Part shown: one piece after another, positions 1-64,000 of the stretch
Layout of the letters: every line of letters starts with the position of its first letter
Numbering within the stretch: the first letter of the stretch is position 1
Assembly: GCA_035461905.1 (NCBI GenBank)
Contig: DATHUV010000088.1
Coordinates: forward strand, 10,522-74,521
Length of the DNA: 64,000 nt
Source: Acidimicrobiia bacterium
GTDB taxonomy: Bacteria; Actinomycetota; Acidimicrobiia; Spongiisociales; UBA5794
Reading direction: 5' to 3'
Translations under genes and position numbers: made by a program
The notes under the pieces: generated by a model
What the model saw: the letters and a program-made list of their open reading frames with translations, nothing else
Told to the model about the DNA's origin: nothing
Database searches by the model: none

Positions 1-55
1 GAAGAAGTACGGTCTCCGCAAGGCACGTAGGGCCCCCCAGTTCACCAAGCGGTAG
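1..55 (+). CDS. rpsI: 30S ribosomal protein S9, 3' end (rest of gene lies upstream of the window)
   Basis: Frame starting at nt 2 reads KKYGLRKARRAPQFTKR followed by TAG at 53-55, the conserved S9 C-terminus. The rpsI-glmM order is common in Actinobacteria. Confidence 0.8.
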   Translation, partial: KKYGLRKARRAPQFTKR

Positions 56-97
56 CCTGAGACCCGCTGGAGCGGTCGACACGGGAGACCCTTGCCC

Positions 98-1420
98 ATG
101 GCAGCTGACACACCCCGCCTGTTCGGCACGGATGGAGTGCGCGGCCGCGCGAATTCCGAGCTCACGCCGGAGCTCGCGTTCGACCTCGCCCGCGCTGCAG
201 GAGAGGGCATCGATCGGCACGTGGTCATCGGTCGGGACACGAGACGCTCGGGCACGATGTTGCTCTCGGCCGTCTCAGCCGGTTTCAACGCCGTGGGTGT
301 GGACACGGTCGATCTGGGGATCCTTCCTGTGGGCGGCGTGTCTCGCCTCGCCAGGGACACGGGCGCCTCGCTCGGTGTGATGATCTCGGCTTCACACAAC
401 CCCGCCGAGGACAACGGCATCAAGTTCTTCGGAATGGACGGCGCGAAGCTCTCCGACGAGCGGGAGGCGGCGATCGAGGCGCGGTACTTCTCGAAGGTCG
501 GGTACGCCAGGCCGGTCGCAGGACGGGTGGGGATCCAGACCACGATGTCCGACGCAATCACCCGCTACATCGACAAGGTCGCCTTGACGGTCGATTACTC
601 GATGAGAGGCCTCGAGTTCGTCGTCGACTGCGCAAATGGGGCGTCGTTCCTCGCGGCGCCTGAGCTGTTCCGCAGGGTGGGTGCAACCGTCATCGTCCAC
701 AACGACACGCCGGACGGGATGAACATCAACGATGGCTGTGGAGCAACCCATCCGGAGGCGATTGCCGCAGAGGCGCGTGGTCGCGTCGGGCTCGCCTTCG
801 ACGGTGACGCCGATCGGCTCATCGCAGTCGACGAGGACGGCAATGTGGTCAACGGTGACGTGATCATGGCGATCTTCGCCCAGTGGCAGCACGAGCGGGG
901 AAAGCTCAAGAACGACGTCGTCGTCGCAACCGTGATGTCCAATCTCGGCTTCCATCACGCGATGGAGCGGCTCGGTATCGAGGTCGTCGTCACCCCGGTC
1001 GGGGACCGCAACGTCGTCGAGGAGATGCGCCGCACGCACGCGGTCGTCGGCGGTGAACAGTCCGGGCACATCCTGTTGGAGGATCGATCGACCGGTGACG
1101 GACTTCGAACCGCCCTGCGACTGATGGAGGTGATGGCCGCCACCGGTCGGGAGCTGCGGGACCTGCGCACCGTGATGAGCGAGTTGCCGCAGGTGTTGAC
1201 GAACGTCACGGTCGGGTCCAAGGACGGCTGGGACGAGGATGAGGTCATCGCAGCGACCATCGCCGAGTGGGAGAAGCAGCTCGGCAGTCGCGGAAGGATC
1301 CTCGTCCGCCCATCGGGAACCGAACCCATGATTCGGGTCATGGTCGAGGCTCCGACGGCATCGGAGGCAGCGGACGCAGCCGATGCGATCGCACAGGTCG
1401 TCAGATCCTCCCTCGGCTGA
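98..1420 (+). CDS. glmM: phosphoglucosamine mutase
   Basis: ORF 92..1420. Has the phosphoserine loop SASHNPAEDNGIKFF, the metal loop FDGDADR and the GEQSGH motif. ATG at 98 is preferred over TTG at 92. Confidence 0.93.
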   Translation: MAADTPRLFGTDGVRGRANSELTPELAFDLARAAGEGIDRHVVIGRDTRRSGTMLLSAVSAGFNAVGVDTVDLGILPVGGVSRLARDTGASLGVMISASHNPAEDNGIKFFGMDGAKLSDEREAAIEARYFSKVGYARPVAGRVGIQTTMSDAITRYIDKVALTVDYSMRGLEFVVDCANGASFLAAPELFRRVGATVIVHNDTPDGMNINDGCGATHPEAIAAEARGRVGLAFDGDADRLIAVDEDGNVVNGDVIMAIFAQWQHERGKLKNDVVVATVMSNLGFHHAMERLGIEVVVTPVGDRNVVEEMRRTHAVVGGEQSGHILLEDRSTGDGLRTALRLMEVMAATGRELRDLRTVMSELPQVLTNVTVGSKDGWDEDEVIAATIAEWEKQLGSRGRILVRPSGTEPMIRVMVEAPTASEAADAADAIAQVVRSSLG

Positions 1421-1539
1421 AGACCCGGGGGATCCCTTCCTCCCAACGGTTCCCGTCCCAGCCGACCATCCATGAGGGCGACTTCGGGCTCTGACCGGTA
1501 GGATTTCAGGCAACAGACCAGACACGCGGTGCGGAACTC

Positions 1540-1685
1540 TGATAGCGCCTGCCCTCGCTCTTGCGAGGCGACGAGGAAGAGGGAGTATCGAAATGTTCGG
1601 CGGATGCCCTCTCGGCCGCTCACGGTCGTGACGGAACGGACGAAATCCCCGGAGTGATCCGGGGGACAGAAATCGTTCCGATGTG
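1540..1685 (+). ncRNA. glmS ribozyme (GlcN6P-dependent self-cleaving riboswitch) in the glmS 5' UTR
   Basis: The + strand reads A/GCGCC (1544-1549), a P1-like hairpin CCTCGC-TCTT-GCGAGG, then CGACGAGGAAGAGGGAGTATCGAAATGTTCGGCGGATGCCCTCTCGGCC. It ends with a CCCCGG-AGTGAT-CCGGGG hairpin enclosed by CGGAACG...CGTTCCG (ends 1680). The central string matches the invariant glmS ribozyme core as I recall it from Bacillus/Thermoanaerobacter sequences. It sits directly upstream of glmS (ATG 1743). Confidence 0.82.
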
Positions 1686-1742
1686 AGTGGGGACGACCCC
1701 ACACCGCCGCATCGCCCGTCTCTCACGAAAGGAGATCGCGCG

Positions 1743-3566
1743 ATGTGCGGGATCATGGGTTACGTGGGGCCGCAAGACGCTGCCCCCATCCTCGTCGACG
1801 GGCTGCGTCGACTCGAGTACAGGGGTTACGACTCGGCAGGCATCGCCGTCACGAACGGCACAATCGAGGTTCGAAAGGCGCAGGGCAAGATCGCCAATCT
1901 GGAGTCCCTCGTGGGAGCCGAGCCGGTTGCGGGCACCATTGGAATCGGGCACACCCGCTGGGCGACGCACGGTGCACCGAGTGATGCGAATGCGCACCCC
2001 CACACGGATCCCTCCGGGGAGTTCGTGGTGGTCCACAACGGCATCATCGAGAACTTCAAGAGCCTCAGGGACGAGCTCATCGCGTCGGGAGCGGTGTTCA
2101 CCTCCGACACCGACAGTGAGATCCTCGCCCACCTCGTCGCACGTGAATACGACGGCGATCTCGTCGAAGCCGTCCGACGCACCGTCGCCCTCTCCGAGGG
2201 TGCGTACGCGATGGTCGTGATGTCGATGAAGGATCCGCGCACGATCGTCGCGGTGAGGAAGATCAGCCCCCTGGTGGTTGGGCTCGGGGATGGGGAGACC
2301 TATCTCGCGTCCGACATCCCGGCCATCCTCCATCACACGCGTGACTTCCTCATCATCGAGGATGACGAGCTCGTCGTCGTGACGGAGGACGGTGCGGTCG
2401 TCGAGACGATCGGTGGCGAACCCGTGGACCGCGAAGTGACGCACATCACCTGGGATGCCGAACAGGCGGAGAAGGGCGGATACGAGCATTTCATGCTCAA
2501 GGAGATCCACGAGCAGCCATCGGTCATCACCGAGACGCTCGCGGGAAGGCTCGATGAGCATGGCACCGTCTGGCTCGAGGATGTCGGGTTCGACGATGCG
2601 TATGCGGCATCGATCGGCAGGGTGTGGATCACGGCGTGCGGCACGGCGTACCACGCGGGCCTCATCGGTCAGGAGATCTTCCGGCGTGTCCTTCGACTCC
2701 CCACCAACGTGGAGTACGCCCACGAGCTGCGGTACGCCGATCCCATCATCGGCCCGAACGAGCTGACGATCGCCATCTCCCAGTCAGGTGAGACGGCCGA
2801 CACGCTCGCAGCGGCCCGTCTCGCATCCGAGCATGGGAGCAGGATGCTCGCCATCACCAACGTGGTGGGATCGACCCTGTCACGCTACGCCGACGACATC
2901 CTCTACACGAGGGCGGGACCGGAGATCTCGGTCGCGTCGACCAAGGCCTACATGGCGATGCTGATCGCGCAGTATCTGCTGGCACTGCGCATCGGGGCGG
3001 CGCGCGGCACCGTGAACGCAGAGCTCGCCGCCGGGGTCGCCCATGGCCTCCATCAGCTCCCGGCCGCCATCGATGAGGTTCTGAGGCGCTCGGATGAAGC
3101 GGAGAAGGCGGCGCGGTTCGTGCTCGATGCCGACGACATGTACTTCATCGGTCGCGGTCTCGATTACGCCGTCGCGATGGAGGGATCGCTCAAGCTCAAG
3201 GAGATCTCCTACCTGCATTCGGAGGCGATGCCCGCAGGTGAGCTCAAGCACGGGACTCTCGCCCTGATCACCGAGGGCGTTCCGGTGGTCGTGATCCTGA
3301 CCCAACGTGCGGTGTACGACAAGACGATATCCGCCGTCCAGGAGGTCAAGGCGAGGGGCGGAAAGATCATCGCTGTGGCGTATGACACGGACGACGTCAT
3401 CGACGCCTACGCGGACCACGTCTTGCGCATCCCCGACATGGAGGACCTCCTCGCGCCCGTTGCAGCCGTGGTGCCGCTCCAGATGCTCGCGTATCACGTG
3501 GCGCGCCTGCGCGGACACGACATCGACCAACCGAGGAACCTGGCGAAGAGCGTCACCGTCGAGTAG
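1743..3566 (+). CDS. glmS: glutamine--fructose-6-phosphate aminotransferase (isomerizing)
   Basis: ORF 1683..3566. The catalytic Cys follows the initiator Met (MCGIMGYVG, ATG 1743). Class-II amidotransferase domain plus two SIS domains; C-terminus ...AKSVTVE. Confidence 0.95.
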   Translation: MCGIMGYVGPQDAAPILVDGLRRLEYRGYDSAGIAVTNGTIEVRKAQGKIANLESLVGAEPVAGTIGIGHTRWATHGAPSDANAHPHTDPSGEFVVVHNGIIENFKSLRDELIASGAVFTSDTDSEILAHLVAREYDGDLVEAVRRTVALSEGAYAMVVMSMKDPRTIVAVRKISPLVVGLGDGETYLASDIPAILHHTRDFLIIEDDELVVVTEDGAVVETIGGEPVDREVTHITWDAEQAEKGGYEHFMLKEIHEQPSVITETLAGRLDEHGTVWLEDVGFDDAYAASIGRVWITACGTAYHAGLIGQEIFRRVLRLPTNVEYAHELRYADPIIGPNELTIAISQSGETADTLAAARLASEHGSRMLAITNVVGSTLSRYADDILYTRAGPEISVASTKAYMAMLIAQYLLALRIGAARGTVNAELAAGVAHGLHQLPAAIDEVLRRSDEAEKAARFVLDADDMYFIGRGLDYAVAMEGSLKLKEISYLHSEAMPAGELKHGTLALITEGVPVVVILTQRAVYDKTISAVQEVKARGGKIIAVAYDTDDVIDAYADHVLRIPDMEDLLAPVAAVVPLQMLAYHVARLRGHDIDQPRNLAKSVTVE

Positions 3567-4215
3567 CAGCGGAGGAGTCGGATTCGACCCTCCTCGCGAG
3601 GCCGCGCATCATCTGCCCTGCCATCACGAAGTCGGCGGGCACGAGCACGGCCTGGTAGGCCAGCCAGATCCACAAAGGGGCGACGGTTCCACGCGTCCGG
3701 AACACGAAACGCGTGCGGCCTGATCCGAGGTCGGTGAGGTGAAACGTCCACGTCCAATCGAGGCTCGCCCCTCGGCGACGCAGGCTCATCGGGAGGTGGG
3801 TCGTCGAGTGGAGCACGAGGTACTCGTCGGGCTGCAGGCGCTCGATGATGAATCCGGTTTCGCTTTCGGGCGGTCCGTCGGGGATGAAGTCCCCGACGCT
3901 GCGTGTTTGGAGGTCTGGGATGATGTGATTGACAGCAGGCCAGTTGGCGGGGAAGAGGACACGGTCGACCCACGGGGAGGTGTACCAGCCTCCCTGATGC
4001 CACCCCATCTGGATCAGCCACGGCCAGACCGAAGAAGGCGGCGCATCGAGGGTCGTGGCGTGTGTGGTCGTCAGCGTCGAGCGAGGCACGATATCGTCAC
4101 CGGGAAGGATCATGGTTCGTTCCGACCTGGTGGTGCCAGAGGTGCGACCGAGCACCTGCAGGACGCCGAACAGGGTTCCGCCGATGATCGCGAACCGTGC
4201 CAAACGAGACACCAT
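3553..4215 (-). CDS. SRPBCC-like (polyketide cyclase/dehydrase-type ligand-binding fold) protein, function unknown
   Basis: ORF 3553..4365. The body (…PSSVWPWLIQMGWHQGGWYTSPWVDR…) resembles SRPBCC family proteins, from memory. Start placed at ATG 4215 (GGAG a few nt upstream) because the longer N-terminus looks non-coding; the start is uncertain. Confidence 0.5.
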   Translation of the reverse strand: MVSRLARFAIIGGTLFGVLQVLGRTSGTTRSERTMILPGDDIVPRSTLTTTHATTLDAPPSSVWPWLIQMGWHQGGWYTSPWVDRVLFPANWPAVNHIIPDLQTRSVGDFIPDGPPESETGFIIERLQPDEYLVLHSTTHLPMSLRRRGASLDWTWTFHLTDLGSGRTRFVFRTRGTVAPLWIWLAYQAVLVPADFVMAGQMMRGLARRVESDSSAATRR

Positions 4216-4330
4216 CGGACTCCGTGGGTGGGCCCAACCCTCTCCGAGCAGATTAGTCGACCCGATCGACGTGTCCGAGTCGAAGTGTCGGCGTTCTTCC
4301 GACTTCTCCAATCGCACCGGTAGCGCGACA

Positions 4331-5062
4331 ATGGTCGAGAGGGCCATGCGACGCATCGACGACATCGATCGATACCTGAGGGCGACGCTCGCCGCCGAAC
4401 GGGTGTCGGGCGCCGCGCCGGGACCGCCCGATCAACACCCGTTCGTGACGATCTCCCGTCAGGCGGGCACGGGGGCGCATGCCCTCGCCGACGTCATGGT
4501 GGAGGTGTTCTCTGCACGACCGGAGTCGGACATCTTCTCGGGGTGGCAGGTGTACGACCGAACGCTGTGTGAGCTGGTGGCGAGGGACCCGCGTTTCGCG
4601 CGATCGTTCGACTCGCTCGTCGAGGAGGAGTACCGGTCGACGACCAACGACTTCTTCCACCAGATGATCCGCTCGACCGTGGATCAGAAACTCGTCATGA
4701 ACCGCACATTCCTCGTGGTGAGGGCGATCGCCGGCATGGGCAAGTCGATCATCGTCGGAAGGGGCGGATCATTCGTCACCAGGGACATGCCGCTCGGAAT
4801 CGCCCTACGCATGGTGTCCCCGGATGACTACCGGATCCAACGAGCCATGCGCGTTCATGACCTCGACGAACGCGAAGCTCGCTCTGGAGCGAAGAAGCGT
4901 GACGCGGACCGCGCCCGAATGATCAGGAAGCACTTTGGAGCCGACGTTTCGGACCCGGCCGGGTATGACATCACCGTCAATGTCGCGTCCGTGGACTACC
5001 ACACGATCGGGTCTGCCGTGGCCTCCCTCGTCGTCGCGAGGGCGACCGCGCAGATCCCATGA
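4331..5062 (+). CDS. cytidylate kinase-like family protein (P-loop kinase fold, degenerate Walker A)
   Basis: ORF 4055..5062. The conserved part begins at MVERAMRRIDD (ATG 4331). FVTISRQAGTGAHALA and the C-terminal ...ARMIRKHFGADVSDPAGYDITVN resemble the Cytidylate_kin2-type family (from memory). Confidence 0.6.
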   Translation: MVERAMRRIDDIDRYLRATLAAERVSGAAPGPPDQHPFVTISRQAGTGAHALADVMVEVFSARPESDIFSGWQVYDRTLCELVARDPRFARSFDSLVEEEYRSTTNDFFHQMIRSTVDQKLVMNRTFLVVRAIAGMGKSIIVGRGGSFVTRDMPLGIALRMVSPDDYRIQRAMRVHDLDEREARSGAKKRDADRARMIRKHFGADVSDPAGYDITVNVASVDYHTIGSAVASLVVARATAQIP

Positions 5063-5426
5063 TGAAGGAGACGGCACGGAACACATCCTGACCGGACACT
5101 TCCTCACCCGGCACGAGGCCGCGCTGAGAGCCGGGATCCCCTCGGTCGAGACGAGCCACCGTCCGGACCTGCTGCGGATCGGTGGGACATACCTCGAGGA
5201 GGTGTACTTCGCGTTCCAATTCGACGGAACCGGGATTCGACGTGACCTTGGCAGGGTCGTCCAACGCCTCCATCGGAACTACGACGACGTCACGATCGCC
5301 GACTGGCTCGCCAGGCCGAACCCGGCACTCGCGCACCTGTCCCCGCTCGAGTGGGCACGCGGCGGACTGGATCCATCCAAGCTCCTCACAGCGGCCGAGT
5401 CGTTTCCGCCGGTCGTACACCTGTGA
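4965..5426 (+). CDS. Xre/MbcA/ParS-type antitoxin-like protein (HTH plus DUF2384-like C-terminal domain); start codon unresolved
   Basis: Frame 4935..5426. Has the HTH-like LTRHEAALRAGIPSVETSHRPDLLRI and the C-terminal ADWLARPNPALAHLSPLEWARGGLDPSKLL (W-L-x2-P-N-P-A-L...P-L-E signature). There is no in-frame ATG/GTG/TTG after the upstream stop at 5062. The canonical starts are TTG 4935, ATG 4965 and ATG 4980, which overlap the upstream gene. Confidence 0.45.
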   Translation: MTSPSMSRPWTTTRSGLPWPPSSSRGRPRRSHDEGDGTEHILTGHFLTRHEAALRAGIPSVETSHRPDLLRIGGTYLEEVYFAFQFDGTGIRRDLGRVVQRLHRNYDDVTIADWLARPNPALAHLSPLEWARGGLDPSKLLTAAESFPPVVHL

Positions 5427-5467
5427 TCCCAACCGCGTCGGGCGCGGTCGAACTACGCTCCGGGGAC

Positions 5468-5848
5468 ATGGAAATCATCGGTATGGGTGTCGACCTGGCC
5501 CAAGTGGATCGGGTGCGCGGCCTCCTGGCGAAGAGCCCGGAGGCTTTCCGGCGCCGCTGCTACACGGACCATGAGTGGGAGTACGCACACCGCTATCGGG
5601 ATCCCTCTGAACGCCTCGCCGCTCGATTCGCCGGCAAGGAGGCGGTGATGAAGAGCCTCTTCACGGGCTGGCGGCGGATCCCGTGGACGGACATCGAGAT
5701 CACAGGGGGCGGCCCGCCGCGGGTTCATCTGTACGGCAGGGCCCGCCAACGAGCTGACATGCTCGGTGTCACAAACATCATGATCAGCATCACCCACACA
5801 CGCGAGACCGCCATGGTCTTCGTGATCTCCCAGGGAGTACATCCATGA
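5468..5848 (+). CDS. acpS: holo-[acyl-carrier-protein] synthase
   Basis: ORF 5351..5848. Starts MEIIGMGVDLAQVDRV (ATG 5468); ARFAGKEAVMKS and ISITHT motifs are typical of AcpS. Confidence 0.85.
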   Translation: MEIIGMGVDLAQVDRVRGLLAKSPEAFRRRCYTDHEWEYAHRYRDPSERLAARFAGKEAVMKSLFTGWRRIPWTDIEITGGGPPRVHLYGRARQRADMLGVTNIMISITHTRETAMVFVISQGVHP

Positions 5849-7281
5849 TCGACGTACTCGACGTCGCGGAGATGGGGAGGGTCGATGCCGCGTCAACCGT
5901 CCCTGTCGACGTACTCATGGACCGAGCGGGGTACGCGGTTGCTGTGGCAGCCGCAGGCATGGGTGCGAGCTACGGAACGACCGTCCATGTCCTGTGCGGA
6001 ACGGGGAACAATGGTGGTGACGGGTACGTCGCAGCTGCATACCTCGCATCGCGCGGAGTCGCCGTGCGCATCCATGCCCTCGGTGAGCCTGCCGAGGACA
6101 GCCCCGCTGGCCGTGCCGCGACCCGCGCTCGCGCCGCAGGCGTGCCTGTCACGTCGATGGGTTCGCCGATACCGGGGGATCTCGTCATCGACGCGGTCTT
6201 CGGCACCGGGTTCCATGGTCGGCTCCCCGATCAGGTGGCAGCATGGTCTGCCACCGAGATCCCCGTTCTCGCCGTGGATGTCCCGTCCGGTGTCGACGGG
6301 GACAACGGCACCGTCGAAGGGCCTGCGTTCTTCGCGTCGCGCACCGTGACGTTCCACGCCCTCAAGCTCGGCCACATCCTCGGGGAGGGGCCCGATAGGT
6401 CGGGCCGGATCGAGGTCGTGGACATCGGGCTCGCCGGCGGAACGCCGGTGATGCGGGTTGTCGAAGGACGCGACATCGACCTCCCTTCGAGGTCGCGTAC
6501 GGCACACAAGTGGACGTCGGGCGCCGTTGCGACGATCGGAGGCATGCCTGGGCTCACAGGTGCGGCACTCCTCTCAGCGAGGTCTGCGCTGCGATGCGGC
6601 GCCGGCGTCTCGTCGATACTCGCCACTGCACGGACCGTTGATACCTATGAGGCGCTGGCACCGGAGATCACGGTGCTCCAGAGCTCCGAGACCGACTCGT
6701 GGAGGGACCACGCCTCCGAGGTCCTCTCCCTGCTCGGTCGGTACGACGTCCTCGTCGTGGGCCCGGGCCTCGAACCTGCGCCCCCACTGTTCGTCGAGCG
6801 GCTCCTCGAGGGATTCGACCGCACGGTCGTGGTCGATGCGGGTGCCATCGCTGCAATCGGACGACTCGACACGATCCTCGAACGGGACGCACCGACGATC
6901 CTGACACCCCACGCCGGTGAGTTCAAACGTCTGGTGGGAACCGAGGGGAGCGCCGAGAACGCGCGAGACCTCGCAATTGCGACGGGATCGGTGATCCTCC
7001 TCAAGGGCAACCCGACGTTCGTGGCAGGGGACCACCTCACGGTGGTGGACACCGGCGGACCGGAGCTGGCAACCATCGGAACTGGTGACGTCCTCGCAGG
7101 AGCCGTGGCAGCGCTCGCCGCGAGCGGTGTCGACGCCGAGGCGGCCGCGTGGTCAGCAGCGTTCCTCCATGGCGTTGCCGGGTCATCCCTGGCGGCGAGA
7201 AACGCCGTCACCGCGCCGTCCCTCGTCGACGAGCTCGGTCTCGTCGTCGCATCGGCACGCCGCACCTCCCGCATCGGATGA
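5845..7281 (+). CDS. nnr: bifunctional NAD(P)H-hydrate repair enzyme (epimerase / ADP-dependent dehydratase)
   Basis: 478 aa. N-terminal YjeF_N-like part (CGTGNNGGDGYVAA) and C-terminal carbohydrate-kinase-like dehydratase part (GTGDVLAG). 4-nt overlap with acpS. Confidence 0.85.
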   Translation: MIDVLDVAEMGRVDAASTVPVDVLMDRAGYAVAVAAAGMGASYGTTVHVLCGTGNNGGDGYVAAAYLASRGVAVRIHALGEPAEDSPAGRAATRARAAGVPVTSMGSPIPGDLVIDAVFGTGFHGRLPDQVAAWSATEIPVLAVDVPSGVDGDNGTVEGPAFFASRTVTFHALKLGHILGEGPDRSGRIEVVDIGLAGGTPVMRVVEGRDIDLPSRSRTAHKWTSGAVATIGGMPGLTGAALLSARSALRCGAGVSSILATARTVDTYEALAPEITVLQSSETDSWRDHASEVLSLLGRYDVLVVGPGLEPAPPLFVERLLEGFDRTVVVDAGAIAAIGRLDTILERDAPTILTPHAGEFKRLVGTEGSAENARDLAIATGSVILLKGNPTFVAGDHLTVVDTGGPELATIGTGDVLAGAVAALAASGVDAEAAAWSAAFLHGVAGSSLAARNAVTAPSLVDELGLVVASARRTSRIG

Positions 7282-7321
7282 TCGCACCGCTACCGTCCCG
7301 TGGTCGGGAAACGGAGAACTG

Positions 7322-8443
7322 ATGCGACCGTCATGGATCGAGATCGACCTCGACGCGATCGAGCACAACGCACGGGAGATCGCCGCGCACATCGCGCCTG
7401 CGGCGCTGTGCGCCGTCGTGAAGGCGGATGCATACGGGCACGGTGACATCCCGGTTGCAGAGGCTGCCATCGCAGGCGGTGCTACGTATCTCGCAGTCGC
7501 CCTCGTCGAGGAAGGTGTCCGCCTCAGGGAGGCAGATATCGACGTGCCGATCCTTGTCCTGTCGGAACCGACGATCGACGAGGTAGAGCCGATCGTGAGG
7601 CACGGTCTCACACCGACCGCGTATCGGCTCTCCTTCGTGGACGAGCTCGCCGAGTCTGCGGAACGGGCGACGACGGTGCCGTACCCCGTCCACCTCAAAC
7701 TCGACACAGGGATGCACCGCGTGGGCGTCGGTTCGCCCGAAGCGCTCGACATCGCACTGCGAATCGACGCCGATCCGCGCCTCGTCCTCCAGGGCGTGTA
7801 TACGCACTTCCCCTCCGCCGACAGCGACAGGGATTTCACCCAACGTCAGAGCGATGAGCTCGACGCGTTCATCGCCGTGCTCGCAACGGCAGGCATCAGG
7901 CCCAGGCTCCTCCACGCCGCCAACACCGCTGCAGCGTTCGAGATGCCGGACACCAGGTACGACCTCTGCAGGGTGGGCCTCGGTCTGTACGGACTGCGTC
8001 CTGCTCCTGACTACGGGGCAGACATCGACCTCCGCCCGGCGATGCGCGTCGTGAGCCACGTTGGATACCTCCAGCGACTACCCGCCGGGTCTCGCCCGTC
8101 GTATGGGCGGCGGCGAGCCCTTGGATCCCCGAGCACGGTCGCAACCGTTCCGATCGGGTACGCCGACGGAGTGCCTCGCAGCCTCACGGATACGGCCACC
8201 GTGCTGATACACGGCAAGCGATATCCGTACGCAGGAACCGTGACGATGGACATGGTGATGGTCGATCTCGGCGACGACACCGTCGAGGTCGGCGACCAGG
8301 TTGTGCTCCTCGGCGCACAGGAAGGTGACGAAATCTCGGTCGACGAGTGGGCAGAGATGCTCGGAACCATCACTTGGGAGGTCGTCTGCCACTTCGGGCC
8401 ACGACTCGTTCGGCGCTACATCGGTGGATCCCATGCCGGGTGA
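7322..8443 (+). CDS. alr: alanine racemase
   Basis: ORF 7085..8443. Starts MRPSWIEIDLDAIEHN (ATG 7322); PLP-lysine motif VVKADAYGHG; C-terminal ...TITWEVVCHFGPRLVRRY. Confidence 0.92.
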   Translation: MRPSWIEIDLDAIEHNAREIAAHIAPAALCAVVKADAYGHGDIPVAEAAIAGGATYLAVALVEEGVRLREADIDVPILVLSEPTIDEVEPIVRHGLTPTAYRLSFVDELAESAERATTVPYPVHLKLDTGMHRVGVGSPEALDIALRIDADPRLVLQGVYTHFPSADSDRDFTQRQSDELDAFIAVLATAGIRPRLLHAANTAAAFEMPDTRYDLCRVGLGLYGLRPAPDYGADIDLRPAMRVVSHVGYLQRLPAGSRPSYGRRRALGSPSTVATVPIGYADGVPRSLTDTATVLIHGKRYPYAGTVTMDMVMVDLGDDTVEVGDQVVLLGAQEGDEISVDEWAEMLGTITWEVVCHFGPRLVRRYIGGSHAG

Positions 8444-9323
8444 ACGCAGCCTCACCGACGTCCCCGGTGTCGAAGTCGGCCATTGCACGAACGAGGACGC
8501 ACGGACGGGCGTGACCGTGATGACGTTCGCCGAACCGAATGTTGCCGTCGTCGACGTCCGTGGAGGTGGACCGGGATCACGCGAGCACGCAATCCTCGGG
8601 CATGCCGTCAAACCCGTCACCGTCAACGCACTCGTGTTCGCAGGGGGCTCCGCGTTCGGCCTCGCAGCAGCCAACGGCGTCGTGGAGGACATCGAACGTG
8701 AGGGGAGGGGCGCCCCTACACCGGCCGGTCCCGTTCCGATCGTTCCCGCCGCGATCATCTACGACCTGATGGTCGGCAGGTCGGACGTAAGGCCGACCGC
8801 AGCCGACGGATCGACGGCGTACGCCAATCGGTCGGACAGGCCCGTCCCCATGGGAAGCGTCGGAGCAGGTTCGGGTGCGACCGTCGGCAAGATCAACGGT
8901 CCGGCGGGGGTCACCCGATCGGGTGTGGGGTCCTCGTCGGCGGTGGTGGATGAGGCACGGGTGGGTGCGTTGGCGGTCGTCAACGCCGTCGGGGACGTGT
9001 ATGACCTCGCAGGTCACCGGCTCACAGGCTCTGTGGACCTCGATCGCATGCGTGGCGAGGGCCCGTTCGGGTTCAACACGACGCTCATCGCGGTGGCGAC
9101 GGACGCATGGATCGAGGACCGCAACGAGCTTCGAAGGTTCGCGATTCGGGCACACGACGCCCTTGCCGCCACCGTCCGGCCCGCACACACCCGATACGAC
9201 GGCGATACGGCGTTCGTGATTTCGTGCGGTCGGCGCCAAGCGGACGTGGACAGTCTCGGCGACGCCGTGTTCTCGGTCGTCGCGTCGTCCATCGTCAACG
9301 CCGTCCTCGAGAGTCGCGAGTGA
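8433..9323 (+). CDS. P1 family peptidase (DmpA/S58 L-aminopeptidase-like)
   Basis: ORF 8301..9323. Starts at MPGERSLTDVPGVEVGHCTN (ATG 8433, 11-nt overlap with alr). Motifs RGGGPGSRE, AGGSAFGL, GSVGAGSGATVGK and FNTTLIAVATDA are typical of this family. Confidence 0.8.
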   Translation: MPGERSLTDVPGVEVGHCTNEDARTGVTVMTFAEPNVAVVDVRGGGPGSREHAILGHAVKPVTVNALVFAGGSAFGLAAANGVVEDIEREGRGAPTPAGPVPIVPAAIIYDLMVGRSDVRPTAADGSTAYANRSDRPVPMGSVGAGSGATVGKINGPAGVTRSGVGSSSAVVDEARVGALAVVNAVGDVYDLAGHRLTGSVDLDRMRGEGPFGFNTTLIAVATDAWIEDRNELRRFAIRAHDALAATVRPAHTRYDGDTAFVISCGRRQADVDSLGDAVFSVVASSIVNAVLESRE

Positions 9324-9991
9324 CTACGTCGTTCGATCACGTCGCCGAGCTCGGTGAGCTGGCTGTCCTGGCTTCCGGATGCACGATGTGCGTCCTTGCG
9401 GAGACACGGACCAACGTCGTGTTCGGCTCGGGAGCCCCAGATGCCGATGTGATGATCGTGGGGGAGGGTCCCGGTCAGGCGGAGGACGAGCAGGGTGAGC
9501 CGTTCGTCGGCCGATCGGGACAGCTCCTTGCCTCCCTCCTCGGCGAGATAGGCCTCCAGCGGCCTGATGTGTACATCGCCAACGTCGTCAAATGCAGGCC
9601 ACCTCGGAACCGGGATCCACGATCAGATGAGATCGACGCGTGCAAGGGATATCTCCGGCGCCAGATCCAACTCGTCGATCCGCTCGTCGTGGTGACCGTC
9701 GGCAACTTCTCGACGAAGCTCGCGCTCCGCACGGACGTCGGGATCACACGGCTCAGGGGAGTGGCGTATCCGTGGTGGGGGCGATACCTCGTGCCGACGT
9801 ATCACCCTGCGGCGGCCCTGAGGGGCGGGGAACGGGTCACCGATGACATCCGTTCGGACCTGCGAATCGTGCGGTCGATCATCGACGGTAATCTCACCGA
9901 AGCAACGACCGACGACCTGGTGCAGGAACCCGATGAGGGGCAGCGCGCGTCGATCGACCACCAGCTCGATCTGTTCGGCGGCCAGACATGA
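9320..9991 (+). CDS. uracil-DNA glycosylase, family 4
   Basis: ORF 9107..9991. GTG 9320 (GTGA overlap with the preceding stop) gives VTTSFDHV.... Motif A is GEGPGQAEDEQGEPFVGRSGQLL, and CTMC cysteines are present. Confidence 0.85.
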   Translation: MTTSFDHVAELGELAVLASGCTMCVLAETRTNVVFGSGAPDADVMIVGEGPGQAEDEQGEPFVGRSGQLLASLLGEIGLQRPDVYIANVVKCRPPRNRDPRSDEIDACKGYLRRQIQLVDPLVVVTVGNFSTKLALRTDVGITRLRGVAYPWWGRYLVPTYHPAAALRGGERVTDDIRSDLRIVRSIIDGNLTEATTDDLVQEPDEGQRASIDHQLDLFGGQT

Positions 9992-10440
9992 ACCTCCAGA
10001 TCTCCACCCACTCACCAGCCGACACCCTGGCGCTCGGTCGCCGGTTTGCCGCCGTTCTCACCGCAGGTGACGTCGTGCTTCTCTCCGGACGCCTCGGATC
10101 CGGCAAGACCCTGTTCGCGGCCGGCATCGCGGAGGGCCTCGGTATCACCGAGCGAATCACGTCACCGACGTTCGTGATCTCACGAATCCATCGCGACGGC
10201 TTCCTCCCCCTCATCCACGCCGATGTGTATCGACTTGGAACGCTGGCCGAGTTCGACGATCTCGAGCTCCCTGACGATGCAGCAGACGGGGTGCTGCTCA
10301 TCGAGTGGGGGGACGCGGTTGCGGCAGGACTTGCGGAATCCCATCTGGTCGTGCACATCGAAGTCGAGCAGGAGGTCCGCGTCTTCACCTTCATGCCGCA
10401 GGGATCATGGACGGAACGAAGCCTGGAGATGCTCACATGA
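9988..10440 (+). CDS. tsaE: tRNA t6A37 biosynthesis ATPase TsaE
   Basis: 150 aa. P-loop GRLGSGKT, SPTF and EWG motifs. 4-nt overlaps on both sides. Confidence 0.88.
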   Translation: MNLQISTHSPADTLALGRRFAAVLTAGDVVLLSGRLGSGKTLFAAGIAEGLGITERITSPTFVISRIHRDGFLPLIHADVYRLGTLAEFDDLELPDDAADGVLLIEWGDAVAAGLAESHLVVHIEVEQEVRVFTFMPQGSWTERSLEMLT

Positions 10441-11144
10441 AGATCGTCGCGATCGAGACCGCAACGCCTGCATCATCGGTGGCGATCGGCGAGGACGGCG
10501 CCATCAAAGGGATGAGCGTCAACGTCGACAGGCGAGGACACGTCGGCTTCCTGATGCCTGCGATCGACTTCATCCTCGGTCAGGCGGGATGGAAACCGCG
10601 CGACATCGACGTCGTCGCCGTTGACATCGGCCCCGGTCCGTACACGGGACTGCGCGCCGGGATCGCGACGGCCCAGGCCTTCGCCGCTGCGATCGGCGCT
10701 CCGATGGTCACGACGTCCTCCCTCACCGTGATCGCTCTTCGAGCCGCCACAGGGAGGCGTCGCATCTGGCCAGTCGTTGACATGCGTCGGGGACAGTTCG
10801 CCGTCGCACCATTCCGGCCACTTCCCGGTGGGGTGGCCCCAGACGGTCCCCGCGAGATCATGCGGCCTCCTGACTTCAAGGCGCTCCTCGAGGCCGATGG
10901 CTCGGACTCGCTCGTCGTCGGGGACTGGGGGTCCCTTCCTGACACGATGTGGACGGGACTTCACCGAGTTCGACGGGGCCGACCTCGATATCCGTCCGCC
11001 GACACCGTGGTCGAGATCGCCGCGATGAAGGTCCGGAGGGACGATCTCACCCTCGCTGACGAGGTTCGGCCGCTGTACATGCGCGAACCTGACGTCGACA
11101 TCAACTGGACGGCCTTCCGCTCCGAGGGAGCGTGGCCGGAATGA
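10437..11144 (+). CDS. tsaB: tRNA t6A37 biosynthesis protein TsaB
   Basis: ORF 10305..11144. Starts MKIVAIETATPASSVAI (ATG 10437, ATGA overlap); GPGPYTGLRAGIATAQ motif. Confidence 0.85.
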   Translation: MKIVAIETATPASSVAIGEDGAIKGMSVNVDRRGHVGFLMPAIDFILGQAGWKPRDIDVVAVDIGPGPYTGLRAGIATAQAFAAAIGAPMVTTSSLTVIALRAATGRRRIWPVVDMRRGQFAVAPFRPLPGGVAPDGPREIMRPPDFKALLEADGSDSLVVGDWGSLPDTMWTGLHRVRRGRPRYPSADTVVEIAAMKVRRDDLTLADEVRPLYMREPDVDINWTAFRSEGAWPE

Positions 11145-11644
11145 GCGGTCCCGAGATCCGAGACATGGAGAGGGCGGACATTCCCGCGGTTGCAGGGCTC
11201 GAAGCGTTGATCTACCCCCAACCCTGGTCACCCCGGGTGTTCTTCGACGAGCTGGCGATGGACTCGCGGGCCTACGTCGTGGCCGTCGACCACGATGGCG
11301 TGATCATCGGGTACGGGGGGCTCCTCCTCGTCGAGGACGACGCGCACATCACCACCGTCGCGGTTGCGCCCGACGCCCGGGGTCGGCACGTCGGTACTCA
11401 CATCATGCTCGCCCTCGTCGAGCGTGCCGTAGCGGCGAAGGCCCGCCACTTGACGCTCGAGGTGAGGATCACGAACGCTGCGGCCCAGGGCCTCTACGAC
11501 CGGTTCGGCTTCAGCCCCGTCGGCAGGAGGAAGAACTACTACCAGGACGAGGACGCGCTCGTCATGTGGGCGACGGACATCGACACGCAGGACTACGCAG
11601 AGCGCCTCGACCGGATTCGCTCCGCTGTGGAGGTCGCGATATGA
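11141..11644 (+). CDS. rimI: ribosomal-protein-alanine N-acetyltransferase
   Basis: ORF 11132..11644. GNAT fold (VAVAPDARGRHVGTHIM). Sits between tsaB and tsaD as in most bacteria. ATG 11141 overlaps the tsaB stop. Confidence 0.8.
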   Translation: MSGPEIRDMERADIPAVAGLEALIYPQPWSPRVFFDELAMDSRAYVVAVDHDGVIIGYGGLLLVEDDAHITTVAVAPDARGRHVGTHIMLALVERAVAAKARHLTLEVRITNAAAQGLYDRFGFSPVGRRKNYYQDEDALVMWATDIDTQDYAERLDRIRSAVEVAI

Positions 11645-12654
11645 ACGGGCCGCTGGTACTCGGCATCGAAACGAGCTGCGACGAGACCGGTGTCGCCGTG
11701 CTCGAGGGGATGGCGGTGCGGAGCTCGGTCCTCGCCTCCCAGGTCGAGCTCCATGAGCGCTTCGGAGGAGTCGTCCCGGAGGTCGCTGCTCGCGCCCATG
11801 TGGAGGCAATCAGGCCACTCGTCCATCGCGCGATGACGTCTGCGGGAATCCACCCCGACGACCTCGACGCGATCGCGGTGACTCGCGGCCCCGGCCTCGT
11901 CGGCGCGCTGATGGTCGGGTATGCGTTCGGGAAGTCCCTCGCGTACAGCCTCGGAACGCCCCTCTTCGGGATCGATCACATGGAAGGGCATCTGTATGCC
12001 CCGCGGTTGTCGTTCGGTGAGTACGAGCCCCCAGCGGTTGTTGTGCTTGCGAGTGGAGGTCACAGCCAGATCGTCCACGTCAGGGCGTGGGGCGAGTACG
12101 AGATCCTGGGAGGGACAATCGACGACGCGGCGGGTGAGGCATTCGACAAGCTCGCCCGATTCATGGGCCTCGGTTTTCCTGGTGGCCCCGCAATCGACCG
12201 CGACGCCGAAACGGGTGATCCCGCCGCCATCGACTTCCCCAGGGCACTCAGGGACAGGCCGTTCGATTTCTCGTTCTCCGGCTTGAAGACCTCGGTGGTC
12301 ACGTATCTCGAGAAGGCGCGCGATGCGGGAACGCTGCCGAACCGCGCAGACGTATCGGCCTCCATCCAAGAGGCGATCGTCGACGTGATCGTCGAGAAGA
12401 CCTTCAATGCCGTCGAGGCGACAGGTGTCGAGGTCGTCGGCGGGGGAGGAGGCGTGCTGGCGAATCGCAGACTGCGAGCCCGCCTTGCCGAGGAGGCCGA
12501 TCGACGCGGTGTCGGGTTGTTCATCCCGGAGCCGGTCCTGTGCACAGACAACGGGGCCATGATCGCGAGCGTCGGTGTCGACAGGCTCCTCTCTGGATCC
12601 CACAGTGACCACCTGACCGGCGATGTCGACCCCGGTCTATCGCTGGCACCGTGA
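11641..12654 (+). CDS. tsaD: tRNA N6-adenosine threonylcarbamoyltransferase TsaD
   Basis: ORF 11566..12654. Starts MNGPLVLGIETSCDETGVAV (ATG 11641); HMEGH and SGGHS motifs. Confidence 0.93.
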   Translation: MNGPLVLGIETSCDETGVAVLEGMAVRSSVLASQVELHERFGGVVPEVAARAHVEAIRPLVHRAMTSAGIHPDDLDAIAVTRGPGLVGALMVGYAFGKSLAYSLGTPLFGIDHMEGHLYAPRLSFGEYEPPAVVVLASGGHSQIVHVRAWGEYEILGGTIDDAAGEAFDKLARFMGLGFPGGPAIDRDAETGDPAAIDFPRALRDRPFDFSFSGLKTSVVTYLEKARDAGTLPNRADVSASIQEAIVDVIVEKTFNAVEATGVEVVGGGGGVLANRRLRARLAEEADRRGVGLFIPEPVLCTDNGAMIASVGVDRLLSGSHSDHLTGDVDPGLSLAP

Positions 12655-13748
12655 CACCGGGGATCAGGCTCGGAAAGGTCCTCGGGGTCCCCGTCGTCGC
12701 CGATGCCTCCGCTTTCGTCCTCGCGATCCTGTTCGCCATCGTTGTCCTGATCGACCTTCAGATGTCGCGGATCGGAACGAACGACACGAACTGGCTCGTT
12801 GCGCTCATCGCAGGGTGCGCTGTCCTCGCGAGCGTGCTCATCCACGAGGTGAGTCACGTCGTCGTCGCCGTTCGCCATGGCCTCGGCGTCCGTGCGATTC
12901 GGCTCTACCTGTTCGGCGGGTACTCGGTGATCGACGGCAATCCCTCACCGAGGTCCGAGGTCGCCGTCGCAGCTGCGGGTCCCATCGCTTCGTTGGTGTT
13001 CGGAGGCGTGTGCTGGTCCATGGCCATGTGGGCGGGCGCTGACTCGGTGATCGGAAGCGCCATCTTCGCGGTTGCGCTCGCAAACATCGGCATAGGGCTC
13101 TTCAACCTCCTGCCGGGGTTCCCGCTCGACGGTGGTCGGGTCCTGCGGGGCCTCATCGCATCCCGAACCGGTGATCGTGTCGGTGCCACGCAGGTGGTGG
13201 CGGCCGTCGGACGGTGGATCGGCTACGCCGCCGTCGGTGCGGGAGCCGTGATGATCGCGAGGAGGTCATCCGTGGGCCTCTTCGTGCTGGCGGCAGGGTG
13301 GTACCTCGCGGCTACTGCCGGCCGCGCCGGGCGTCGGGAGCAGCTGAGCGCAGCGCTCGACGGGTTGCTTGTTCGCGATGCGATGCGCGAAACGCCGAAT
13401 GCCGTTCCAGGAAGGACCACGGTCGCCTCGATGCTCGACCTCCACGCTCTCGGGCCCCGACTTCGCTCCCTGCCCGTGGAGATCGACGGGCGGGTGGTCG
13501 GCGTCATCGGCCAGGACGAGATCGATGCTGTCGCTCCTTCACGCTGGCCGTCCGTGCGTGTGAGGTCGGTGATGACGGACATCGGCCCCGATGACGTCGT
13601 AGAGGCCGATGCGCCGCTCGAGGCCCTCCTGGTGCGTCCCGCCGGCCGAACGCGGAGGGTCGTCGTCACGACCGACGACGTGGTGGTCGGCATCATCGAG
13701 GGCTCCGATCTCGCAAAGGTCCTCCCCGACGGCGCAGCCCGAGCCTGA
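12651..13748 (+). CDS. site-2 protease (M50) family metalloprotease with C-terminal CBS pair
   Basis: 365 aa. HExxH (HEVSHVV) lies in a TM segment, with a LPGFPLDGGRVL motif and two CBS-like repeats at the C-terminus. GTG 12651 overlaps the tsaD stop. Confidence 0.8.
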   Translation: MTPGIRLGKVLGVPVVADASAFVLAILFAIVVLIDLQMSRIGTNDTNWLVALIAGCAVLASVLIHEVSHVVVAVRHGLGVRAIRLYLFGGYSVIDGNPSPRSEVAVAAAGPIASLVFGGVCWSMAMWAGADSVIGSAIFAVALANIGIGLFNLLPGFPLDGGRVLRGLIASRTGDRVGATQVVAAVGRWIGYAAVGAGAVMIARRSSVGLFVLAAGWYLAATAGRAGRREQLSAALDGLLVRDAMRETPNAVPGRTTVASMLDLHALGPRLRSLPVEIDGRVVGVIGQDEIDAVAPSRWPSVRVRSVMTDIGPDDVVEADAPLEALLVRPAGRTRRVVVTTDDVVVGIIEGSDLAKVLPDGAARA

Positions 13749-13789
13749 TTCACCGCAGCATCGGCTCCTGTCGATGGCACCTCACCTCG

Positions 13790-13816
13790 TTGGCACTCGA
13801 TGTGCGCGACTGCCAA
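13790..13816 (+). promoter_or_regulatory. CIRCE-like HrcA operator (distal copy)
   Basis: TTGGCACTC-N9-GACTGCCAA, compared with the CIRCE consensus TTAGCACTC-N9-GAGTGCTAA. Lies upstream of groES. Confidence 0.7.
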
Positions 13817-13830
13817 CGACAGTGGTAACC

Positions 13831-13857
13831 TTGGCACTCGTAAGCACCGACTGCTAA
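13831..13857 (+). promoter_or_regulatory. CIRCE-like HrcA operator (proximal copy)
   Basis: TTGGCACTC-N9-GACTGCTAA, 23 nt upstream of the groES ATG. Confidence 0.72.
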
Positions 13858-13879
13858 CTCGACAAAGAAGGAGAGTCGG

Positions 13880-14167
13880 ATGGATCTCAAGCCTTTGGGC
13901 GACCGTATCGTCGTGAAGCCCCAAGAGGAAACGGAGGCCCGCACCGCCGGTGGCCTCGTGATACCTGACACCGCCAAGGAGAAGCCCCAACTGGGTGAGG
14001 TCCTCGCAGTGGGTCCGGGTGAGTTCAAGGACGGGGCTCGCGTACCCGTCGATGTCAAGGTCGGCGACGTCGTCTTCTACTCGAAGTACGGCGGCACCGA
14101 GGTGAAGCACAACGGCGAGGACCTCCTGATCCTCTCCAGCCGTGACGTGCTCGCGGTCCTGGGCTAG
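13880..14167 (+). CDS. groES: co-chaperonin GroES
   Basis: 95 aa, [37 protein letters not shown].... RBS GAAGGAG upstream. Confidence 0.97.
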
Positions 14168-15820
<1,653 letters not shown>

Positions 15821-15849
15821 GAGTCGACTCCGACCCATTTCGATGGACG

Positions 15850-15879
15850 CGTGGGGGGCACCGTGAGGTGCCCCCCACG
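15850..15879 (+). terminator. GC-rich hairpin after groEL (probable terminator, no T tract)
   Basis: CGTGGGGGGCACC-GTGA-GGTGCCCCCCACG, a 13-bp perfect stem 30 nt after the groEL stop. Confidence 0.6.
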
Positions 15880-15976
15880 TCCGCCTGGTGGACGAATCAC
15901 CCGATCCGGGCGATTCTCGCCGACACCGGATCCGGTAGTGTGAGCCGCACATTGTCTATGAAAGGACTGTTCGGCA

Positions 15977-16348
15977 ATGCCACTCTTCGACATTTTCTGG
16001 GCGATGATCTGGTTCTTCCTCTTCTTCGTGTGGATCTGGCTGCTCATCTCGATCTTCGGTGACATCTTCCGCAGTGAAATGTCCGGCTTCGCGAAGGCAG
16101 CGTGGATCATCTTCGTCGTCGTCACGCCGTTCCTCGGAGTGCTCATCTACCTCATCGCCAACGGCGGCAAGATGCAGGAGCGCTCGATGGAGGCCGCCTT
16201 GGCGCAACAGAAGGCCCAGCAGGCATACATCCAGCAGGTCGCCGGCACCAGCAGCGCGGATGAGCTCGCAAAGCTCGCAAAGCTCCACCAGGACGGCGTG
16301 CTGTCGGCAGACGAGTTCGCCGCGCAGAAGGCGAAACTCCTCGCCTGA
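15977..16348 (+). CDS. small membrane protein with PLD-nuclease-N-terminal-type TM domain and C-terminal SHOCT domain
   Basis: 123 aa. Two TM helices (FWAMIWFFLFFVWIWLLISIFGDIF...AAWIIFVVVTPFLGVLIYLI) and a C-terminal ELAKLAKLHQDGVLSADEFAAQKAKLL typical of SHOCT. Confidence 0.7.
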   Translation: MPLFDIFWAMIWFFLFFVWIWLLISIFGDIFRSEMSGFAKAAWIIFVVVTPFLGVLIYLIANGGKMQERSMEAALAQQKAQQAYIQQVAGTSSADELAKLAKLHQDGVLSADEFAAQKAKLLA

Positions 16349-16370
16349 TCGCCTCCTCGACCGACAGACG

Positions 16371-16400
16371 GAACGGGCACCTCGAGTGAGGTGCCCGTTC
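16371..16400. terminator. bidirectional hairpin between convergent genes
   Basis: GAACGGGCACCTC-GAGT-GAGGTGCCCGTTC, a 13-bp perfect stem between the SHOCT gene (+) and the DUF1876-like gene (-). Confidence 0.6.
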
Positions 16401-16423
16401 TGCGCGACCAAGGCTGCCGACGA

Positions 16424-16672
16424 TCACGTCACGAGGGAATGCGTCCCCTCGATCCGCGCATACGCACGGTCCATGAGCTGCTCCTCGAGGGAGCCGAGCG
16501 CCCGTGCGAGGGCGATCTCCTCGCCGATGACGGGCACACTGCGGTCCGATGGGTTCCGCATCGCCCTCCCCGTTGCGTCGAAATGATCGCCGCGAAGGTC
16601 CAGGGTCGCGTGGACGAGCGTGTGTGCGTCGTCCTCGTCGATCCCGACCTCGATGGTGATGTGCTTGTGCAT
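16424..16672 (-). CDS. DUF1876-like small protein
   Basis: 82 aa. ITIEVGIDEDDAHTLVHATLDLRGDHFDATGRAMRNPSDRSVPVIGEEIALARALGSL matches the DUF1876 pattern from memory. RBS GGAGG upstream. Confidence 0.6.
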   Translation of the reverse strand: MHKHITIEVGIDEDDAHTLVHATLDLRGDHFDATGRAMRNPSDRSVPVIGEEIALARALGSLEEQLMDRAYARIEGTHSLVT

Positions 16673-16787
16673 GTCCGACCTCCGATGATGGGCCTACACC
16701 CATGATCGTCGCGAATCAGGCAGGTGACCAGAGGAAATCGTGTGTCCCCGGTGGAGCCGCACGGCTGATCTGTGGCAGGATGCTGCC

Positions 16788-17936
16788 TCAGTAGAGGAAC
16801 ATGGGCTTGCCCATGACGTGACGGATCTTCGGGCGGTACTGGTCGACGTCGTACAGCTCGGCGACATCGACCCGCTTCACGCCCTCGCTCGTCTCGGTGA
16901 TCGGCACGTTGGTATAGGTTCCCCCACGAAGCGCCACCATCCTGCCGGACATCCCCTCCAGTGCGAGGTCTGCAGCCATGTTGGCGTAGTTCGTCGCAAC
17001 CATGAGGTCGAGCGAGTCGGGGTTCCCCGAGCGCATGAGGTAGCCGACCTGCTGGTAGATGATCCGATGCCCCGTGAGATCGGTGAGTAGGGATCCCGTC
17101 ACGGCGCCGATGCCGCCGAGTTTGCGATGGCCGTACGCGTCCTCGGATCCGGAGAGGATCATCTCTCCCTCCTCGAGCTGTGCTCCTTCCGAGATGGTCA
17201 TCATCGCGTAGTGGGATGAATTGTTGGCCTTGTCCGAGACCAGCATGTCGGCGAGTCGTTCGACGTTGAAGGGGACCTCCGAGATGATCGCCCTGTCGAC
17301 GCCTGAGAGGTAGGCGGTGATCAGGCTCGTCTCGCCCGAGTAGCGTCCGAACAGCTCGACCACGGCGATCCGCTCGTGGCTGCCCGTGCTGGTGCGGAGG
17401 CTGTGGATGAACTCGACACCCCGCGTGACCGCTGTCGAGAACCCGATGCAGTAGTCCGTCCCGTTGACGTCGTTGTCCATCGTCTTGGGAACGGCGATCA
17501 CGGGGACACCCTCGTTGTGCAAGCGGAGACCGTATGACAACGTGTCGTCCCCTCCGATGGGGATCAGCACATCGACTCCGAGCGCCTCGAGCACACGCAG
17601 GGAGTGCGCCGTGTAGTCGAAGGGACCGTCACCCTCTGGGGGTTCACCGAGAAAGGATGGCACGTCGGTGCGCGACACCCTGGAAGGGTTCGTGCGGCTC
17701 GTGTGGAGGAAGGTCCCTCCGGTGCGATCGACGGTTCGCACGTTCGCCGGTGTGAGGGGCATCGTGTTCTCCGCGATCGACTCTGCATCGTCGGGGTTCG
17801 TGTTGAGAAGGCCTCCCCAGCCTCGACGGAACCCGAGGACCTCGTGGCCGTCGTGGGCAACGCGGTTCACGACGGCCTTGATGCACGGGTTCAGGCCCGG
17901 GACGTCGCCTCCGCCGGTGAGTATGCCGATTCGCAT
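16788..17936 (-). CDS. pfk: 6-phosphofructokinase (PfkA family; residues suggest PPi dependence)
   Basis: ORF 16788..18122. Starts [16 protein letters not shown] (ATG 17936, AGGGAG RBS). IGGDDTLS and PKTMDNDV motifs. Confidence 0.88.
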
Positions 17937-18027
17937 GTGTCGCTCCCTGGTGTGGATCTCTGCACGGCACGATACCGCCGACACGGAACTGCCCGGCACA
18001 CGGGAGCCGCCTGCGTCGTGGGCCGTA

Positions 18028-18636
18028 TCAGCCGATCGTGCCTTCGGCGCGATGCCGGTCGCGCGTCGCCCACCACTCGTCCTGGAGAAGTGACCATACG
18101 GTGTGGTCGACCCAACGGTCACCGATCTTCACCTCATCGCGCAGCGTGCCCTCGAGGGAGAAGCCAATGGCGCGAGCGATCCCCTCGGACCTCGCGTTCC
18201 CGACGGCGATACGGAGTTGCACCTTGTGGAGCCGCATCTCCTCGAAACCGATCTGCACCGCGCGGGTCGTCGCTTCGGCGCCGTACCCCTTCCCTGTCTC
18301 GTCGGAGCGGATCCAGTACCCGACCTCACCGATGGAGTTCTGGGCGGACGTCGTCCATATGGACACGTTCCCGATGTGCGTGTCGGGATCGTCGATCGTC
18401 CTGATCGTGAAGTCGAACGCGCGGCGCTCGACCCACGCGGCGACCGACTCCCTCACGAAGCGCTGCGACACGCCACGGTCGTATCCGTCGACCCAGGGAA
18501 GCCATGGTTGGAGCTCGGCGAGCGACACGCTGATCGCATCGTGGAGAGGCCCGACATCCCGCCTGCGGAAGGGTCGCAGCATGAGACGCCGGGTATACCT
18601 CGGTTGGCTGTGCACGGCGATGGTCGGCATCGGCAC
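18028..18636 (-). CDS. GNAT family N-acetyltransferase (RimJ/RimL-like)
   Basis: 202 aa. [18 protein letters not shown]..., [19 protein letters not shown]..., [13 protein letters not shown] are typical of the RimJ/L subgroup. Confidence 0.75.
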
Positions 18637-18661
18637 CAGCCTATCCGGATAAGCTCGCCGA

Positions 18662-19219
18662 ATGGATCCATGGACAAGGCTTCGGTCGCTCCCGCCCGTG
18701 GTGGACCCACCTGGTGCCGAGTACGCAGTCCTCGTGCCGATCTACGAGGATCCCAAGGGCGACATCAGGGTCATCCTGACGAAACGTCCCGACCACATGT
18801 CGAGCCATCCCGGTGACGTCGTCTTCCCTGGGGGTCATCGCGAGGACGGCGAGGAGCCGATCAGCACCGCCTTGCGTGAGGCGTGGGAGGAGATCGGGCT
18901 ACCCCCGGGGAACGTCGTCGAGGTCCTCGGCGGTTTGACCCCGGTGACGATGCGGGATCGGACACGGCCCATCGTCCCCGTCGTCGTCAGGATCGAGAGG
19001 CCAGGCGAGCTCGTTCCGGACGAGAAGGAGGTCGAAGCGATCATCGAGCCGACACTCCAGTTCCTGATGGCCGAGACCAACTGGATCCAGCGTGATTGGT
19101 TCGGACACGCCTTGTGGTTCTGCGAGTTCGACGAGGGCATCCTCTGGGGCGCGACAGCATTCATGATGAGAGAGCTCGTTGGCTTCCTCCGCGGCGAGGA
19201 ATTGTCCGAACCACGATGA
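18662..19219 (+). CDS. NUDIX hydrolase (CoA pyrophosphatase-like)
   Basis: 185 aa. Nudix box PGGHREDGEEPISTALREAWEEIGL. Confidence 0.78.
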   Translation: MDPWTRLRSLPPVVDPPGAEYAVLVPIYEDPKGDIRVILTKRPDHMSSHPGDVVFPGGHREDGEEPISTALREAWEEIGLPPGNVVEVLGGLTPVTMRDRTRPIVPVVVRIERPGELVPDEKEVEAIIEPTLQFLMAETNWIQRDWFGHALWFCEFDEGILWGATAFMMRELVGFLRGEELSEPR

Positions 19220-19265
19220 AGGGGTCGACTCACCGAGCAGCCGTCGTCCACGGGGAGGTCCACAC

Positions 19266-20672
19266 ATGACCGAGCACATGACACCGGAGGAGTTCCGGGT
19301 GTACGGGCACCAGCTCATCGATTGGCTCGCCGAGTACCGCGAACGAATCGAGGACCTCCCGATCCTTGCCTCCGTCGAACCCGGCGACATCTCCTCGATG
19401 CTTCCCGAACGCGCACCGGAGCAGGCGGAGCCGTTCGAAGCCTTGATCGGCGATCTCGACCGCGTCGTGGTGCCCGGTGTGACACATTGGCAATCCCCGA
19501 ACTGGTTCGCATACTTCCCTGCGAACACTTCTCCTCCATCGGTCCTCGCCGAGCTCGTGTCTGCCGGGCTCGGGTTGCAGGGGATGCTGTGGTCCACGTC
19601 CCCGGTGATGACCGAGCTCGAGAGCAGGGTCCTCGACTGGCTCGTGGAGCTCATGGGTCTGCCGTCGTCGTGGAAGTCGACCGGCACGGGCGGGGGCGTC
19701 ATCCAAATGAGCGCTTCGGATGCCACGCACACTGCGATCGTCGTCGCTCGCCACCGTCGAATGACCGAAGGCCACGCGGAGGACATGGTGGTCTACGCAT
19801 CGTCAGAGGCGCATTCATCGATCGAGAAGGGCTGCACCGTCGCCGGTGTCGGACATTGCAGGAAGGTCGCGGTCGATGCGAGATTCGCCATGGACGCCGA
19901 TGCCCTTCGCGAGATGGTCGAAGCGGACCAAGAAGCGGGACTCATCCCGATTGCGGTGGTGTCGGCTATCGGGACGACGGCCACGACGGCCGTGGATCCG
20001 CTCGTGGCCATCAGCGACGTCGCTTCCGAGCACGGGATGTGGCACCACGTCGACGCGGCATACGCGGGTACGGCGATGCTGTGCGGCGAGTTCCGGGTGC
20101 ACCAGCCGGACCTCGATCGTGTCGACAGCTACACGTTCAACCCCCACAAGTGGATGATGGTGAACTTCGACTGCAACGTCCTGTGGGTTGCCGACCGCAG
20201 GCCGCTCATCGAAACGCTCAGCGTGCTCCCGCCATACCTGCGGAACGCGGCGACTGAGGCGGGTGCGGTGATCGACTACCGCGATTGGCATGTGCCGCTC
20301 GGAAGGCGGTTCCGCGCCCTCAAGCTGTGGTGGGTGATCCGTTCGTACGGTGCCGAAGGCCTCCGGTCATTGGTCCGCACCCATGTCGGCCTCGCTGACG
20401 ATCTGGCGGAGCGCATCGAGGGCGATGCCCGATTCGCGCTGTTCGCTCCGCATCCGTTCGGCCTCGTGTGTTTCACGCTCGTCGACGGGAATGACGCCAC
20501 CCGCAGGCTCGCATCCGCGTTGAACGCGACGGGGAGGGTCGCCATCACGGCGTCCGAGATCGACGGAACGGCGTTCATCCGGGTGGTGATCGGCCAAACG
20601 TTCACAGAGCAGCGCCATGTGGACGCACTGTGGGCGATGATCGACGAACTAGCCGATAGTCGACTGTCATGA
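19266..20672 (+). CDS. PLP-dependent group II decarboxylase (aromatic-L-amino-acid decarboxylase-like)
   Basis: ORF 19179..20672. Starts at MTEHMTPEEFRVYGHQLIDWL (ATG 19266). HWQSPNWFAYFP is present, and the PLP lysine lies in SYTFNPHKWMMVNFDC. Confidence 0.85.
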   Translation: MTEHMTPEEFRVYGHQLIDWLAEYRERIEDLPILASVEPGDISSMLPERAPEQAEPFEALIGDLDRVVVPGVTHWQSPNWFAYFPANTSPPSVLAELVSAGLGLQGMLWSTSPVMTELESRVLDWLVELMGLPSSWKSTGTGGGVIQMSASDATHTAIVVARHRRMTEGHAEDMVVYASSEAHSSIEKGCTVAGVGHCRKVAVDARFAMDADALREMVEADQEAGLIPIAVVSAIGTTATTAVDPLVAISDVASEHGMWHHVDAAYAGTAMLCGEFRVHQPDLDRVDSYTFNPHKWMMVNFDCNVLWVADRRPLIETLSVLPPYLRNAATEAGAVIDYRDWHVPLGRRFRALKLWWVIRSYGAEGLRSLVRTHVGLADDLAERIEGDARFALFAPHPFGLVCFTLVDGNDATRRLASALNATGRVAITASEIDGTAFIRVVIGQTFTEQRHVDALWAMIDELADSRLS

Positions 20673-20757
20673 ATCCCCGTGACGAGCCGGATACCCGTGC
20701 TCTACGCTCCACAACGGGTGATCCTCACCACGTGCCTATCCCGATGATTGGAGTGAA

Positions 20758-21162
20758 GTGACTGAGATACGGGGAGTCAGCCATCTCTCGTTGTCCGTGC
20801 GGGATCTGGGCACCAGCCTCGCCTTCTACCGAGATGTCCTCGGCCTGCCGGTCCTCATGGAACCCTTCGACGCGATGGCGTTCAGTGGGCGCGAAGCCCT
20901 GATGCTCGCCGGCAGGGTGGCGATCGCGCTGCAGGAACACGCCGAAAGCGACCGCTCGACGTTCGACCCGACTCGCACAGGGCTCGATCACCTCGCGTTC
21001 CATGTGTCTGAGCGACACCACCTCGATGAGTGGATGGCGCGTCTCGATGCCGCAGGCATCGACCACTCAGACGTTCGTGCGGTTGCGTTCGGGTCGATCG
21101 TCGAGTTTCGCGACCCCGACGGGATCCAACTCGAGGTGTTCGCTCCCGACCGTCCCTCGTAG
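20758..21162 (+). CDS. VOC family protein (glyoxalase/dioxygenase fold)
   Basis: 134 aa. VSHLSLSVRDLGTSLAFYRDVLGL..., LDHLAFHV, EFRDPDGIQLEV. GTG start with GGAG upstream. Confidence 0.75.
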   Translation: MTEIRGVSHLSLSVRDLGTSLAFYRDVLGLPVLMEPFDAMAFSGREALMLAGRVAIALQEHAESDRSTFDPTRTGLDHLAFHVSERHHLDEWMARLDAAGIDHSDVRAVAFGSIVEFRDPDGIQLEVFAPDRPS

Positions 21163-21167
21163 TCGGT

Positions 21168-23105
21168 TCAGACGAACCGATCGAGCCAACCGAGGAACTC
21201 ACCCCACCAGTGGAGCGCGTTGTCTCGTCGCTCGATCCAATGGCCCTCGTCGCCGTAGTACACGAGCCTCGTCGGGACTCCCTTCGCCTTGAGGAGCCCG
21301 TAGAGGGTCAGTCCCTGGGTGATGACGACCCTGTAGTCCATCTCGCCATGGATCACCAGGGTTGGCGTCACAACGTCATGGGTATGCGCCATGGGTGACC
21401 ACCGATTCACGGCGTCCATGTCCTCCCACGGAGTGCCGCCCATGGCGATGTCTCGACCCTCCGTGTGGTCAGAGGCGTACTGGCCGAGGAGGTCGGTCAC
21501 ACCCGCGTGGCAGATGGCTGCCGCGTAGCGGTCAGTGAGGGTGGTGATCCACGTCACCAGATACCCACCGTACGATCCTCCGGCGATGGCCATGCGATCA
21601 GGGTCGATGGTCCCGAGCGAGAGCATGTGGTCGGTCGCCGCCTCGATGTCGATTGCGGGTCGGTCGCCCCAGCTCCCGCGGATGCTGCGGGTGAATGCGT
21701 CGCCGAACGATGACGAGCCATGGAAGTTGACCGAGATGACGACGTATCCCGCTGCGGCCATGACCTGGGGATTCCATCGCCAATGCCAGTTGTCCATGAC
21801 ACCGTTGTGCGGCCCTCCATGGACGTTGTGGAGAAGCGGCCACATGGTGGCTTCGTGGAAGTCAGGGGGCTCCACGACGAATGCCTGGATCTGGGCCCCG
21901 TCCGCCCCCTCGAACGTCACCTCCTTCGCAGGGCGAAGGGCAACCCCGGCGAGCGCGGCGTCGTTGAAGGTCGAGACGATCGTCGTCGTACCGCCGCAGG
22001 TGACGGCGACCTCCGCAGGGGCTGCCATCGACTCGTGACGATGCCAGTAGCAGTCGAGGCCCACCCTCGGGCCATGGTTGGAACCCGTCGAGGTCTGGGG
22101 TATCGGCGTACCACCGTCCATGGCGAGGGTGAAGATGCGGACGCGACCCTCGTCCTCTGCGTGGAAGACGAGGGCATCGTCATCGATGAACTCCCAACCG
22201 CCTGCCGAGCGGTCCCAAGCTGCCGTCAGGACTTCCTCTGCACCGGTGGGGAGGTGGTGGGACACGATCCGCACGAGGTCCGCGTAATACGCATGCTCGT
22301 ACTGGACGCCGTACACGAGCGTGGACCCGTCCGGCGACACCCTCGGACGGTACTGCTGCACCGACTCGCCGGTCGGGATGCGTTCGATGTCGCCGCCCGC
22401 TGTGGGCACCCGGTGGAGCGAGAAGCGCATGTGCTCCCACGGCTCCGGGTTGTCGTCGAGGGTGAAGATGGCCCACTGCCCGTCGGGGGTGACCGTGAAG
22501 GACTCACCGACGTCTTCGAGCCCGATCAGTCGGTCGAGACCAGGCGTGAGGTGATGGGCGGACTCGTCATCGAGATCGATGCGAAACAGATGGTCGATGC
22601 GCCCATCGACGAGCCACTTCTTCCAATGCCGGAACACGCGGTCCTCGGTGGCGATCGGACGTGTGGTGTCCTTGCGTGCCTCCTGCTCATCAACGGTGGC
22701 TTCGACGCTCGGGTAGCCGCGGAGAAGGGGAGCGGACACGATGAGCGCGTCGCCGCCCGGCATCCACGTCACGGAACTCGCTCCGAGGGGTAGGTCGCTC
22801 ACCTTGAAGGCCTCCCCACCCGCAAGGCTCATCACGTACACCTGTGCAGGCTCATCATCGATCGATCCGAGGAACGCGATGCGGGTCCCGTCCGGCGACG
22901 GGGCAGGTGACGTCGACGAACGATCGTCCGATGTCAGCCGTACGGACGTGCCCGTCCTATCGATCGAATAGATCGTCGAGTGGGCCTTCCCCTCTTCGCG
23001 GTAGGAAACCACTGGCACGACGACCTTCGTCGTCCCCGGAACGTGCTCGGGTTGTCCCACCCGCTGCAACGACCACAGATCCTCGGCGGTGATAGGTCTG
23101 CCCAT
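21168..23105 (-). CDS. S9 family serine peptidase (prolyl oligopeptidase / acylaminoacyl-peptidase-like)
   Basis: 645 aa. N-terminal beta-propeller region and C-terminal alpha/beta hydrolase domain with nucleophile motif GGSYGGYL. Confidence 0.85.
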   Translation of the reverse strand: MGRPITAEDLWSLQRVGQPEHVPGTTKVVVPVVSYREEGKAHSTIYSIDRTGTSVRLTSDDRSSTSPAPSPDGTRIAFLGSIDDEPAQVYVMSLAGGEAFKVSDLPLGASSVTWMPGGDALIVSAPLLRGYPSVEATVDEQEARKDTTRPIATEDRVFRHWKKWLVDGRIDHLFRIDLDDESAHHLTPGLDRLIGLEDVGESFTVTPDGQWAIFTLDDNPEPWEHMRFSLHRVPTAGGDIERIPTGESVQQYRPRVSPDGSTLVYGVQYEHAYYADLVRIVSHHLPTGAEEVLTAAWDRSAGGWEFIDDDALVFHAEDEGRVRIFTLAMDGGTPIPQTSTGSNHGPRVGLDCYWHRHESMAAPAEVAVTCGGTTTIVSTFNDAALAGVALRPAKEVTFEGADGAQIQAFVVEPPDFHEATMWPLLHNVHGGPHNGVMDNWHWRWNPQVMAAAGYVVISVNFHGSSSFGDAFTRSIRGSWGDRPAIDIEAATDHMLSLGTIDPDRMAIAGGSYGGYLVTWITTLTDRYAAAICHAGVTDLLGQYASDHTEGRDIAMGGTPWEDMDAVNRWSPMAHTHDVVTPTLVIHGEMDYRVVITQGLTLYGLLKAKGVPTRLVYYGDEGHWIERRDNALHWWGEFLGWLDRFV

Positions 23106-23312
23106 TGACTCTCCTTGCTCGATCGTCCAAGGATTGCAGACCGTGGCGCCGTGCGCTCCCCGAGCCGATCAGCGTCGCGCCGGCGATCCGGCTGGTACCG
23201 TTTCCGCAAAGGCGTGGTGGCATTCGTCCTGCGGACCCGCGGTCGAGCCCGATGCGCCGGAACCGGTGGGTACATGCCGAGATCCCAACCCTCGGTGTCT
23301 CCGTGGCACGTG

Positions 23313-24788
23313 ATGCCCCGATGTCTCGGTGGCGTGCTCTGCCTCGTCGTTGCGCTCACCTCGTGCACCACAGCGTCCGATGCGAGGAATCCCGAGGTGT
23401 GGGGTGATGAGTCGGTCGCCTACTTCGACCGGTTGTCGGAGGCGTACCTCGCGAACGACTCGTATGGCGTGCTCGACTTCTACACGCCGGACGCCGCGAT
23501 CGAGATGTGGCGCGGTGACAACCGCGGAGGCTGGCCGATCCCCGAGCTACTGACATGGAACTCATCGGATCTCGGCCTGACCGTGGAGTCGGTGCATCTG
23601 AGCGGCTCCGGAGCGCTGAACCTCGTTCTGTGGCCGACCAATGGCCGTCGTGGGGCGGTGGAGAGCGTGATCGAGGACGGTCGGATCACGAGGGAGGTCG
23701 CATACGAAACCGGTGGATCCCTCGGCAGGAGCCTCCGCGCGCAGTTCACGACGGTGTCGACCTATGAGGGGTTCCAAACGACGTATGCCTCGGCGTGGTC
23801 GGTTGACGAGCGGACGGCTGTCGAGGCCCTGTATGCGCCCGGGGCGGTCGTTCACGACTCCCTGGTAGGGATCACGAACGCAGATGTCGAAACCCTCATC
23901 GACTCGGGCGGAGGGATCGTCTGGGACCCGGCAACGGTATCGCAGGTCGACGACGGCGGTGCCGGGTTCGAGGATCGTGCGTTGTTCCTTGGGCCGGCTG
24001 AGTACGGCGTTGACCCGGGGCGCGCTGTCGGCGTGTTCAAGGTCACCGATTCCACTGGGTGTGAGCAGCAGGTGGCCATTCGGTGGACGCTCGAGGGCGG
24101 TGCCATCGTCGAGGAGGTCCGGTACCGAGAGATCGAGTCGTTCCGAACCTGCAGTCAGGCTTCTCTCCCCGAGGGATGGTGGACGGGTCTGTCGCTTCCT
24201 CCTCCATCCGATCAGGTCGTCACGGGCACGTTGACGACGCCATCGGGTCGCGAGATCGATGTGCACAACGGAACGACGGCGCTCGAGGACCTCCTCGTGT
24301 GGGGCCTCGGCCGCTATCAGAGTGCTGGCCTTGCCGAACCCAGGATGGACGCTGTGACCTTCCAACCGAGCCGGCGATGCGAGGGACGGTCGGGCCGCGT
24401 CCTCGACGACGGGAACCGACGCGAGCTGTTCGTGTGCATGTACGAGAGCGACATATGCACGCGCATCGAGCGTCCGTGCGACACTCCGGCGACGGCGGTA
24501 CGCGTGGCCTTCCTCCACGAGCTCGGGCACGCGTGGATGATCGACAACCTCACCGAAGAGATGGAGGAGGAGCTGCTCGAGATCTCGGGTCGCGACGTGT
24601 GGGACGACCACGATGTCCCATGGGTCGACCGTGGTGTCGAGTACGCAGCCGACGTCCTTGCGTGGGGACTGCTCGAGGAGCCGCTTGCCATGGTCCGCAT
24701 CGGCTCACCACCGTGCACCGAACTGGCGGCCGCCTACGAGGTCCTCACCGGGGATCCTCCACCAAGGGGACCCGCCTCATGCCCTTGA
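23313..24788 (+). CDS. putative lipoprotein with two NTF2/SnoaL-like segments and a C-terminal HExxH (zincin-like) motif
   Basis: ORF 23115..24788. Signal/lipobox MPRCLGGVLCLVVALTSC (ATG 23313; alternative ATG 23274). FLHELGHAWMIDNL near the C-terminus. Domain calls are by eye only. Confidence 0.55.
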   Translation: MPRCLGGVLCLVVALTSCTTASDARNPEVWGDESVAYFDRLSEAYLANDSYGVLDFYTPDAAIEMWRGDNRGGWPIPELLTWNSSDLGLTVESVHLSGSGALNLVLWPTNGRRGAVESVIEDGRITREVAYETGGSLGRSLRAQFTTVSTYEGFQTTYASAWSVDERTAVEALYAPGAVVHDSLVGITNADVETLIDSGGGIVWDPATVSQVDDGGAGFEDRALFLGPAEYGVDPGRAVGVFKVTDSTGCEQQVAIRWTLEGGAIVEEVRYREIESFRTCSQASLPEGWWTGLSLPPPSDQVVTGTLTTPSGREIDVHNGTTALEDLLVWGLGRYQSAGLAEPRMDAVTFQPSRRCEGRSGRVLDDGNRRELFVCMYESDICTRIERPCDTPATAVRVAFLHELGHAWMIDNLTEEMEEELLEISGRDVWDDHDVPWVDRGVEYAADVLAWGLLEEPLAMVRIGSPPCTELAAAYEVLTGDPPPRGPASCP

Positions 24789-26356
24789 GCACGCTCTTCC
24801 GCTCGAAGGAGGCCGAGGACGAGGCCCTCCGCAACGGCCGTCCAGGAGGCATCGATGATGTTCTGGTGGACCCCGACGCAGCCCCACTCCGACTCGACGT
24901 CCGAGTGTGAGGTGAGGACCCTGACCCGTGCGCTCGTTCCGTCGGATCCGTCGAGGTCCCTGACGCGATAGTCGGTCAGCTTGATGGCATCGACGACGGG
25001 GTATCGGTCCCGAAGCGCCGCCCGGAGGGCACGGTCGAGTGCCGAGACAGGACCGTCCCCCTCACGAGTCGAAACGACCCGCTCGTCGCCGACACGGACC
25101 TTGACGGTGGCTTCTGCGGTCACCTCACCGTGACGGTGCTCGACGAACACCCGGTACGACTCGAGGTCGAAGAAGTCCTGCTCCCAGCCCATGACACGGC
25201 GTGTGATCAACTCGAAGGAGCCGTCCGCAGCTTCGAAGAGATACCCCTCGTGCTCTCTCACCTTGACCTCGTCGACCACGGCTTGAGCCTGCTCCGGGGT
25301 GAGATCCAGACCAGACGCCCTGGCCTTGGCAAGGACGGTCGACCTGCCAGCGAGCTCCGAAACGACCATGCGTGTCGAGTTGCCCACCGTTGCGGGATCC
25401 AGGTGCTCATACGCGTCGGGTCGGCGTGCAAGAGCGCTCGTGTGAAGGCCCGCCTTGTGTGTGAAGGCAGACGAACCGACGTACGGAAGGTGAGGATCGA
25501 GGCCCAGGTTGATCACGTCCGCGACGTGGTGGGACACCGTCGTGAGCCGTGAAATGCGTTCCGCGGGGATCGTCTCGATGCCCATCTTCACGGAGAGGTT
25601 CGGGATCACCGAGCACAGGTCTGCGTTCCCCGTGCGCTCCCCGTACCCGTTCACGCATCCCTGGACCTGATGGACTCCGGCACGAACGGCGACGAGGGAG
25701 TTCCCGACTGCGAGCCCTGAGTCGTTGTGGAAGTGGCATCCGTACGTCGCTTCGGGAATGGACTCCGTGACCTCACCGATGATGCGTTCGACCTCGTGGC
25801 CGAGGAAGCCGCCATTCGTGTCACACATGACGAGCCTCGTCGCCCCGGCATCGTGCGCCGCCCTCAGTGCGGCCACGGCGAAGTCGGGGTTCGATCGATA
25901 GCCGTCGAAGAAATGCTCGGCGTCGAAGAAGACCTCCCGATCGTGGTCGCGGAAGAAGGAGATGGTGTCGGCGATCATCTCGATCGCCTCGCGGTGGTCC
26001 GTTCGCAGAGCGTGCTCGACGTGGTAGTCCCAGGTCTTTCCGACGATGCACACGGTGGACGTACCGGCCTCGAGGAGCGCAACGACCTGGTCGTCATCGT
26101 CTGGCCTGACCCCGCTTCGCCTCGTCGATCCGAAGGCGACGAGCTCGGCCGTGGCGAGCGTGAGCTCTGAACGGGCCCGCTTGAAGAATTCGTCGTCCTT
26201 GGGGTTGGCGCCGGGCCAACCGCCCTCGATGTACGCGACGCCGAGATCGTCGAGCAGACCGCAGATGGTGAGCTTGTCCCCGACGGTCAGGGAAATGCCC
26301 TCCTGCTGCGTTCCGTCACGCAGCGTGGTGTCGTAGATCTCGACACGGCTTGTCAT
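24734..26356 (-). CDS. cimA: citramalate synthase (LeuA/CimA family, LeuA_allo type)
   Basis: ORF 24734..26410. Starts MTSRVEIYDTTLRDGTQQEGISLTVGDKL (ATG 26356). HFHNDSGLAVGNSL and a C-terminal LeuA-dimer-like regulatory domain. The call is supported by the Ile-rich leader upstream. Confidence 0.85.
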   Translation of the reverse strand: MTSRVEIYDTTLRDGTQQEGISLTVGDKLTICGLLDDLGVAYIEGGWPGANPKDDEFFKRARSELTLATAELVAFGSTRRSGVRPDDDDQVVALLEAGTSTVCIVGKTWDYHVEHALRTDHREAIEMIADTISFFRDHDREVFFDAEHFFDGYRSNPDFAVAALRAAHDAGATRLVMCDTNGGFLGHEVERIIGEVTESIPEATYGCHFHNDSGLAVGNSLVAVRAGVHQVQGCVNGYGERTGNADLCSVIPNLSVKMGIETIPAERISRLTTVSHHVADVINLGLDPHLPYVGSSAFTHKAGLHTSALARRPDAYEHLDPATVGNSTRMVVSELAGRSTVLAKARASGLDLTPEQAQAVVDEVKVREHEGYLFEAADGSFELITRRVMGWEQDFFDLESYRVFVEHRHGEVTAEATVKVRVGDERVVSTREGDGPVSALDRALRAALRDRYPVVDAIKLTDYRVRDLDGSDGTSARVRVLTSHSDVESEWGCVGVHQNIIDASWTAVAEGLVLGLLRAEERAQGHEAGPLGGGSPVRTS

Positions 26357-26366
26357 GGAGCGCCCT

Positions 26367-26400
26367 TTCAAACAAAGAACCCTCCGGGAGCGGAGGGTTC
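26367..26400 (-). terminator. intrinsic-terminator-like hairpin plus U tract inside the cimA 5' leader (attenuator)
   Basis: The minus strand reads GAACCCUCCG-CUCC-CGGAGGGUUC followed by UUUGUUUG. It ends about 10 nt before the cimA ATG. Confidence 0.7.
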
Positions 26401-26404
26401 GCCA

Positions 26405-26431
26405 GCGCACACGTCTCTGAGACGTGTGCGC
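26405..26431 (-). promoter_or_regulatory. 12-bp perfect hairpin 1 nt after the leader-peptide stop codon (attenuator element)
   Basis: The minus strand reads GCGCACACGUCU-CAG-AGACGUGUGCGC, directly following UAG-G of the leader ORF. Confidence 0.65.
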
Positions 26432-26432
26432 C

Positions 26433-26471
26433 CTACGTAATGATGATGACGGTTGTCATGATGGTGTTCAT
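26433..26471 (-). CDS. 12-codon leader peptide MNTIMTTVIIIT (Ile/Thr/Val-rich) upstream of cimA
   Basis: The minus strand reads ATG AAC ACC ATC ATG ACA ACC GTC ATC ATC ATT ACG TAG, giving 4 Ile, 4 Thr and 1 Val in 12 codons. It is visible as the C-terminal tail of track ORF 26433..27533. Confidence 0.65.
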   Translation of the reverse strand: MNTIMTTVIIIT

Positions 26472-26481
26472 CGGTCCGGCG

Positions 26482-26510
26482 AGTATGCACCTGTCCGGTT
26501 GTCTCGTCAA
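26482..26510 (-). promoter_or_regulatory. sigma-70-type promoter for the cimA leader transcript
   Basis: The minus strand has TTGACG (26510-26505), a 17-nt spacer and CATACT (26487-26482). The -10 ends 10 nt before the leader ATG, so the mRNA would be leaderless or have a very short leader. Confidence 0.5.
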
Positions 26511-26552
26511 TTCGAGACACTCTCGGCGGGCGTGGGGCCCTACGATCGCACC

Positions 26553-27251
26553 ATGGCTGGTCAGGGATCCCAGGTAGGAACGCTGCGCGAGAAACCGCTG
26601 CATGCGGCGCTCAAGCGATGGTGCGCGCGGCCCGGAGACCGCCTCGAGGTGGCTGTCGAGGGGTTCGTGGTCGACGTCGTCCGTGACGACCTGCTGATCG
26701 TGGTACAGCCGAAGGTCTTCTCGTCGATGAAGCGCAAACTCGTGACGTTGGTGACGGCCGGCTACCGAATCCGGATCGTGCACCCGATCTCGCTCGACAC
26801 GACGATCATCAAGGTCGACGATGCAGGGCAGGTCCTGGGTGAACGCCGCTCCCCGCGCCACGGCCACCCGACCGACCTCTTCGCCGAGCTCGTCAGCTTC
26901 CCGTCCCTGATCGAACACCCCGGTCTCGAGATCGAGCTCGTCATGGTGCGTGACGAGCAGCTCAGGACCCATGACCCGTCGAAGGCATGGCGTCGGCGGG
27001 GATGGGTGATCGTGGAGCGTCGGCTGATCGAGGTCGTCGACTCGATGCTCATCGGTGGTGTCGAGGACTTGTGCGATCTCCTCCCCACAACGCTGCCTCC
27101 GACCTTCACGACCGCGGATCTGGCCGTGGCGATGGGACGCCCGCGGCGGATCGCCCAGCAGATGGCATACTGCCTCCGAGACGCCGGTGGCATCCGACAG
27201 GTGGGGAAAAGAGGCAACGCCGTGGAGTACGAGCGCCAATGGACGCGATGA
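26553..27251 (+). CDS. conserved hypothetical protein (nuclease-like N-terminal region, winged-helix-like C-terminus)
   Basis: ORF 26424..27251. Starts MAGQGSQVGTLREKPLHAALKRW (ATG 26553). LEVAVEGFVVDVVRDDLLIVVQPK core; C-terminal FTTADLAVAMGRPRRIAQQMAYCLRDAGGIRQVGKRGNAVEYE. The stop overlaps the trpS ATG (ATGA). Confidence 0.55.
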   Translation: MAGQGSQVGTLREKPLHAALKRWCARPGDRLEVAVEGFVVDVVRDDLLIVVQPKVFSSMKRKLVTLVTAGYRIRIVHPISLDTTIIKVDDAGQVLGERRSPRHGHPTDLFAELVSFPSLIEHPGLEIELVMVRDEQLRTHDPSKAWRRRGWVIVERRLIEVVDSMLIGGVEDLCDLLPTTLPPTFTTADLAVAMGRPRRIAQQMAYCLRDAGGIRQVGKRGNAVEYERQWTR

Positions 27252-28243
27252 TCCCGGGCGCCATGCCCCGCATCTTCTCGGGCGTGCAACCCACGGGGAA
27301 CATCCACCTCGGGAACTACCTCGGTGCGTTCCGTAATTGGGTGCGGCTCCAGGACGACCACGACTCGATCTACTGCATCGTCGACCTCCACGCGATGACG
27401 GTGGAGTACGACCCTGCGGGGCTCGAGAAGGCGCGGATCGAGACTGCGAAGGTGCTCCTCGCCCTCGGCGTCGATCCCGGACGCTCCCTTCTGTACACCC
27501 AGAGCCAGGTGATGGAGCACTCCGAGCTGGCATGGATCCTCGGCACGATGACCCCGATGGGTGTGCTCAACCGCATGACGCAGTTCAAGGACAAGACCGA
27601 CAAGGGCTTTGCGGCCAATCTGGGTCTGTACTCGTATCCGGTCCTGATGGCTGCCGACATCCTCCTCTATCGGGCCAACCTCGTGCCGATCGGCGACGAT
27701 CAACGTCAGCACCTGGAGATGACGCGGGATCTCGCGGAGCGCTTCAACAACCGCTTTGGTGACACGTTCCCCATCCCGGAGCCCTACATCCCCGAGAGGG
27801 CCGCTCGGGTCATGTCACTGACCGATCCGACATCCAAGATGTCGAAGTCCGATCCCCAGGAGAAGTCCCGTATCTCGATTCTCGACGGGCCGGACGTCAT
27901 GAGGAAGCGGATCCGATCGGCAGTCACCGACAGCGACCCCGAGGTCCGCTACGACGTCGCGGCGAAGCCGGGTATCTCGAACCTCCTCGACATCATGTCT
28001 GCGTGCACCGGCCGCCCGATCGACGACCTCGTCTCCGAGTATGCCGACCGGGGCTACGGCGTGTTCAAGGACGCGGTTGCCGACGCCGTCATCGAGGAGC
28101 TCGCACCCTTCCGGACCGCATTGACTGGATTGCGCACCGACGATGTCCGCAGCGTCCTGCACGAGTCCGGGATCAAGGGCCGGGAGCTCGCCGCCGGGTA
28201 CATGCGCGAGGTTCGCACGGCGGTTGGCCTGAAGGGGTTCTGA
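27248..28243 (+). CDS. trpS: tryptophan--tRNA ligase
   Basis: ORF 26987..28243. FSGVQPTGNIHLGNYLG (HIGH-type) and KMSKS motifs. ATG 27248 overlaps the upstream stop; ATG 27263 is an alternative. Confidence 0.92.
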   Translation: MIPGAMPRIFSGVQPTGNIHLGNYLGAFRNWVRLQDDHDSIYCIVDLHAMTVEYDPAGLEKARIETAKVLLALGVDPGRSLLYTQSQVMEHSELAWILGTMTPMGVLNRMTQFKDKTDKGFAANLGLYSYPVLMAADILLYRANLVPIGDDQRQHLEMTRDLAERFNNRFGDTFPIPEPYIPERAARVMSLTDPTSKMSKSDPQEKSRISILDGPDVMRKRIRSAVTDSDPEVRYDVAAKPGISNLLDIMSACTGRPIDDLVSEYADRGYGVFKDAVADAVIEELAPFRTALTGLRTDDVRSVLHESGIKGRELAAGYMREVRTAVGLKGF

Positions 28244-28295
28244 GCCGACGGATCGATGTTCGGCTTCGGGCGCGAAGCGATGGGGAGGTGGTCCG

Positions 28296-28805
28296 GTGTC
28301 GGATGTCGGGACGTGGCCGAAGGACGAGGTCGCTGCCGCGGATGAGAAGACGACGCTCCTGCGGTTCCTCCACCACCAGCGTTCCTTCCTCGAGCGAAAA
28401 GTCACCGGCGTGTCCGACCAGCAAGCCCGAACAGCGACCTGTCCTCCGAGCGACCTCACCCTCCTCGGTCTGGTGCGTCACCTCACCGATGTCGAACGCG
28501 GGTGGTCGCAGCGGTCGCTGGCCGGACGCGATGCCCCGCCCCTGTACTCGTCCGATGACGATCCGGACGGCGACTTCCACCCCCCGGCAGGGGAGACCGT
28601 CGCCTCCGCCCTCGAGCGATTCCGGATCGAGGTCGAGGAGGCAGAGGCGATCTACCGGTCCATGGATCTCGATGACATCGAGCGCCGGGACCGGTCCTTC
28701 TACACCGTTCGGTGGGTGCTGGTACACCTGATCGAGGAGTACGCCCGCCACCTCGGGCACGCGGACCTGATCCGCCAGGCGATCGACGGCCAGACGGGCG
28801 AGTAG
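28296..28805 (+). CDS. DinB family (DUF664-type) four-helix-bundle protein
   Basis: 169 aa. LLRFLHHQRSFLERKVTGVSDQQA... and WVLVHLIEEYARHLGHADLIRQAIDG are typical of the family. GTG start with GGGGAGG upstream. Confidence 0.7.
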   Translation: MSDVGTWPKDEVAAADEKTTLLRFLHHQRSFLERKVTGVSDQQARTATCPPSDLTLLGLVRHLTDVERGWSQRSLAGRDAPPLYSSDDDPDGDFHPPAGETVASALERFRIEVEEAEAIYRSMDLDDIERRDRSFYTVRWVLVHLIEEYARHLGHADLIRQAIDGQTGE

Positions 28806-28881
28806 GCGGAGAGTCGGATCCGGTGGGACGGTCCCGCCGCTACAGTCGAGCCATTGCCGGCGCTGGCGTGGAGGTGGTCCT

Positions 28882-30039
28882 GTGGAGATCGAAATCGGAA
28901 GGGCGAAGTCGGGCCGTCGAGCCTGGGGGTTCGACGACATAGCGATCGTTCCGTCGAGGCGGACGCGGGATCCCGAGGACGTCGACTTGTCGTGGGAGTT
29001 GGACGCCTTCACCTTCGGTCTGCCCATGATGGCGTCGGGAATGGATTCCGCCGTCACGCCCGCGACTGCCATCGAGATCGGGCGCCTCGGTGGCCTCGCC
29101 TGCCTCAACCTCGAAGGACTCTGGACCCGGTACGAGGACCCGATTCCCGTGTACGAGGAGATCGCTGAACTCGACAAGGAGAAGGCGACCCGACGCATGC
29201 AGGAGATGTATGCGTCGCCTGTCATCCCTGAGCTGATCACCGAGCGGATCAAGGAGATCAAGGGCGCAGGCGTCGTGACGTGCGGCAGCCTGACACCGCC
29301 CACCGTGGCGAAGTACATCGACGCCGCGAAGGCCGGTGGCCTCGACGTCCTCGTCATCCAGGGAACCGTCGTATCGGCAGAGCACGTCTCGTCCAGGGAA
29401 GAGCCCCTCGACCTGTATCGGTTCATCCGCGAGGTCGACATGCCGGTCATCGTGGGCGGCTGCGCGAGCTTCTCGGGTGCCCTCCATCTGATGCGCACCG
29501 GCGCTGTCGGTGTGCTCGTGGGTGTCGGTCCCGGGGCGGCATGCACGACGCGTGGCGTTCTCGGCATCGGCGTACCCCAGGCGACCGCGATCGCAGATGC
29601 CGCAGGAGCTCGTTCCGCGTACCTCGAGGAGACGGGTCGCTACGTCCATGTCATCGCCGACGGAGGGATGCGCACGGGCGGCGATGTGTCCAAGGCCATT
29701 GCGTGCGGGGCGGACGCCGTGATGCTCGGGTCACCGATGGCCGCCGCCGAGGAGTCCCCATCGGGTGGCTTCCATTGGGGAATGGCGACCTTCCATCCGA
29801 CGCTTCCGAGGGGATCACGGGTGCACGTCGGCAGGCTCGGAACCCTCGAGGAGATCCTTCTCGGCCCTGCCCACGAGAACGATGGACGGCGGAACCTCTT
29901 CGGCGGACTCCGTGGCTCGATGGCGACAACAGGGTATGCCACGGTGAAGGAGTTCCAGAAGGCCGAGGTCATGGTCGCACCCGCCCTCCAGACCGAGGGC
30001 AAGCAGCTCCAACGGTCCCAGGGTGTGGGGATGGGTTGA
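28882..30039 (+). CDS. guaB3: GuaB3-type IMP dehydrogenase-related protein
   Basis: 385 aa. [38 protein letters not shown]... matches the actinobacterial GuaB3 N-terminus. TIM-barrel IMPDH fold without a CBS insert. Located upstream of guaA. Confidence 0.8.
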
Positions 30040-31610
30040 TGGCGGTCGCGACCGCGTCCGGCCATGCATCAGAAGGGGACTTCGACCGGATCCTGGTGGT
30101 CGACTTCGGTGCCCAGTATGCGCAGCTCATCGCCCGCCGCGTACGCGAAGCTCGCGTCTTCTCCGAGATCGTCCCCCGAGACATCACGGCGGAGGACATC
30201 CGTGCGAAGGCGCCCGTCGGCATCATCCTGTCGGGGGGACCCGCCTCGGTGTACGCCGAGGATGCGTACGACCTCGACCCCGAGATCCTGACCCTCGGCA
30301 TTCCCGTCCTCGGCATCTGCTACGGACACCAGGTCCTCGCCAAGACACTCGGCGGAACCGTGTCCAACACGGGGAGGTCGGAGTTCGGGCCTGCGGACCT
30401 GACCGTCCTCGATGACGGTTCCGCCCTCTTCGGCGGACAGCCGCTCGCGCAGCAGGTCTGGATGAGCCACAACGACGCCGTGTCGGTTGCCCCCGCAGGG
30501 TTCACGGTCACGGCATCGACCCCCGACGCACCTGTTGCAGCAATGGAATCGGCGGATCAACGGTTCTACGGCGTGCAGTTCCATCCAGAAGTGCGCCACA
30601 CCGACCATGGGCAGCGCATCCTCGAGGCGTTCCTCTGGCAGGTGTGTGGAGCGAGGCCCACCTGGACCCACGTCGGCATCATCGAGCAGTCGGTGGATGC
30701 CATCCGCGAGGCCGTGGGGGATGCGGTCGCCATCTGCGGGCTCTCCGGAGGGGTCGACTCGTCCGTTGCCGCTGCAATCGTCCACAAGGCGATCGGGGAC
30801 CAGCTCGTCTGCGTGTTCGTGGATCACGGACTCATGCGCCATGGCGAGGGCGAACAGGTCGAGGAGACGTTCCGTGACCACTTCCGGATGAACCTGATCC
30901 ACGTCAGGGCACAGGAGCGGTTTCTCACGGCATTGTCGGGTGTCACCGATCCCGAGGAGAAGCGCAAGATCATCGGCGAGACGTTCATCAGGGTCTTCGA
31001 GGAGGTCGCAGAGGGCATCGAGGGGGCGAACTACCTCGTCCAGGGCACCCTGTATCCCGATGTCATCGAGTCCGGCACGAAGGACGCGGCGAAGATCAAG
31101 AGCCACCACAACGTGGGGGGTCTCCCGGACGACATGGCATTCGAGCTCATCGAACCGCTCCGCGACCTCTTCAAGGACGAGGTCAGGGGGATCGGGGAGG
31201 AGCTCGGCCTGCCCGACGAGATCGTGTGGCGCCAACCGTTCCCCGGTCCCGGTCTCGCCGTACGGATCATCGGCGATGTGACGAGGGAACGCCTCGACAT
31301 CCTTCGGTCCGCCGACGCCATCGTGCTCGACGAGATCCACAGGGCCGGCCTCTACCGCGAGGTCTGGCAGTCCTTCGGCGTGCTCCCCGCCATCAAGAGT
31401 GTGGGGGTCCAGGGGGATGGTCGCACCTACGCGTATCCGCTGATCCTGCGGGCAGTGACGAGCGACGACGCCATGACGGCAGACTGGGCGCGAATCCCCT
31501 ACGACGTCCTGGCGAGGATCTCGTCGCGAGTGATCAACGAGGTTCCCGGCATCAACAGGGTCGCCTACGACATCTCCTCGAAGCCGCCTGCCACGATCGA
31601 GTGGGAGTAG
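30039..31610 (+). CDS. guaA: GMP synthase (glutamine-hydrolyzing)
   Basis: ORF 29280..31610; the real start is ATG 30039 ([10 protein letters not shown]...[23 protein letters not shown]). GATase ICYGHQ, PP-loop SGGVDSS, C-terminal PPATIEWE. Confidence 0.95.
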
Positions 31611-31631
31611 GTCCCGACTCCATCAAAGGCC

Positions 31632-32579
31632 TCACTCCGGGCTGAAGTGGGTCCCGATGGCCGATGGAGCATCCCCTCGAACGAGGTTCCCCCAGCGCGG
31701 ATGCCTGTCTCCCCACTCGCGCAGCCAGTCGGCGTTCACCAGGACGAGGGCGAGGATCATGAGCACGAACGGCATGATCGGTAGCACCTGGGTGAGGTTC
31801 GGGAAGACACTCTGGAGATCGAGCGCCAGCCACTGGAGGAAACCGAACAGCAGGACCCCGACGGCGACGCGCAGCGGGTGCCATCCACCAAAGATGACGA
31901 TCGCGAGCGCGATCCACCCGAAGTTCCGCGTGTGCTGGAACGACCAGCCCAGCTTCGCGTCGAGCGTGAACGCCGCACCCCCGATGCCAACGAGCGCCCC
32001 GCCGACGATCGTGTAGTGGTATCGCAGGCGGTTCACGTGCAAACCCCTCGAGTGTGCGGCTTCGGGTCGCTCCCCGATGCCCTGGAGCGACAGCCCTTGG
32101 CGCGTCTTGAACATGAACGCCCACGCAGCGACCACGACCAGGAGGCTCGCATACACGACGATGTCGTGGCTGAAGAGGACGCGACCGATGAACGGGAGGT
32201 CCGACAGCACGGGGATGTTCATCGACGGCACGGCGATCTGCCCGCCCGGCTTCCCCGTGTACGAGCTCCCAAGGAAAGACGAGAGGGCGACGCCAAGCAA
32301 CGCGAGGACGAACCCGACGGCGACCTGGTTGAGTCTGAGAGTGATGCTGGAGAAGGCGACGATCAGTGCGAAGAGCGCACCCACCACCGCTGCGCCGGCG
32401 AATCCAGCCCACGTGTTGTTGGTCTCGAACGCGATAACGAATCCTGCGAGGGCCGACAGCATCAGGCTGCCCTCCAAGGAGAGGTTGATGACTCCGCCCT
32501 TTTCGGTGATCGTCTCCCCGGTCGCCGCGAAGATCAGCGGAGCAGCGGCGGCGATGATGGTCGCAAGTGTGGCTTCCAT
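31632..32579 (-). CDS. ABC transporter permease (BMP/nucleoside-type importer, second permease)
   Basis: C-terminal 316 codons of ORF 31632..33308, starting MEATLATIIAAAAPLIFAATGETITEKGGVINLSLEG (ATG 32579). Multi-TM. Confidence 0.85.
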   Translation of the reverse strand: MEATLATIIAAAAPLIFAATGETITEKGGVINLSLEGSLMLSALAGFVIAFETNNTWAGFAGAAVVGALFALIVAFSSITLRLNQVAVGFVLALLGVALSSFLGSSYTGKPGGQIAVPSMNIPVLSDLPFIGRVLFSHDIVVYASLLVVVAAWAFMFKTRQGLSLQGIGERPEAAHSRGLHVNRLRYHYTIVGGALVGIGGAAFTLDAKLGWSFQHTRNFGWIALAIVIFGGWHPLRVAVGVLLFGFLQWLALDLQSVFPNLTQVLPIMPFVLMILALVLVNADWLREWGDRHPRWGNLVRGDAPSAIGTHFSPE

Positions 32580-33688
32580 CAGGCAAGCGCCTCCGGACCC
32601 GTGTGGGCCTGTCCGATGTCGATGTCCGGTGGGTCGGCGCCAGTCCTGTGCATTGTGCGGTACGAGCGCAGCCCGGAGGCGATGAGGGCGAACAGGACGA
32701 GCACGCCGACGAGTACGGCACCAAGGGCCGAGTCGACCCCGAGACGAAGGGTCAGGGCGATGCTGCCGACCGCCACGACTGCGAAGAACGCCGAGATCGG
32801 TGCAATGCGCGCAGCGCTGAATCCCGCCAGGAGGACCACGAGGATGCCGAGGAAGCCGTAACCGCCGGACACGGACGGGACCAGCTTGTGATGGAATCCC
32901 GTCGCCTGGATTGCGCCTGCCAGCCCGGAGAGCGCGCCGCAGATCGCGAAGGCTCCGAGCATGTACCTGTTCGTGGGGATGCCGAGCAGGTGCGCGCTCT
33001 GGTTGTTGCGCCCCACCGCCTTGAGCTTGAGGCCATACCGCGTGCCACGGAGCAGGAGCCACACCCCGAACAGGGCGACGACGGTCAGGATGACTGCGAG
33101 AGGGGATAGGCGCGTGTTGCCGAGGGCGGGAAGCCAGGCATCCCGCGGGAACGGTTCCGTCCCGCTGGTCGAGGCGATTCCGGGGCGCGACCACGGTCCG
33201 ATGATGAGGTAGAGGGTCAGGCCGGTGGCGACGAAGTTGAGTCCGAGGCCTCCGAAGATCTCGTTGACCTTGCCCTTGGTCTTGAGGACGCCTGCGAGGA
33301 GCGCCCATGCGATGCCGAACAGGATTCCGGCGACGAGCGTCATCGGGACGAGGATGTACGAAGGTGCAGCGACCTCACGGGCGATCAGCGACGCGCCGAT
33401 TGCTCCGAGGACGATCTGGCCCTCGACCCCGATGTTCCACAAGCCCGCGGAGAACGTGACCACCAGCCCAGCGGCTGCGAGCGTGAGCGGAACCCAGACC
33501 ATGATCGTGTCGGAGACCTTGTCCGATGAGCCGAGTGACCCCTCGATGATCAAGCGGAAGGCCTCGATCGGGTTCTCCCCGACGAGCAGGACCAGCACTG
33601 CCGCGAAGCCGAGCGCGACGATGAACGGGACCACGGCGGTGGCCGCCCTCGCGATTCCCCTTGCACCCTCGCCGGACCGCACGGTCAT
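32579..33688 (-). CDS. ABC transporter permease (BMP/nucleoside-type importer, first permease)
   Basis: 369 aa, multi-TM. Has ...TFSAGLWNIGVEGQIVLGAI.... Overlaps the neighbours by 1 and 4 nt. Confidence 0.85.
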   Translation of the reverse strand: MTVRSGEGARGIARAATAVVPFIVALGFAAVLVLLVGENPIEAFRLIIEGSLGSSDKVSDTIMVWVPLTLAAAGLVVTFSAGLWNIGVEGQIVLGAIGASLIAREVAAPSYILVPMTLVAGILFGIAWALLAGVLKTKGKVNEIFGGLGLNFVATGLTLYLIIGPWSRPGIASTSGTEPFPRDAWLPALGNTRLSPLAVILTVVALFGVWLLLRGTRYGLKLKAVGRNNQSAHLLGIPTNRYMLGAFAICGALSGLAGAIQATGFHHKLVPSVSGGYGFLGILVVLLAGFSAARIAPISAFFAVVAVGSIALTLRLGVDSALGAVLVGVLVLFALIASGLRSYRTMHRTGADPPDIDIGQAHTGPEALA

Positions 33689-35175
33689 CGAGGACCTCCG
33701 GATCCCGGGTCCGTGCCATGGCCGCCGATCAGGTGGCCGATCTCGTCGATGTTGGTGCTCGAGGTATCGAGTTCGGCGAGGACCGAGCCGGAGAAGAACA
33801 CCAGGATCCGATCGCTGTATCGGAGCAGCTCGTCGAGGTCCGATGAAGCGAAGACGATCGCGGTCCCCTCCGTGCGTCTGGCGAGCAGCCTTCCCCAGAC
33901 CCAGTCCGCAGAGCCGATGTCGAGGCCGCGGGTCGGGTGTTCCATCAGGAGCAGCTCGAGTTCGCTGGGGAGCATCGCGAGGAGGAGCCGCTGCTGATTC
34001 CCACCCGAGAGCGCTTCGACCGGCATCCCATCGGTGCCCTTGATCGAGAAGTGATCGATGTGGTCGCTCGCCACGGCCCTCGCATCGTCCCAGTCGATGA
34101 AGAGCCCCTTTCGGTTGCGATCGGCGAGCACGAAGTGTTCCGTGATCGACAGGCCACCGACCAGGCCCTCCTCGAGCCTGCCGGCAGGCAGGTACTGCAT
34201 CCCGGCATCGAGGTGGGCGCGGTAGCTCCCTGCGGTGAGGTCGGTGCCACGGAGTGTCACGCTTCCCGCCGATGGCTGCACGAGGCCGCAGATGCCGCGG
34301 AGGAAGGTCCGTTGGCCGCTTCCCTCCATTCCGGCCAACCCGATCACCTCGCCCCGGCGAACCTCGAGGTTGATGCCATCGAGGCGCAACAGGCGCTCCT
34401 CGATGGTCACGTCCCTGACCTCGAGTGTGGGAGGGCCGAGAGGAACGTCGACGCGCTCGGACACCTCGATGGACTCCCCGAACATCATCGTGACGAGTTC
34501 GCCCGCAGGAACGGGCATATCAGCGTCGCCGACGACCTTTCCTTGTCGCATCACCGTGACCCGCTCACAGATCTCGGCTACCTCTTCGAGCTTGTGGGAG
34601 ACGAAGATGACGCTCATACCTTCCGCTGCGAGGTCGCGGAGCGCTGTGAAGAGCAGGGCGCGCTGGTCGGCTGAGATGCCTGTCGTGGGTTCGTCCAGGA
34701 TCAACACCCGAGCGCCCAACCACAACAGTCTCGTGATCTCGACCTGCTGCCGCTCACCCACGGTGAGCGTCCTGGCGGGCGCATCGAGGTCGAACGTGAA
34801 CCCGAATCGATCGCGCAGCTCGGTGATCGCCGAGCGCGAGGACCGTCGGTCGAGGAGGAAGGGCCCGGAGTCCGAGAGCAGGAAGTTGTCGAGGACGGAG
34901 AATGGGAGGAACACCAGCGGGTCCTGGTGCAGCATCCCGATGCCCGCCTCTATTGCCTCGGTCGGCGATCCGACATGGATGACCGTTCCGTCGAGGACGA
35001 TCTCGCCGGAATCCGCGGCGTAGAAACCCGACAGAACCTTCATCAGCGTCGACTTCCCCGCTCCGTTCTCACCGAGGAGACCGTGCAAGCTCCCCGTGGC
35101 GACGCTCAGGTCGATTCCATCGTTGGCGCGTACCAAGCCGAAGTGTTTGTGGATGTCGCGGAGTTCGAGACTCAT
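33685..35175 (-). CDS. ABC transporter ATP-binding protein (duplicated NBD)
   Basis: 496 aa. Walker A GENGAGKST and a second, degenerate GMEGSGQRT. Signatures GERQQVEI and LSGGNQQR. Confidence 0.9.
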   Translation of the reverse strand: MSLELRDIHKHFGLVRANDGIDLSVATGSLHGLLGENGAGKSTLMKVLSGFYAADSGEIVLDGTVIHVGSPTEAIEAGIGMLHQDPLVFLPFSVLDNFLLSDSGPFLLDRRSSRSAITELRDRFGFTFDLDAPARTLTVGERQQVEITRLLWLGARVLILDEPTTGISADQRALLFTALRDLAAEGMSVIFVSHKLEEVAEICERVTVMRQGKVVGDADMPVPAGELVTMMFGESIEVSERVDVPLGPPTLEVRDVTIEERLLRLDGINLEVRRGEVIGLAGMEGSGQRTFLRGICGLVQPSAGSVTLRGTDLTAGSYRAHLDAGMQYLPAGRLEEGLVGGLSITEHFVLADRNRKGLFIDWDDARAVASDHIDHFSIKGTDGMPVEALSGGNQQRLLLAMLPSELELLLMEHPTRGLDIGSADWVWGRLLARRTEGTAIVFASSDLDELLRYSDRILVFFSGSVLAELDTSSTNIDEIGHLIGGHGTDPGSGGPR

Positions 35176-35258
35176 AGCCCTTCCATGAGACTAGGCAATC
35201 GGCACCGGCGTTGCCCGCCACGGCGCGTGCGGAGAAGAGTTCTGCGGTGGCGCGACGA

Positions 35259-35290
35259 GAAGCGGGGAAGCCCTTCGGATTCCCCGCTTC
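35259..35290 (-). promoter_or_regulatory. intra-operon hairpin between the SBP gene and the ATPase gene
   Basis: GAAGCGGGGAA-N10-TTCCCCGCTTC, an 11-bp stem in the 145-nt gap after the binding-protein stop. Confidence 0.5.
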
Positions 35291-35320
35291 CTGATCCCAT
35301 GGGCGTCGTCAGCCGTTTCC

Positions 35321-36565
35321 TCAGGATTGGCTGGCGCCGTCGATACCCTCGAGCAGCTGCTCCATGTACCAGATCTGCTGCGGCGTGGCCGTTTCCCCTT
35401 CAGCGAGCCACACGGAGCCGTCCTGGTTGTTGATCGGTCCCGTCCAGAGATTGATGGAGCCATCAGCCAGCCCGGCGATGAAGGCATCAACCGCAGCCGC
35501 ATTCTCCGCTGTCGCACCAGGACCCTGCACCCAACCGATGGCGGTCGTGTCCGGATTGTTCAGGTCCGACCAGTCGGGACCGAGCCATTGGAACGTTGCT
35601 TCGAACGTGCCATCGAGGACGCTCTGGGCGATCTCGAGATACGAGGGTCCCCAGTTGAACCACGGTGTGCCGAGGCACACCTCAGGCGCCCCATCGCACG
35701 CCCCGACATAGTCGTACGGAACAGCCCAGACCGTATCGCCCGCCGCAGATCGCTGGCCGGCGACCACGAGTGCCTCGGTCGTGTCGATACCGCTGATCAG
35801 GACGTCGGCACCTCCGTCGATGAAGTCGTTGGAGACGAGGGTCGGATCCAGGGTCACACCGGGGATGTTGAACCAGAAACCGATCCAGTTGACCGCAAAC
35901 GTCAGGTCGGCGGCGTCATTCCCAAGAACCTCCGTCCAGCAGTGCTTGGCACCGAGGTAGGCGGCGCTCACGAGACGCCGAGTCTCGTCGTTGATCAGCG
36001 GACCCACGTAGCCGATGCTGCCGGTCTCAGTGGCGAGCGCCGCACTGCAGCCCGCGATCATCTTGCCGTACTCCATCTCCCCCATGACGTTGCCGAGGTT
36101 CGCGAGATCCGGTCGGTAGTCCTTTCCCTCTTCCCATGCGTTGTCGCCGGAGGACCAGATCATCGGCACGTCCGGGTTCTGCTCCGCAGCGAGAAGGGCG
36201 CCGTCCTTCATGTCATCGGACGTCATGAAGATCAGCTGGGCGCCTTGTTCGATCATGTCACGGGCGACCTGGTCGACGGTCTGTTCCGGCCTGTCAGCCG
36301 GGTTGACCTTGTCGAGCACGATCATCGTCGCACCGAGCTTCTCCTCGAGGTATTCGCCGGCTTCGCGGTGCGCCTGGCTCCACCCCCTGTCGTCCTGTGG
36401 GCCGACGAGGATCATGCCGAAGGTCAGGGGTTCCCCCGACATCTCCGTCGTCGTCGTCTCGGACCCGCCAGCCGTCGTCGTCGTGTCGTCTGACGAGTCG
36501 CCACACGCGCTCACGACCATCATCATTGCGAGCAGACCGCTCAGCCAGACCAGATGTTTCTTCAT
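35321..36565 (-). CDS. BMP family ABC transporter substrate-binding lipoprotein
   Basis: ORF 35321..36730. Starts MKKHLVWLSGLLAMMMVVSACGDSS (ATG 36565, GGGAGG RBS, lipobox VSAC). The body resembles basic membrane protein / nucleoside-binding SBPs. Confidence 0.85.
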   Translation of the reverse strand: MKKHLVWLSGLLAMMMVVSACGDSSDDTTTTAGGSETTTTEMSGEPLTFGMILVGPQDDRGWSQAHREAGEYLEEKLGATMIVLDKVNPADRPEQTVDQVARDMIEQGAQLIFMTSDDMKDGALLAAEQNPDVPMIWSSGDNAWEEGKDYRPDLANLGNVMGEMEYGKMIAGCSAALATETGSIGYVGPLINDETRRLVSAAYLGAKHCWTEVLGNDAADLTFAVNWIGFWFNIPGVTLDPTLVSNDFIDGGADVLISGIDTTEALVVAGQRSAAGDTVWAVPYDYVGACDGAPEVCLGTPWFNWGPSYLEIAQSVLDGTFEATFQWLGPDWSDLNNPDTTAIGWVQGPGATAENAAAVDAFIAGLADGSINLWTGPINNQDGSVWLAEGETATPQQIWYMEQLLEGIDGASQS

Positions 36566-36741
36566 CGACCAACCTCCCACCCTCATGTACGCGTCGTCGC
36601 CGGGGGAGGCCGTCCTCAGGGAGGTGCAGCCCATCCCCTCACCTGTCAGCCTACCCGCACGCGCGACACCTGCGATGTGCGGTGGAGCCCGCATCTGTGT
36701 GCTCGCCGACTCCGTCCGTCGGAGCGCCAACGGTGCATCGT

Positions 36742-36751
36742 TGACTAGTCA
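36742..36751. promoter_or_regulatory. 10-bp perfect palindrome TGACTAGTCA in a divergent intergenic region
   Basis: Seen directly in the 255-nt region between the SBP gene (-) and the CheA-like gene (+). It is AT-rich relative to its surroundings. Confidence 0.3.
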
Positions 36752-36820
36752 TAACCCTCAAGCCCTGATGCCGTGGATCCGATATCGCACTGAGTAGTGC
36801 CGCGTCCTCCAAGGTGTCCC

Positions 36821-39544
36821 ATGGACTTCCAGAATGATCCAGAGCTCGACCGTCTCTTCAAGGACGAGCTCGACGAGCGCTCCGCCTCGCTCGCGCAGGG
36901 CGCGAGCGCAATGGCAACCGGGGATCTGACCGCCGAGCTCGCGGGCCGAATGCTCCGCGAGGGCCACACGATCAAGGGCACAGGGCGCGTGATGGGATAC
37001 GAGGGCATCGCTCGTGGGGGCGAGACATGCGAACTCGTGTGGCGGTGGGTCCAGTCCGGCGACCTTGCGCCATCCTCGATGCTCGCCCGGACGCTCGAGC
37101 ATCTGGCCCAGGCGATTCCCGCCGCCCTCAGTGGTGGTGACCACGACATCTCCGTGGCCATCGACACCGTCCGCGCCCTCATCGCAGATCCCGACCTCGT
37201 GGCGAAGCTTCCTGAACCTCTCGAACTCGACGACGCCGCTTCAGCGATGCCGTCAAGTGGAGAGGTCGTCGAGCTACACGTCGAGCCTTTGCCGGTCGAG
37301 CCTCCGGCCGTCCCGGTGCCCGAGCCCGACGCGGGGGCGACGCTCATCGCAGATGACAGCACTGCGGAAACCGCGGACCCGACGGAACCTTCGGAACCCG
37401 CGGAACCTGCGGAACCTGTGGGTGCGATCGATGAGGCCAAGCTGGCGGGGTCAGAGGAGATCGGCTCCATCGAGGCCGATGACGTCTCCGACATATCGGC
37501 GACACTCGACGAGATCGAGCGGTCCATCGACGCCGAGCAGGAGCAGGAACGGGATCCGACCGGCGAACCCGAAGTCGCGGACCAGGCTGGCGTGGCGTCG
37601 GACCCTGAGCACCCGTCGGACCGGACCGAGGAAACGTCGGGCCCGGAGGAACCAGCGGAGCGATACGTCGAACCTGCGAGTGCCAGCGACGCGCCTGAGG
37701 GACCCGATGTCGCCGACGACAGTGGACCCCTCGTGTTCGAGCCCGGACCGGACGGCAAGCTGCCGACGCCGGTGATCACGTACGAGATCGTCAGTTCTGC
37801 CTTCTCATCCTCGGCGGCCCGGATAGAGCCTTCGCCAGGCGTTCACGTGCCGCCGAGTCTGTCCGTCGTCGAGCAGGCGACATCGGTACTCGACCCCGGT
37901 GCGGGAGCCGTCTACGACCTCGGCGGCCTCGTCGGCGCGGTCGAGACATGGGCAACGGAGGAGTCCGTCCCGGTCAATGCAGGGCGGCTCTTCAGGATGA
38001 TCAACGACGTCGCCGCCCTCCGCATCGACCTCGAGTCGGCAATGAGCCAGGCGACCCACCTCCTCCAGGGTGCGCAGGGCATCTCGGCTGCGGCTATGGA
38101 GGGATCACTCGAGTCGCTCGAGACCGTGCGCAGGGCGAGCGTCGATCTCGAAGGAGCAGCGCTCGGTCTCACGGCGACTCCGCTCTCGGGAGTCACGTCG
38201 ACGCTTCCTCAGCTGACCAAATACCTCTCCAAGAAGGTCCAGAGGGACGTGGATCTCGTCGTCAACGGCGAGGAGACAACCGTTGATCGGCAGCTCGTCG
38301 ACCGCATCGGTGAGGTGATCCGGCAACTCGTGGTGAACGCGGTGGCCCACGGCATCGAGTCTCCCGTCGATCGGGCCGCGACGGGAAAGGCGTCCCAGGG
38401 GCTCGTGACAGTCTCCCTCAGCCGGAACGCGGAGCACGTCCAGATCGTTGTGAGCGACGACGGCGCAGGGATCGACTGGAAGGCCGTTCGCGAGACCGCC
38501 GTCGCCCGAGGTCTCGTGAGCGACGATCCGACCACGGAGGACCTGCGCAGCATCCTCTATTCGTCAGGGTTCTCGACCGATCCGGGCGTGACGGAGTTCA
38601 CCGGGGACGGGGAGGGGCTCGCGCGCGTCACCGAGATCGTGGAGCAGGTATTCGGAACGCTGACACTCGACTCCACTCCGGGCCGTGGAACGACCTTCGT
38701 CGTCACGATGCCGGCCCACCGTGCGCTCCAGAGCGCACAGATCTTCTCCGCGGGCGGGCGGTCATGGGGCATCCCCGCATCCTCGGTGTCCGACATCGTC
38801 GGCCTCCCCGAGGTGTCGATCGTCGTGAACGAACGAGGCAGCTTCATCGTGCGCGGCGACGACTCGATTCCGTACTCCTCGTTCGCCACCGTCGTCGGGC
38901 TCGACGTCGAAGGCCTGCCCTCCCAGGTGATGGTCATCCAGAGCCCAACGGGTCTCATCGCCCTCGCAGTGGACGACGTGTCGGACCTTCGTCAGGTGGC
39001 TACGAAGGACCTGAGCCCGCTGCTCAGCGGTTCGTCATCCGTCGTGTCGGGTGTCGCCCTCCTCGGAGGTGACGAGACCGTGATGCTCGTCGACGCCGGC
39101 AGGCTGGCCGACAAGATGCGAGATGTAGAGGTCCGACCCGCGGGACCCGTGCACTCGGTGCTCGTCGTCGATGACAGCCAGGGCGTCCGTCAGGTCGTCT
39201 CCGGTGTGTTGGCGTCCCACGGGTTCTCGACCCTTTCCGCCGGGAGCGTCTCTGATGCGCTTGCGGTGCTCGCCAAGCACAGCGTCGATGCCCTTGTCGT
39301 TGACTTCTCGATGCCACGCGCCGACGGTGTCGCCCTCGTCCACATGGTGCGTCAACGGTACGGGGACATCCCCGTGGTCATGCTCTCGGGGGTCGCATCG
39401 GACGAGGACCGCACTCGTGCCGAACGGGCAGGTGCTGACGCGTTCTTCGACAAGGCGGACTTCGCAAAAGGTGCCCTCGTAGACAAGCTGAGGGAACTGA
39501 TCGCAACCGAACCCGCGAACGCCGAAGCCGGTATGGCAAGCTGA
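36821..39544 (+). CDS. CheA-like hybrid histidine kinase (Hpt - acidic linker - dimerization/HATPase - CheW-like - receiver)
   Basis: ORF 36797..39544 (GTG 36797 or ATG 36821). The Hpt domain has EGHTIKGTGRVMG. About 250 aa of acidic Pro/Glu-rich linker follow. There is a P3-like VPVNAGRLFRMINDVAALRIDLE, and HATPase motifs NAVAHGIE, DDGAGID, GDGEGLARV and TPGRGTTF. A CheW-like segment follows, then the receiver VLVVDDSQGVRQV...VVDFSMPRADG. Confidence 0.8.
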   Translation: MDFQNDPELDRLFKDELDERSASLAQGASAMATGDLTAELAGRMLREGHTIKGTGRVMGYEGIARGGETCELVWRWVQSGDLAPSSMLARTLEHLAQAIPAALSGGDHDISVAIDTVRALIADPDLVAKLPEPLELDDAASAMPSSGEVVELHVEPLPVEPPAVPVPEPDAGATLIADDSTAETADPTEPSEPAEPAEPVGAIDEAKLAGSEEIGSIEADDVSDISATLDEIERSIDAEQEQERDPTGEPEVADQAGVASDPEHPSDRTEETSGPEEPAERYVEPASASDAPEGPDVADDSGPLVFEPGPDGKLPTPVITYEIVSSAFSSSAARIEPSPGVHVPPSLSVVEQATSVLDPGAGAVYDLGGLVGAVETWATEESVPVNAGRLFRMINDVAALRIDLESAMSQATHLLQGAQGISAAAMEGSLESLETVRRASVDLEGAALGLTATPLSGVTSTLPQLTKYLSKKVQRDVDLVVNGEETTVDRQLVDRIGEVIRQLVVNAVAHGIESPVDRAATGKASQGLVTVSLSRNAEHVQIVVSDDGAGIDWKAVRETAVARGLVSDDPTTEDLRSILYSSGFSTDPGVTEFTGDGEGLARVTEIVEQVFGTLTLDSTPGRGTTFVVTMPAHRALQSAQIFSAGGRSWGIPASSVSDIVGLPEVSIVVNERGSFIVRGDDSIPYSSFATVVGLDVEGLPSQVMVIQSPTGLIALAVDDVSDLRQVATKDLSPLLSGSSSVVSGVALLGGDETVMLVDAGRLADKMRDVEVRPAGPVHSVLVVDDSQGVRQVVSGVLASHGFSTLSAGSVSDALAVLAKHSVDALVVDFSMPRADGVALVHMVRQRYGDIPVVMLSGVASDEDRTRAERAGADAFFDKADFAKGALVDKLRELIATEPANAEAGMAS
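37382..37417 (+). repeat. four tandem in-frame 9-nt repeats (NCGGAACCN) inside the kinase linker
   Basis: ACGGAACCT TCGGAACCC GCGGAACCT GCGGAACCT, encoding TEP-SEP-AEP-AEP. Confidence 0.85.
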
Positions 39545-39576
39545 GGAGTCGCAGATCGGCGCAGGTCCATGGTCGG

Positions 39577-39582
39577 TACACT
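39577..39582 (+). promoter_or_regulatory. candidate -10 box (TACACT) 8 nt upstream of the pcrA ATG (leaderless-type)
   Basis: TACACT-CGCTTGGC-ATG. There is no Shine-Dalgarno sequence between the box and the start. Confidence 0.35.
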
Positions 39583-39590
39583 CGCTTGGC

Positions 39591-41771
39591 ATGTCCGAAT
39601 CGCCCCTTTTCGCCTCCCTGAACCCGACCCAGCGCGAAGCCGTAGCTGCCACTGAGGGTCCCGTGCTCGTCGTTGCGGGTGCCGGGTCCGGCAAGACGCG
39701 CGTCCTGACGTATCGGATCGCCCACATGGTGCGCGACCTGGACGTGTCCCCGTACGAGATCCTCGCCATCACGTTCACGAACAAGGCTGCCGGGGAGATG
39801 AAACGCAGGGTCGAGATGCTCGTTGGACGGGTCGCCTACGACATGTGGGTGTCGACCTTCCACTCTGCGTGCGTCCGCATCCTGCGTCAGGAGATCAGCC
39901 GGTTCGGGTATCGCACGTCGTTCACGATCTACGACGAGGGCGATTCGAATCGACTGATCACGATGTGCATCAAGGACCTCGACCTCGACCCGAAACGCTT
40001 CCCGCCACGACAGATCAAAGCAGCCATCTCGAAGGCCAAGAACGAGCTCGTCGACCACGAGACCTTCGCCTCGCGTGATTCGGGTTACTACCACGAGAAG
40101 GCATCCGACATCTACCGCCTGTATCAGCAGCGGTTGGTCGAGGCCTCAGCCCTCGACTTCGACGACATCCTCAAGCTCACCGTCGAGCTGTTCCAGGCAT
40201 TCCCCGACGTGCTGGAACGCTGGCAGAACCGCTTCCGGTACGTCCTTGTCGATGAGTACCAGGACACCAACCACGCCCAGTACATGCTGGTGAAACTCCT
40301 CGCAGGGCGCCATCGCAATATCTGCGTCGTCGGGGACTCGGATCAGTCGATCTACGCGTTCCGTGGTGCTGACATGCGCAACATCATGGAGTTCGAGAAG
40401 GACTATCCCGATGCCCGGATCATCCTGCTCGAGCAGAACTACCGGTCGACCCAGACGATCCTCGATGCCGCGAATGCCGTGATCGCGAACAACGTCGGGC
40501 GGAAACCGAAACGATTGTGGACCGATGAGGGCGAGGGCGAGCGCATCGTCGTGTTCGAGGCCGAGGACGAGCACGAAGAAGCCGCGTACATCGCCGAGGA
40601 GATCGCTCGCCTGCAGGATCTCGGGAAGCGGCTCGAGGACGTTGCCGTCTTCTATCGGACGAACGCCCAGTCCCGCGTCATCGAGGAGCTCTTCGTTCGC
40701 TTCGGCGTGACCTACCAAGTAGTGGGGGGTCTGAAGTACTACGACCGACGGGAAGTCAAGGATGCCCTTGCGTACCTTCGAGCCGTGGTCAACCCGGACG
40801 ACCAGGTCTCCCTCAAGCGGATCATCAATGCCCCCAAGCGCTCGATCGGCGACACGTCGGTTGCCCACGTCGACCGACATGCCGAGGCGAACGGCATGGC
40901 GTTCATGGAGGCACTTCGTGACGCAAGGAACATCCACGCCCTCACGACGAGGGCACAGAACGCAATCCTCGACTTCGTCGCCCTGATGGACATCGTCTCG
41001 GTCAAGGCATCGAGCGGCCCGGGTGCCGCGGTCGATGCGGTCCTCAACGACACCGGATACCTCGATGCCATTCGGGCCGAACGCACGATCGAGGCCATGG
41101 GCCGGGAAGAGAACCTCAGGGAGCTCCTGAGCGCAGCCGCCGAGTTCGAGGAGACCGGGCCGGCATCGATGGGTCCCTCGGAATGGAACGCGCTCGACGG
41201 GATCGGAAAGCTCGAGATGTTCCTCGAGGCCATCAGCCTCGTCACCGATCTCGATGGGATCGACGAGTCCGACGCCGTCACCCTCATGACGCTCCACAAC
41301 GCGAAGGGTCTCGAGTTCCCGGCGGTGTTCCTCACCGGACTCGAGGATGGGGTGTTCCCCCACATGCGTGCCCTCGGAGACCCTCGCGAGCTCGAAGAGG
41401 AGCGCCGGCTGTGTTACGTCGGGGTCACGAGAGCCGAGGAGCGGCTCTACCTGACCCGGGCGTGGAGCAGGAACCTCTGGGGTCAGAACAACTACAACGG
41501 CCCGAGCCGGTTCCTCGGCGAGATCCCCGATCACCTGACATCGAAAGCGAAGCGGACCCGCCGGAGCAGGACCCTCGAGGCCCGGTCACCCGTGGCGACC
41601 GTGTCCGACTCCGACATCGAGACGGGGGACAGGGTTCGCCACTCCCACTGGGGTGAGGGGACGGTCCGCGAAATCGTCGGAACGGGCGATCGCGCCGAAG
41701 CCGTCGTCGTGTTCAACGGGCACGGAGCAAAGCGGCTGCTGCTGGCGTGGGCGCCCCTCGAGAAGGTGTGA
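39591..41771 (+). CDS. pcrA: ATP-dependent DNA helicase PcrA/UvrD
   Basis: 726 aa. AGAGSGKT Walker A, DEYQDTN, TLHNAKGLEF, YVGVTRA and a C-terminal Tudor-like tail. Confidence 0.93.
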   Translation: MSESPLFASLNPTQREAVAATEGPVLVVAGAGSGKTRVLTYRIAHMVRDLDVSPYEILAITFTNKAAGEMKRRVEMLVGRVAYDMWVSTFHSACVRILRQEISRFGYRTSFTIYDEGDSNRLITMCIKDLDLDPKRFPPRQIKAAISKAKNELVDHETFASRDSGYYHEKASDIYRLYQQRLVEASALDFDDILKLTVELFQAFPDVLERWQNRFRYVLVDEYQDTNHAQYMLVKLLAGRHRNICVVGDSDQSIYAFRGADMRNIMEFEKDYPDARIILLEQNYRSTQTILDAANAVIANNVGRKPKRLWTDEGEGERIVVFEAEDEHEEAAYIAEEIARLQDLGKRLEDVAVFYRTNAQSRVIEELFVRFGVTYQVVGGLKYYDRREVKDALAYLRAVVNPDDQVSLKRIINAPKRSIGDTSVAHVDRHAEANGMAFMEALRDARNIHALTTRAQNAILDFVALMDIVSVKASSGPGAAVDAVLNDTGYLDAIRAERTIEAMGREENLRELLSAAAEFEETGPASMGPSEWNALDGIGKLEMFLEAISLVTDLDGIDESDAVTLMTLHNAKGLEFPAVFLTGLEDGVFPHMRALGDPRELEEERRLCYVGVTRAEERLYLTRAWSRNLWGQNNYNGPSRFLGEIPDHLTSKAKRTRRSRTLEARSPVATVSDSDIETGDRVRHSHWGEGTVREIVGTGDRAEAVVVFNGHGAKRLLLAWAPLEKV

Positions 41772-41772
41772 C

Positions 41773-42546
41773 TCACACCGGCTCGAGCCGCTGGTCGGGA
41801 GTGAAGGCGCGCCGTGCCGACACCAGCGCGACGACGACCGTTGAGACGGCCACGGACCCCAGTACCAGGTACATCACAACCAGTTGGATGATGGCTGCCT
41901 CAAACGGCTCCACACCCGCGATCAGGAGGCCCGTGAACGCACCGGGCAGGGCGATCAACCCGACGACCTTGGTTCGTTCGATCTGGGGAATGAGGCTCAC
42001 ACGGGTCGCCTCGGCGACGATGTACCGGGTCGAACGGCGAGCATCGATGCCGAGCGCCAGCATGCCTTCGATGACGAGGCGACCATCCGAAAGCTGCTTG
42101 CGGACCTGATCAGCAGCGAGCACCGTCGCCGGGAGGACGTTCCCGATCGTGATTCCAGCGACGACGATCGCTTGGATGGGTTCGAGGGGGAGCACACCGA
42201 ATCCGAACACGACGAGGAGCGAGAGGGCCGTAGAGGCTGAAATCGCCAGCGCCGCGGGAAGGATCACCGTGGAGCGACCGGCTCTTGCGCCCACCGATCT
42301 GGCAGCAACGATCACCATGCCGACGATCCATATCGGCGCGAGGACATCGTCCCATTCGGTGTCGACGATGAGCGTGAGGACGATGCCGACGGCGATGAGT
42401 TGCACTGCAGCACGCGCTGATGCCCACGCTATCGACCGCTCGACATCCAGGCCGAGCCACGAGGACATCCCCATCGCGACTGCTACCAGTACGACCGAGG
42501 CAGCGAGGACCACGATGGGGCTCGTGTCGAGGATCGAGGTTTCCAT
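41773..42546 (-). CDS. FetB/YbbM-type (UPF0014) ABC transporter permease
   Basis: C-terminal 258 codons of ORF 41773..43422, starting METSILDTSPIVVLAASVVL (ATG 42546). Multi-TM, with ...IERTKVVGLIALPGAFTGLL... typical of FetB-like permeases (from memory). Confidence 0.65.
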   Translation of the reverse strand: METSILDTSPIVVLAASVVLVAVAMGMSSWLGLDVERSIAWASARAAVQLIAVGIVLTLIVDTEWDDVLAPIWIVGMVIVAARSVGARAGRSTVILPAALAISASTALSLLVVFGFGVLPLEPIQAIVVAGITIGNVLPATVLAADQVRKQLSDGRLVIEGMLALGIDARRSTRYIVAEATRVSLIPQIERTKVVGLIALPGAFTGLLIAGVEPFEAAIIQLVVMYLVLGSVAVSTVVVALVSARRAFTPDQRLEPV

Positions 42547-42601
42547 GGCTCGCCGATTGTTGCACGTCCGCGCACTCGTGGATGGCGGGTAGCGTCCCAT
42601 C

Positions 42602-43105
42602 ATGCGTGCTGAGTGTCGCCCGATCGTGCTCATCGGACCCATGGGTGCAGGCAAGACGACGATAGGGGCCCTTCTCGCCGCCAGGCTCGATCGGCCATTC
42701 GTCGACTCCGACGCATCGATCCTCACCGATCTCGGCGAGACGGGCGCAGTGATCGCCGACCGACGCGGCGTCGAGGCGCTCCACCAGATCGAACTCGCTG
42801 TGTGCTTGGACGTTCTCGGTCGGGGCGAGGCCCTGGTCTTCGCCGCTGCCGAGAGCGTGGTGGAGTCAGCGGATGCCCGCGTCCTGTTGAAGGGCGCGTT
42901 CACGGTGTGGATCGACGCGGATCCGGTCGCGCTGATGGGGAGGAGGGATCCTGCCGACCATCGTCGGATGATGGATCGGGCTGAATTCGCCGAGCGACGT
43001 GCGTCGAGGGAAGCACTCCTGGCGTCGTGCACCAGGGTCAGGGTCGACACGTCCGAGGGGAGCGCAGAGGAAGCGGTTACAGCGATTCTCGACTGCCTCA
43101 CCTGA
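42602..43105 (+). CDS. shikimate kinase-like P-loop protein (divergent)
   Basis: 167 aa. IVLIGPMGAGKTTIGALLAARLDRPFVDSDASI matches the AroK N-terminus. Downstream substrate-binding motifs look degenerate (see findings). Confidence 0.55.
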   Translation: MRAECRPIVLIGPMGAGKTTIGALLAARLDRPFVDSDASILTDLGETGAVIADRRGVEALHQIELAVCLDVLGRGEALVFAAAESVVESADARVLLKGAFTVWIDADPVALMGRRDPADHRRMMDRAEFAERRASREALLASCTRVRVDTSEGSAEEAVTAILDCLT

Positions 43106-43180
43106 CGCGTGCGCGAGGGCCCCGCTGGCCGATATCGTTGGCCGCCGTGGTACGGGCGCTCGATCCCGGAGTCCCACGAG

Positions 43181-44203
43181 ATGTCCCTCACGCATTCACC
43201 AGGAGTCGAAGTGTCATCACCGATCATCGAGGCCGAGGGTCTGACGAAGTCATTTGGCGACGTCCACGCCCTCAAGGGTGTTGACCTCACGGTCGAGGCG
43301 GGAACCGTCTTCGGGCTCCTCGGTCCGAATGGCGCCGGCAAGACCACAATGGTGCGAATCCTGACCACCCTGCTCGCTCCAGATGCCGGGTGGGCACGGG
43401 TTGCCGGATACGACGTTGTCACCCAACGAGGGCCGCTCCGTCGTCAGATCGGGCTCGCCGGTCAGTACGCCGCCGTCGACGAGATTCTCACCGGGCGTGA
43501 GAACCTGATCATGGTCGGCCGGCTCTACCGGTTGGCGATCGCCGAGGCGAAGGCCCGCGCCGACGAGATCCTCGAACGGTTCGACCTCACCGACGCCCGT
43601 GACCGGCAGGTCAAGACGTACTCCGGCGGCATGAGGCGCAGACTCGACCTCGCGGCGAGCCTCGTCGGTCGTCCCCAGGTTCTGTTCCTCGATGAGCCGA
43701 CGACCGGACTCGACCCGAGGAGTCGCCTGGGCCTCTGGGATTTCATCGAGGACCTCGTTGCCGAAGGTACGACACTCCTGTTGACCACCCAGTACCTGGA
43801 GGAGGCAGACCGCCTCGCCAACCGGATCGCCGTGATCGACCACGGAACGGTGATTGCTGAAGGTACCAGCACCGACCTGAAGGGAACGATCGGCGGTGAC
43901 GTCCTCGAGCTCGAGCTCGCTGATCCGGGTCAGCTCGAAGCTGCCGTGGCCGCCCTCTCCGGCATGTGTTGCGGCGAACCGACGATCGAGCACCTCACGA
44001 CCACGGTGAGGATCCCGGTGGAGTCCGCCGTCGGAACCATTACCGATGCGGTGCGCAGAATCGACGCAGCGGGCATCGGACTCGTCGACATCGCTGTTCA
44101 TCGTCCAACCCTCGACGATGTGTTCCTCAGCCTGACGGGTGAGCACGTGGACCAGGTGACAGACGAAGGTTCGCCGTTGGAGCCTTCGAGGAGCCACTCG
44201 TGA
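43181..44203 (+). CDS. ABC transporter ATP-binding protein (DrrA/daunorubicin-resistance type)
   Basis: ORF 43109..44203. Start at ATG 43181. GPNGAGKTT, YSGGMRRRLDLA and LFLDEPTTGLD motifs. Confidence 0.88.
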   Translation: MSLTHSPGVEVSSPIIEAEGLTKSFGDVHALKGVDLTVEAGTVFGLLGPNGAGKTTMVRILTTLLAPDAGWARVAGYDVVTQRGPLRRQIGLAGQYAAVDEILTGRENLIMVGRLYRLAIAEAKARADEILERFDLTDARDRQVKTYSGGMRRRLDLAASLVGRPQVLFLDEPTTGLDPRSRLGLWDFIEDLVAEGTTLLLTTQYLEEADRLANRIAVIDHGTVIAEGTSTDLKGTIGGDVLELELADPGQLEAAVAALSGMCCGEPTIEHLTTTVRIPVESAVGTITDAVRRIDAAGIGLVDIAVHRPTLDDVFLSLTGEHVDQVTDEGSPLEPSRSHS

Positions 44204-45030
44204 CGGCCTCCACCGCACCATCGCCGCCACCTTTCGTCGAGCAAGAGGTGAACACGGGTACCGGACCGATCTGGGTTGTCCTCGACACGGTGGTCATCAT
44301 GCAGAGGAACCTGCTCAAGTACGTCAGGGTTCCCACCCTCCTCGTGTTCTCGACCGTCCAGCCCATCATGTTCGTGCTGCTGTTCGCGTTCGTCTTCGGC
44401 GGCGCGATCGCGCTTCCGGGGATCGACTACATCGACTTCCTTATGGCGGGCATCTTCATCCAGACCTCGGTGTTCGGCTCCACGAACACCGGTATCGGAC
44501 TTGCCGAGGACATGAACAGGGGTCTGATCGACCGGTTCCGGTCCCTTCCGATGAGCCGGTCCGCCGTGCTCGCCGGTCGCACCCTCTCGGACTCGGTGAG
44601 GAACCTCTTCGTCGTGTCCCTGATGGTCGCCGTCGGGTATGTCATAGGGTTCAACTTCCAGAACGGCTTCGTCAACGCGGTCCTCGCCATCGTCCTGGTG
44701 ATGCTGTTCGGCTATGCGTTCACCTGGATCTCGGCCACGATCGGGCTGGCCATCAAGGATGTCGAGTCGGTCCAGGCGGCCAGTTTCATCTGGCTGTTCC
44801 CGCTGACCTTTGCGTCATCGGCATTCGTGCCGGTGGAGACCATGCCAGATTGGTTGGCATGGTTTGCACGAAACAACCCGGTCACCCATGCGGTGAACGG
44901 TGCTCGCTATCTCATTGTCGGCGAACCATGGGGATTCCAGGCGGACGTGTTCAAGGCCCTGGCGTGGGTGGCGATCCTGCTCGCCGTGTTCGTGCCACTC
45001 GCCGTCGGCCGATATCGAAAGGCCGTGTGA
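44200..45030 (+). CDS. ABC-2 type transporter permease (DrrB-like)
   Basis: 276 aa with six predicted TM segments. 4-nt overlap with the ATPase gene. Confidence 0.82.
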   Translation: MTASTAPSPPPFVEQEVNTGTGPIWVVLDTVVIMQRNLLKYVRVPTLLVFSTVQPIMFVLLFAFVFGGAIALPGIDYIDFLMAGIFIQTSVFGSTNTGIGLAEDMNRGLIDRFRSLPMSRSAVLAGRTLSDSVRNLFVVSLMVAVGYVIGFNFQNGFVNAVLAIVLVMLFGYAFTWISATIGLAIKDVESVQAASFIWLFPLTFASSAFVPVETMPDWLAWFARNNPVTHAVNGARYLIVGEPWGFQADVFKALAWVAILLAVFVPLAVGRYRKAV

Positions 45031-45130
45031 CGCAACATTGGCTTCGGCATCACATGGGCGCACCGACGGCCGTATCGTTCCGTGAACCGTGGATCCGGCC
45101 GCACCACGTGATCCGGGAGTGAGGTACGAC

Positions 45131-46507
45131 ATGCTGACGAGATCCGACTTCCCGACCGATTTCGCCTGGGGCGTCGCTGCCTCGGCGTATCAGATCGAAG
45201 GCGCCGTTGCCGAGGGAGGGAGAAGTCCCTCGATCTGGGACACCTTCTCCCATTCGCCGGGCCGAACCTTCGAGGGTCATACCGGCGACATGGGAGCCGA
45301 CCACTACCACCGCTTCGTCGAGGACGTCGCGATCATGGCCGAGCTCGGCGTGAATGCCTACCGCCTGTCCCTGTCGTGGTCGAGGATCCTCCCCGAAGGC
45401 GTCGGTGAGGTCAATGCGGAGGGCATCGACTTCTACCGGACGCTCTGTGGGCTGATGGGCGAAAAGGGGATCACCCCCTTCGTCACCCTGTATCACTGGG
45501 ATCTGCCCGAGATCCTCCACCAGCGTGGGGGATGGGAGAACCCTGACTCGGTCGAGTGGTTCACCGAGTACGCCGTCGCAGCCAAGGAGCATCTCGGGGA
45601 TCTCGTGAAGGTCTGGGCGACCTTCAACGAGCCGCACTGCACGGCGTTCCTCGGGTACAGCGATGGTGTGCATGCCCCCGGAGTCACGGACCCCGGTGCT
45701 GCGTACGTCGTGGCGCACCACCTCATGGTCGCCCACCACCGAGCCAGCGCGGCGATGCGGACGACCAGACCGAGCGACGACGACCGGATCGGAATCGTCC
45801 TGAACCTGATTCCTGCATGGGCTGAGGACTCGAGCGTAGAGGCCCAGACTGCTGCCGATGGTGTCGACGCGATCCACAACAGGTTGTTCGCTTCGGCGGT
45901 GCTCGACGGTGAGTATCCGGACGCCGTGCTGCGGTCCGTGGAGCGGTTCGGGGTGACGGATCGCATCGACACCGACCTCCTGGCACGTGTGAAGGTGCCC
46001 ATCGACTACCTCGGGGTGAATTACTACAACGTCAACCACATCGCCGCCGAGGAGGGTGCACCGATGATCGGTCAGTGGCCGGGCGCCGAGGATGCCGTCC
46101 TCATGCGTCCGCCCGGTCATCTCACCGACATGGACTGGGGTGTGGAGCCGGTGGCGTTGACCTGGATGCTCAACCGTGTGACCCAATGGGCACCCGGACT
46201 GCCCCTGTATGTCACCGAGAACGGCGCCGCCTATCCGGACGTGCCGGACGCGAACGGCGTCGTCCACGACGATCTTCGCCGTGAGTACATCGAGGCCCAC
46301 ATCGCCGCGATCCACGATGCGATCGAGGAAGGCGCCGACGTTCGCGGCTACTTCGTCTGGTCCCTGCTCGACAACTTCGAATGGTCGCACGGCTACCGGA
46401 TGCGATTCGGCATCGTCAGGGTCGACTACGAGACGATGGAGCGCACCATCAAGGACAGCGGCCGCTGGTATCAGAGGTTCCTCGCCGGGGACGCATCGAT
46501 CGTCTGA
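45131..46507 (+). CDS. GH1 beta-glucosidase
   Basis: ORF 45089..46507. Starts MLTRSDFPTDFAWGVAASAYQIEGA (ATG 45131). Acid/base TFNEP and nucleophile YVTENGAA motifs. Confidence 0.92.
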   Translation: MLTRSDFPTDFAWGVAASAYQIEGAVAEGGRSPSIWDTFSHSPGRTFEGHTGDMGADHYHRFVEDVAIMAELGVNAYRLSLSWSRILPEGVGEVNAEGIDFYRTLCGLMGEKGITPFVTLYHWDLPEILHQRGGWENPDSVEWFTEYAVAAKEHLGDLVKVWATFNEPHCTAFLGYSDGVHAPGVTDPGAAYVVAHHLMVAHHRASAAMRTTRPSDDDRIGIVLNLIPAWAEDSSVEAQTAADGVDAIHNRLFASAVLDGEYPDAVLRSVERFGVTDRIDTDLLARVKVPIDYLGVNYYNVNHIAAEEGAPMIGQWPGAEDAVLMRPPGHLTDMDWGVEPVALTWMLNRVTQWAPGLPLYVTENGAAYPDVPDANGVVHDDLRREYIEAHIAAIHDAIEEGADVRGYFVWSLLDNFEWSHGYRMRFGIVRVDYETMERTIKDSGRWYQRFLAGDASIV

Positions 46508-46574
46508 GGTGGCGAGGATGTCCGCTCCCTGAGTTCGAGTCCGACGGATTCCGTGCCAACTACCATCGCCTCGC

Positions 46575-46988
46575 ATGCCGATTCGCATCCTCATCGCAAA
46601 GCCGGGCCTCGACGGTCACGATCGTGGCGCCAAGGTCGTGGCGCGCGCACTGCGTGACGCCGGATGCGAGGTGATCTACACGGGCCTCCATCAGACGCCG
46701 TCCCAGATCGCCGAGGTGGCGCTGCAGGAGGATGTCGATGGCGTCGGGCTCTCTGCCCTGTCGGGAGCCCACCTGACCCTCTTCCCCAGCGTCGTGGACG
46801 AGCTGCGCGCCCGAGGTGCGAGCGATGTGGTGGTGTTCGGCGGCGGCATCATCCCCGATGCGGACGTCCCGATCCTCGAGGCCGCCGGCGTCGAGCACGT
46901 GTTCGGGCCGGGGACGTCGCTCGAGGCAATCCGTAGATGGGTCGACGACCGATTCGGCACCGAGGGACCGACAGGGGAGGACGCATGA
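46575..46988 (+). CDS. stand-alone cobalamin (B12)-binding domain protein (methylmalonyl-CoA mutase small/C-terminal-domain type)
   Basis: 137 aa. [40 protein letters not shown] carries the DxHxxG B12-binding signature. The stop overlaps the sucC ATG. Confidence 0.8.
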
Positions 46989-48208
46989 AGATCCACGAAT
47001 ACCAGGCGAAGGCCCTGATGGCCGATCGCGGCATCGCGGTGCCCTCGGGGTTCGTCGCCACCACCGTGGAGGAAGCCGTCGCGGGCGTGCGACCCCTCTT
47101 CGAGTCGACCGGCAACAACGTCGTCGTCGTGAAGTCGCAGATCCATGCGGGCGGGCGCGGGAAGGGTCGGTTCAAGGAGCATCCGGACATCGGAGGTGTC
47201 ACGGTGGTCCTCGACGGTCTGACGGGCGGAATCGAGGCCGCAGAGGTCGCCGTCCGCGAGCTCGCAGGCAGGATGCTCGGCTCAACCCTCGTCACCGTGC
47301 AGACGGGTGAGGAAGGCAAGACGGTCAATCGCCTCTACATCGAACAGGGCATCGACATCGCAACCGAGTTGTATGTCTCGATCGTGCTCGACCGCTCGAC
47401 GAGTCGCAACATCGTGATGGCGTCGACGGAGGGCGGAACCGAGATCGAGGTCGTCGCCGAAGCTACCCCCGACAAGATCCTGATGGAGGAGATCGATCCG
47501 GCCTTCGGGCTGCTCGGCTTCCAGGCGCGGTCCATCGCGTACGGCCTGGGGCTCGAGGGCGAGGCGTTCTCGAACGGTGTCGCCTTCCTCGAGGCCCTCT
47601 CGGAAGCAGCGGTTGCGCTCGACACCGATCTCGTGGAGATCAATCCGCTCGTCGTGACCACGGACGGCACGGTGATGGCGCTCGACGGGAAGATGTCGTT
47701 CGAGGCCAACGCGCTCTACCGGCACCCCGACGTCGTGGCCCTCCGTGACGAATCTGAGGAGGATCCCGCCGAACTCACCGCCAAGGAGCACGGCCTGTCG
47801 TTCATCAAGCTCGACGGCACGATCGGGTGCATGGTCAACGGTGCAGGCCTCGCAATGGCGACGATGGACATCATCAAGTTCGTGGGTGGTGAACCTGCGA
47901 ACTTCCTCGACGTCGGTGGCGGCGCCGACAAGGATCAGATCGTCGCAGCGTTCAAGATCATCACGGCGGACCCGAACGTCGAGGGCATCTTCATCAACAT
48001 CTTCGGTGGGATCATGCGCTGTGACACGATCGCTGAAGGTGTCGTGGAGGCTGTCCGGGAAGTGGGCCTCGAGGTCCCCCTCGTCGTTCGCCTCGAGGGG
48101 ACGAACGTGGAGCTGGGAAAGAGGATCATCGATGAGTCCGGGCTCAACGTCGTCAGCGCCTCGGACATGAAGGACGGGGCGACCAGGATCGTGGAGTTGA
48201 CCAGATGA
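46985..48208 (+). CDS. sucC: succinate--CoA ligase subunit beta
   Basis: ORF 46937..48208. Starts [20 protein letters not shown] (ATG 46985). Confidence 0.95.
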
Positions 48209-49128
48209 GCGTGCTCGTTGACACGACGACGAGGGTGCTCGTCCAGGGGATGGGACGGACGGGCCGCTTCCATACGGACACGGCGATCGCGTACGGCACG
48301 AACATGGTCGGCGCCGTCCACCCCTCGCGGGCTGGCACGACGGAGACCTTCACCGGCGCAACGGATCACAGCGGTGTTCCGGGGCGCGCCGACAGCTACT
48401 CGGTCGACGTGCCCATCTTCCGGACGGTCGCGGATGCCGTTGCCGAGACGGGAGCGAACGCGTCGGTCGTCTACGTTCCTCCCCCGTTCGCCGCGGATGC
48501 GATCATGGAAGCCGCAGACGCAGGCGTGCCTCTCATCATCGCGATCACTGAGGGGATCCCGGTCGCGGACATGGTCATCGCGAAGCGATACCTCAGCAAC
48601 CGCGACGTCCGCCTCGTTGGTCCGAACTGCCCCGGCGTGATCACTCCCCGTGCCTGCAAGATCGGCATCATGCCGGGCTACATCCACATGCCGGGCCGGA
48701 TCGGTGTCGTCTCCAGATCGGGGACCCTCACATACGAGGCGGTGCATCAGCTGACACTCAACGGCCTTGGCCAGACGACGGCGATCGGTATCGGTGGTGA
48801 TCCGGTCAACGGCACCAACTTTGTCGATTGCCTTCAGCTCTTCAATGAAGACCCTGCAACCGAAGGGGTCATCATGATCGGCGAGATCGGCGGAACGGCC
48901 GAAGAAGAGGCCGCTGCATGGATCTCAGCCAACATGACGAAGCCCGTGGCCGGATTCATCGCAGGAACCTCTGCTCCGCCTGGAAAGCGGATGGGCCATG
49001 CGGGAGCGATCATTTCCGGCGGCAAGGGAACCGCGGGGGCCAAGATCGATGCACTCGAGGCGGCCGGGGTCGTCGTCGCTCCAACCCCGACCGACATGGG
49101 TGCAGCAATGCTGCGCGCTATGGGCTAG
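48205..49128 (+). CDS. sucD: succinate--CoA ligase subunit alpha
   Basis: 307 aa. [20 protein letters not shown], and the phosphohistidine loop [14 protein letters not shown]. Confidence 0.95.
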
Positions 49129-49196
49129 CCGGGGACTCCCACCGGAGGTGAGTCGTCCAGGGCCACACACCATCCGGTAAGGCCCGCCACGTCGCA

Positions 49197-49202
49197 TAGA
49201 AT
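49197..49202 (+). promoter_or_regulatory. candidate -10 box (TAGAAT) 8 nt upstream of the purN ATG (leaderless-type)
   Basis: TAGAAT-CGGCGTCG-ATG. No Shine-Dalgarno sequence. Confidence 0.4.
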
Positions 49203-49210
49203 CGGCGTCG

Positions 49211-49849
49211 ATGCCAGACCCAAGACCGATCGCCGTCCTCATCTCGGGGAGTGGCTCGAACCTCCAGGCCCTCATCGATGCTGGCGAACGCGGTGAGCTC
49301 GACTGCAGGATCAGGGTCGTCGTCGCAGACCGTCCCGGCGCCCGAGGGCTCGAGCGTGCACGGCACGCAGGTATCCCGACGGTGGTCGTCCCATGGGAAC
49401 AGTCTGACGACAGGGTGTCGTTCACCTCTGCCATCTGCGACGCGGCCACGAATCATGGCGCGACCGGTCTCGTCCTCGCAGGGTTCATGAGGGTCCTCGC
49501 CCCGAACGCGATCGAGAGGTTCCCGAACGCGATCCTCAACATCCACCCTGCACTCCTCCCGTCGTTTCCCGGAGCACGCGCCGTGGAACTCGCGCTCGAC
49601 CACGGTGTGACCCTCACCGGGGTCACCGTCCACTTCGTCGACGAACAGGTGGACCACGGCCCGATCATCGCTCAACAGGCAGTGCCTGTGCATCCCGGTG
49701 ACGATCGTGAGACGCTCCATGCCCGGATCCAGGAGGTGGAGCATCGTCTCTACCCGAAAGTCGTCGCGGCGTTCGGGCGGGGCGACCTGACCGTGGTGGG
49801 TCGTCGGGTCCACTGGGCCGACGCATCCCGGGCCCTGGAGGCCGTGTGA
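49211..49849 (+). CDS. purN: phosphoribosylglycinamide formyltransferase
   Basis: 212 aa. IAVLISGSGSNLQALID, NIHPALLPSFPG and VHFVDEQVDHGPII motifs. Confidence 0.92.
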   Translation: MPDPRPIAVLISGSGSNLQALIDAGERGELDCRIRVVVADRPGARGLERARHAGIPTVVVPWEQSDDRVSFTSAICDAATNHGATGLVLAGFMRVLAPNAIERFPNAILNIHPALLPSFPGARAVELALDHGVTLTGVTVHFVDEQVDHGPIIAQQAVPVHPGDDRETLHARIQEVEHRLYPKVVAAFGRGDLTVVGRRVHWADASRALEAV

Positions 49850-51366
49850 TCGACGCGATCCCCGTGAAGCGGGCACTCATCTCGGTATCAGACAAGCGCG
49901 GAATCACGGAGCTCGCCGCGGCCCTCGCCGATGAGGGCGTCGAGATCGTCTCGTCCGGTGGTACGGCGCACCACCTCGAACAGTCGGGGATCGCAGTCGT
50001 GCGTGTCGAGGATGTGACGGGGGAGCCGGAGCTGCTCGGTGGACGCGTCAAGACACTCCACCCGAAGGTCCACGGCGGCATCCTCGCCGACCTCGACGTT
50101 GAAGCGCATCGGCGGAACCTCCTCGACTTCGGCATCGAGCCGTTCGAGCTCGTCGTCGTCAACCTGTATCCGTTCGAGGCGACGGTCGCATCAGGCGCCT
50201 CGACGGATGAGATCATCGAGAAGATCGACATCGGCGGACCGACCATGATCCGCGCCGCTGCGAAGAACCACGCATGGGTGGCCACTGTCGTGTCGCCGGA
50301 CCGATACGGGGACGTGATTGCAGCTGTTGCCGGGGGAGGGACGACGGCGTCGTTTCGGCAGGAACTCGCAAGGGAGGCGTTCTTCCGGACAGCGCAGTAC
50401 GACGCGGCGATCGTGAACTGGTTCGAGCGCGAAGGAGCTGATCGGCTCGCACTCGCCCTCACCAAGAAGGCATCGCTGCGATACGGGGAGAACCCGCACC
50501 AACCAGCTGCGCTCTACGCCGCCGATGGTTCGAGGGGCTGGTGGGTGGGCGCCGAGCAGCTCCAGGGCAAGGAGATGTCGTTCAACAACTGGGCCGACGC
50601 CGATGCTGCCTGGCGCCTCGTGTCCGACCTCCCCGACGGTTCGGTCGCGATCCTCAAGCACATGAACGCCTGTGGGGTGGCGAGGGGGGCCACGATGGCC
50701 GAGGCGTTCGACAAGGCGTGGGAGTGCGACCCGATGTCGGCGTTCGGCGGGGTCATTGCATGCAATGGTCCCGTCGACGGAGCGACTGCGACTGCGATCA
50801 GCCGCTTCTTCGTCGAGATCGTGATTGCTCCCTCAATCGATGACGAGGCCCGTTCGATCCTCGCCGCCAAGCGCAACCTCCGCGCGTTCGTGGCACCTCC
50901 GCCGTCCGGATTCGACCTCGACATCCGGTCGATCGACGATGGGTTCCTCATCCAGAAGACCGACATGATCGGTGGGGGATCCCGAGATTGGGAGTCGAAG
51001 GCGAGGAATCCGACCGATGCAGAGCTGCGCGATCTCGAGATGGCGTGGGTCATCGCCGCCTACACGAAGTCGAACGCGATCGTGCTCGTCAAGGATGGAG
51101 CCGCCGTCGGGGTCGGCGCTGGCGACCAGAGCCGCGTCGGAGCAGCAGAACGAGCCCTCGCGAAGGCAGGGCACCGCTCGAAAGGCGCCGTCTGTGCCTC
51201 CGATGCGTTCTTCCCGTTCCGTGACGGTCCTGACGCGATGGCTGCGGCCGGTGTCACCGCGATCGTGGCCCCCGGAGGCTCGATGCGCGACGACGAGGTG
51301 GTCCAGTCGGCGATCGACCATGATGTGGCCCTGATGTTCACGAGCGAAAGGCACTTCCGACATTGA
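49846..51366 (+). CDS. purH: bifunctional AICAR transformylase / IMP cyclohydrolase
   Basis: 506 aa. KRALISVSDKRGI, GRVKTLHP, C-terminal ...ERHFRH. Confidence 0.95.
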   Translation: MIDAIPVKRALISVSDKRGITELAAALADEGVEIVSSGGTAHHLEQSGIAVVRVEDVTGEPELLGGRVKTLHPKVHGGILADLDVEAHRRNLLDFGIEPFELVVVNLYPFEATVASGASTDEIIEKIDIGGPTMIRAAAKNHAWVATVVSPDRYGDVIAAVAGGGTTASFRQELAREAFFRTAQYDAAIVNWFEREGADRLALALTKKASLRYGENPHQPAALYAADGSRGWWVGAEQLQGKEMSFNNWADADAAWRLVSDLPDGSVAILKHMNACGVARGATMAEAFDKAWECDPMSAFGGVIACNGPVDGATATAISRFFVEIVIAPSIDDEARSILAAKRNLRAFVAPPPSGFDLDIRSIDDGFLIQKTDMIGGGSRDWESKARNPTDAELRDLEMAWVIAAYTKSNAIVLVKDGAAVGVGAGDQSRVGAAERALAKAGHRSKGAVCASDAFFPFRDGPDAMAAAGVTAIVAPGGSMRDDEVVQSAIDHDVALMFTSERHFRH

Positions 51367-52259
51367 GCGCCACCATCCTCTCAGGAACTGACGTCGCTGC
51401 CATCGTCCGCTCCAGCGTCGCACAGGACGTCACCGAGCTCGAGGCACTCGGGACGAACGTGGGCCTCGCAACGGTGCTCGTCGGCGATGATCCGGCTTCT
51501 CACGTGTACGTGTCGTACAAGCACAAGGACGCCCGCTCCGTCGGTATCGCCTCCATCGATGTCAAGCTGCCGGCCCGGGCAACCCAGGCCGAAGTCATGG
51601 ACGCCGTCGACGAGCTCAATGCGCGCGCAGACGTCACCGGCATCATCGTCCAGCTACCCCTGCCTGACCACCTCGACGGTGAGGCGGCGGTCGAACGCGT
51701 CCTCCCGTCCAAAGATGCCGATGGCCTCCACCCCTTCAACCTCGGACGGATGATCCTCGGGAGGCCCGCCCCACTCCCTGCAACACCATCGGGTGTGATG
51801 ATGCTCCTGAGCCACTACGGCATCGCGACGGAAGGCAGGACTGCCGTGGTCGTCGGCAGGAGCTTCCTCGTCGGCAAGCCGATGGGCCTCCTCCTCGGAG
51901 CAAAAGGTGTCGACGCAACGGTCGTCCAGGCGCACTCTCGTACGCTGGACCTCCCTGCCGTGTGCCGATCCGCGGACATCCTCGTCACTGCGGTCGGGAG
52001 TCCGGGCATGGTCACGGCGGAGTTCGTCAAGCCCGGCGCGGTCGTGATCGATGTCGGGACGAACCGCACCGACGACGGTCTCGTCGGCGACGTAGCATTC
52101 GACGAGGTTGCCGAGGTCGCTTCTGCGATCACCCCGGTCCCCGGTGGCGTCGGCCCCATGACGAGAGCGTCACTTCTCGCCAACACCGTGATGCTCGCCC
52201 ATGCGGCACGCGCCGCGGCCCAGGGCGGAATTCCCAGTTCGACAACACGGATGGAGTAG
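51363..52259 (+). CDS. folD: bifunctional methylenetetrahydrofolate dehydrogenase/cyclohydrolase
   Basis: 298 aa. [24 protein letters not shown] motifs. Confidence 0.93.
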
Positions 52260-52261
52260 CA

Positions 52262-53467
52262 ATGGCGACACCGATCACCAAGTCCGAGGACGGCCTTCGA
52301 GTACCGAATGACCCGATCCTCCCCTTCATAGAGGGCGACGGCATCGGTCCGGACATCTGGGCATCCGCACAGAACGTATTCGACGCAGCCGTCGCGAAGG
52401 CATACGGGGGAGATCGCTCGATTGCGTGGATGGAAGTCCTCGCTGGCGAGAAGGCATTCAACGAAACGGGTGAATGGCTCCCCGACGAGACCGTCGAGGC
52501 CTTCCGCACCTACCTCGTCGGCATCAAGGGGCCACTCACCACGCCCGTCGGCGGCGGAATCCGATCCCTGAACGTTGCGCTTCGTCAGATCCTCGACCTG
52601 TATGTGTGCCTCCGCCCGGTCCGGTGGTACGCCGGAGTGCCCTCGCCCGTCAAGCACCCCGAAGCGGTCGACATGGTGATCTTCCGTGAGAACACCGAGG
52701 ATGTGTACGCCGGCAAGGAACTCGAGGCAGGATCCGAGGGGGTTCGGAAGCTGCTGGCCTTCCTCGACGAAACCTATGGGTGGGACATACGCGCTGACTC
52801 GGGGCTCGGCATCAAGCCGATCTCGGAGACGGGTACGAAGCGCCTCGTCCGTGCTGCGATCCAGTACGCCCTCGACCAGGGTCGGCGGTCCGTGACGCTC
52901 GTCCACAAGGGAAACATCATGAAGTTCACGGAGGGGGCGTTCCGTGAGTGGGGCTACGAGGTCGTGCGCGACGAGTTCGCCGATGTGGCCGTCGGTTGGG
53001 AGGACTGCAACGGGCAGCCCGGTGACCGCATGCTCGTCAAAGATGTCATCGCCGATGCCTTCCTCCAGCAGATCCTCACACGACCTGCCGAGTACGACGT
53101 CATCGCGACCATGAACCTCAACGGCGACTACATATCCGACGCGCTCGCCGCACAGGTCGGTGGCATCGGCATCGCACCGGGGGGAAACATCAACTATGAG
53201 TCCGGGTTCGCGATCTTCGAGGCGACCCACGGGACGGCTCCGAAGTATGCGGGACTTGACAAGGTGAACCCCGGATCTGTCATCCTCTCGGGGGAGATGA
53301 TGTTCCGGTACCTCGGCTGGGCCGAGGCAGCGGACCTGATCGTCACCGGCATGGAGGCCGCGATCGGCGACAGGATCGTCACCTATGACTTCGCTCGGCT
53401 GATGGAGAACGCCACCGAGGTCTCGTGCTCGGCCTTCGGTGAAGCCGTGGTCGACAGGATGTCATAG
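52262..53467 (+). CDS. icd: NADP-dependent isocitrate dehydrogenase
   Basis: ORF 51962..53467. Starts at ATG 52262 ([33 protein letters not shown]). [12 protein letters not shown] and [10 protein letters not shown] motifs. Confidence 0.93.
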
Positions 53468-53482
53468 AACGAGGAGGAAGCA

Positions 53483-54412
53483 ATGAGCAAGGTCACCGTT
53501 GTCGGGGCAGGGAAGTACGGATCCACGACCGTCCAGCGGATCGCTGAGTGGGACATCGTCGACGAGGTGGTCATGACGGACATCGTCGAAGGCCTGCCAC
53601 AGGGTCTCGCACTCGACATGAACCAATCCCGACCCGTCGTCGGCTACAGGACGCTCGTGACGGGAACGAACGACTACGCCGACACGGCAGGTTCGGACGT
53701 CGTCGTCATCACGGCGGGTCTGCCTCGAAAGCCCGGCATGTCGAGGATGGACCTCTTGGGTGTCAACGCCGGAATCGTCACCTCGGTCACCGAGGAGATC
53801 GTCAGATACTCACCCGAAGCCGTGATCATCGTCGTGACGAACCCGCTCGATCAGATGACCACGCTGGCAGCACAGGTCTCGGGACTGCCAAAGCACAAGG
53901 TACTCGGACAGGCGGGAATGCTCGACAGTGCCCGCTTCGCCCACTTCATCTCCGAGGCCTCAGGCCACGATGTCCTCGACATCACCGCTGTCACCCTCGG
54001 ATCGCATGGTGAGACGATGGTCCCCGTGCCCTCTTTGTGCAAGGTGGGGGAGCGGCCCTTGACCGACGTCCTCGATCCGGAGTCGATCGAGGGGCTTGTC
54101 GACCGAACCCGCAACGGCGGCGGGGAGATCGTCGCATACCTCAAGACCGGATCCGCGTACTACGCCCCATCCGCCGCGGCAGCCGCGATGGTGAAGGCCA
54201 TCGTCGAGGATGCCGGAGCCCAGATGCCCGTGTGCGCGTGGATGGAGGGTCAGTACGGCATCTCGGACGTGTACCTCGGTGTGTTGGCCAGACTCGGTCG
54301 CAATGGCGTCGAAGAGGTCGTCGAGGTGCCCCTCACCGGCGACGAGGTCAAGGGACTCGTCGAAGCGGCGGCAGCCGTAAAGGAGAAGGTCGGAGAACTC
54401 GCGGACCTCTGA
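53483..54412 (+). CDS. mdh: malate dehydrogenase (LDH-like type)
   Basis: 309 aa. VTVVGAGKYGSTT Rossmann motif, ITAGLPRKPGMSR, GSHGETMVP. Confidence 0.92.
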   Translation: MSKVTVVGAGKYGSTTVQRIAEWDIVDEVVMTDIVEGLPQGLALDMNQSRPVVGYRTLVTGTNDYADTAGSDVVVITAGLPRKPGMSRMDLLGVNAGIVTSVTEEIVRYSPEAVIIVVTNPLDQMTTLAAQVSGLPKHKVLGQAGMLDSARFAHFISEASGHDVLDITAVTLGSHGETMVPVPSLCKVGERPLTDVLDPESIEGLVDRTRNGGGEIVAYLKTGSAYYAPSAAAAAMVKAIVEDAGAQMPVCAWMEGQYGISDVYLGVLARLGRNGVEEVVEVPLTGDEVKGLVEAAAAVKEKVGELADL

Positions 54413-54417
54413 CGACC

Positions 54418-55347
54418 CTAGTTCGTGGAGGCTGCGGCCTTCTCTGCCGCGTACGCCTCGGCCGCCTCCTGGATTTCCCGGGTGCTGACCTCTGCGGCAG
54501 CGCGTTGGCGCTTGGCACGGGCATGGGTGGCAACGATGTCACGGCGCCGCGCCCACAGTCCGACGGTTGCGACGAACAGGATCGTGGCACCCATGCCTGC
54601 GAGCCACCAACCGGGCGCCGCTTGGACATCCTTGTACTGAGCAGCGATCCCGGTCGAGCCATCGGCTTGCACCGTCGCCAGCTGGGTGTCGATGAGATGC
54701 TGACGGAGCGCGCCAGCGGACAACACGATGACGCCCCATGCGGCCACGGACGCAACGATCAGCACTCGGTTCGCCGCCAGGCCGATCGGTTGGATGGACA
54801 TCGAGAGGCCGCCTGTCAACAGGGCGACGAAGAGGACCAGGATCCACGTCTCGAGCACGAGTTCGCTCCCGACGACCGTAGCCGCCAGCACTCCGAAGAC
54901 GAGGGCGAACACGATGATGAAGGTCGCCATGGCTCGTCGGAAGAACCGGATCCTCTGTCCGAGGATGCTGCGGAGGGCGAGGGAGATCGCTGTTGCGAGG
55001 ATGGTCGCCACGACGACGCTCATCACCGTGGTGACGGTGAGGGTGATCTCACGATCCGCGGCGAAGAGGAAGGCGAAGGCGGTGGCCGCCACGACCAAGT
55101 AGGTCGCAAGGGCCACCGACGTGCGGTTCTTCATTGCCCCTTCCCACGACACGGCGAGACCACCGATGAGGAGCAGGACCCCGAGCACGGCGTACACCAC
55201 ACCGTGGTCAGATTCGTAGCCGCGGATGGACCATGGAGCGATGAGGAAGCCGAATGACTGGTTGACCCTGGCGACTTCCCACACCACTGAAGCGATGATG
55301 ATCGCCGGTCCGAGTGCGATCGCGATCTTCGTCCAATTCTTCTTCAC
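54418..55347 (-). CDS. integral membrane protein of unknown function
   Basis: ORF 54418..55401. About 8 hydrophobic segments and a charged Ala-rich C-terminal tail. GTG 55347 is preferred (GGAGG 8 nt upstream) over GTG 55401. Confidence 0.55.
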   Translation of the reverse strand: MKKNWTKIAIALGPAIIIASVVWEVARVNQSFGFLIAPWSIRGYESDHGVVYAVLGVLLLIGGLAVSWEGAMKNRTSVALATYLVVAATAFAFLFAADREITLTVTTVMSVVVATILATAISLALRSILGQRIRFFRRAMATFIIVFALVFGVLAATVVGSELVLETWILVLFVALLTGGLSMSIQPIGLAANRVLIVASVAAWGVIVLSAGALRQHLIDTQLATVQADGSTGIAAQYKDVQAAPGWWLAGMGATILFVATVGLWARRRDIVATHARAKRQRAAAEVSTREIQEAAEAYAAEKAAASTN

Positions 55348-55418
55348 AGGGATGGCCTCCGGTCCGGGCGGTACTCTATCGGATCGCGGGAGGTGCAGCA
55401 CGTCAGAAGTGCCTATTG

Positions 55419-55447
55419 TTGCTACACATTCGGGTGCTGGGTAGAGT
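55419..55447 (+). promoter_or_regulatory. sigma-70-type promoter for hup
   Basis: TTGCTA, a 17-nt spacer, then TAGAGT. It lies about 50 nt upstream of the hup ATG, which has an AGGAGG RBS. Confidence 0.5.
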
Positions 55448-55500
55448 TACACTCGTGTTATTCGTTCCACGACCGTCGTGGACAACCCAGGAGGTTTCCC

Positions 55501-55779
55501 ATGAACAAGGGCGAACTCATCGAAGCCGTCGCTCGCAACACAGGCGAGTCGAAAGCATTGGCTGAGAAGATCGTCAACGAGACGCTCGACGTCATCGTGA
55601 CGGGAGTCGTTGCATCCGGCAAGGTCGCGATCACGGGCTTCGGTACGTTCGAGGCACGCAACCGTGCGGCTCGTACGGCGCGCAACCCACAGACGGGTGC
55701 CGAGATCCATGTCAAGGCAACTCGGGTTCCGGCATTCAAGGCGGGCAAGGGGTTCAAGGACGCCGTGAAGCCCGGCTGA
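55501..55779 (+). CDS. hup: HU family DNA-binding protein (short form, no Lys/Ala tail)
   Basis: ORF 55393..55779. ATG 55501. MNKGELIEAVA...GFGTFEARNRAARTARNPQTGAEIHVKATRVPAFKAGKGFKDAV. Confidence 0.93.
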   Translation: MNKGELIEAVARNTGESKALAEKIVNETLDVIVTGVVASGKVAITGFGTFEARNRAARTARNPQTGAEIHVKATRVPAFKAGKGFKDAVKPG

Positions 55780-55802
55780 CCCACGAACGACGACCAACGA
55801 TC

Positions 55803-55830
55803 GGAAGGCGCCCCAAATGGGGCGCCTTCC
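55803..55830. terminator. bidirectional intrinsic terminator between hup and the SCP2 gene
   Basis: GGAAGGCGCCCC-AAAT-GGGGCGCCTTCC, a 12-bp stem followed by CGTTTCC on the + strand. Confidence 0.7.
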
Positions 55831-55855
55831 CGTTTCCTGCCCGCGTGAGCCCGCG

Positions 55856-56260
55856 TCAGGCCTCGTAGTCCACATCGAGGCCCGAGAGCACCCGTGCGTA
55901 GTCGTTGATCACGTTCTGGTGCATCATGATCTTCGCCATGTTCCCACCGACCTTGATCTTGCCTGTCATGAATGCCATCTGGACGTTGAGCTCGCCCTTG
56001 GAGATCGCCTTGGACGTTTCGTAGTCGCTCCCGACGGTGACATCGGGATCGGGTAGCGGCTCAGGTGAGGTGACGGCAGTGCCGTCGGCGATCTTCAAGT
56101 GATACGACAGGTCGCCCTGTGGCGCACCCGTGACGTCGAACTGGACGGCAAGGGTGACGTTTGCGATCGAGTTCTGAAACCCGGCGTCGTTGTTCAACGC
56201 ATCCTGGGCCGCACTGAAGTGGTCGTCGCTGAGGAACGTGGCCACGGTGGATCCTTTCAT
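55856..56260 (-). CDS. SCP2 sterol-binding domain protein
   Basis: 134 aa. ...SKGELNVQMAFMTGKIKVGGNMAKIMMHQNV... is typical of SCP2 domains. Confidence 0.7.
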   Translation of the reverse strand: MKGSTVATFLSDDHFSAAQDALNNDAGFQNSIANVTLAVQFDVTGAPQGDLSYHLKIADGTAVTSPEPLPDPDVTVGSDYETSKAISKGELNVQMAFMTGKIKVGGNMAKIMMHQNVINDYARVLSGLDVDYEA

Positions 56261-56314
56261 CGATGTCGGTCGAGCCGAGTGTACCCGTCCGGCTCCGACG
56301 AGCCGGAGCCCGCT

Positions 56315-57079
56315 CTACGCCTTCTGGCCGGCGCGGACCCTATTGCGGAACTGGGCCCTCACGTAGTCGCTGTTCATCATGGCGATGAAGTCGATCGAGA
56401 TGTTCTTCGGGCACGCCTTCTCGCACTCACCGTGGTTCGTGCACGATCCGAAGTACTCCTCCATGGTCTCGACCATGGCGACGGCTCGTGAGTAGCGCTC
56501 GGGTTGGCCCTGGGGAAGCAGGTTGAGGTGCTGCATCTTCGCCGCCGTGAACAGGTTCGCTGCACTGTTCGGACATGCTGCGACGCAAGCGGCGCATCCG
56601 ATGCACGCGGCAGCGTCCATTGCGGCGTCGGCGGCCTCCTTCGGCACCCGTGTGATGTTGGCGTCGGGCGCCGCGCCGGTGTTGATCGAGATGTATCCGC
56701 CGGCCTCGACGATCCTGTCGAAGGCTGATCGATCGACGATGAGATCCTTGATGACGGGCATGGCCGTCGCACGCCACGGTTCGATGGTGATGGAGTCCCC
56801 GTTGGAGAACTTGCGCATGTGGAGTTGACAGGTCGCAGTTCCACTCTGCGGACCGTGCGGCTCCCCATTGATCATCACGCCGCATGTTCCGCAGATGCCC
56901 TCGCGGCAGTCGTGATCGAACGCGATCGGTTCCTCACCGACCTTGTTCAGGTGCTCGTTGACCCCGTCGAGCATCTCGAGGAACGACGCGTCCTCGGACA
57001 CGTTCCTCGCCTCGTACGTCTTGAACGCACCCTGCGCGTCGGGGCTCGCCTGGCGCCACACCTTGAGAGTCAGGTTCAT
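56315..57079 (-). CDS. sdhB: succinate dehydrogenase/fumarate reductase iron-sulfur subunit
   Basis: 254 aa. Cys clusters [22 protein letters not shown] and [12 protein letters not shown]. Confidence 0.93.
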
Positions 57080-59014
57080 CTACTTGTAGCTCCTCTGCGT
57101 GGGCTCGACGTACTCGAATGTGAGGGGCTCCTTGTGGAGGACCTGTGGCGTGGCGTCGTCGACCCATGCCCACGCGGAGACGAACGAGAAGTTCTCATCG
57201 TCGCGTCTCGCCTCCCCTTCAGCCGTCTGGTGCTCGACCCGGAAGTGGCCCCCGCAGGACTCCTCACGGTCGAGCGCGTCGCGGCACATCAGTTCACCGA
57301 GTTCGAGGAAGTCAGCGACCCTGCCAGCCTTCTCGAGGGACTGGTTCAGGCTGTCCGATGTTCCGAGCACCTTCAGGTCCTTCCAGAACTCCGCCCTGAG
57401 CTCCCGAATCTCTGCAATGGCCTTCTCGAGCCCCTCACGGCTGCGGGCCAGGCCGCAATGGTCGATCATGATGGTCCCGAGCCTCCTGTGGAAGTAGTCG
57501 ACGGACCTCGTCCCCCCGATCGCGAGGAACCGTGCGGTTCGTTCCTCCACCTCAGTCTCGACCTCGCGGAATGCCTCGTCCTGCGTCGAAACGGGTTCAG
57601 TGTTGAGCCAGTCGGACAGGTACTGGCCGATGGTGTACGGGAGGACGAAGTAGCCGTCTGCGAGACCCTGCATGAGGGCTGAAGCCCCGAGGCGATTCGC
57701 ACCGTGATCGGAGAAGTTCGCCTCACCGATCGCGTAGAGACCCGGCACCGTCGTCATGAGGTCGTAGTCCACCCACAATCCGCCCATCGTGTAGTGCGGT
57801 GCCGGGTAGATGCGCATCGGGACGGTGTAGGGGTCCTCGTCGGTTATCCGTTCGTACATCTCGAAGAGGTTGCCATAGCGTTCCTCGATGGTGGCCCTGC
57901 CGAGGCGGTCGATCGCATTCCGAAAGTCCAGATAGACGCCGTTCCTCAGTGGGCCGATGCCGCGGTTCTGTTCGATCAGGCGCATTGCCGCTCGTGAGGC
58001 GACATCGCGCGGCACCAGGTTTCCGAACGCCGGGTACTGACGCTCGAGGTAGTAGTCGCGCTCGTCCTCTGGGATGTCGTTGGGCGCCCTCGCGTCATCA
58101 GGATCCAGGGGAACCCATATCCGGCCGTCGTTGCGGAGCGACTCCGACATCAGCGTGAGCTTTGACTGGTGTTCGTCTGAGGCAGGGATACACGTCGGGT
58201 GGATCTGGGTGAAGCACGGGTTCGCGAACAGCGCGCCTTTCCTGTGTGCCCTCCACACCGCAGTGGCGTTGCATGCCATGGCGTTCGTGGAGAGGAAGAA
58301 CACGTTCGAGTAGCCGCCGGTGGCGAGGATGACGGCGTGTGCCGAGTGCGACGACACCTCTCCGGTCAGGAGATCCCGAACGACGATGCCCACGGCCCTG
58401 CCGTCCTTCACGACCACGTCGAGCATCTCGGTGCGGCTGTGGAACTCGACCGTCCCCGCCTTGATCTGCCTCGAAAGTGCCTGGTATGCGCCGAGGAGGA
58501 GCTGTTGGCCGGTCTGGCCCCTGGCGTAGAAGGTGCGTGAGACCTGCGCTCCACCGAACGATCGGTTGTCGAGCAGCCCGCCGTACTCGCGTGCGAACGG
58601 CACACCCTGGGCCGTCGTCTGGTCGATGATCTCGTTGGAGACCTCGGCGAGTCGGTAGACGTTCGACTCGCGGGAGCGAAAGTCTCCACCCTTCACGGTG
58701 TCGTAGAACAGGCGGTAGACCGAATCGCCGTCGTTCGCGTAGTTCTTCGCGGCGTTGATGCCACCCTGGGCTGCGATGGAATGTGCGCGTCGTGCGGAGT
58801 CATGGAAGGTGAATGCCTTCACTCTGTACCCGAGTTCTCCCAGCGTCGCGGCGGCTGATGCGCCTGCGAGTCCCGTTCCGACGACGATGATCTCGTACTT
58901 GCGCTTGTTCGCGGGGTTGACGAGTTTCGTGTCGAACCTGTGCTGTTCCCATCGCTGCTGGATCGGTCCGGCCGGCGTCCGGGCGTAGAGGGTGGGGGAG
59001 GATGTGTCGTTCAC
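57080..59014 (-). CDS. sdhA: succinate dehydrogenase/fumarate reductase flavoprotein subunit
   Basis: ORF 57080..59683. The real start is GTG 59014 ([10 protein letters not shown]..., GGAAGG RBS), directly after the sdhC stop. FAD motif [12 protein letters not shown], then HYTMGG. Confidence 0.92.
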
Positions 59015-59028
59015 GTTCTGCCTTCCGC

Positions 59029-59775
59029 TCACGAGACGGCCCCCGTCCACACGGCGACAACGATCGCAACGTTCCCAAGGAAGACAAGGGCCGCGAACCC
59101 GACCGCGAACGCACGGCGAGCGACCTTGTACCGCGGGCTCACGACGCCGAGGCTCTGGAAGAGGCTCCAACCGCCGTGATAGATGTGGAGAGCGAGAGCA
59201 GCCTGGGCGACGAGGTAGAAGATCGCAACAGGTGGACGCGTGAGGCTTGCGATGATGTTGTCGTACACGGCCCCGTAGACGAAGTCGGGGTTCGCCCACC
59301 CGAACGTCAGGTCCGCCAGGTGGAACAGGGTGAACAAGAGGATGATCGTCCCACCCCAGCGCATGGTGCGGCTTGCGTAGTTCGCTGCGGCGTAATGGCG
59401 TTGAGCGTCGTACCGGTCCCAGCCCCGCGCCTCCCAGTTGCGACGTGTGAGTGCGGCCGAGGCTCCGATGTGGATGGCGAATGCGGCGATGAGGCCGATA
59501 CGGAAGAGCCACAGCACCGTTCCGTGCGGAAGGATCTCGCCGCCGAGGTTGCGCAGGGCCTCGCCGTACAGATCGATCTCGTACTGCCCGAGTTCGTTCA
59601 TGCCGAGGAAGATCTTCAGGTTCCCGATCATGTGCGCCAGCACATAGAGCAAGAGCCCGATCCCCGTCAGTGCCATCAGCCACTTGAGTCCGATGGAGGA
59701 GGAGAAGAATCCTCCGAGCCAGTCCTGCCAGCGCTCCCTGCGGTGGACATCAGCACGTTGGTGTGTGGTCGTCAC
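59029..59775 (-). CDS. sdhC: succinate dehydrogenase cytochrome b subunit (b558-type, five-TM single anchor)
   Basis: 248 aa. The multi-TM, His-containing helices resemble the Bacillus-type SdhC. Confidence 0.8.
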
Positions 59776-59935
59776 GGACGGATCCTTCGCTGTTGCGTCT
59801 CAGCATGATTATCGCGGGCTTCGGGAACTGTTGCGACACGAGGCAGGATCACCTGAACCGGTGCGCTCCTCGGGTGCACTCCCGCCGAAGGGAGCGAAAT
59901 CCTTGACAAGCGAACCGAAATACGCGCGCGCGGAC

Positions 59936-59964
59936 TTGACACGCGCGCGCGCCCTTGGTTGAAT
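59936..59964 (+). promoter_or_regulatory. candidate whiB promoter with spacer made of a (CG)n run
   Basis: TTGACA (59936-59941), a 17-nt spacer CGCGCGCGCGCCCTTGG, then TTGAAT (59959-59964). The -10 is weak, so the call is tentative. Confidence 0.3.
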
Positions 59965-59971
59965 CACAGAA

Positions 59972-59983
59972 TTGTAATTACAA
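59972..59983. promoter_or_regulatory. 12-bp perfect AT-rich palindrome TTGTAATTACAA between the candidate promoter and the whiB RBS (operator candidate)
   Basis: Seen directly. It is the most AT-rich dodecamer I noticed in this part of the window, and lies 6 nt upstream of the AGGAG RBS. Confidence 0.4.
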
Positions 59984-59999
59984 CCTTGTAGGAGCCCGC

Positions 60000-60287
60000 G
60001 TGATCGTCGACCTTCTCGAAGCGCTCAAGGACGGGGGCATCGACATGTCCTGGCAGGACTTCGCAAACTGCCGGGGCGCCGATCCCGACCTGTTCTTTCC
60101 CGAACGCGGCGCGTCGACGCGTGTTGCGAAGTCCATCTGCCGGGAGTGCACCGTGCGAGACGAGTGTCTGGAGTTCGCGATCGTCTCGAGTGAGAAGTTC
60201 GGGATTTGGGGCGCTATGTCGGAGCGGGAGCGTCGCAAGATTCGTCGGGATCGCCAGATCACGATCAGGCGGAGGCAGGTCGGCTGA
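60000..60287 (+). CDS. whiB: WhiB family transcriptional regulator
   Basis: ORF 59955..60287. GTG 60000 is preferred (AGGAG 5 nt upstream); ATG 60045 is an alternative. Cys pattern C-x26-C-x2-C-x5-C (NCRG...CRECTVRDEC), GIWGA turn and a basic tail. Confidence 0.88.
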   Translation: MIVDLLEALKDGGIDMSWQDFANCRGADPDLFFPERGASTRVAKSICRECTVRDECLEFAIVSSEKFGIWGAMSERERRKIRRDRQITIRRRQVG

Positions 60288-60340
60288 CGACGACGCGCGC
60301 TGAGGGACAGGACTCAACCGGATCCCCTCCCTCCGTGGCG

Positions 60341-60346
60341 TACAAT
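60341..60346 (+). promoter_or_regulatory. candidate -10 box TACAAT upstream of the membrane-anchored protein gene
   Basis: TACAAT lies 27 nt before GTG 60373, with the AAGGAG RBS in between. Confidence 0.35.
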
Positions 60347-60372
60347 CCGGCCAGACAACCAAGGAGTCGTGT

Positions 60373-61320
60373 GTGGCCCTCATCGTCCTGATCGTCGCCG
60401 TCATCGCTATCGCCATCATCGGTCTCGTAGTCATGGCACTGCGCTCGGTGGGCCAGTCCGGTGGGCAGGCATCTTCGGGATCAGGGCGCGGGGGTGGATC
60501 CCCGAGGCGGTCGATGCCGCCCGTTCGCGACTTCCATGTCCGGGGTGAGACAGCATCCGTCTACTTCGGTGTTCCACTCGGGGATGCCGCAGCCGGCACC
60601 CACCTCACGGAACTGCTCGCCGCCAACGCGGTCGAGGTCGTGCGGGACAAGGTCGACAGCGGTCTCCCCCTCGATGGTGTCAGCCACATTGCCGTCTTCG
60701 CCCTTCGAGGAGACGATCCGGAGCTCCTCACGACCGTGGATCTGCCGAGCGGCGGAGAACTCCCGGATGAGGCTCCCATCCTCTCGCGCGATCCGAAGAC
60801 CCACGACCCGATCGGGGCCGTGCAGGCCGTGGCGGCAGACGTCTCCGTGGCGAAGCCCTCCGGTGCGTCGGACGCGCTCGAGCCCATCGTCGATCTCGTT
60901 GAGCTCTCGGGCCCGACCGAGGCCCACATGCGATCCCTCGGGATCGACACCTCCTCCATGTCGCTCGAGGACTTCGCAGTCGGCCTCCTCAGGGTCAGCG
61001 GGTACCAGGTCGATCCGGGTCCATCCGGGTTCACGCTTCCATCGGTTGGCAACGGAAAGGTATTCAGGGCATCTCGCGGGGCGGACACGGCGATTCTTGC
61101 GATCGTCCAACACACCGAAGGCGATTATCCGGAGCTGGACGAGCGCGTGCTCGCAGAGTTCTCGGTAGCTGTTGCACAGGCAAACCCGAAGCGGGCGATC
61201 CTGGTGACCGACAAGTTCGGCCCCTATGCCATGTACGAGCGGGAGCGGCGGGACAAGCGCCTCGTCCTCATCACGAGGGAGCGCCTCCAGGCGTTCGCGG
61301 ACTCCTTCGAGCTCGGCTGA
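60373..61320 (+). CDS. membrane-anchored hypothetical protein with C-terminal restriction-endonuclease-like (Mrr_cat-like) region
   Basis: 315 aa. N-terminal TM helix (ALIVLIVAVIAIAIIGLVVMAL) and a Gly/Ser-rich linker. The C-terminal FAVGLLRVSGYQVD...ADTAILAIVQHTEG...RAILVTDKFG follows the Mrr-type nuclease layout, by eye only. Confidence 0.5.
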   Translation: MALIVLIVAVIAIAIIGLVVMALRSVGQSGGQASSGSGRGGGSPRRSMPPVRDFHVRGETASVYFGVPLGDAAAGTHLTELLAANAVEVVRDKVDSGLPLDGVSHIAVFALRGDDPELLTTVDLPSGGELPDEAPILSRDPKTHDPIGAVQAVAADVSVAKPSGASDALEPIVDLVELSGPTEAHMRSLGIDTSSMSLEDFAVGLLRVSGYQVDPGPSGFTLPSVGNGKVFRASRGADTAILAIVQHTEGDYPELDERVLAEFSVAVAQANPKRAILVTDKFGPYAMYERERRDKRLVLITRERLQAFADSFELG

Positions 61321-61392
61321 TCGCAAGGCGCTCCGTGCTCGATCGGTAGACTGGTCGACGTCGGAGGCGCGCACCCCCGGCGTGCCACCCTC

Positions 61393-61418
61393 GGAACTCT
61401 CGTGCAACCGGGAGCGTT
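61393..61418 (+). promoter_or_regulatory. ECF-type (autoregulatory) promoter GGAAC-N17-CGTT
   Basis: GGAACT (61393) then CGTT (61415-61418), ending 12 nt before the sigma factor ATG. It matches the SigE/SigH/SigR-type consensus GGAA(C/T)-N18-GTT. Confidence 0.6.
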
Positions 61419-61430
61419 GTCCGAAGCGAG

Positions 61431-61949
61431 ATGGGAACCATGGCCGAACAACCGATCCTGTCATGGGAGGAGGTCGCCCACAGGTACGGTCGCAAGATCT
61501 ACACGTTTGCCTATCGCCTGACGGGCAATCCGGATGACGCGGCCGATCTGGTTCAGGACGTCCTCCTTCGGGTCCGCAAGGGACTCGACGACTACACCCC
61601 GGGGAGCTTCGAGGGCTGGTTGTGGCGCATCACGCGCAACGCGTTCCTCGACGGCGTCAGGAAGAAGAATCGGCGACCGACAACCCCCCTGCCCGAGGGT
61701 GACCACGTCGATCTGGGCTCGAGCCCGTCCCCGGACGAGGTTCTCGCATCCGTCAGGCTTTCCGATGACGTACAGGCTGCGCTTCTTAAGCTTCCCTATG
61801 ACTTCCGGGAGGCCGTTGTTCTGTGTGACGTGGTGGGCCTCACCTACGAGGAGATCGCCGATGCGACGGATGTACCCGTTGGAACGGTTCGGTCGCGGAT
61901 CCACCGCGGCCGGTCGATGCTGAGAGGAATGCTGACGTGGCCGGTGTGA
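61431..61949 (+). CDS. ECF (group 4) RNA polymerase sigma factor, SigE/SigH-like
   Basis: 172 aa. Region 2 is DAADLVQDVLLRVRKGL...WLWRITRNAFLD. Region 4 is LTYEEIADATDVPVGTVRSRIHRGR. Confidence 0.88.
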   Translation: MGTMAEQPILSWEEVAHRYGRKIYTFAYRLTGNPDDAADLVQDVLLRVRKGLDDYTPGSFEGWLWRITRNAFLDGVRKKNRRPTTPLPEGDHVDLGSSPSPDEVLASVRLSDDVQAALLKLPYDFREAVVLCDVVGLTYEEIADATDVPVGTVRSRIHRGRSMLRGMLTWPV

Positions 61950-62539
61950 CACCAGAGCCTGATAGGACTTCGGTCCTGCTGTCGTGCTACCTCGACGGTG
62001 AACTCACCCAGGAGGAACTCGCCGAGGTGGTTGTCGCGCTCGAGTCGGATCTCGACGCCATTGCAGAGTTCCGTCGCCTGCAGGCATATCGACGAGCAGT
62101 TCGATCCCTCCCCATTCTCAACGCGCCCGCCGATCTGCTTCCGGGTGGGCACCTCGGTGAGGAGCTGTCGGCGTACCTCGATGGTGAACTGCGCTCCGAT
62201 GAGGTCCCGAACGTCGTCGGACACCTCCGGTCGTGTAACGAGTGTCGCTCCGAACTCGCAGAGCTCGACCGCGCCCGAACCGCGGTCCGGGCACTTCCGG
62301 GTGTCGATCCGCCCGCGTTCCTGGGCGTGTACCGAGCCGACAAGGAGAGCACGCGCAGAAGGATCTGGCCTGCCGCGGCCGTTGCTGGAGGCGTTGCAGC
62401 ACTGGCACTCGCCTTCACGCTCAACGCTGCGACCGATACCGAGCCCGTGGCGATCGACCTCGCCGATCTCGAGTCCCGTCACGCAGCCGTGGCGTCCTCG
62501 CCGTCCATGCCGACCGGTGTGCAGGTGTCGAACCCGTGA
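61937..62539 (+). CDS. membrane-anchored zinc-binding (ZAS-type) anti-sigma factor
   Basis: 200 aa. H-x3-C-x2-C is present (HLRSCNEC). A TM helix (WPAAAVAGGVAALALAF) follows. Overlaps the sigma gene by 13 nt. Confidence 0.78.
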   Translation: MAGVTPEPDRTSVLLSCYLDGELTQEELAEVVVALESDLDAIAEFRRLQAYRRAVRSLPILNAPADLLPGGHLGEELSAYLDGELRSDEVPNVVGHLRSCNECRSELAELDRARTAVRALPGVDPPAFLGVYRADKESTRRRIWPAAAVAGGVAALALAFTLNAATDTEPVAIDLADLESRHAAVASSPSMPTGVQVSNP

Positions 62540-62544
62540 ACGGC

Positions 62545-63477
62545 ATGCTCAAGCGTTCGGTCGTCGTCGGGTCCGCGGTTGCTGTCGCGTTGAGCATCGG
62601 ATCGCCCGCCGCCCTTGCCGACGACCTCGCCGACATCCTGGAGCGTGCACGAGCGGCCACATACACGGCCACGCGCCTCACCGTGTCGGCGTGGGGCGAC
62701 CACACCAACCTCTTGCGTGAGCGTGTGGAGCACGCGCAGGGTGCCGAGATGATCCGTGTCGACCAGACCTGGTCGATGGTCGGCAACGGTCGTACGGTCA
62801 CGATGGGAGATGTCCCCGAAGGTGTCGCCTTCATGACGACGTCCCCTGCGGTCGTGACCGACCGCTACCGGGTTGGTGAGGTCAACGCATGCACGCACCT
62901 CCGTCGCAAGTGCTCCTTCATCCCCATCCTCGAAGGTGAGTTGGTCCGTGCGCACATGCTGATCGACACTCGCACCGGTGCCCCCCTCATCACCTACGTG
63001 TATGACGAGGCCGGTCGAACCTATCGGACCGTCTCGCTGTCGGAGTTCTCCCCTCACCGAACGTACGAGTGGCCTCCCGGCACCGAGGACGTCCCACTCG
63101 AGGTCGTCATGCAGGACGACTCATCGGCCGTGCCCCAGGAGCTGTACGGGTATGAGCTCGTCGACGTCTTCGACGGCCCTGCGTCCTCAGAACAGGGCTT
63201 CTACTCCGATGGCCTGTTCAGCTTCTCGCTCTTCACGATGCCGCTCGATACGGTCGTTGCGGGCTTCGAGGAACCCCTCACGATGCTGACCGATCGAGGC
63301 GCATACGACCTGCTCACGACGGCGAGGGACGTCCGCCTGCACTGGGAGGGCAGTGACCGCCACTACGTCCTCGTCGGCGACCTCCCGCCCGACCACCTCG
63401 AGGCCGTTCTCGACGAACTCCCCGATCCCGGCAGCGGAGGGTTCCTCACGAGGATCTGGCGGGCCATCTTCGGCTGA
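62545..63477 (+). CDS. secreted protein, possibly MucB/RseB-like (LolA-fold) partner of the anti-sigma factor
   Basis: ORF 62242..63477. Signal peptide MLKRSVVVGSAVAVALSIGSPAALADD (ATG 62545; GTG 62536 overlapping the upstream stop is an alternative). The N-terminal LADILERARAATYTATRLTVSAWG...RVEHAQGAEMIRV resembles the RseB N-domain pattern (from memory). Confidence 0.5.
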   Translation: MLKRSVVVGSAVAVALSIGSPAALADDLADILERARAATYTATRLTVSAWGDHTNLLRERVEHAQGAEMIRVDQTWSMVGNGRTVTMGDVPEGVAFMTTSPAVVTDRYRVGEVNACTHLRRKCSFIPILEGELVRAHMLIDTRTGAPLITYVYDEAGRTYRTVSLSEFSPHRTYEWPPGTEDVPLEVVMQDDSSAVPQELYGYELVDVFDGPASSEQGFYSDGLFSFSLFTMPLDTVVAGFEEPLTMLTDRGAYDLLTTARDVRLHWEGSDRHYVLVGDLPPDHLEAVLDELPDPGSGGFLTRIWRAIFG

Positions 63478-63531
63478 GCCGATCGTTGCCGGACCGGATG
63501 GTCGACCGACGTCGACCGAATCCGGTCGGTT

Positions 63532-64000
63532 TCAGTCCCGTCCGATCTCGCGCCGTGCGACGACCATCGTGTGAACCTCGTCCGGACCGTCGGCGATCCG
63601 AAGTGTTCGCATATTCGCCCACATGCTCGCAAGTGGCGTGTCATCCGAGACACCCATGCCACCGTGGACCTGGATCGCCTTGTCGATGACCCACAGCGCG
63701 GTGTTGGGGGCGACGACCTTGATGGCGGAAACATCCCTGGTCGCTGCCCGATTGCCCTGTGTGTCGATGAGCCACGCGGTGTGCAGCACGAGGAGCCTCG
63801 CCTGATCGATGCGCCACCGGGCCTCGGCGATCCACTGTTGGACGACCCCTTGGTCCGCGACCCGCATGCCGAAGGCCTCGCGGTCCTTCGCCCGTGCGAT
63901 CATGAGCGAAAGCGCCCTCTCCGCCTGGCCGATCGCTCGCATGCAGTGGTGGATGCGTCCCGGGCCGAGGCGCGCCTGTGCGATCATGTAGCCCTCGCCG
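63532..64000 (-). CDS. acyl-CoA dehydrogenase family protein, C-terminal part (gene continues beyond window end)
   Basis: The frame stays open to nt 64000. ...GEGYMIAQARLGPGRIHHCMRAIG...IQVHGGMGVSDDTPLA...RTLRIADGPDEVH is typical of the ACAD C-terminal domain. Confidence 0.85.
   Translation of the reverse strand, partial: GEGYMIAQARLGPGRIHHCMRAIGQAERALSLMIARAKDREAFGMRVADQGVVQQWIAEARWRIDQARLLVLHTAWLIDTQGNRAATRDVSAIKVVAPNTALWVIDKAIQVHGGMGVSDDTPLASMWANMRTLRIADGPDEVHTMVVARREIGRD

Follow-up and report, generated by a model that had tools for sequence, protein, structure and literature searches.

The thrL and ilv leaders of E. coli follow a four-region 1:2 / 2:3 / 3:4 design, in which the sensor codons lie within region 1. 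In the enterobacterial pyrBI/pyrE attenuation a ribosome located near the terminator gives read-through with no RNA antiterminator involved, the signal being the speed of the polymerase (UTP). In the published model for ilvB1 of M. tuberculosis a ribosome that has reached the stop codon masks the antiterminator, whereas stalling at the LVVI motif lets the antiterminator form (PMC13236596). Actinobacterial ilvB leader peptides were also predicted by Seliverstov et al. 2005, with the remark that in the phylum some of the attenuator components are often missing (PMC1262725). Neither that study nor the work on C. glutamicum ilvBNC (PMC11857589) covers cimA or Acidimicrobiia. A literature search for a cimA leader or for attenuators in Acidimicrobiia found nothing, in line with the initial annotation of the DNA described here, whose author was aware of no leader-peptide attenuator of cimA.

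The DNA analysed was a stretch of 64 kb from an Acidimicrobiia bacterium (referred to as the window), in which a promoter, a short ORF with a run of Ile codons, a hairpin (H1) and a terminator hairpin (T) precede cimA on the minus strand.

Organization of the cimA leader

The gene downstream of the leader (24734–26356, minus strand, ATG at 26356) encodes a protein of 540 aa which scored 651.5 bits against the TIGR00977 equivalog model of citramalate synthase (cutoff 450), and every 2-isopropylmalate synthase model scored under its own cutoff. The Pfam domains HMGL-like, HCS_D2 and LeuA_dimer were found in the protein and the original assignment of the gene as cimA was upheld. The leader independently supports this assignment, since its sensor is almost purely Ile.

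The leader promoter comprises a −35 box TTGACG (26505–26510, minus strand) and a −10 box CATACT (26482–26487, minus strand) separated by a 17-nt spacer, exactly where the initial annotation had placed them, and was the sole match in a consensus scan of 1.4 kb (chance expectation 0.1). The −10 box is conserved across the family as CATACT or a near variant, and TTGAC is found at an equal distance from it in nearly all related loci. The −10 box of the window is followed after 10 nt by the leader ATG, with no Shine-Dalgarno sequence, and since that is so the small ORF is presumably leaderless or nearly so. Among the 69 related loci the gap between the −10 box and the leader start codon is 6–11 nt (mode 9), again with no Shine-Dalgarno sequence, a size which would be compatible with 0–4 nt of leader 5′ of the start codon. 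This conserved gap devoid of a Shine-Dalgarno sequence points to a possible parallel with the 'leaderless' ORFs of mycobacteria.

The leader ORF (26433–26471, minus strand) reads ATG AAC ACC ATC ATG ACA ACC GTC ATC ATC ATT ACG TAG and encodes the 12-codon peptide MNTIMTTVIIIT; it agreed base for base with the ORF first claimed. Its putative sensor codons ATC ATC ATT (26439–26447, minus strand) place Ile at positions −4, −3 and −2 counted from the stop codon and are followed by the single spacer codon ACG.

Directly after the stop codon the RNA folds into hairpin H1 (26404–26432, minus strand), with 12 Watson-Crick pairs plus a G.U pair and the loop CAG. The core of H1, GCGCACACGTCT-CAG-AGACGTGTGCGC at 26431–26405 of the minus strand, is the perfect 12-bp hairpin noticed initially; it comes after a single G (26432), and G26432 and T26404 flanking the core can add the G.U pair. 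A spacer GGC (26401–26403, minus strand) separates H1 from the terminator hairpin T, which has a 10-bp GC-rich stem and extends from 26400 to 26377 on the minus strand (GAACCCTCCG-CTCC-CGGAGGGTTC as DNA, GAACCCUCCG-CUCC-CGGAGGGUUC as RNA). T is followed by an interrupted U tract UUUGUUUG (DNA TTTGTTTG, 26369–26376, minus strand) ending 12 nt before cimA. The intrinsic terminator postulated ahead of cimA was likewise the sole match in the consensus scan of 1.4 kb, both fold and scan pointing to it (chance expectation 0.4). The 123-nt leader folded with −54.1 kcal/mol in comparison to −36.3 ± 3.4 kcal/mol for shuffled sequences (z = −5.3). Between the U tract and the cimA start codon lies the likely ribosome-binding site (RBS) AAAGGG (26363–26368, minus strand), and the relatives have purine-rich GGAG/GAAGG motifs at the equivalent position.

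Conservation of the leader in Acidimicrobiia

The arrangement of promoter, short ORF with the Ile run, hairpin and terminator was found ahead of cimA in 69 of the 80 species-representative genomes of Acidimicrobiia, which are related, so that these counts do not represent independent events. The identity of CimA across the genomes carrying the leader ranged from 96 to 57 %. A covariance model of the element (R1) gave exactly one match per locus and a single match in the window, and neither the window nor the flanks of 180 loci yielded any copy beyond one per locus. Of the Rfam 15 covariance models, none matched the window region at E < 2, and in a set of eight leader loci of cimA or ilvB none reached E ≤ 0.1; no family or paper describing a cimA leader element was found in Rfam or in the literature. 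Its conservation in 69 genomes puts the arrangement far beyond chance.

The homologous leader ORFs in the 69 loci encode 7–14 aa, the length differences being whole codons. The C-terminal Ile run, whose conservation had been proposed as a check, is kept in the relatives: Ile occupies position −2 in 65, −3 in 60 and −4 in 55 of the 69 peptides. The codons of the leader Ile residues vary synonymously only, which, like the whole-codon length differences, lends indirect support to a translated, Ile-responsive ORF. Position −4 has ATC throughout, and the rare ATT usually stands at −3 or −2; ATT accounts for 29 % of Ile codons in leaders and 8.6 % in CDS. Ile makes up 28 % of residues in the leader peptides vs 3.5 % in CimA, and Thr 24 % vs 6.3 %. 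The Thr enrichment could reflect N-terminal or second-codon preferences rather than sensing, because Thr is also frequent towards the starts of the leaders of ilvB operons (see below).

An ORF of 366 aa (26433–27533, minus strand) is in frame with the small ORF and ends at the same stop codon. This longer ORF has no family match, is antisense to a plus-strand gene (26553–27251) and includes the conserved leader promoter, and for these reasons it is a shadow ORF; the idea that the small ORF is its C-terminus was rejected on the absent family match, the antisense position and the conservation of the leader in relatives. The +1 frame is open in the window between the leader and cimA. A +1 frameshift or a read-through of the stop codon joining the leader to cimA was also rejected, as the phase between them is not conserved (33/25/11).

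Both hairpins were supported by covariation, which had been suggested as a test of the stems. As an alignment made with MAFFT only gave a poor consensus structure, the covariance-model alignment was used instead. Compensatory changes were found in 7 of 11 modelled pairs of H1 (92.8 % of cells paired) and in 7 of 10 modelled pairs of T (94.8 %), that is in 14 of 21 pairs for the two hairpins together (93.8 %). None of 500 shuffles reached the observed pairing and the slid controls gave 28–64 %. In the family H1 starts 0–1 nt past the stop codon and is variable, with loops of 3–8 nt and stems of 6–14 bp with bulges. The spacer between H1 and T is short, 1–7 nt (mode 4) in the cimA family after correction of mis-parsed cases by eye, and every member of the family has an imperfect U tract behind T.

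These data bear on a reading without any regulation, in which the small ORF arose by chance, or is just the end of the 366-aa ORF, and happens to lie beside an ordinary pair of hairpins, or in which the palindrome serves as a DNA operator. Spurious ORFs abound in high-GC genomes, the small ORF is in frame with the longer one and H1 of the window is a perfect DNA palindrome. However, the ORF, the position of the Ile run and the leader's own promoter are kept in 69 genomes whose upstream genes differ, the 366-aa ORF is of the doubtful nature described above, and the G.U pairs, bulges and variable arm spacing of H1 fit an RNA structure, on which ground the DNA operator was rejected. The reading without regulation is effectively refuted.

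The same cassette in ilvB leaders

The H1-T cassette was also found in ilvB operons of the relatives, behind peptides rich in Leu, Val and Ile; these loci were picked solely by the IlvB protein or by a pattern scan. An ilvB gene was sought in the window and was absent from it. The ilvB leader peptides are of the LVVLIT type and are built with the rare codons GTA, CTT and ATT, some versions have a real 5′ UTR with a Shine-Dalgarno sequence, and the spacer between H1 and T is 1–4 nt. Since the ilvB and cimA leaders share the cassette behind different peptides, the sensor codons match the pathway products.

The similarity of the two kinds of leaders extends to the primary sequence. Within one assembly the cimA leader and the ilvB leader (L037 and L202) have stem sequences, but not loops, in common, and the stem sequences GCGCAC../..GUGCGC and CCCUCC/GGAGGG are kept in cimA and ilvB leaders class-wide, while loops and spacers drift. 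The conservation of the stem sequences and not just of their pairing, with several stem pairs that never vary, would suit a sequence-specific partner, either a protein or RNA polymerase itself, which reads the folded H1 and/or T and makes the polymerase resistant to T, the ribosome only deciding whether H1 exists. The put RNA of phage HK022 makes RNA polymerase itself termination-resistant in this manner. On the other hand, the variable loops and bulged stems of H1 would be unusual for a specific binding site, there are no conserved unpaired nucleotides, doubly constrained stems drift slowly anyway and no candidate factor was identified. Such a partner is considered unlikely.

Search for an antiterminator and other pairings

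The initial annotation had found no antiterminator pairing by eye and had advised folding the region in search of mutually exclusive structures. Three approaches confirmed the first observation and gave a negative answer to the second. In folds of the leader progressively truncated from the 5′ end no competing helix appeared and T was retained in every case. Duplexes between arms of H1 and arms of T were weaker than those of shuffled arms (z from +0.1 to +0.7). In partition-function calculations on 64 leaders the pairing probability of T was 0.96–0.98 at every masked length, whatever part of H1 was masked. H1 and T share no nucleotides, their 1–7 nt spacer lying between them. The classical antiterminator, mutually exclusive with the terminator, was rejected on these three lines of evidence; it is absent, and its absence is a property of the whole family and not an oversight. 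Since T stays paired in all ribosome states and the arms of H1 and T pair poorly, RNA alone predicts termination in both conditions.

The same calculations demonstrated that H1 itself responds to masking: its pairing was 0.96–0.99 with 0–2 nt masked past the stop codon and fell to 0.13–0.06 with 8–11 nt masked. A ribosome with a 26-nt footprint on codon −2, the last Ile codon, masks about 5 nt of H1 and leaves its pairing at 0.60; by this wider estimate of the footprint the base of H1 is already frayed.

In the truncation folds of the window and of the clade L026–L042 the free 3′ arm of H1 paired with the cimA RBS region. This pairing would fit a post-transcriptional control, with T being a structural module or a terminator that leaks constitutively, and with the leader ORF and H1 acting on the translation of cimA or on mRNA stability, for example through the freed H1 3′ arm on the RBS or through a ribosome stalled at the 5′ end that protects the mRNA from decay. 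Mycobacterial poly-Cys leaderless ORFs reportedly work by RBS unmasking (10.1101/834739). However, duplexes of the H1 3′ arm with the RBS were no better than shuffles family-wide (mean z −0.09), no leader-RBS pairing conserved across the family was found and the cimA RBS was unpaired at 51 % on average in ensemble folds, so that it is not sequestered and this pairing was rejected. Moreover, a conserved hairpin with a U tract directly upstream of a gene is the signature of termination control. Control at the post-transcriptional level is very unlikely.

Proposed mechanism

Ribosome-mediated attenuation of cimA is well supported by the sequence comparisons. The Ile/Thr leader-peptide and terminator attenuator put forward in the initial annotation is supported by a layout kept in 69 of 80 genomes, with both stems covarying, Ile codons that vary synonymously only and the same cassette at ilvB. 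On balance it seems probable that a leader-peptide transcription attenuator sets the transcription of cimA by the charging of tRNA-Ile, perhaps also of tRNA-Thr, with a steric coupling of H1 to T.

Transcription would start at the leader ATG or a few bases before it and the 12-codon ORF would be translated. With Ile-tRNA plentiful, the ribosome would reach the UAG codon and, because H1 begins directly after the stop codon, would have to unzip the 5′ arm of H1. With H1 melted, T would fold freely behind RNA polymerase and transcription would terminate at the U tract. With Ile-tRNA scarce, the ribosome would stall on ATC-ATC-ATT, just outside H1 because the spacer codon and the stop codon intervene, so that H1 would stay folded with the ribosome abutting it. 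Order and distances are strictly kept: a single codon separates the last Ile from the stop codon, H1 comes 0–1 nt later and T another 1–7 nt beyond H1. Given this strictness, stalling should leave H1 intact, whereas a ribosome that reaches the stop codon should melt it. As H1 and T consist of separate nucleotides and do not pair with each other, read-through could not come from a competing RNA helix. Instead, the folded H1 could act as a collapsible spacer that places either its own rigid helix or the stalled ribosome at a distance of 1–7 nt from the 5′ arm of T, so that T would not be completed in the RNA exit channel and the polymerase would read into cimA. We infer the direction of the response to Ile supply and, most of all, that H1 acts on T sterically. 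The steric link is proposed on a physical argument, and a search of the literature on non-overlapping upstream hairpins that inhibit a terminator found no precedent for it.

The logic could also be classical. As a pause hairpin or a part of a tandem-hairpin terminator, H1 would only synchronize the ribosome with the polymerase or assist termination at T; a ribosome halted at the final Ile codon would fray the base of H1 and weaken the composite terminator, giving read-through, whereas a ribosome that finished the peptide would be released quickly and H1 would refold before the polymerase reached the U tract. The fraying calculated for a ribosome on codon −2 agrees with this idea, and the interrupted U tracts suggest that T may need help. 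Adjacent hairpins in clusters are reported to favour intrinsic termination (PMC8355165). Against the classical logic, a ribosome at the hungry codons that it encounters first (−4 and −3) leaves H1 96–99 % intact, and a design based on melting of H1 would set the sensor codons in or beside its 5′ arm, whereas 65 of 69 leaders have a spacer codon and the stop codon in between. Nor would the stop codon need to abut H1. This classical role of H1 is regarded as unlikely, and the collapsible spacer is preferred.

A more general proposal is made tentatively and should be read as doubtful: the cimA and ilvB leaders may together represent an attenuator without an RNA antiterminator, in which the very stable H1, placed exactly between the stop codon and T, relays the position of the stalled ribosome, or its own bulk, sterically to T and keeps T from forming in the exit channel, while its unzipping releases about 25 nt of slack and lets termination go ahead. 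A sequence-specific partner of the invariant stems would be a further twist on the collapsible-spacer design.

Citramalate synthase catalyses the entry into the threonine-independent isoleucine route, and the cimA leader would be the first attenuator of the leader-peptide kind reported for this enzyme. In a mostly uncultured actinobacterial class one reusable hairpin-terminator cassette with swappable sensor codons probably serves at least two branched-chain loci (cimA and ilvBNC), and it would do so without the competing helix that defines textbook attenuation. With the cassette, leaders of this kind can be annotated in metagenomes by a simple rule. If what the geometry suggests is true, a terminator can respond to where a ribosome stands without any alternative pairing in the RNA, an idea that would be useful for the design of synthetic attenuators.

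Comparison with known systems

Among the leaders of Actinomycetota, that of M. tuberculosis ilvB1NC (PMC13236596) is similar in having a short uORF with branched-chain codons clustered near its end, a Rho-independent terminator downstream and a post-stop hairpin that is masked by the terminating ribosome and spared by the stalled one; H1 starts 0–1 nt past the stop codon. Its sensor motif LVVI is resembled by the ilvB leaders of Acidimicrobiia (..LVVLIT). In M. tuberculosis, however, the antiterminator and the terminator are mutually exclusive and the start codon lies inside a 166-nt leader, whereas here the two hairpins have no bases in common, the start is probably at or next to the 5′ end, the target is cimA and the sensor is Ile only, plus possibly Thr. 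The three-hairpin attenuator of C. glutamicum ilvBNC (PMC11857589) and the leaders predicted by Seliverstov et al. likewise combine an Ile/Val/Leu-rich leader peptide with a terminator, but in C. glutamicum the terminator, antiterminator and anti-antiterminator hairpins overlap. The ORFs in the predictions of Seliverstov et al. 2005 (PMC1262725), unlike the one described here, overlap the terminator.

The mycobacterial leaderless poly-Cys short ORFs (10.1101/834739) are alike in the 5′-end short ORF, the run of codons for one amino acid beside the stop codon and the operon-specific response to that amino acid; they act by unmasking of a downstream RBS with no terminator, in contrast to the covarying T and the RBS that is not sequestered in the cimA leader.

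The E. coli thrL/ilv leaders resemble the cimA leader in that ribosome stalling upstream of an intrinsic terminator governs a biosynthetic operon and, in the case of thrL, in the predominance of Thr and Ile codons in the peptide, but the cimA leader has only two hairpins, independent of each other, with the sensor codons outside both. The closest precedent for the proposed coupling step is pyrBI/pyrE, where the proximity of the ribosome to the terminator is also decisive. There the ORF reaches the terminator or passes through it, whereas the cimA leader ORF ends about 30 nt earlier and the proximity would be achieved via the folding of H1.

The cimA leader and its surroundings

The cimA leader is encoded on the minus strand, where sequence reading places a −35 box TTGACG (26510-26505) and, after a 17-nt spacer, a −10 box CATACT (26487-26482). 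A 10-nt gap without a Shine-Dalgarno motif (26481-26472) leads to the small ORF ATG AAC ACC ATC ATG ACA ACC GTC ATC ATC ATT ACG TAG (26471-26433), encoding MNTIMTTVIIIT. A single G (26432) separates the stop codon from the first hairpin, H1 (GCGCACACGUCU-CAG-AGACGUGUGCGC, 26431-26405), comprising 12 bp, or 13 with a flanking G.U pair. The spacer GGC (26403-26401) is followed by the terminator hairpin, T (GAACCCUCCG-CUCC-CGGAGGGUUC, 26400-26377), the U tract UUUGUUUG (26376-26369), a purine-rich AAAGGG (26368-26363), which is the likely RBS, and the ATG of the 540-aa cimA gene at 26356. The promoter and terminator were the sole consensus-scan matches in 1.4 kb (0.1 and 0.4 expected, respectively), and the leader RNA folding energy lay 5.3 standard deviations below that of shuffles. 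The minus-strand reading, the scan and the folding showed the leader layout given in the initial annotation to be correct in every detail.

The arms of T resemble an anti-Shine-Dalgarno/Shine-Dalgarno pair (CCCUCC/GGAGGG) in the window (26377-26400) and in all family members, and are never flipped. Either the C-rich-5'/G-rich-3' bias common among terminators or a function may lie behind this orientation.

The assignment of the target gene as citramalate synthase, also made in that annotation, holds: it scored 651 bits with TIGR00977 (cutoff 450), and the isopropylmalate and homocitrate synthase models all stayed under their own cutoffs. Upstream of the leader promoter lies a divergent 232-aa gene (MAGQGSQVGTLREKPLHAALKRW..., 26553-27251, plus strand), whose product matched no Pfam or NCBIfam family, and then trpS (~27266-28243). 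A 366-aa minus-strand ORF, which is in frame with the small ORF and ends at its stop codon, was rejected as a shadow antisense to the 232-aa gene. On the other side, a 1.6-kb stretch (23106-24733) separates cimA from an S9 peptidase gene (21168-23105, minus); long ORFs on both of its strands (23562-24611 minus, 23115-24788 plus) gave no Pfam or NCBIfam match.

Conservation of the leader

A protein-guided scan with one genome per species found cimA at 80 loci; every one came from an Acidimicrobiia-type MAG, and CimA identities were 96-57 %. The same order of parts was present 5' of cimA in 69 of the 80, a count that overstates independent events since the genomes are related; one more locus (L046) is truncated by its contig end. 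In these 69 loci the promoter (TTGAC-17/18-CATACT) is followed after 6-11 nt by an ORF of 7-14 codons, H1 begins 0-1 nt past the stop, the H1-T spacer is 1-7 nt, and T (9-11 bp) leads into a U tract with interruptions, beyond which lies a purine-rich RBS. Since the genes farther upstream vary between loci, the promoter is that of the small ORF. R1, a covariance model spanning the Ile run through the U tract, matched once at each locus in 70 sources; in the entire 64-kb window it gave only one true match.

The element is absent from the ten most distant cimA loci (L069, L072-L080; 57-60 % identity), where cimA, lacking its own leader, directly follows a gene ending ..YKDW(L/N)EYV about 230 nt upstream, which by its sequence looks like a branched-chain aminotransferase. 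At another locus (L018:1270-1500) the leader is missing and two direct copies of a ~60-nt unit (CATTCCGCGGGCCAGAAAGC.GCGCCACGCGGCTCTGTAACCCTGGGTTCTGGAGCCGC) lie upstream instead and may represent a small repeat element.

In the R1-based alignment, which is fitted to the proposed structure, standard pairs filled 93.8 % of cells and compensatory double changes occurred at 14 of 21 pairs (117 cells). None of 500 shuffles reached these values; sliding the partner columns by 1-3 positions left a pairing of only 28-64 %, which speaks against an artefact. Covariation and both controls together indicate that H1 and T are real RNA structures, as the initial annotation had supposed.

The conservation of the Ile run anticipated there was likewise found. 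Counting codons back from the leader stop, Ile stands at −2, −3 and −4 in 65, 60 and 55 of the 69 leaders. Ile makes up 28 % of leader residues vs 3.5 % in CimA, and Thr 24 % vs 6.3 %. ATT accounts for 29 % of leader Ile codons vs 8.6 % in the CDS (odds ratio 4.3); the −4 Ile codon is always ATC, and the rare ATT is usually at one of the next two positions. Peptide length varies by whole codons, the non-Ile sequence is free and Ile codons switch only between ATC and ATT, as would be expected were selection acting on the decoding of Ile codons rather than on the peptide itself. Thr occurs at −5 to −8 in 18-31 and at −1 in 26 of the 69 leaders; ilvB leaders are likewise Thr-rich near their starts, which bears on candidate Thr sensing at cimA.

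The leader stop is TAG in 51 of 69 cimA leaders (26433-26435 in the window) and in every ilvB leader seen, and its G often opens the GCGCAC stem.

A shared cassette at ilvB

A metagenome exact-pattern scan with the H1 3' arm plus T as the query retrieved many more cimA leaders and also the H1-T cassette behind other peptides (MTPTNFQLVVLIT, MTATNNLSVVLIA, MMNNEQATLVLILT), where the following gene encodes the acetolactate synthase large subunit. In related Acidimicrobiia, ilvB operons with the cassette in this geometry are found at L119:1700-1900, L126, L134, L171, L163:1-150 and L201-L208:1240-1500; their peptides, such as MTPTNFQLVVLIT and MITPTLVLID, are encoded with the rare codons GTA, CTT and ATT. 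The pattern bias was removed by picking IlvB homologues by protein alone and fetching their contigs. All five distinct loci so obtained carry a Leu/Val/Ile-rich ORF (..FVVLIT, ..LVVLIT, ..LVGLIG, ..LVLID) that draws on these rare codons. In each of the five, the sensor is followed by one spacer codon, TAG, an immediate GCGCAC...GUGCGC hairpin, a 1-4 nt spacer and an (R)CCCUCC...GGAGGG terminator with a U tract, 5' of ilvB-ilvN-ilvC. At L154 the genes behind the cassette are ilvB-ilvN-ilvC-leuA, and ilvD is transcribed divergently.

At L154:7800-8260 (minus) and L139:1-460 the leader ..LVLVLIT is followed, ahead of ilvB-ilvN-ilvC-leuA, by a ~95-124-aa ORF (MKFEIENGDYVGTAEW...) with no Pfam match. 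At L205:3923-4719 a LeuA/CimA-family gene (HMGL-like domain) follows ilvB-ilvN in place of ilvC.

One assembly (GCA_942491345.1) contains both a cimA (L037) and an ilvB (L202) leader. The two agree exactly in stems, U tract and RBS (ATCACCTAGGCGCACACG, GTGTGCGCC, CCCTCCG, GGGGGGTTTTCT, CGGAGCA) but not in loops and spacers, which points to sequence-level constraint or to gene conversion between the leaders.

The effector is constant and the codons are swapped, Ile at cimA and Leu/Val/Ile at ilvB; thus the sensor tracks the pathway products. Among non-experimental evidence, this tracking argues most strongly for amino-acid-responsive attenuators at both genes.

Proposed coupling of H1 to the terminator

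Classical attenuation depends on an antiterminator and a terminator with one strand in common. Stripping 0-42 nt from the 5' side of the leader never displaced T in the folds. Duplexes between H1 and T arms were, in any combination, weaker than those of shuffled arms (z +0.1 to +0.7), vs z −4.5 and −4.2 for the true partners. Whichever part of the H1 5' arm was hidden, the T pairs kept an ensemble probability of 0.96-0.98 across 64 leaders. None of these three analyses revealed a classical antiterminator, in agreement with the initial annotation, where none was found by eye. H1 and T thus form independently of each other, an orthogonality that looks selected.

The order and spacing are strict: the last sensor codon, exactly one codon, the stop, then H1. 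The ribosome was modelled as keeping unpaired ~11-13 nt on the 3' side of the P/A sites, the usual estimate, which draws on the literature. With the ribosome on −4 or −3, H1 was 96-99 % paired; on −2 the ribosome reached the base of H1, which was 60-96 % paired depending on the assumed footprint; on the stop codon only 6-13 % pairing was left. Judged by its position, H1 would in this model turn expression on, and a ribosome translating as far as the stop codon would turn it off.

Since H1 and T do not overlap, strand competition is excluded as the effect of H1. Termination needs a hairpin completed in the polymerase exit channel, its base adjoining the RNA-DNA hybrid. Folded H1 would loop out at least 27 nt and bring a ribosome halted at the foot of its 5' arm to only a few nt from the T 5' arm; the rigid 12-bp helix and the ribosome, tethered 1-7 nt from the base of T, should not fit the channel. 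A ribosome at the stop would unzip H1, giving ~25 nt of slack in which T could fold. This 'collapsible spacer' hypothesis has the right sign and would explain why three distances are conserved, why H1 is so stable and why the hairpins do not cross-pair. Coupling could instead involve a sequence-specific partner of the stems, which are unusually invariant, or H1 could be a pause element or termination helper frayed by the stalled ribosome. Control of cimA translation or mRNA stability by the leader is a further alternative, against which stands that no conserved RBS pairing was found.

Ile-responsive leader-peptide attenuation of cimA is considered very probable. That folded H1 is the anti-termination state appears fairly likely, and the steric coupling of H1 to T is proposed tentatively, as a doubtful reading. 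Of the ribosome-mediated attenuation originally suggested, the run of Ile codons and the conserved, covarying hairpins, reused at ilvB, stand; mutually exclusive helices are absent.

Comparison with known systems

The cimA and ilvB leaders matched no Rfam 15 family, and full-text literature searches found no paper on a citramalate synthase leader peptide or on attenuators in Acidimicrobiia. In other Actinomycetota leader-peptide control of ilvB is already known, and by analogy the cimA element would work like these systems. Seliverstov et al. predicted actinobacterial ilvB leader peptides and found classical attenuator parts often absent in the phylum (PMC1262725); a uORF and a three-hairpin model are described for Corynebacterium ilvB (PMC10272879, PMC11857589). 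For the M. tuberculosis ilvB1 leader, which was tested recently, the published model has the antiterminator masked when a ribosome reaches the stop codon and able to form when one stalls on LVVI (PMC13236596).

H1 of the cimA leader occupies the place of the ilvB1 antiterminator and the position of region 2 in the trp leader. Unlike classical and M. tuberculosis-type designs, the cimA/ilvB cassette lacks mutually exclusive helices, a defining feature of those designs. In pyrBI/pyrE the ribosome occludes the terminator, and this occlusion is the nearest precedent for a collapsible spacer. New at the cimA leader are the target and the near-pure Ile sensor, together with what would be a new effector architecture common to cimA and ilvB across a bacterial class.
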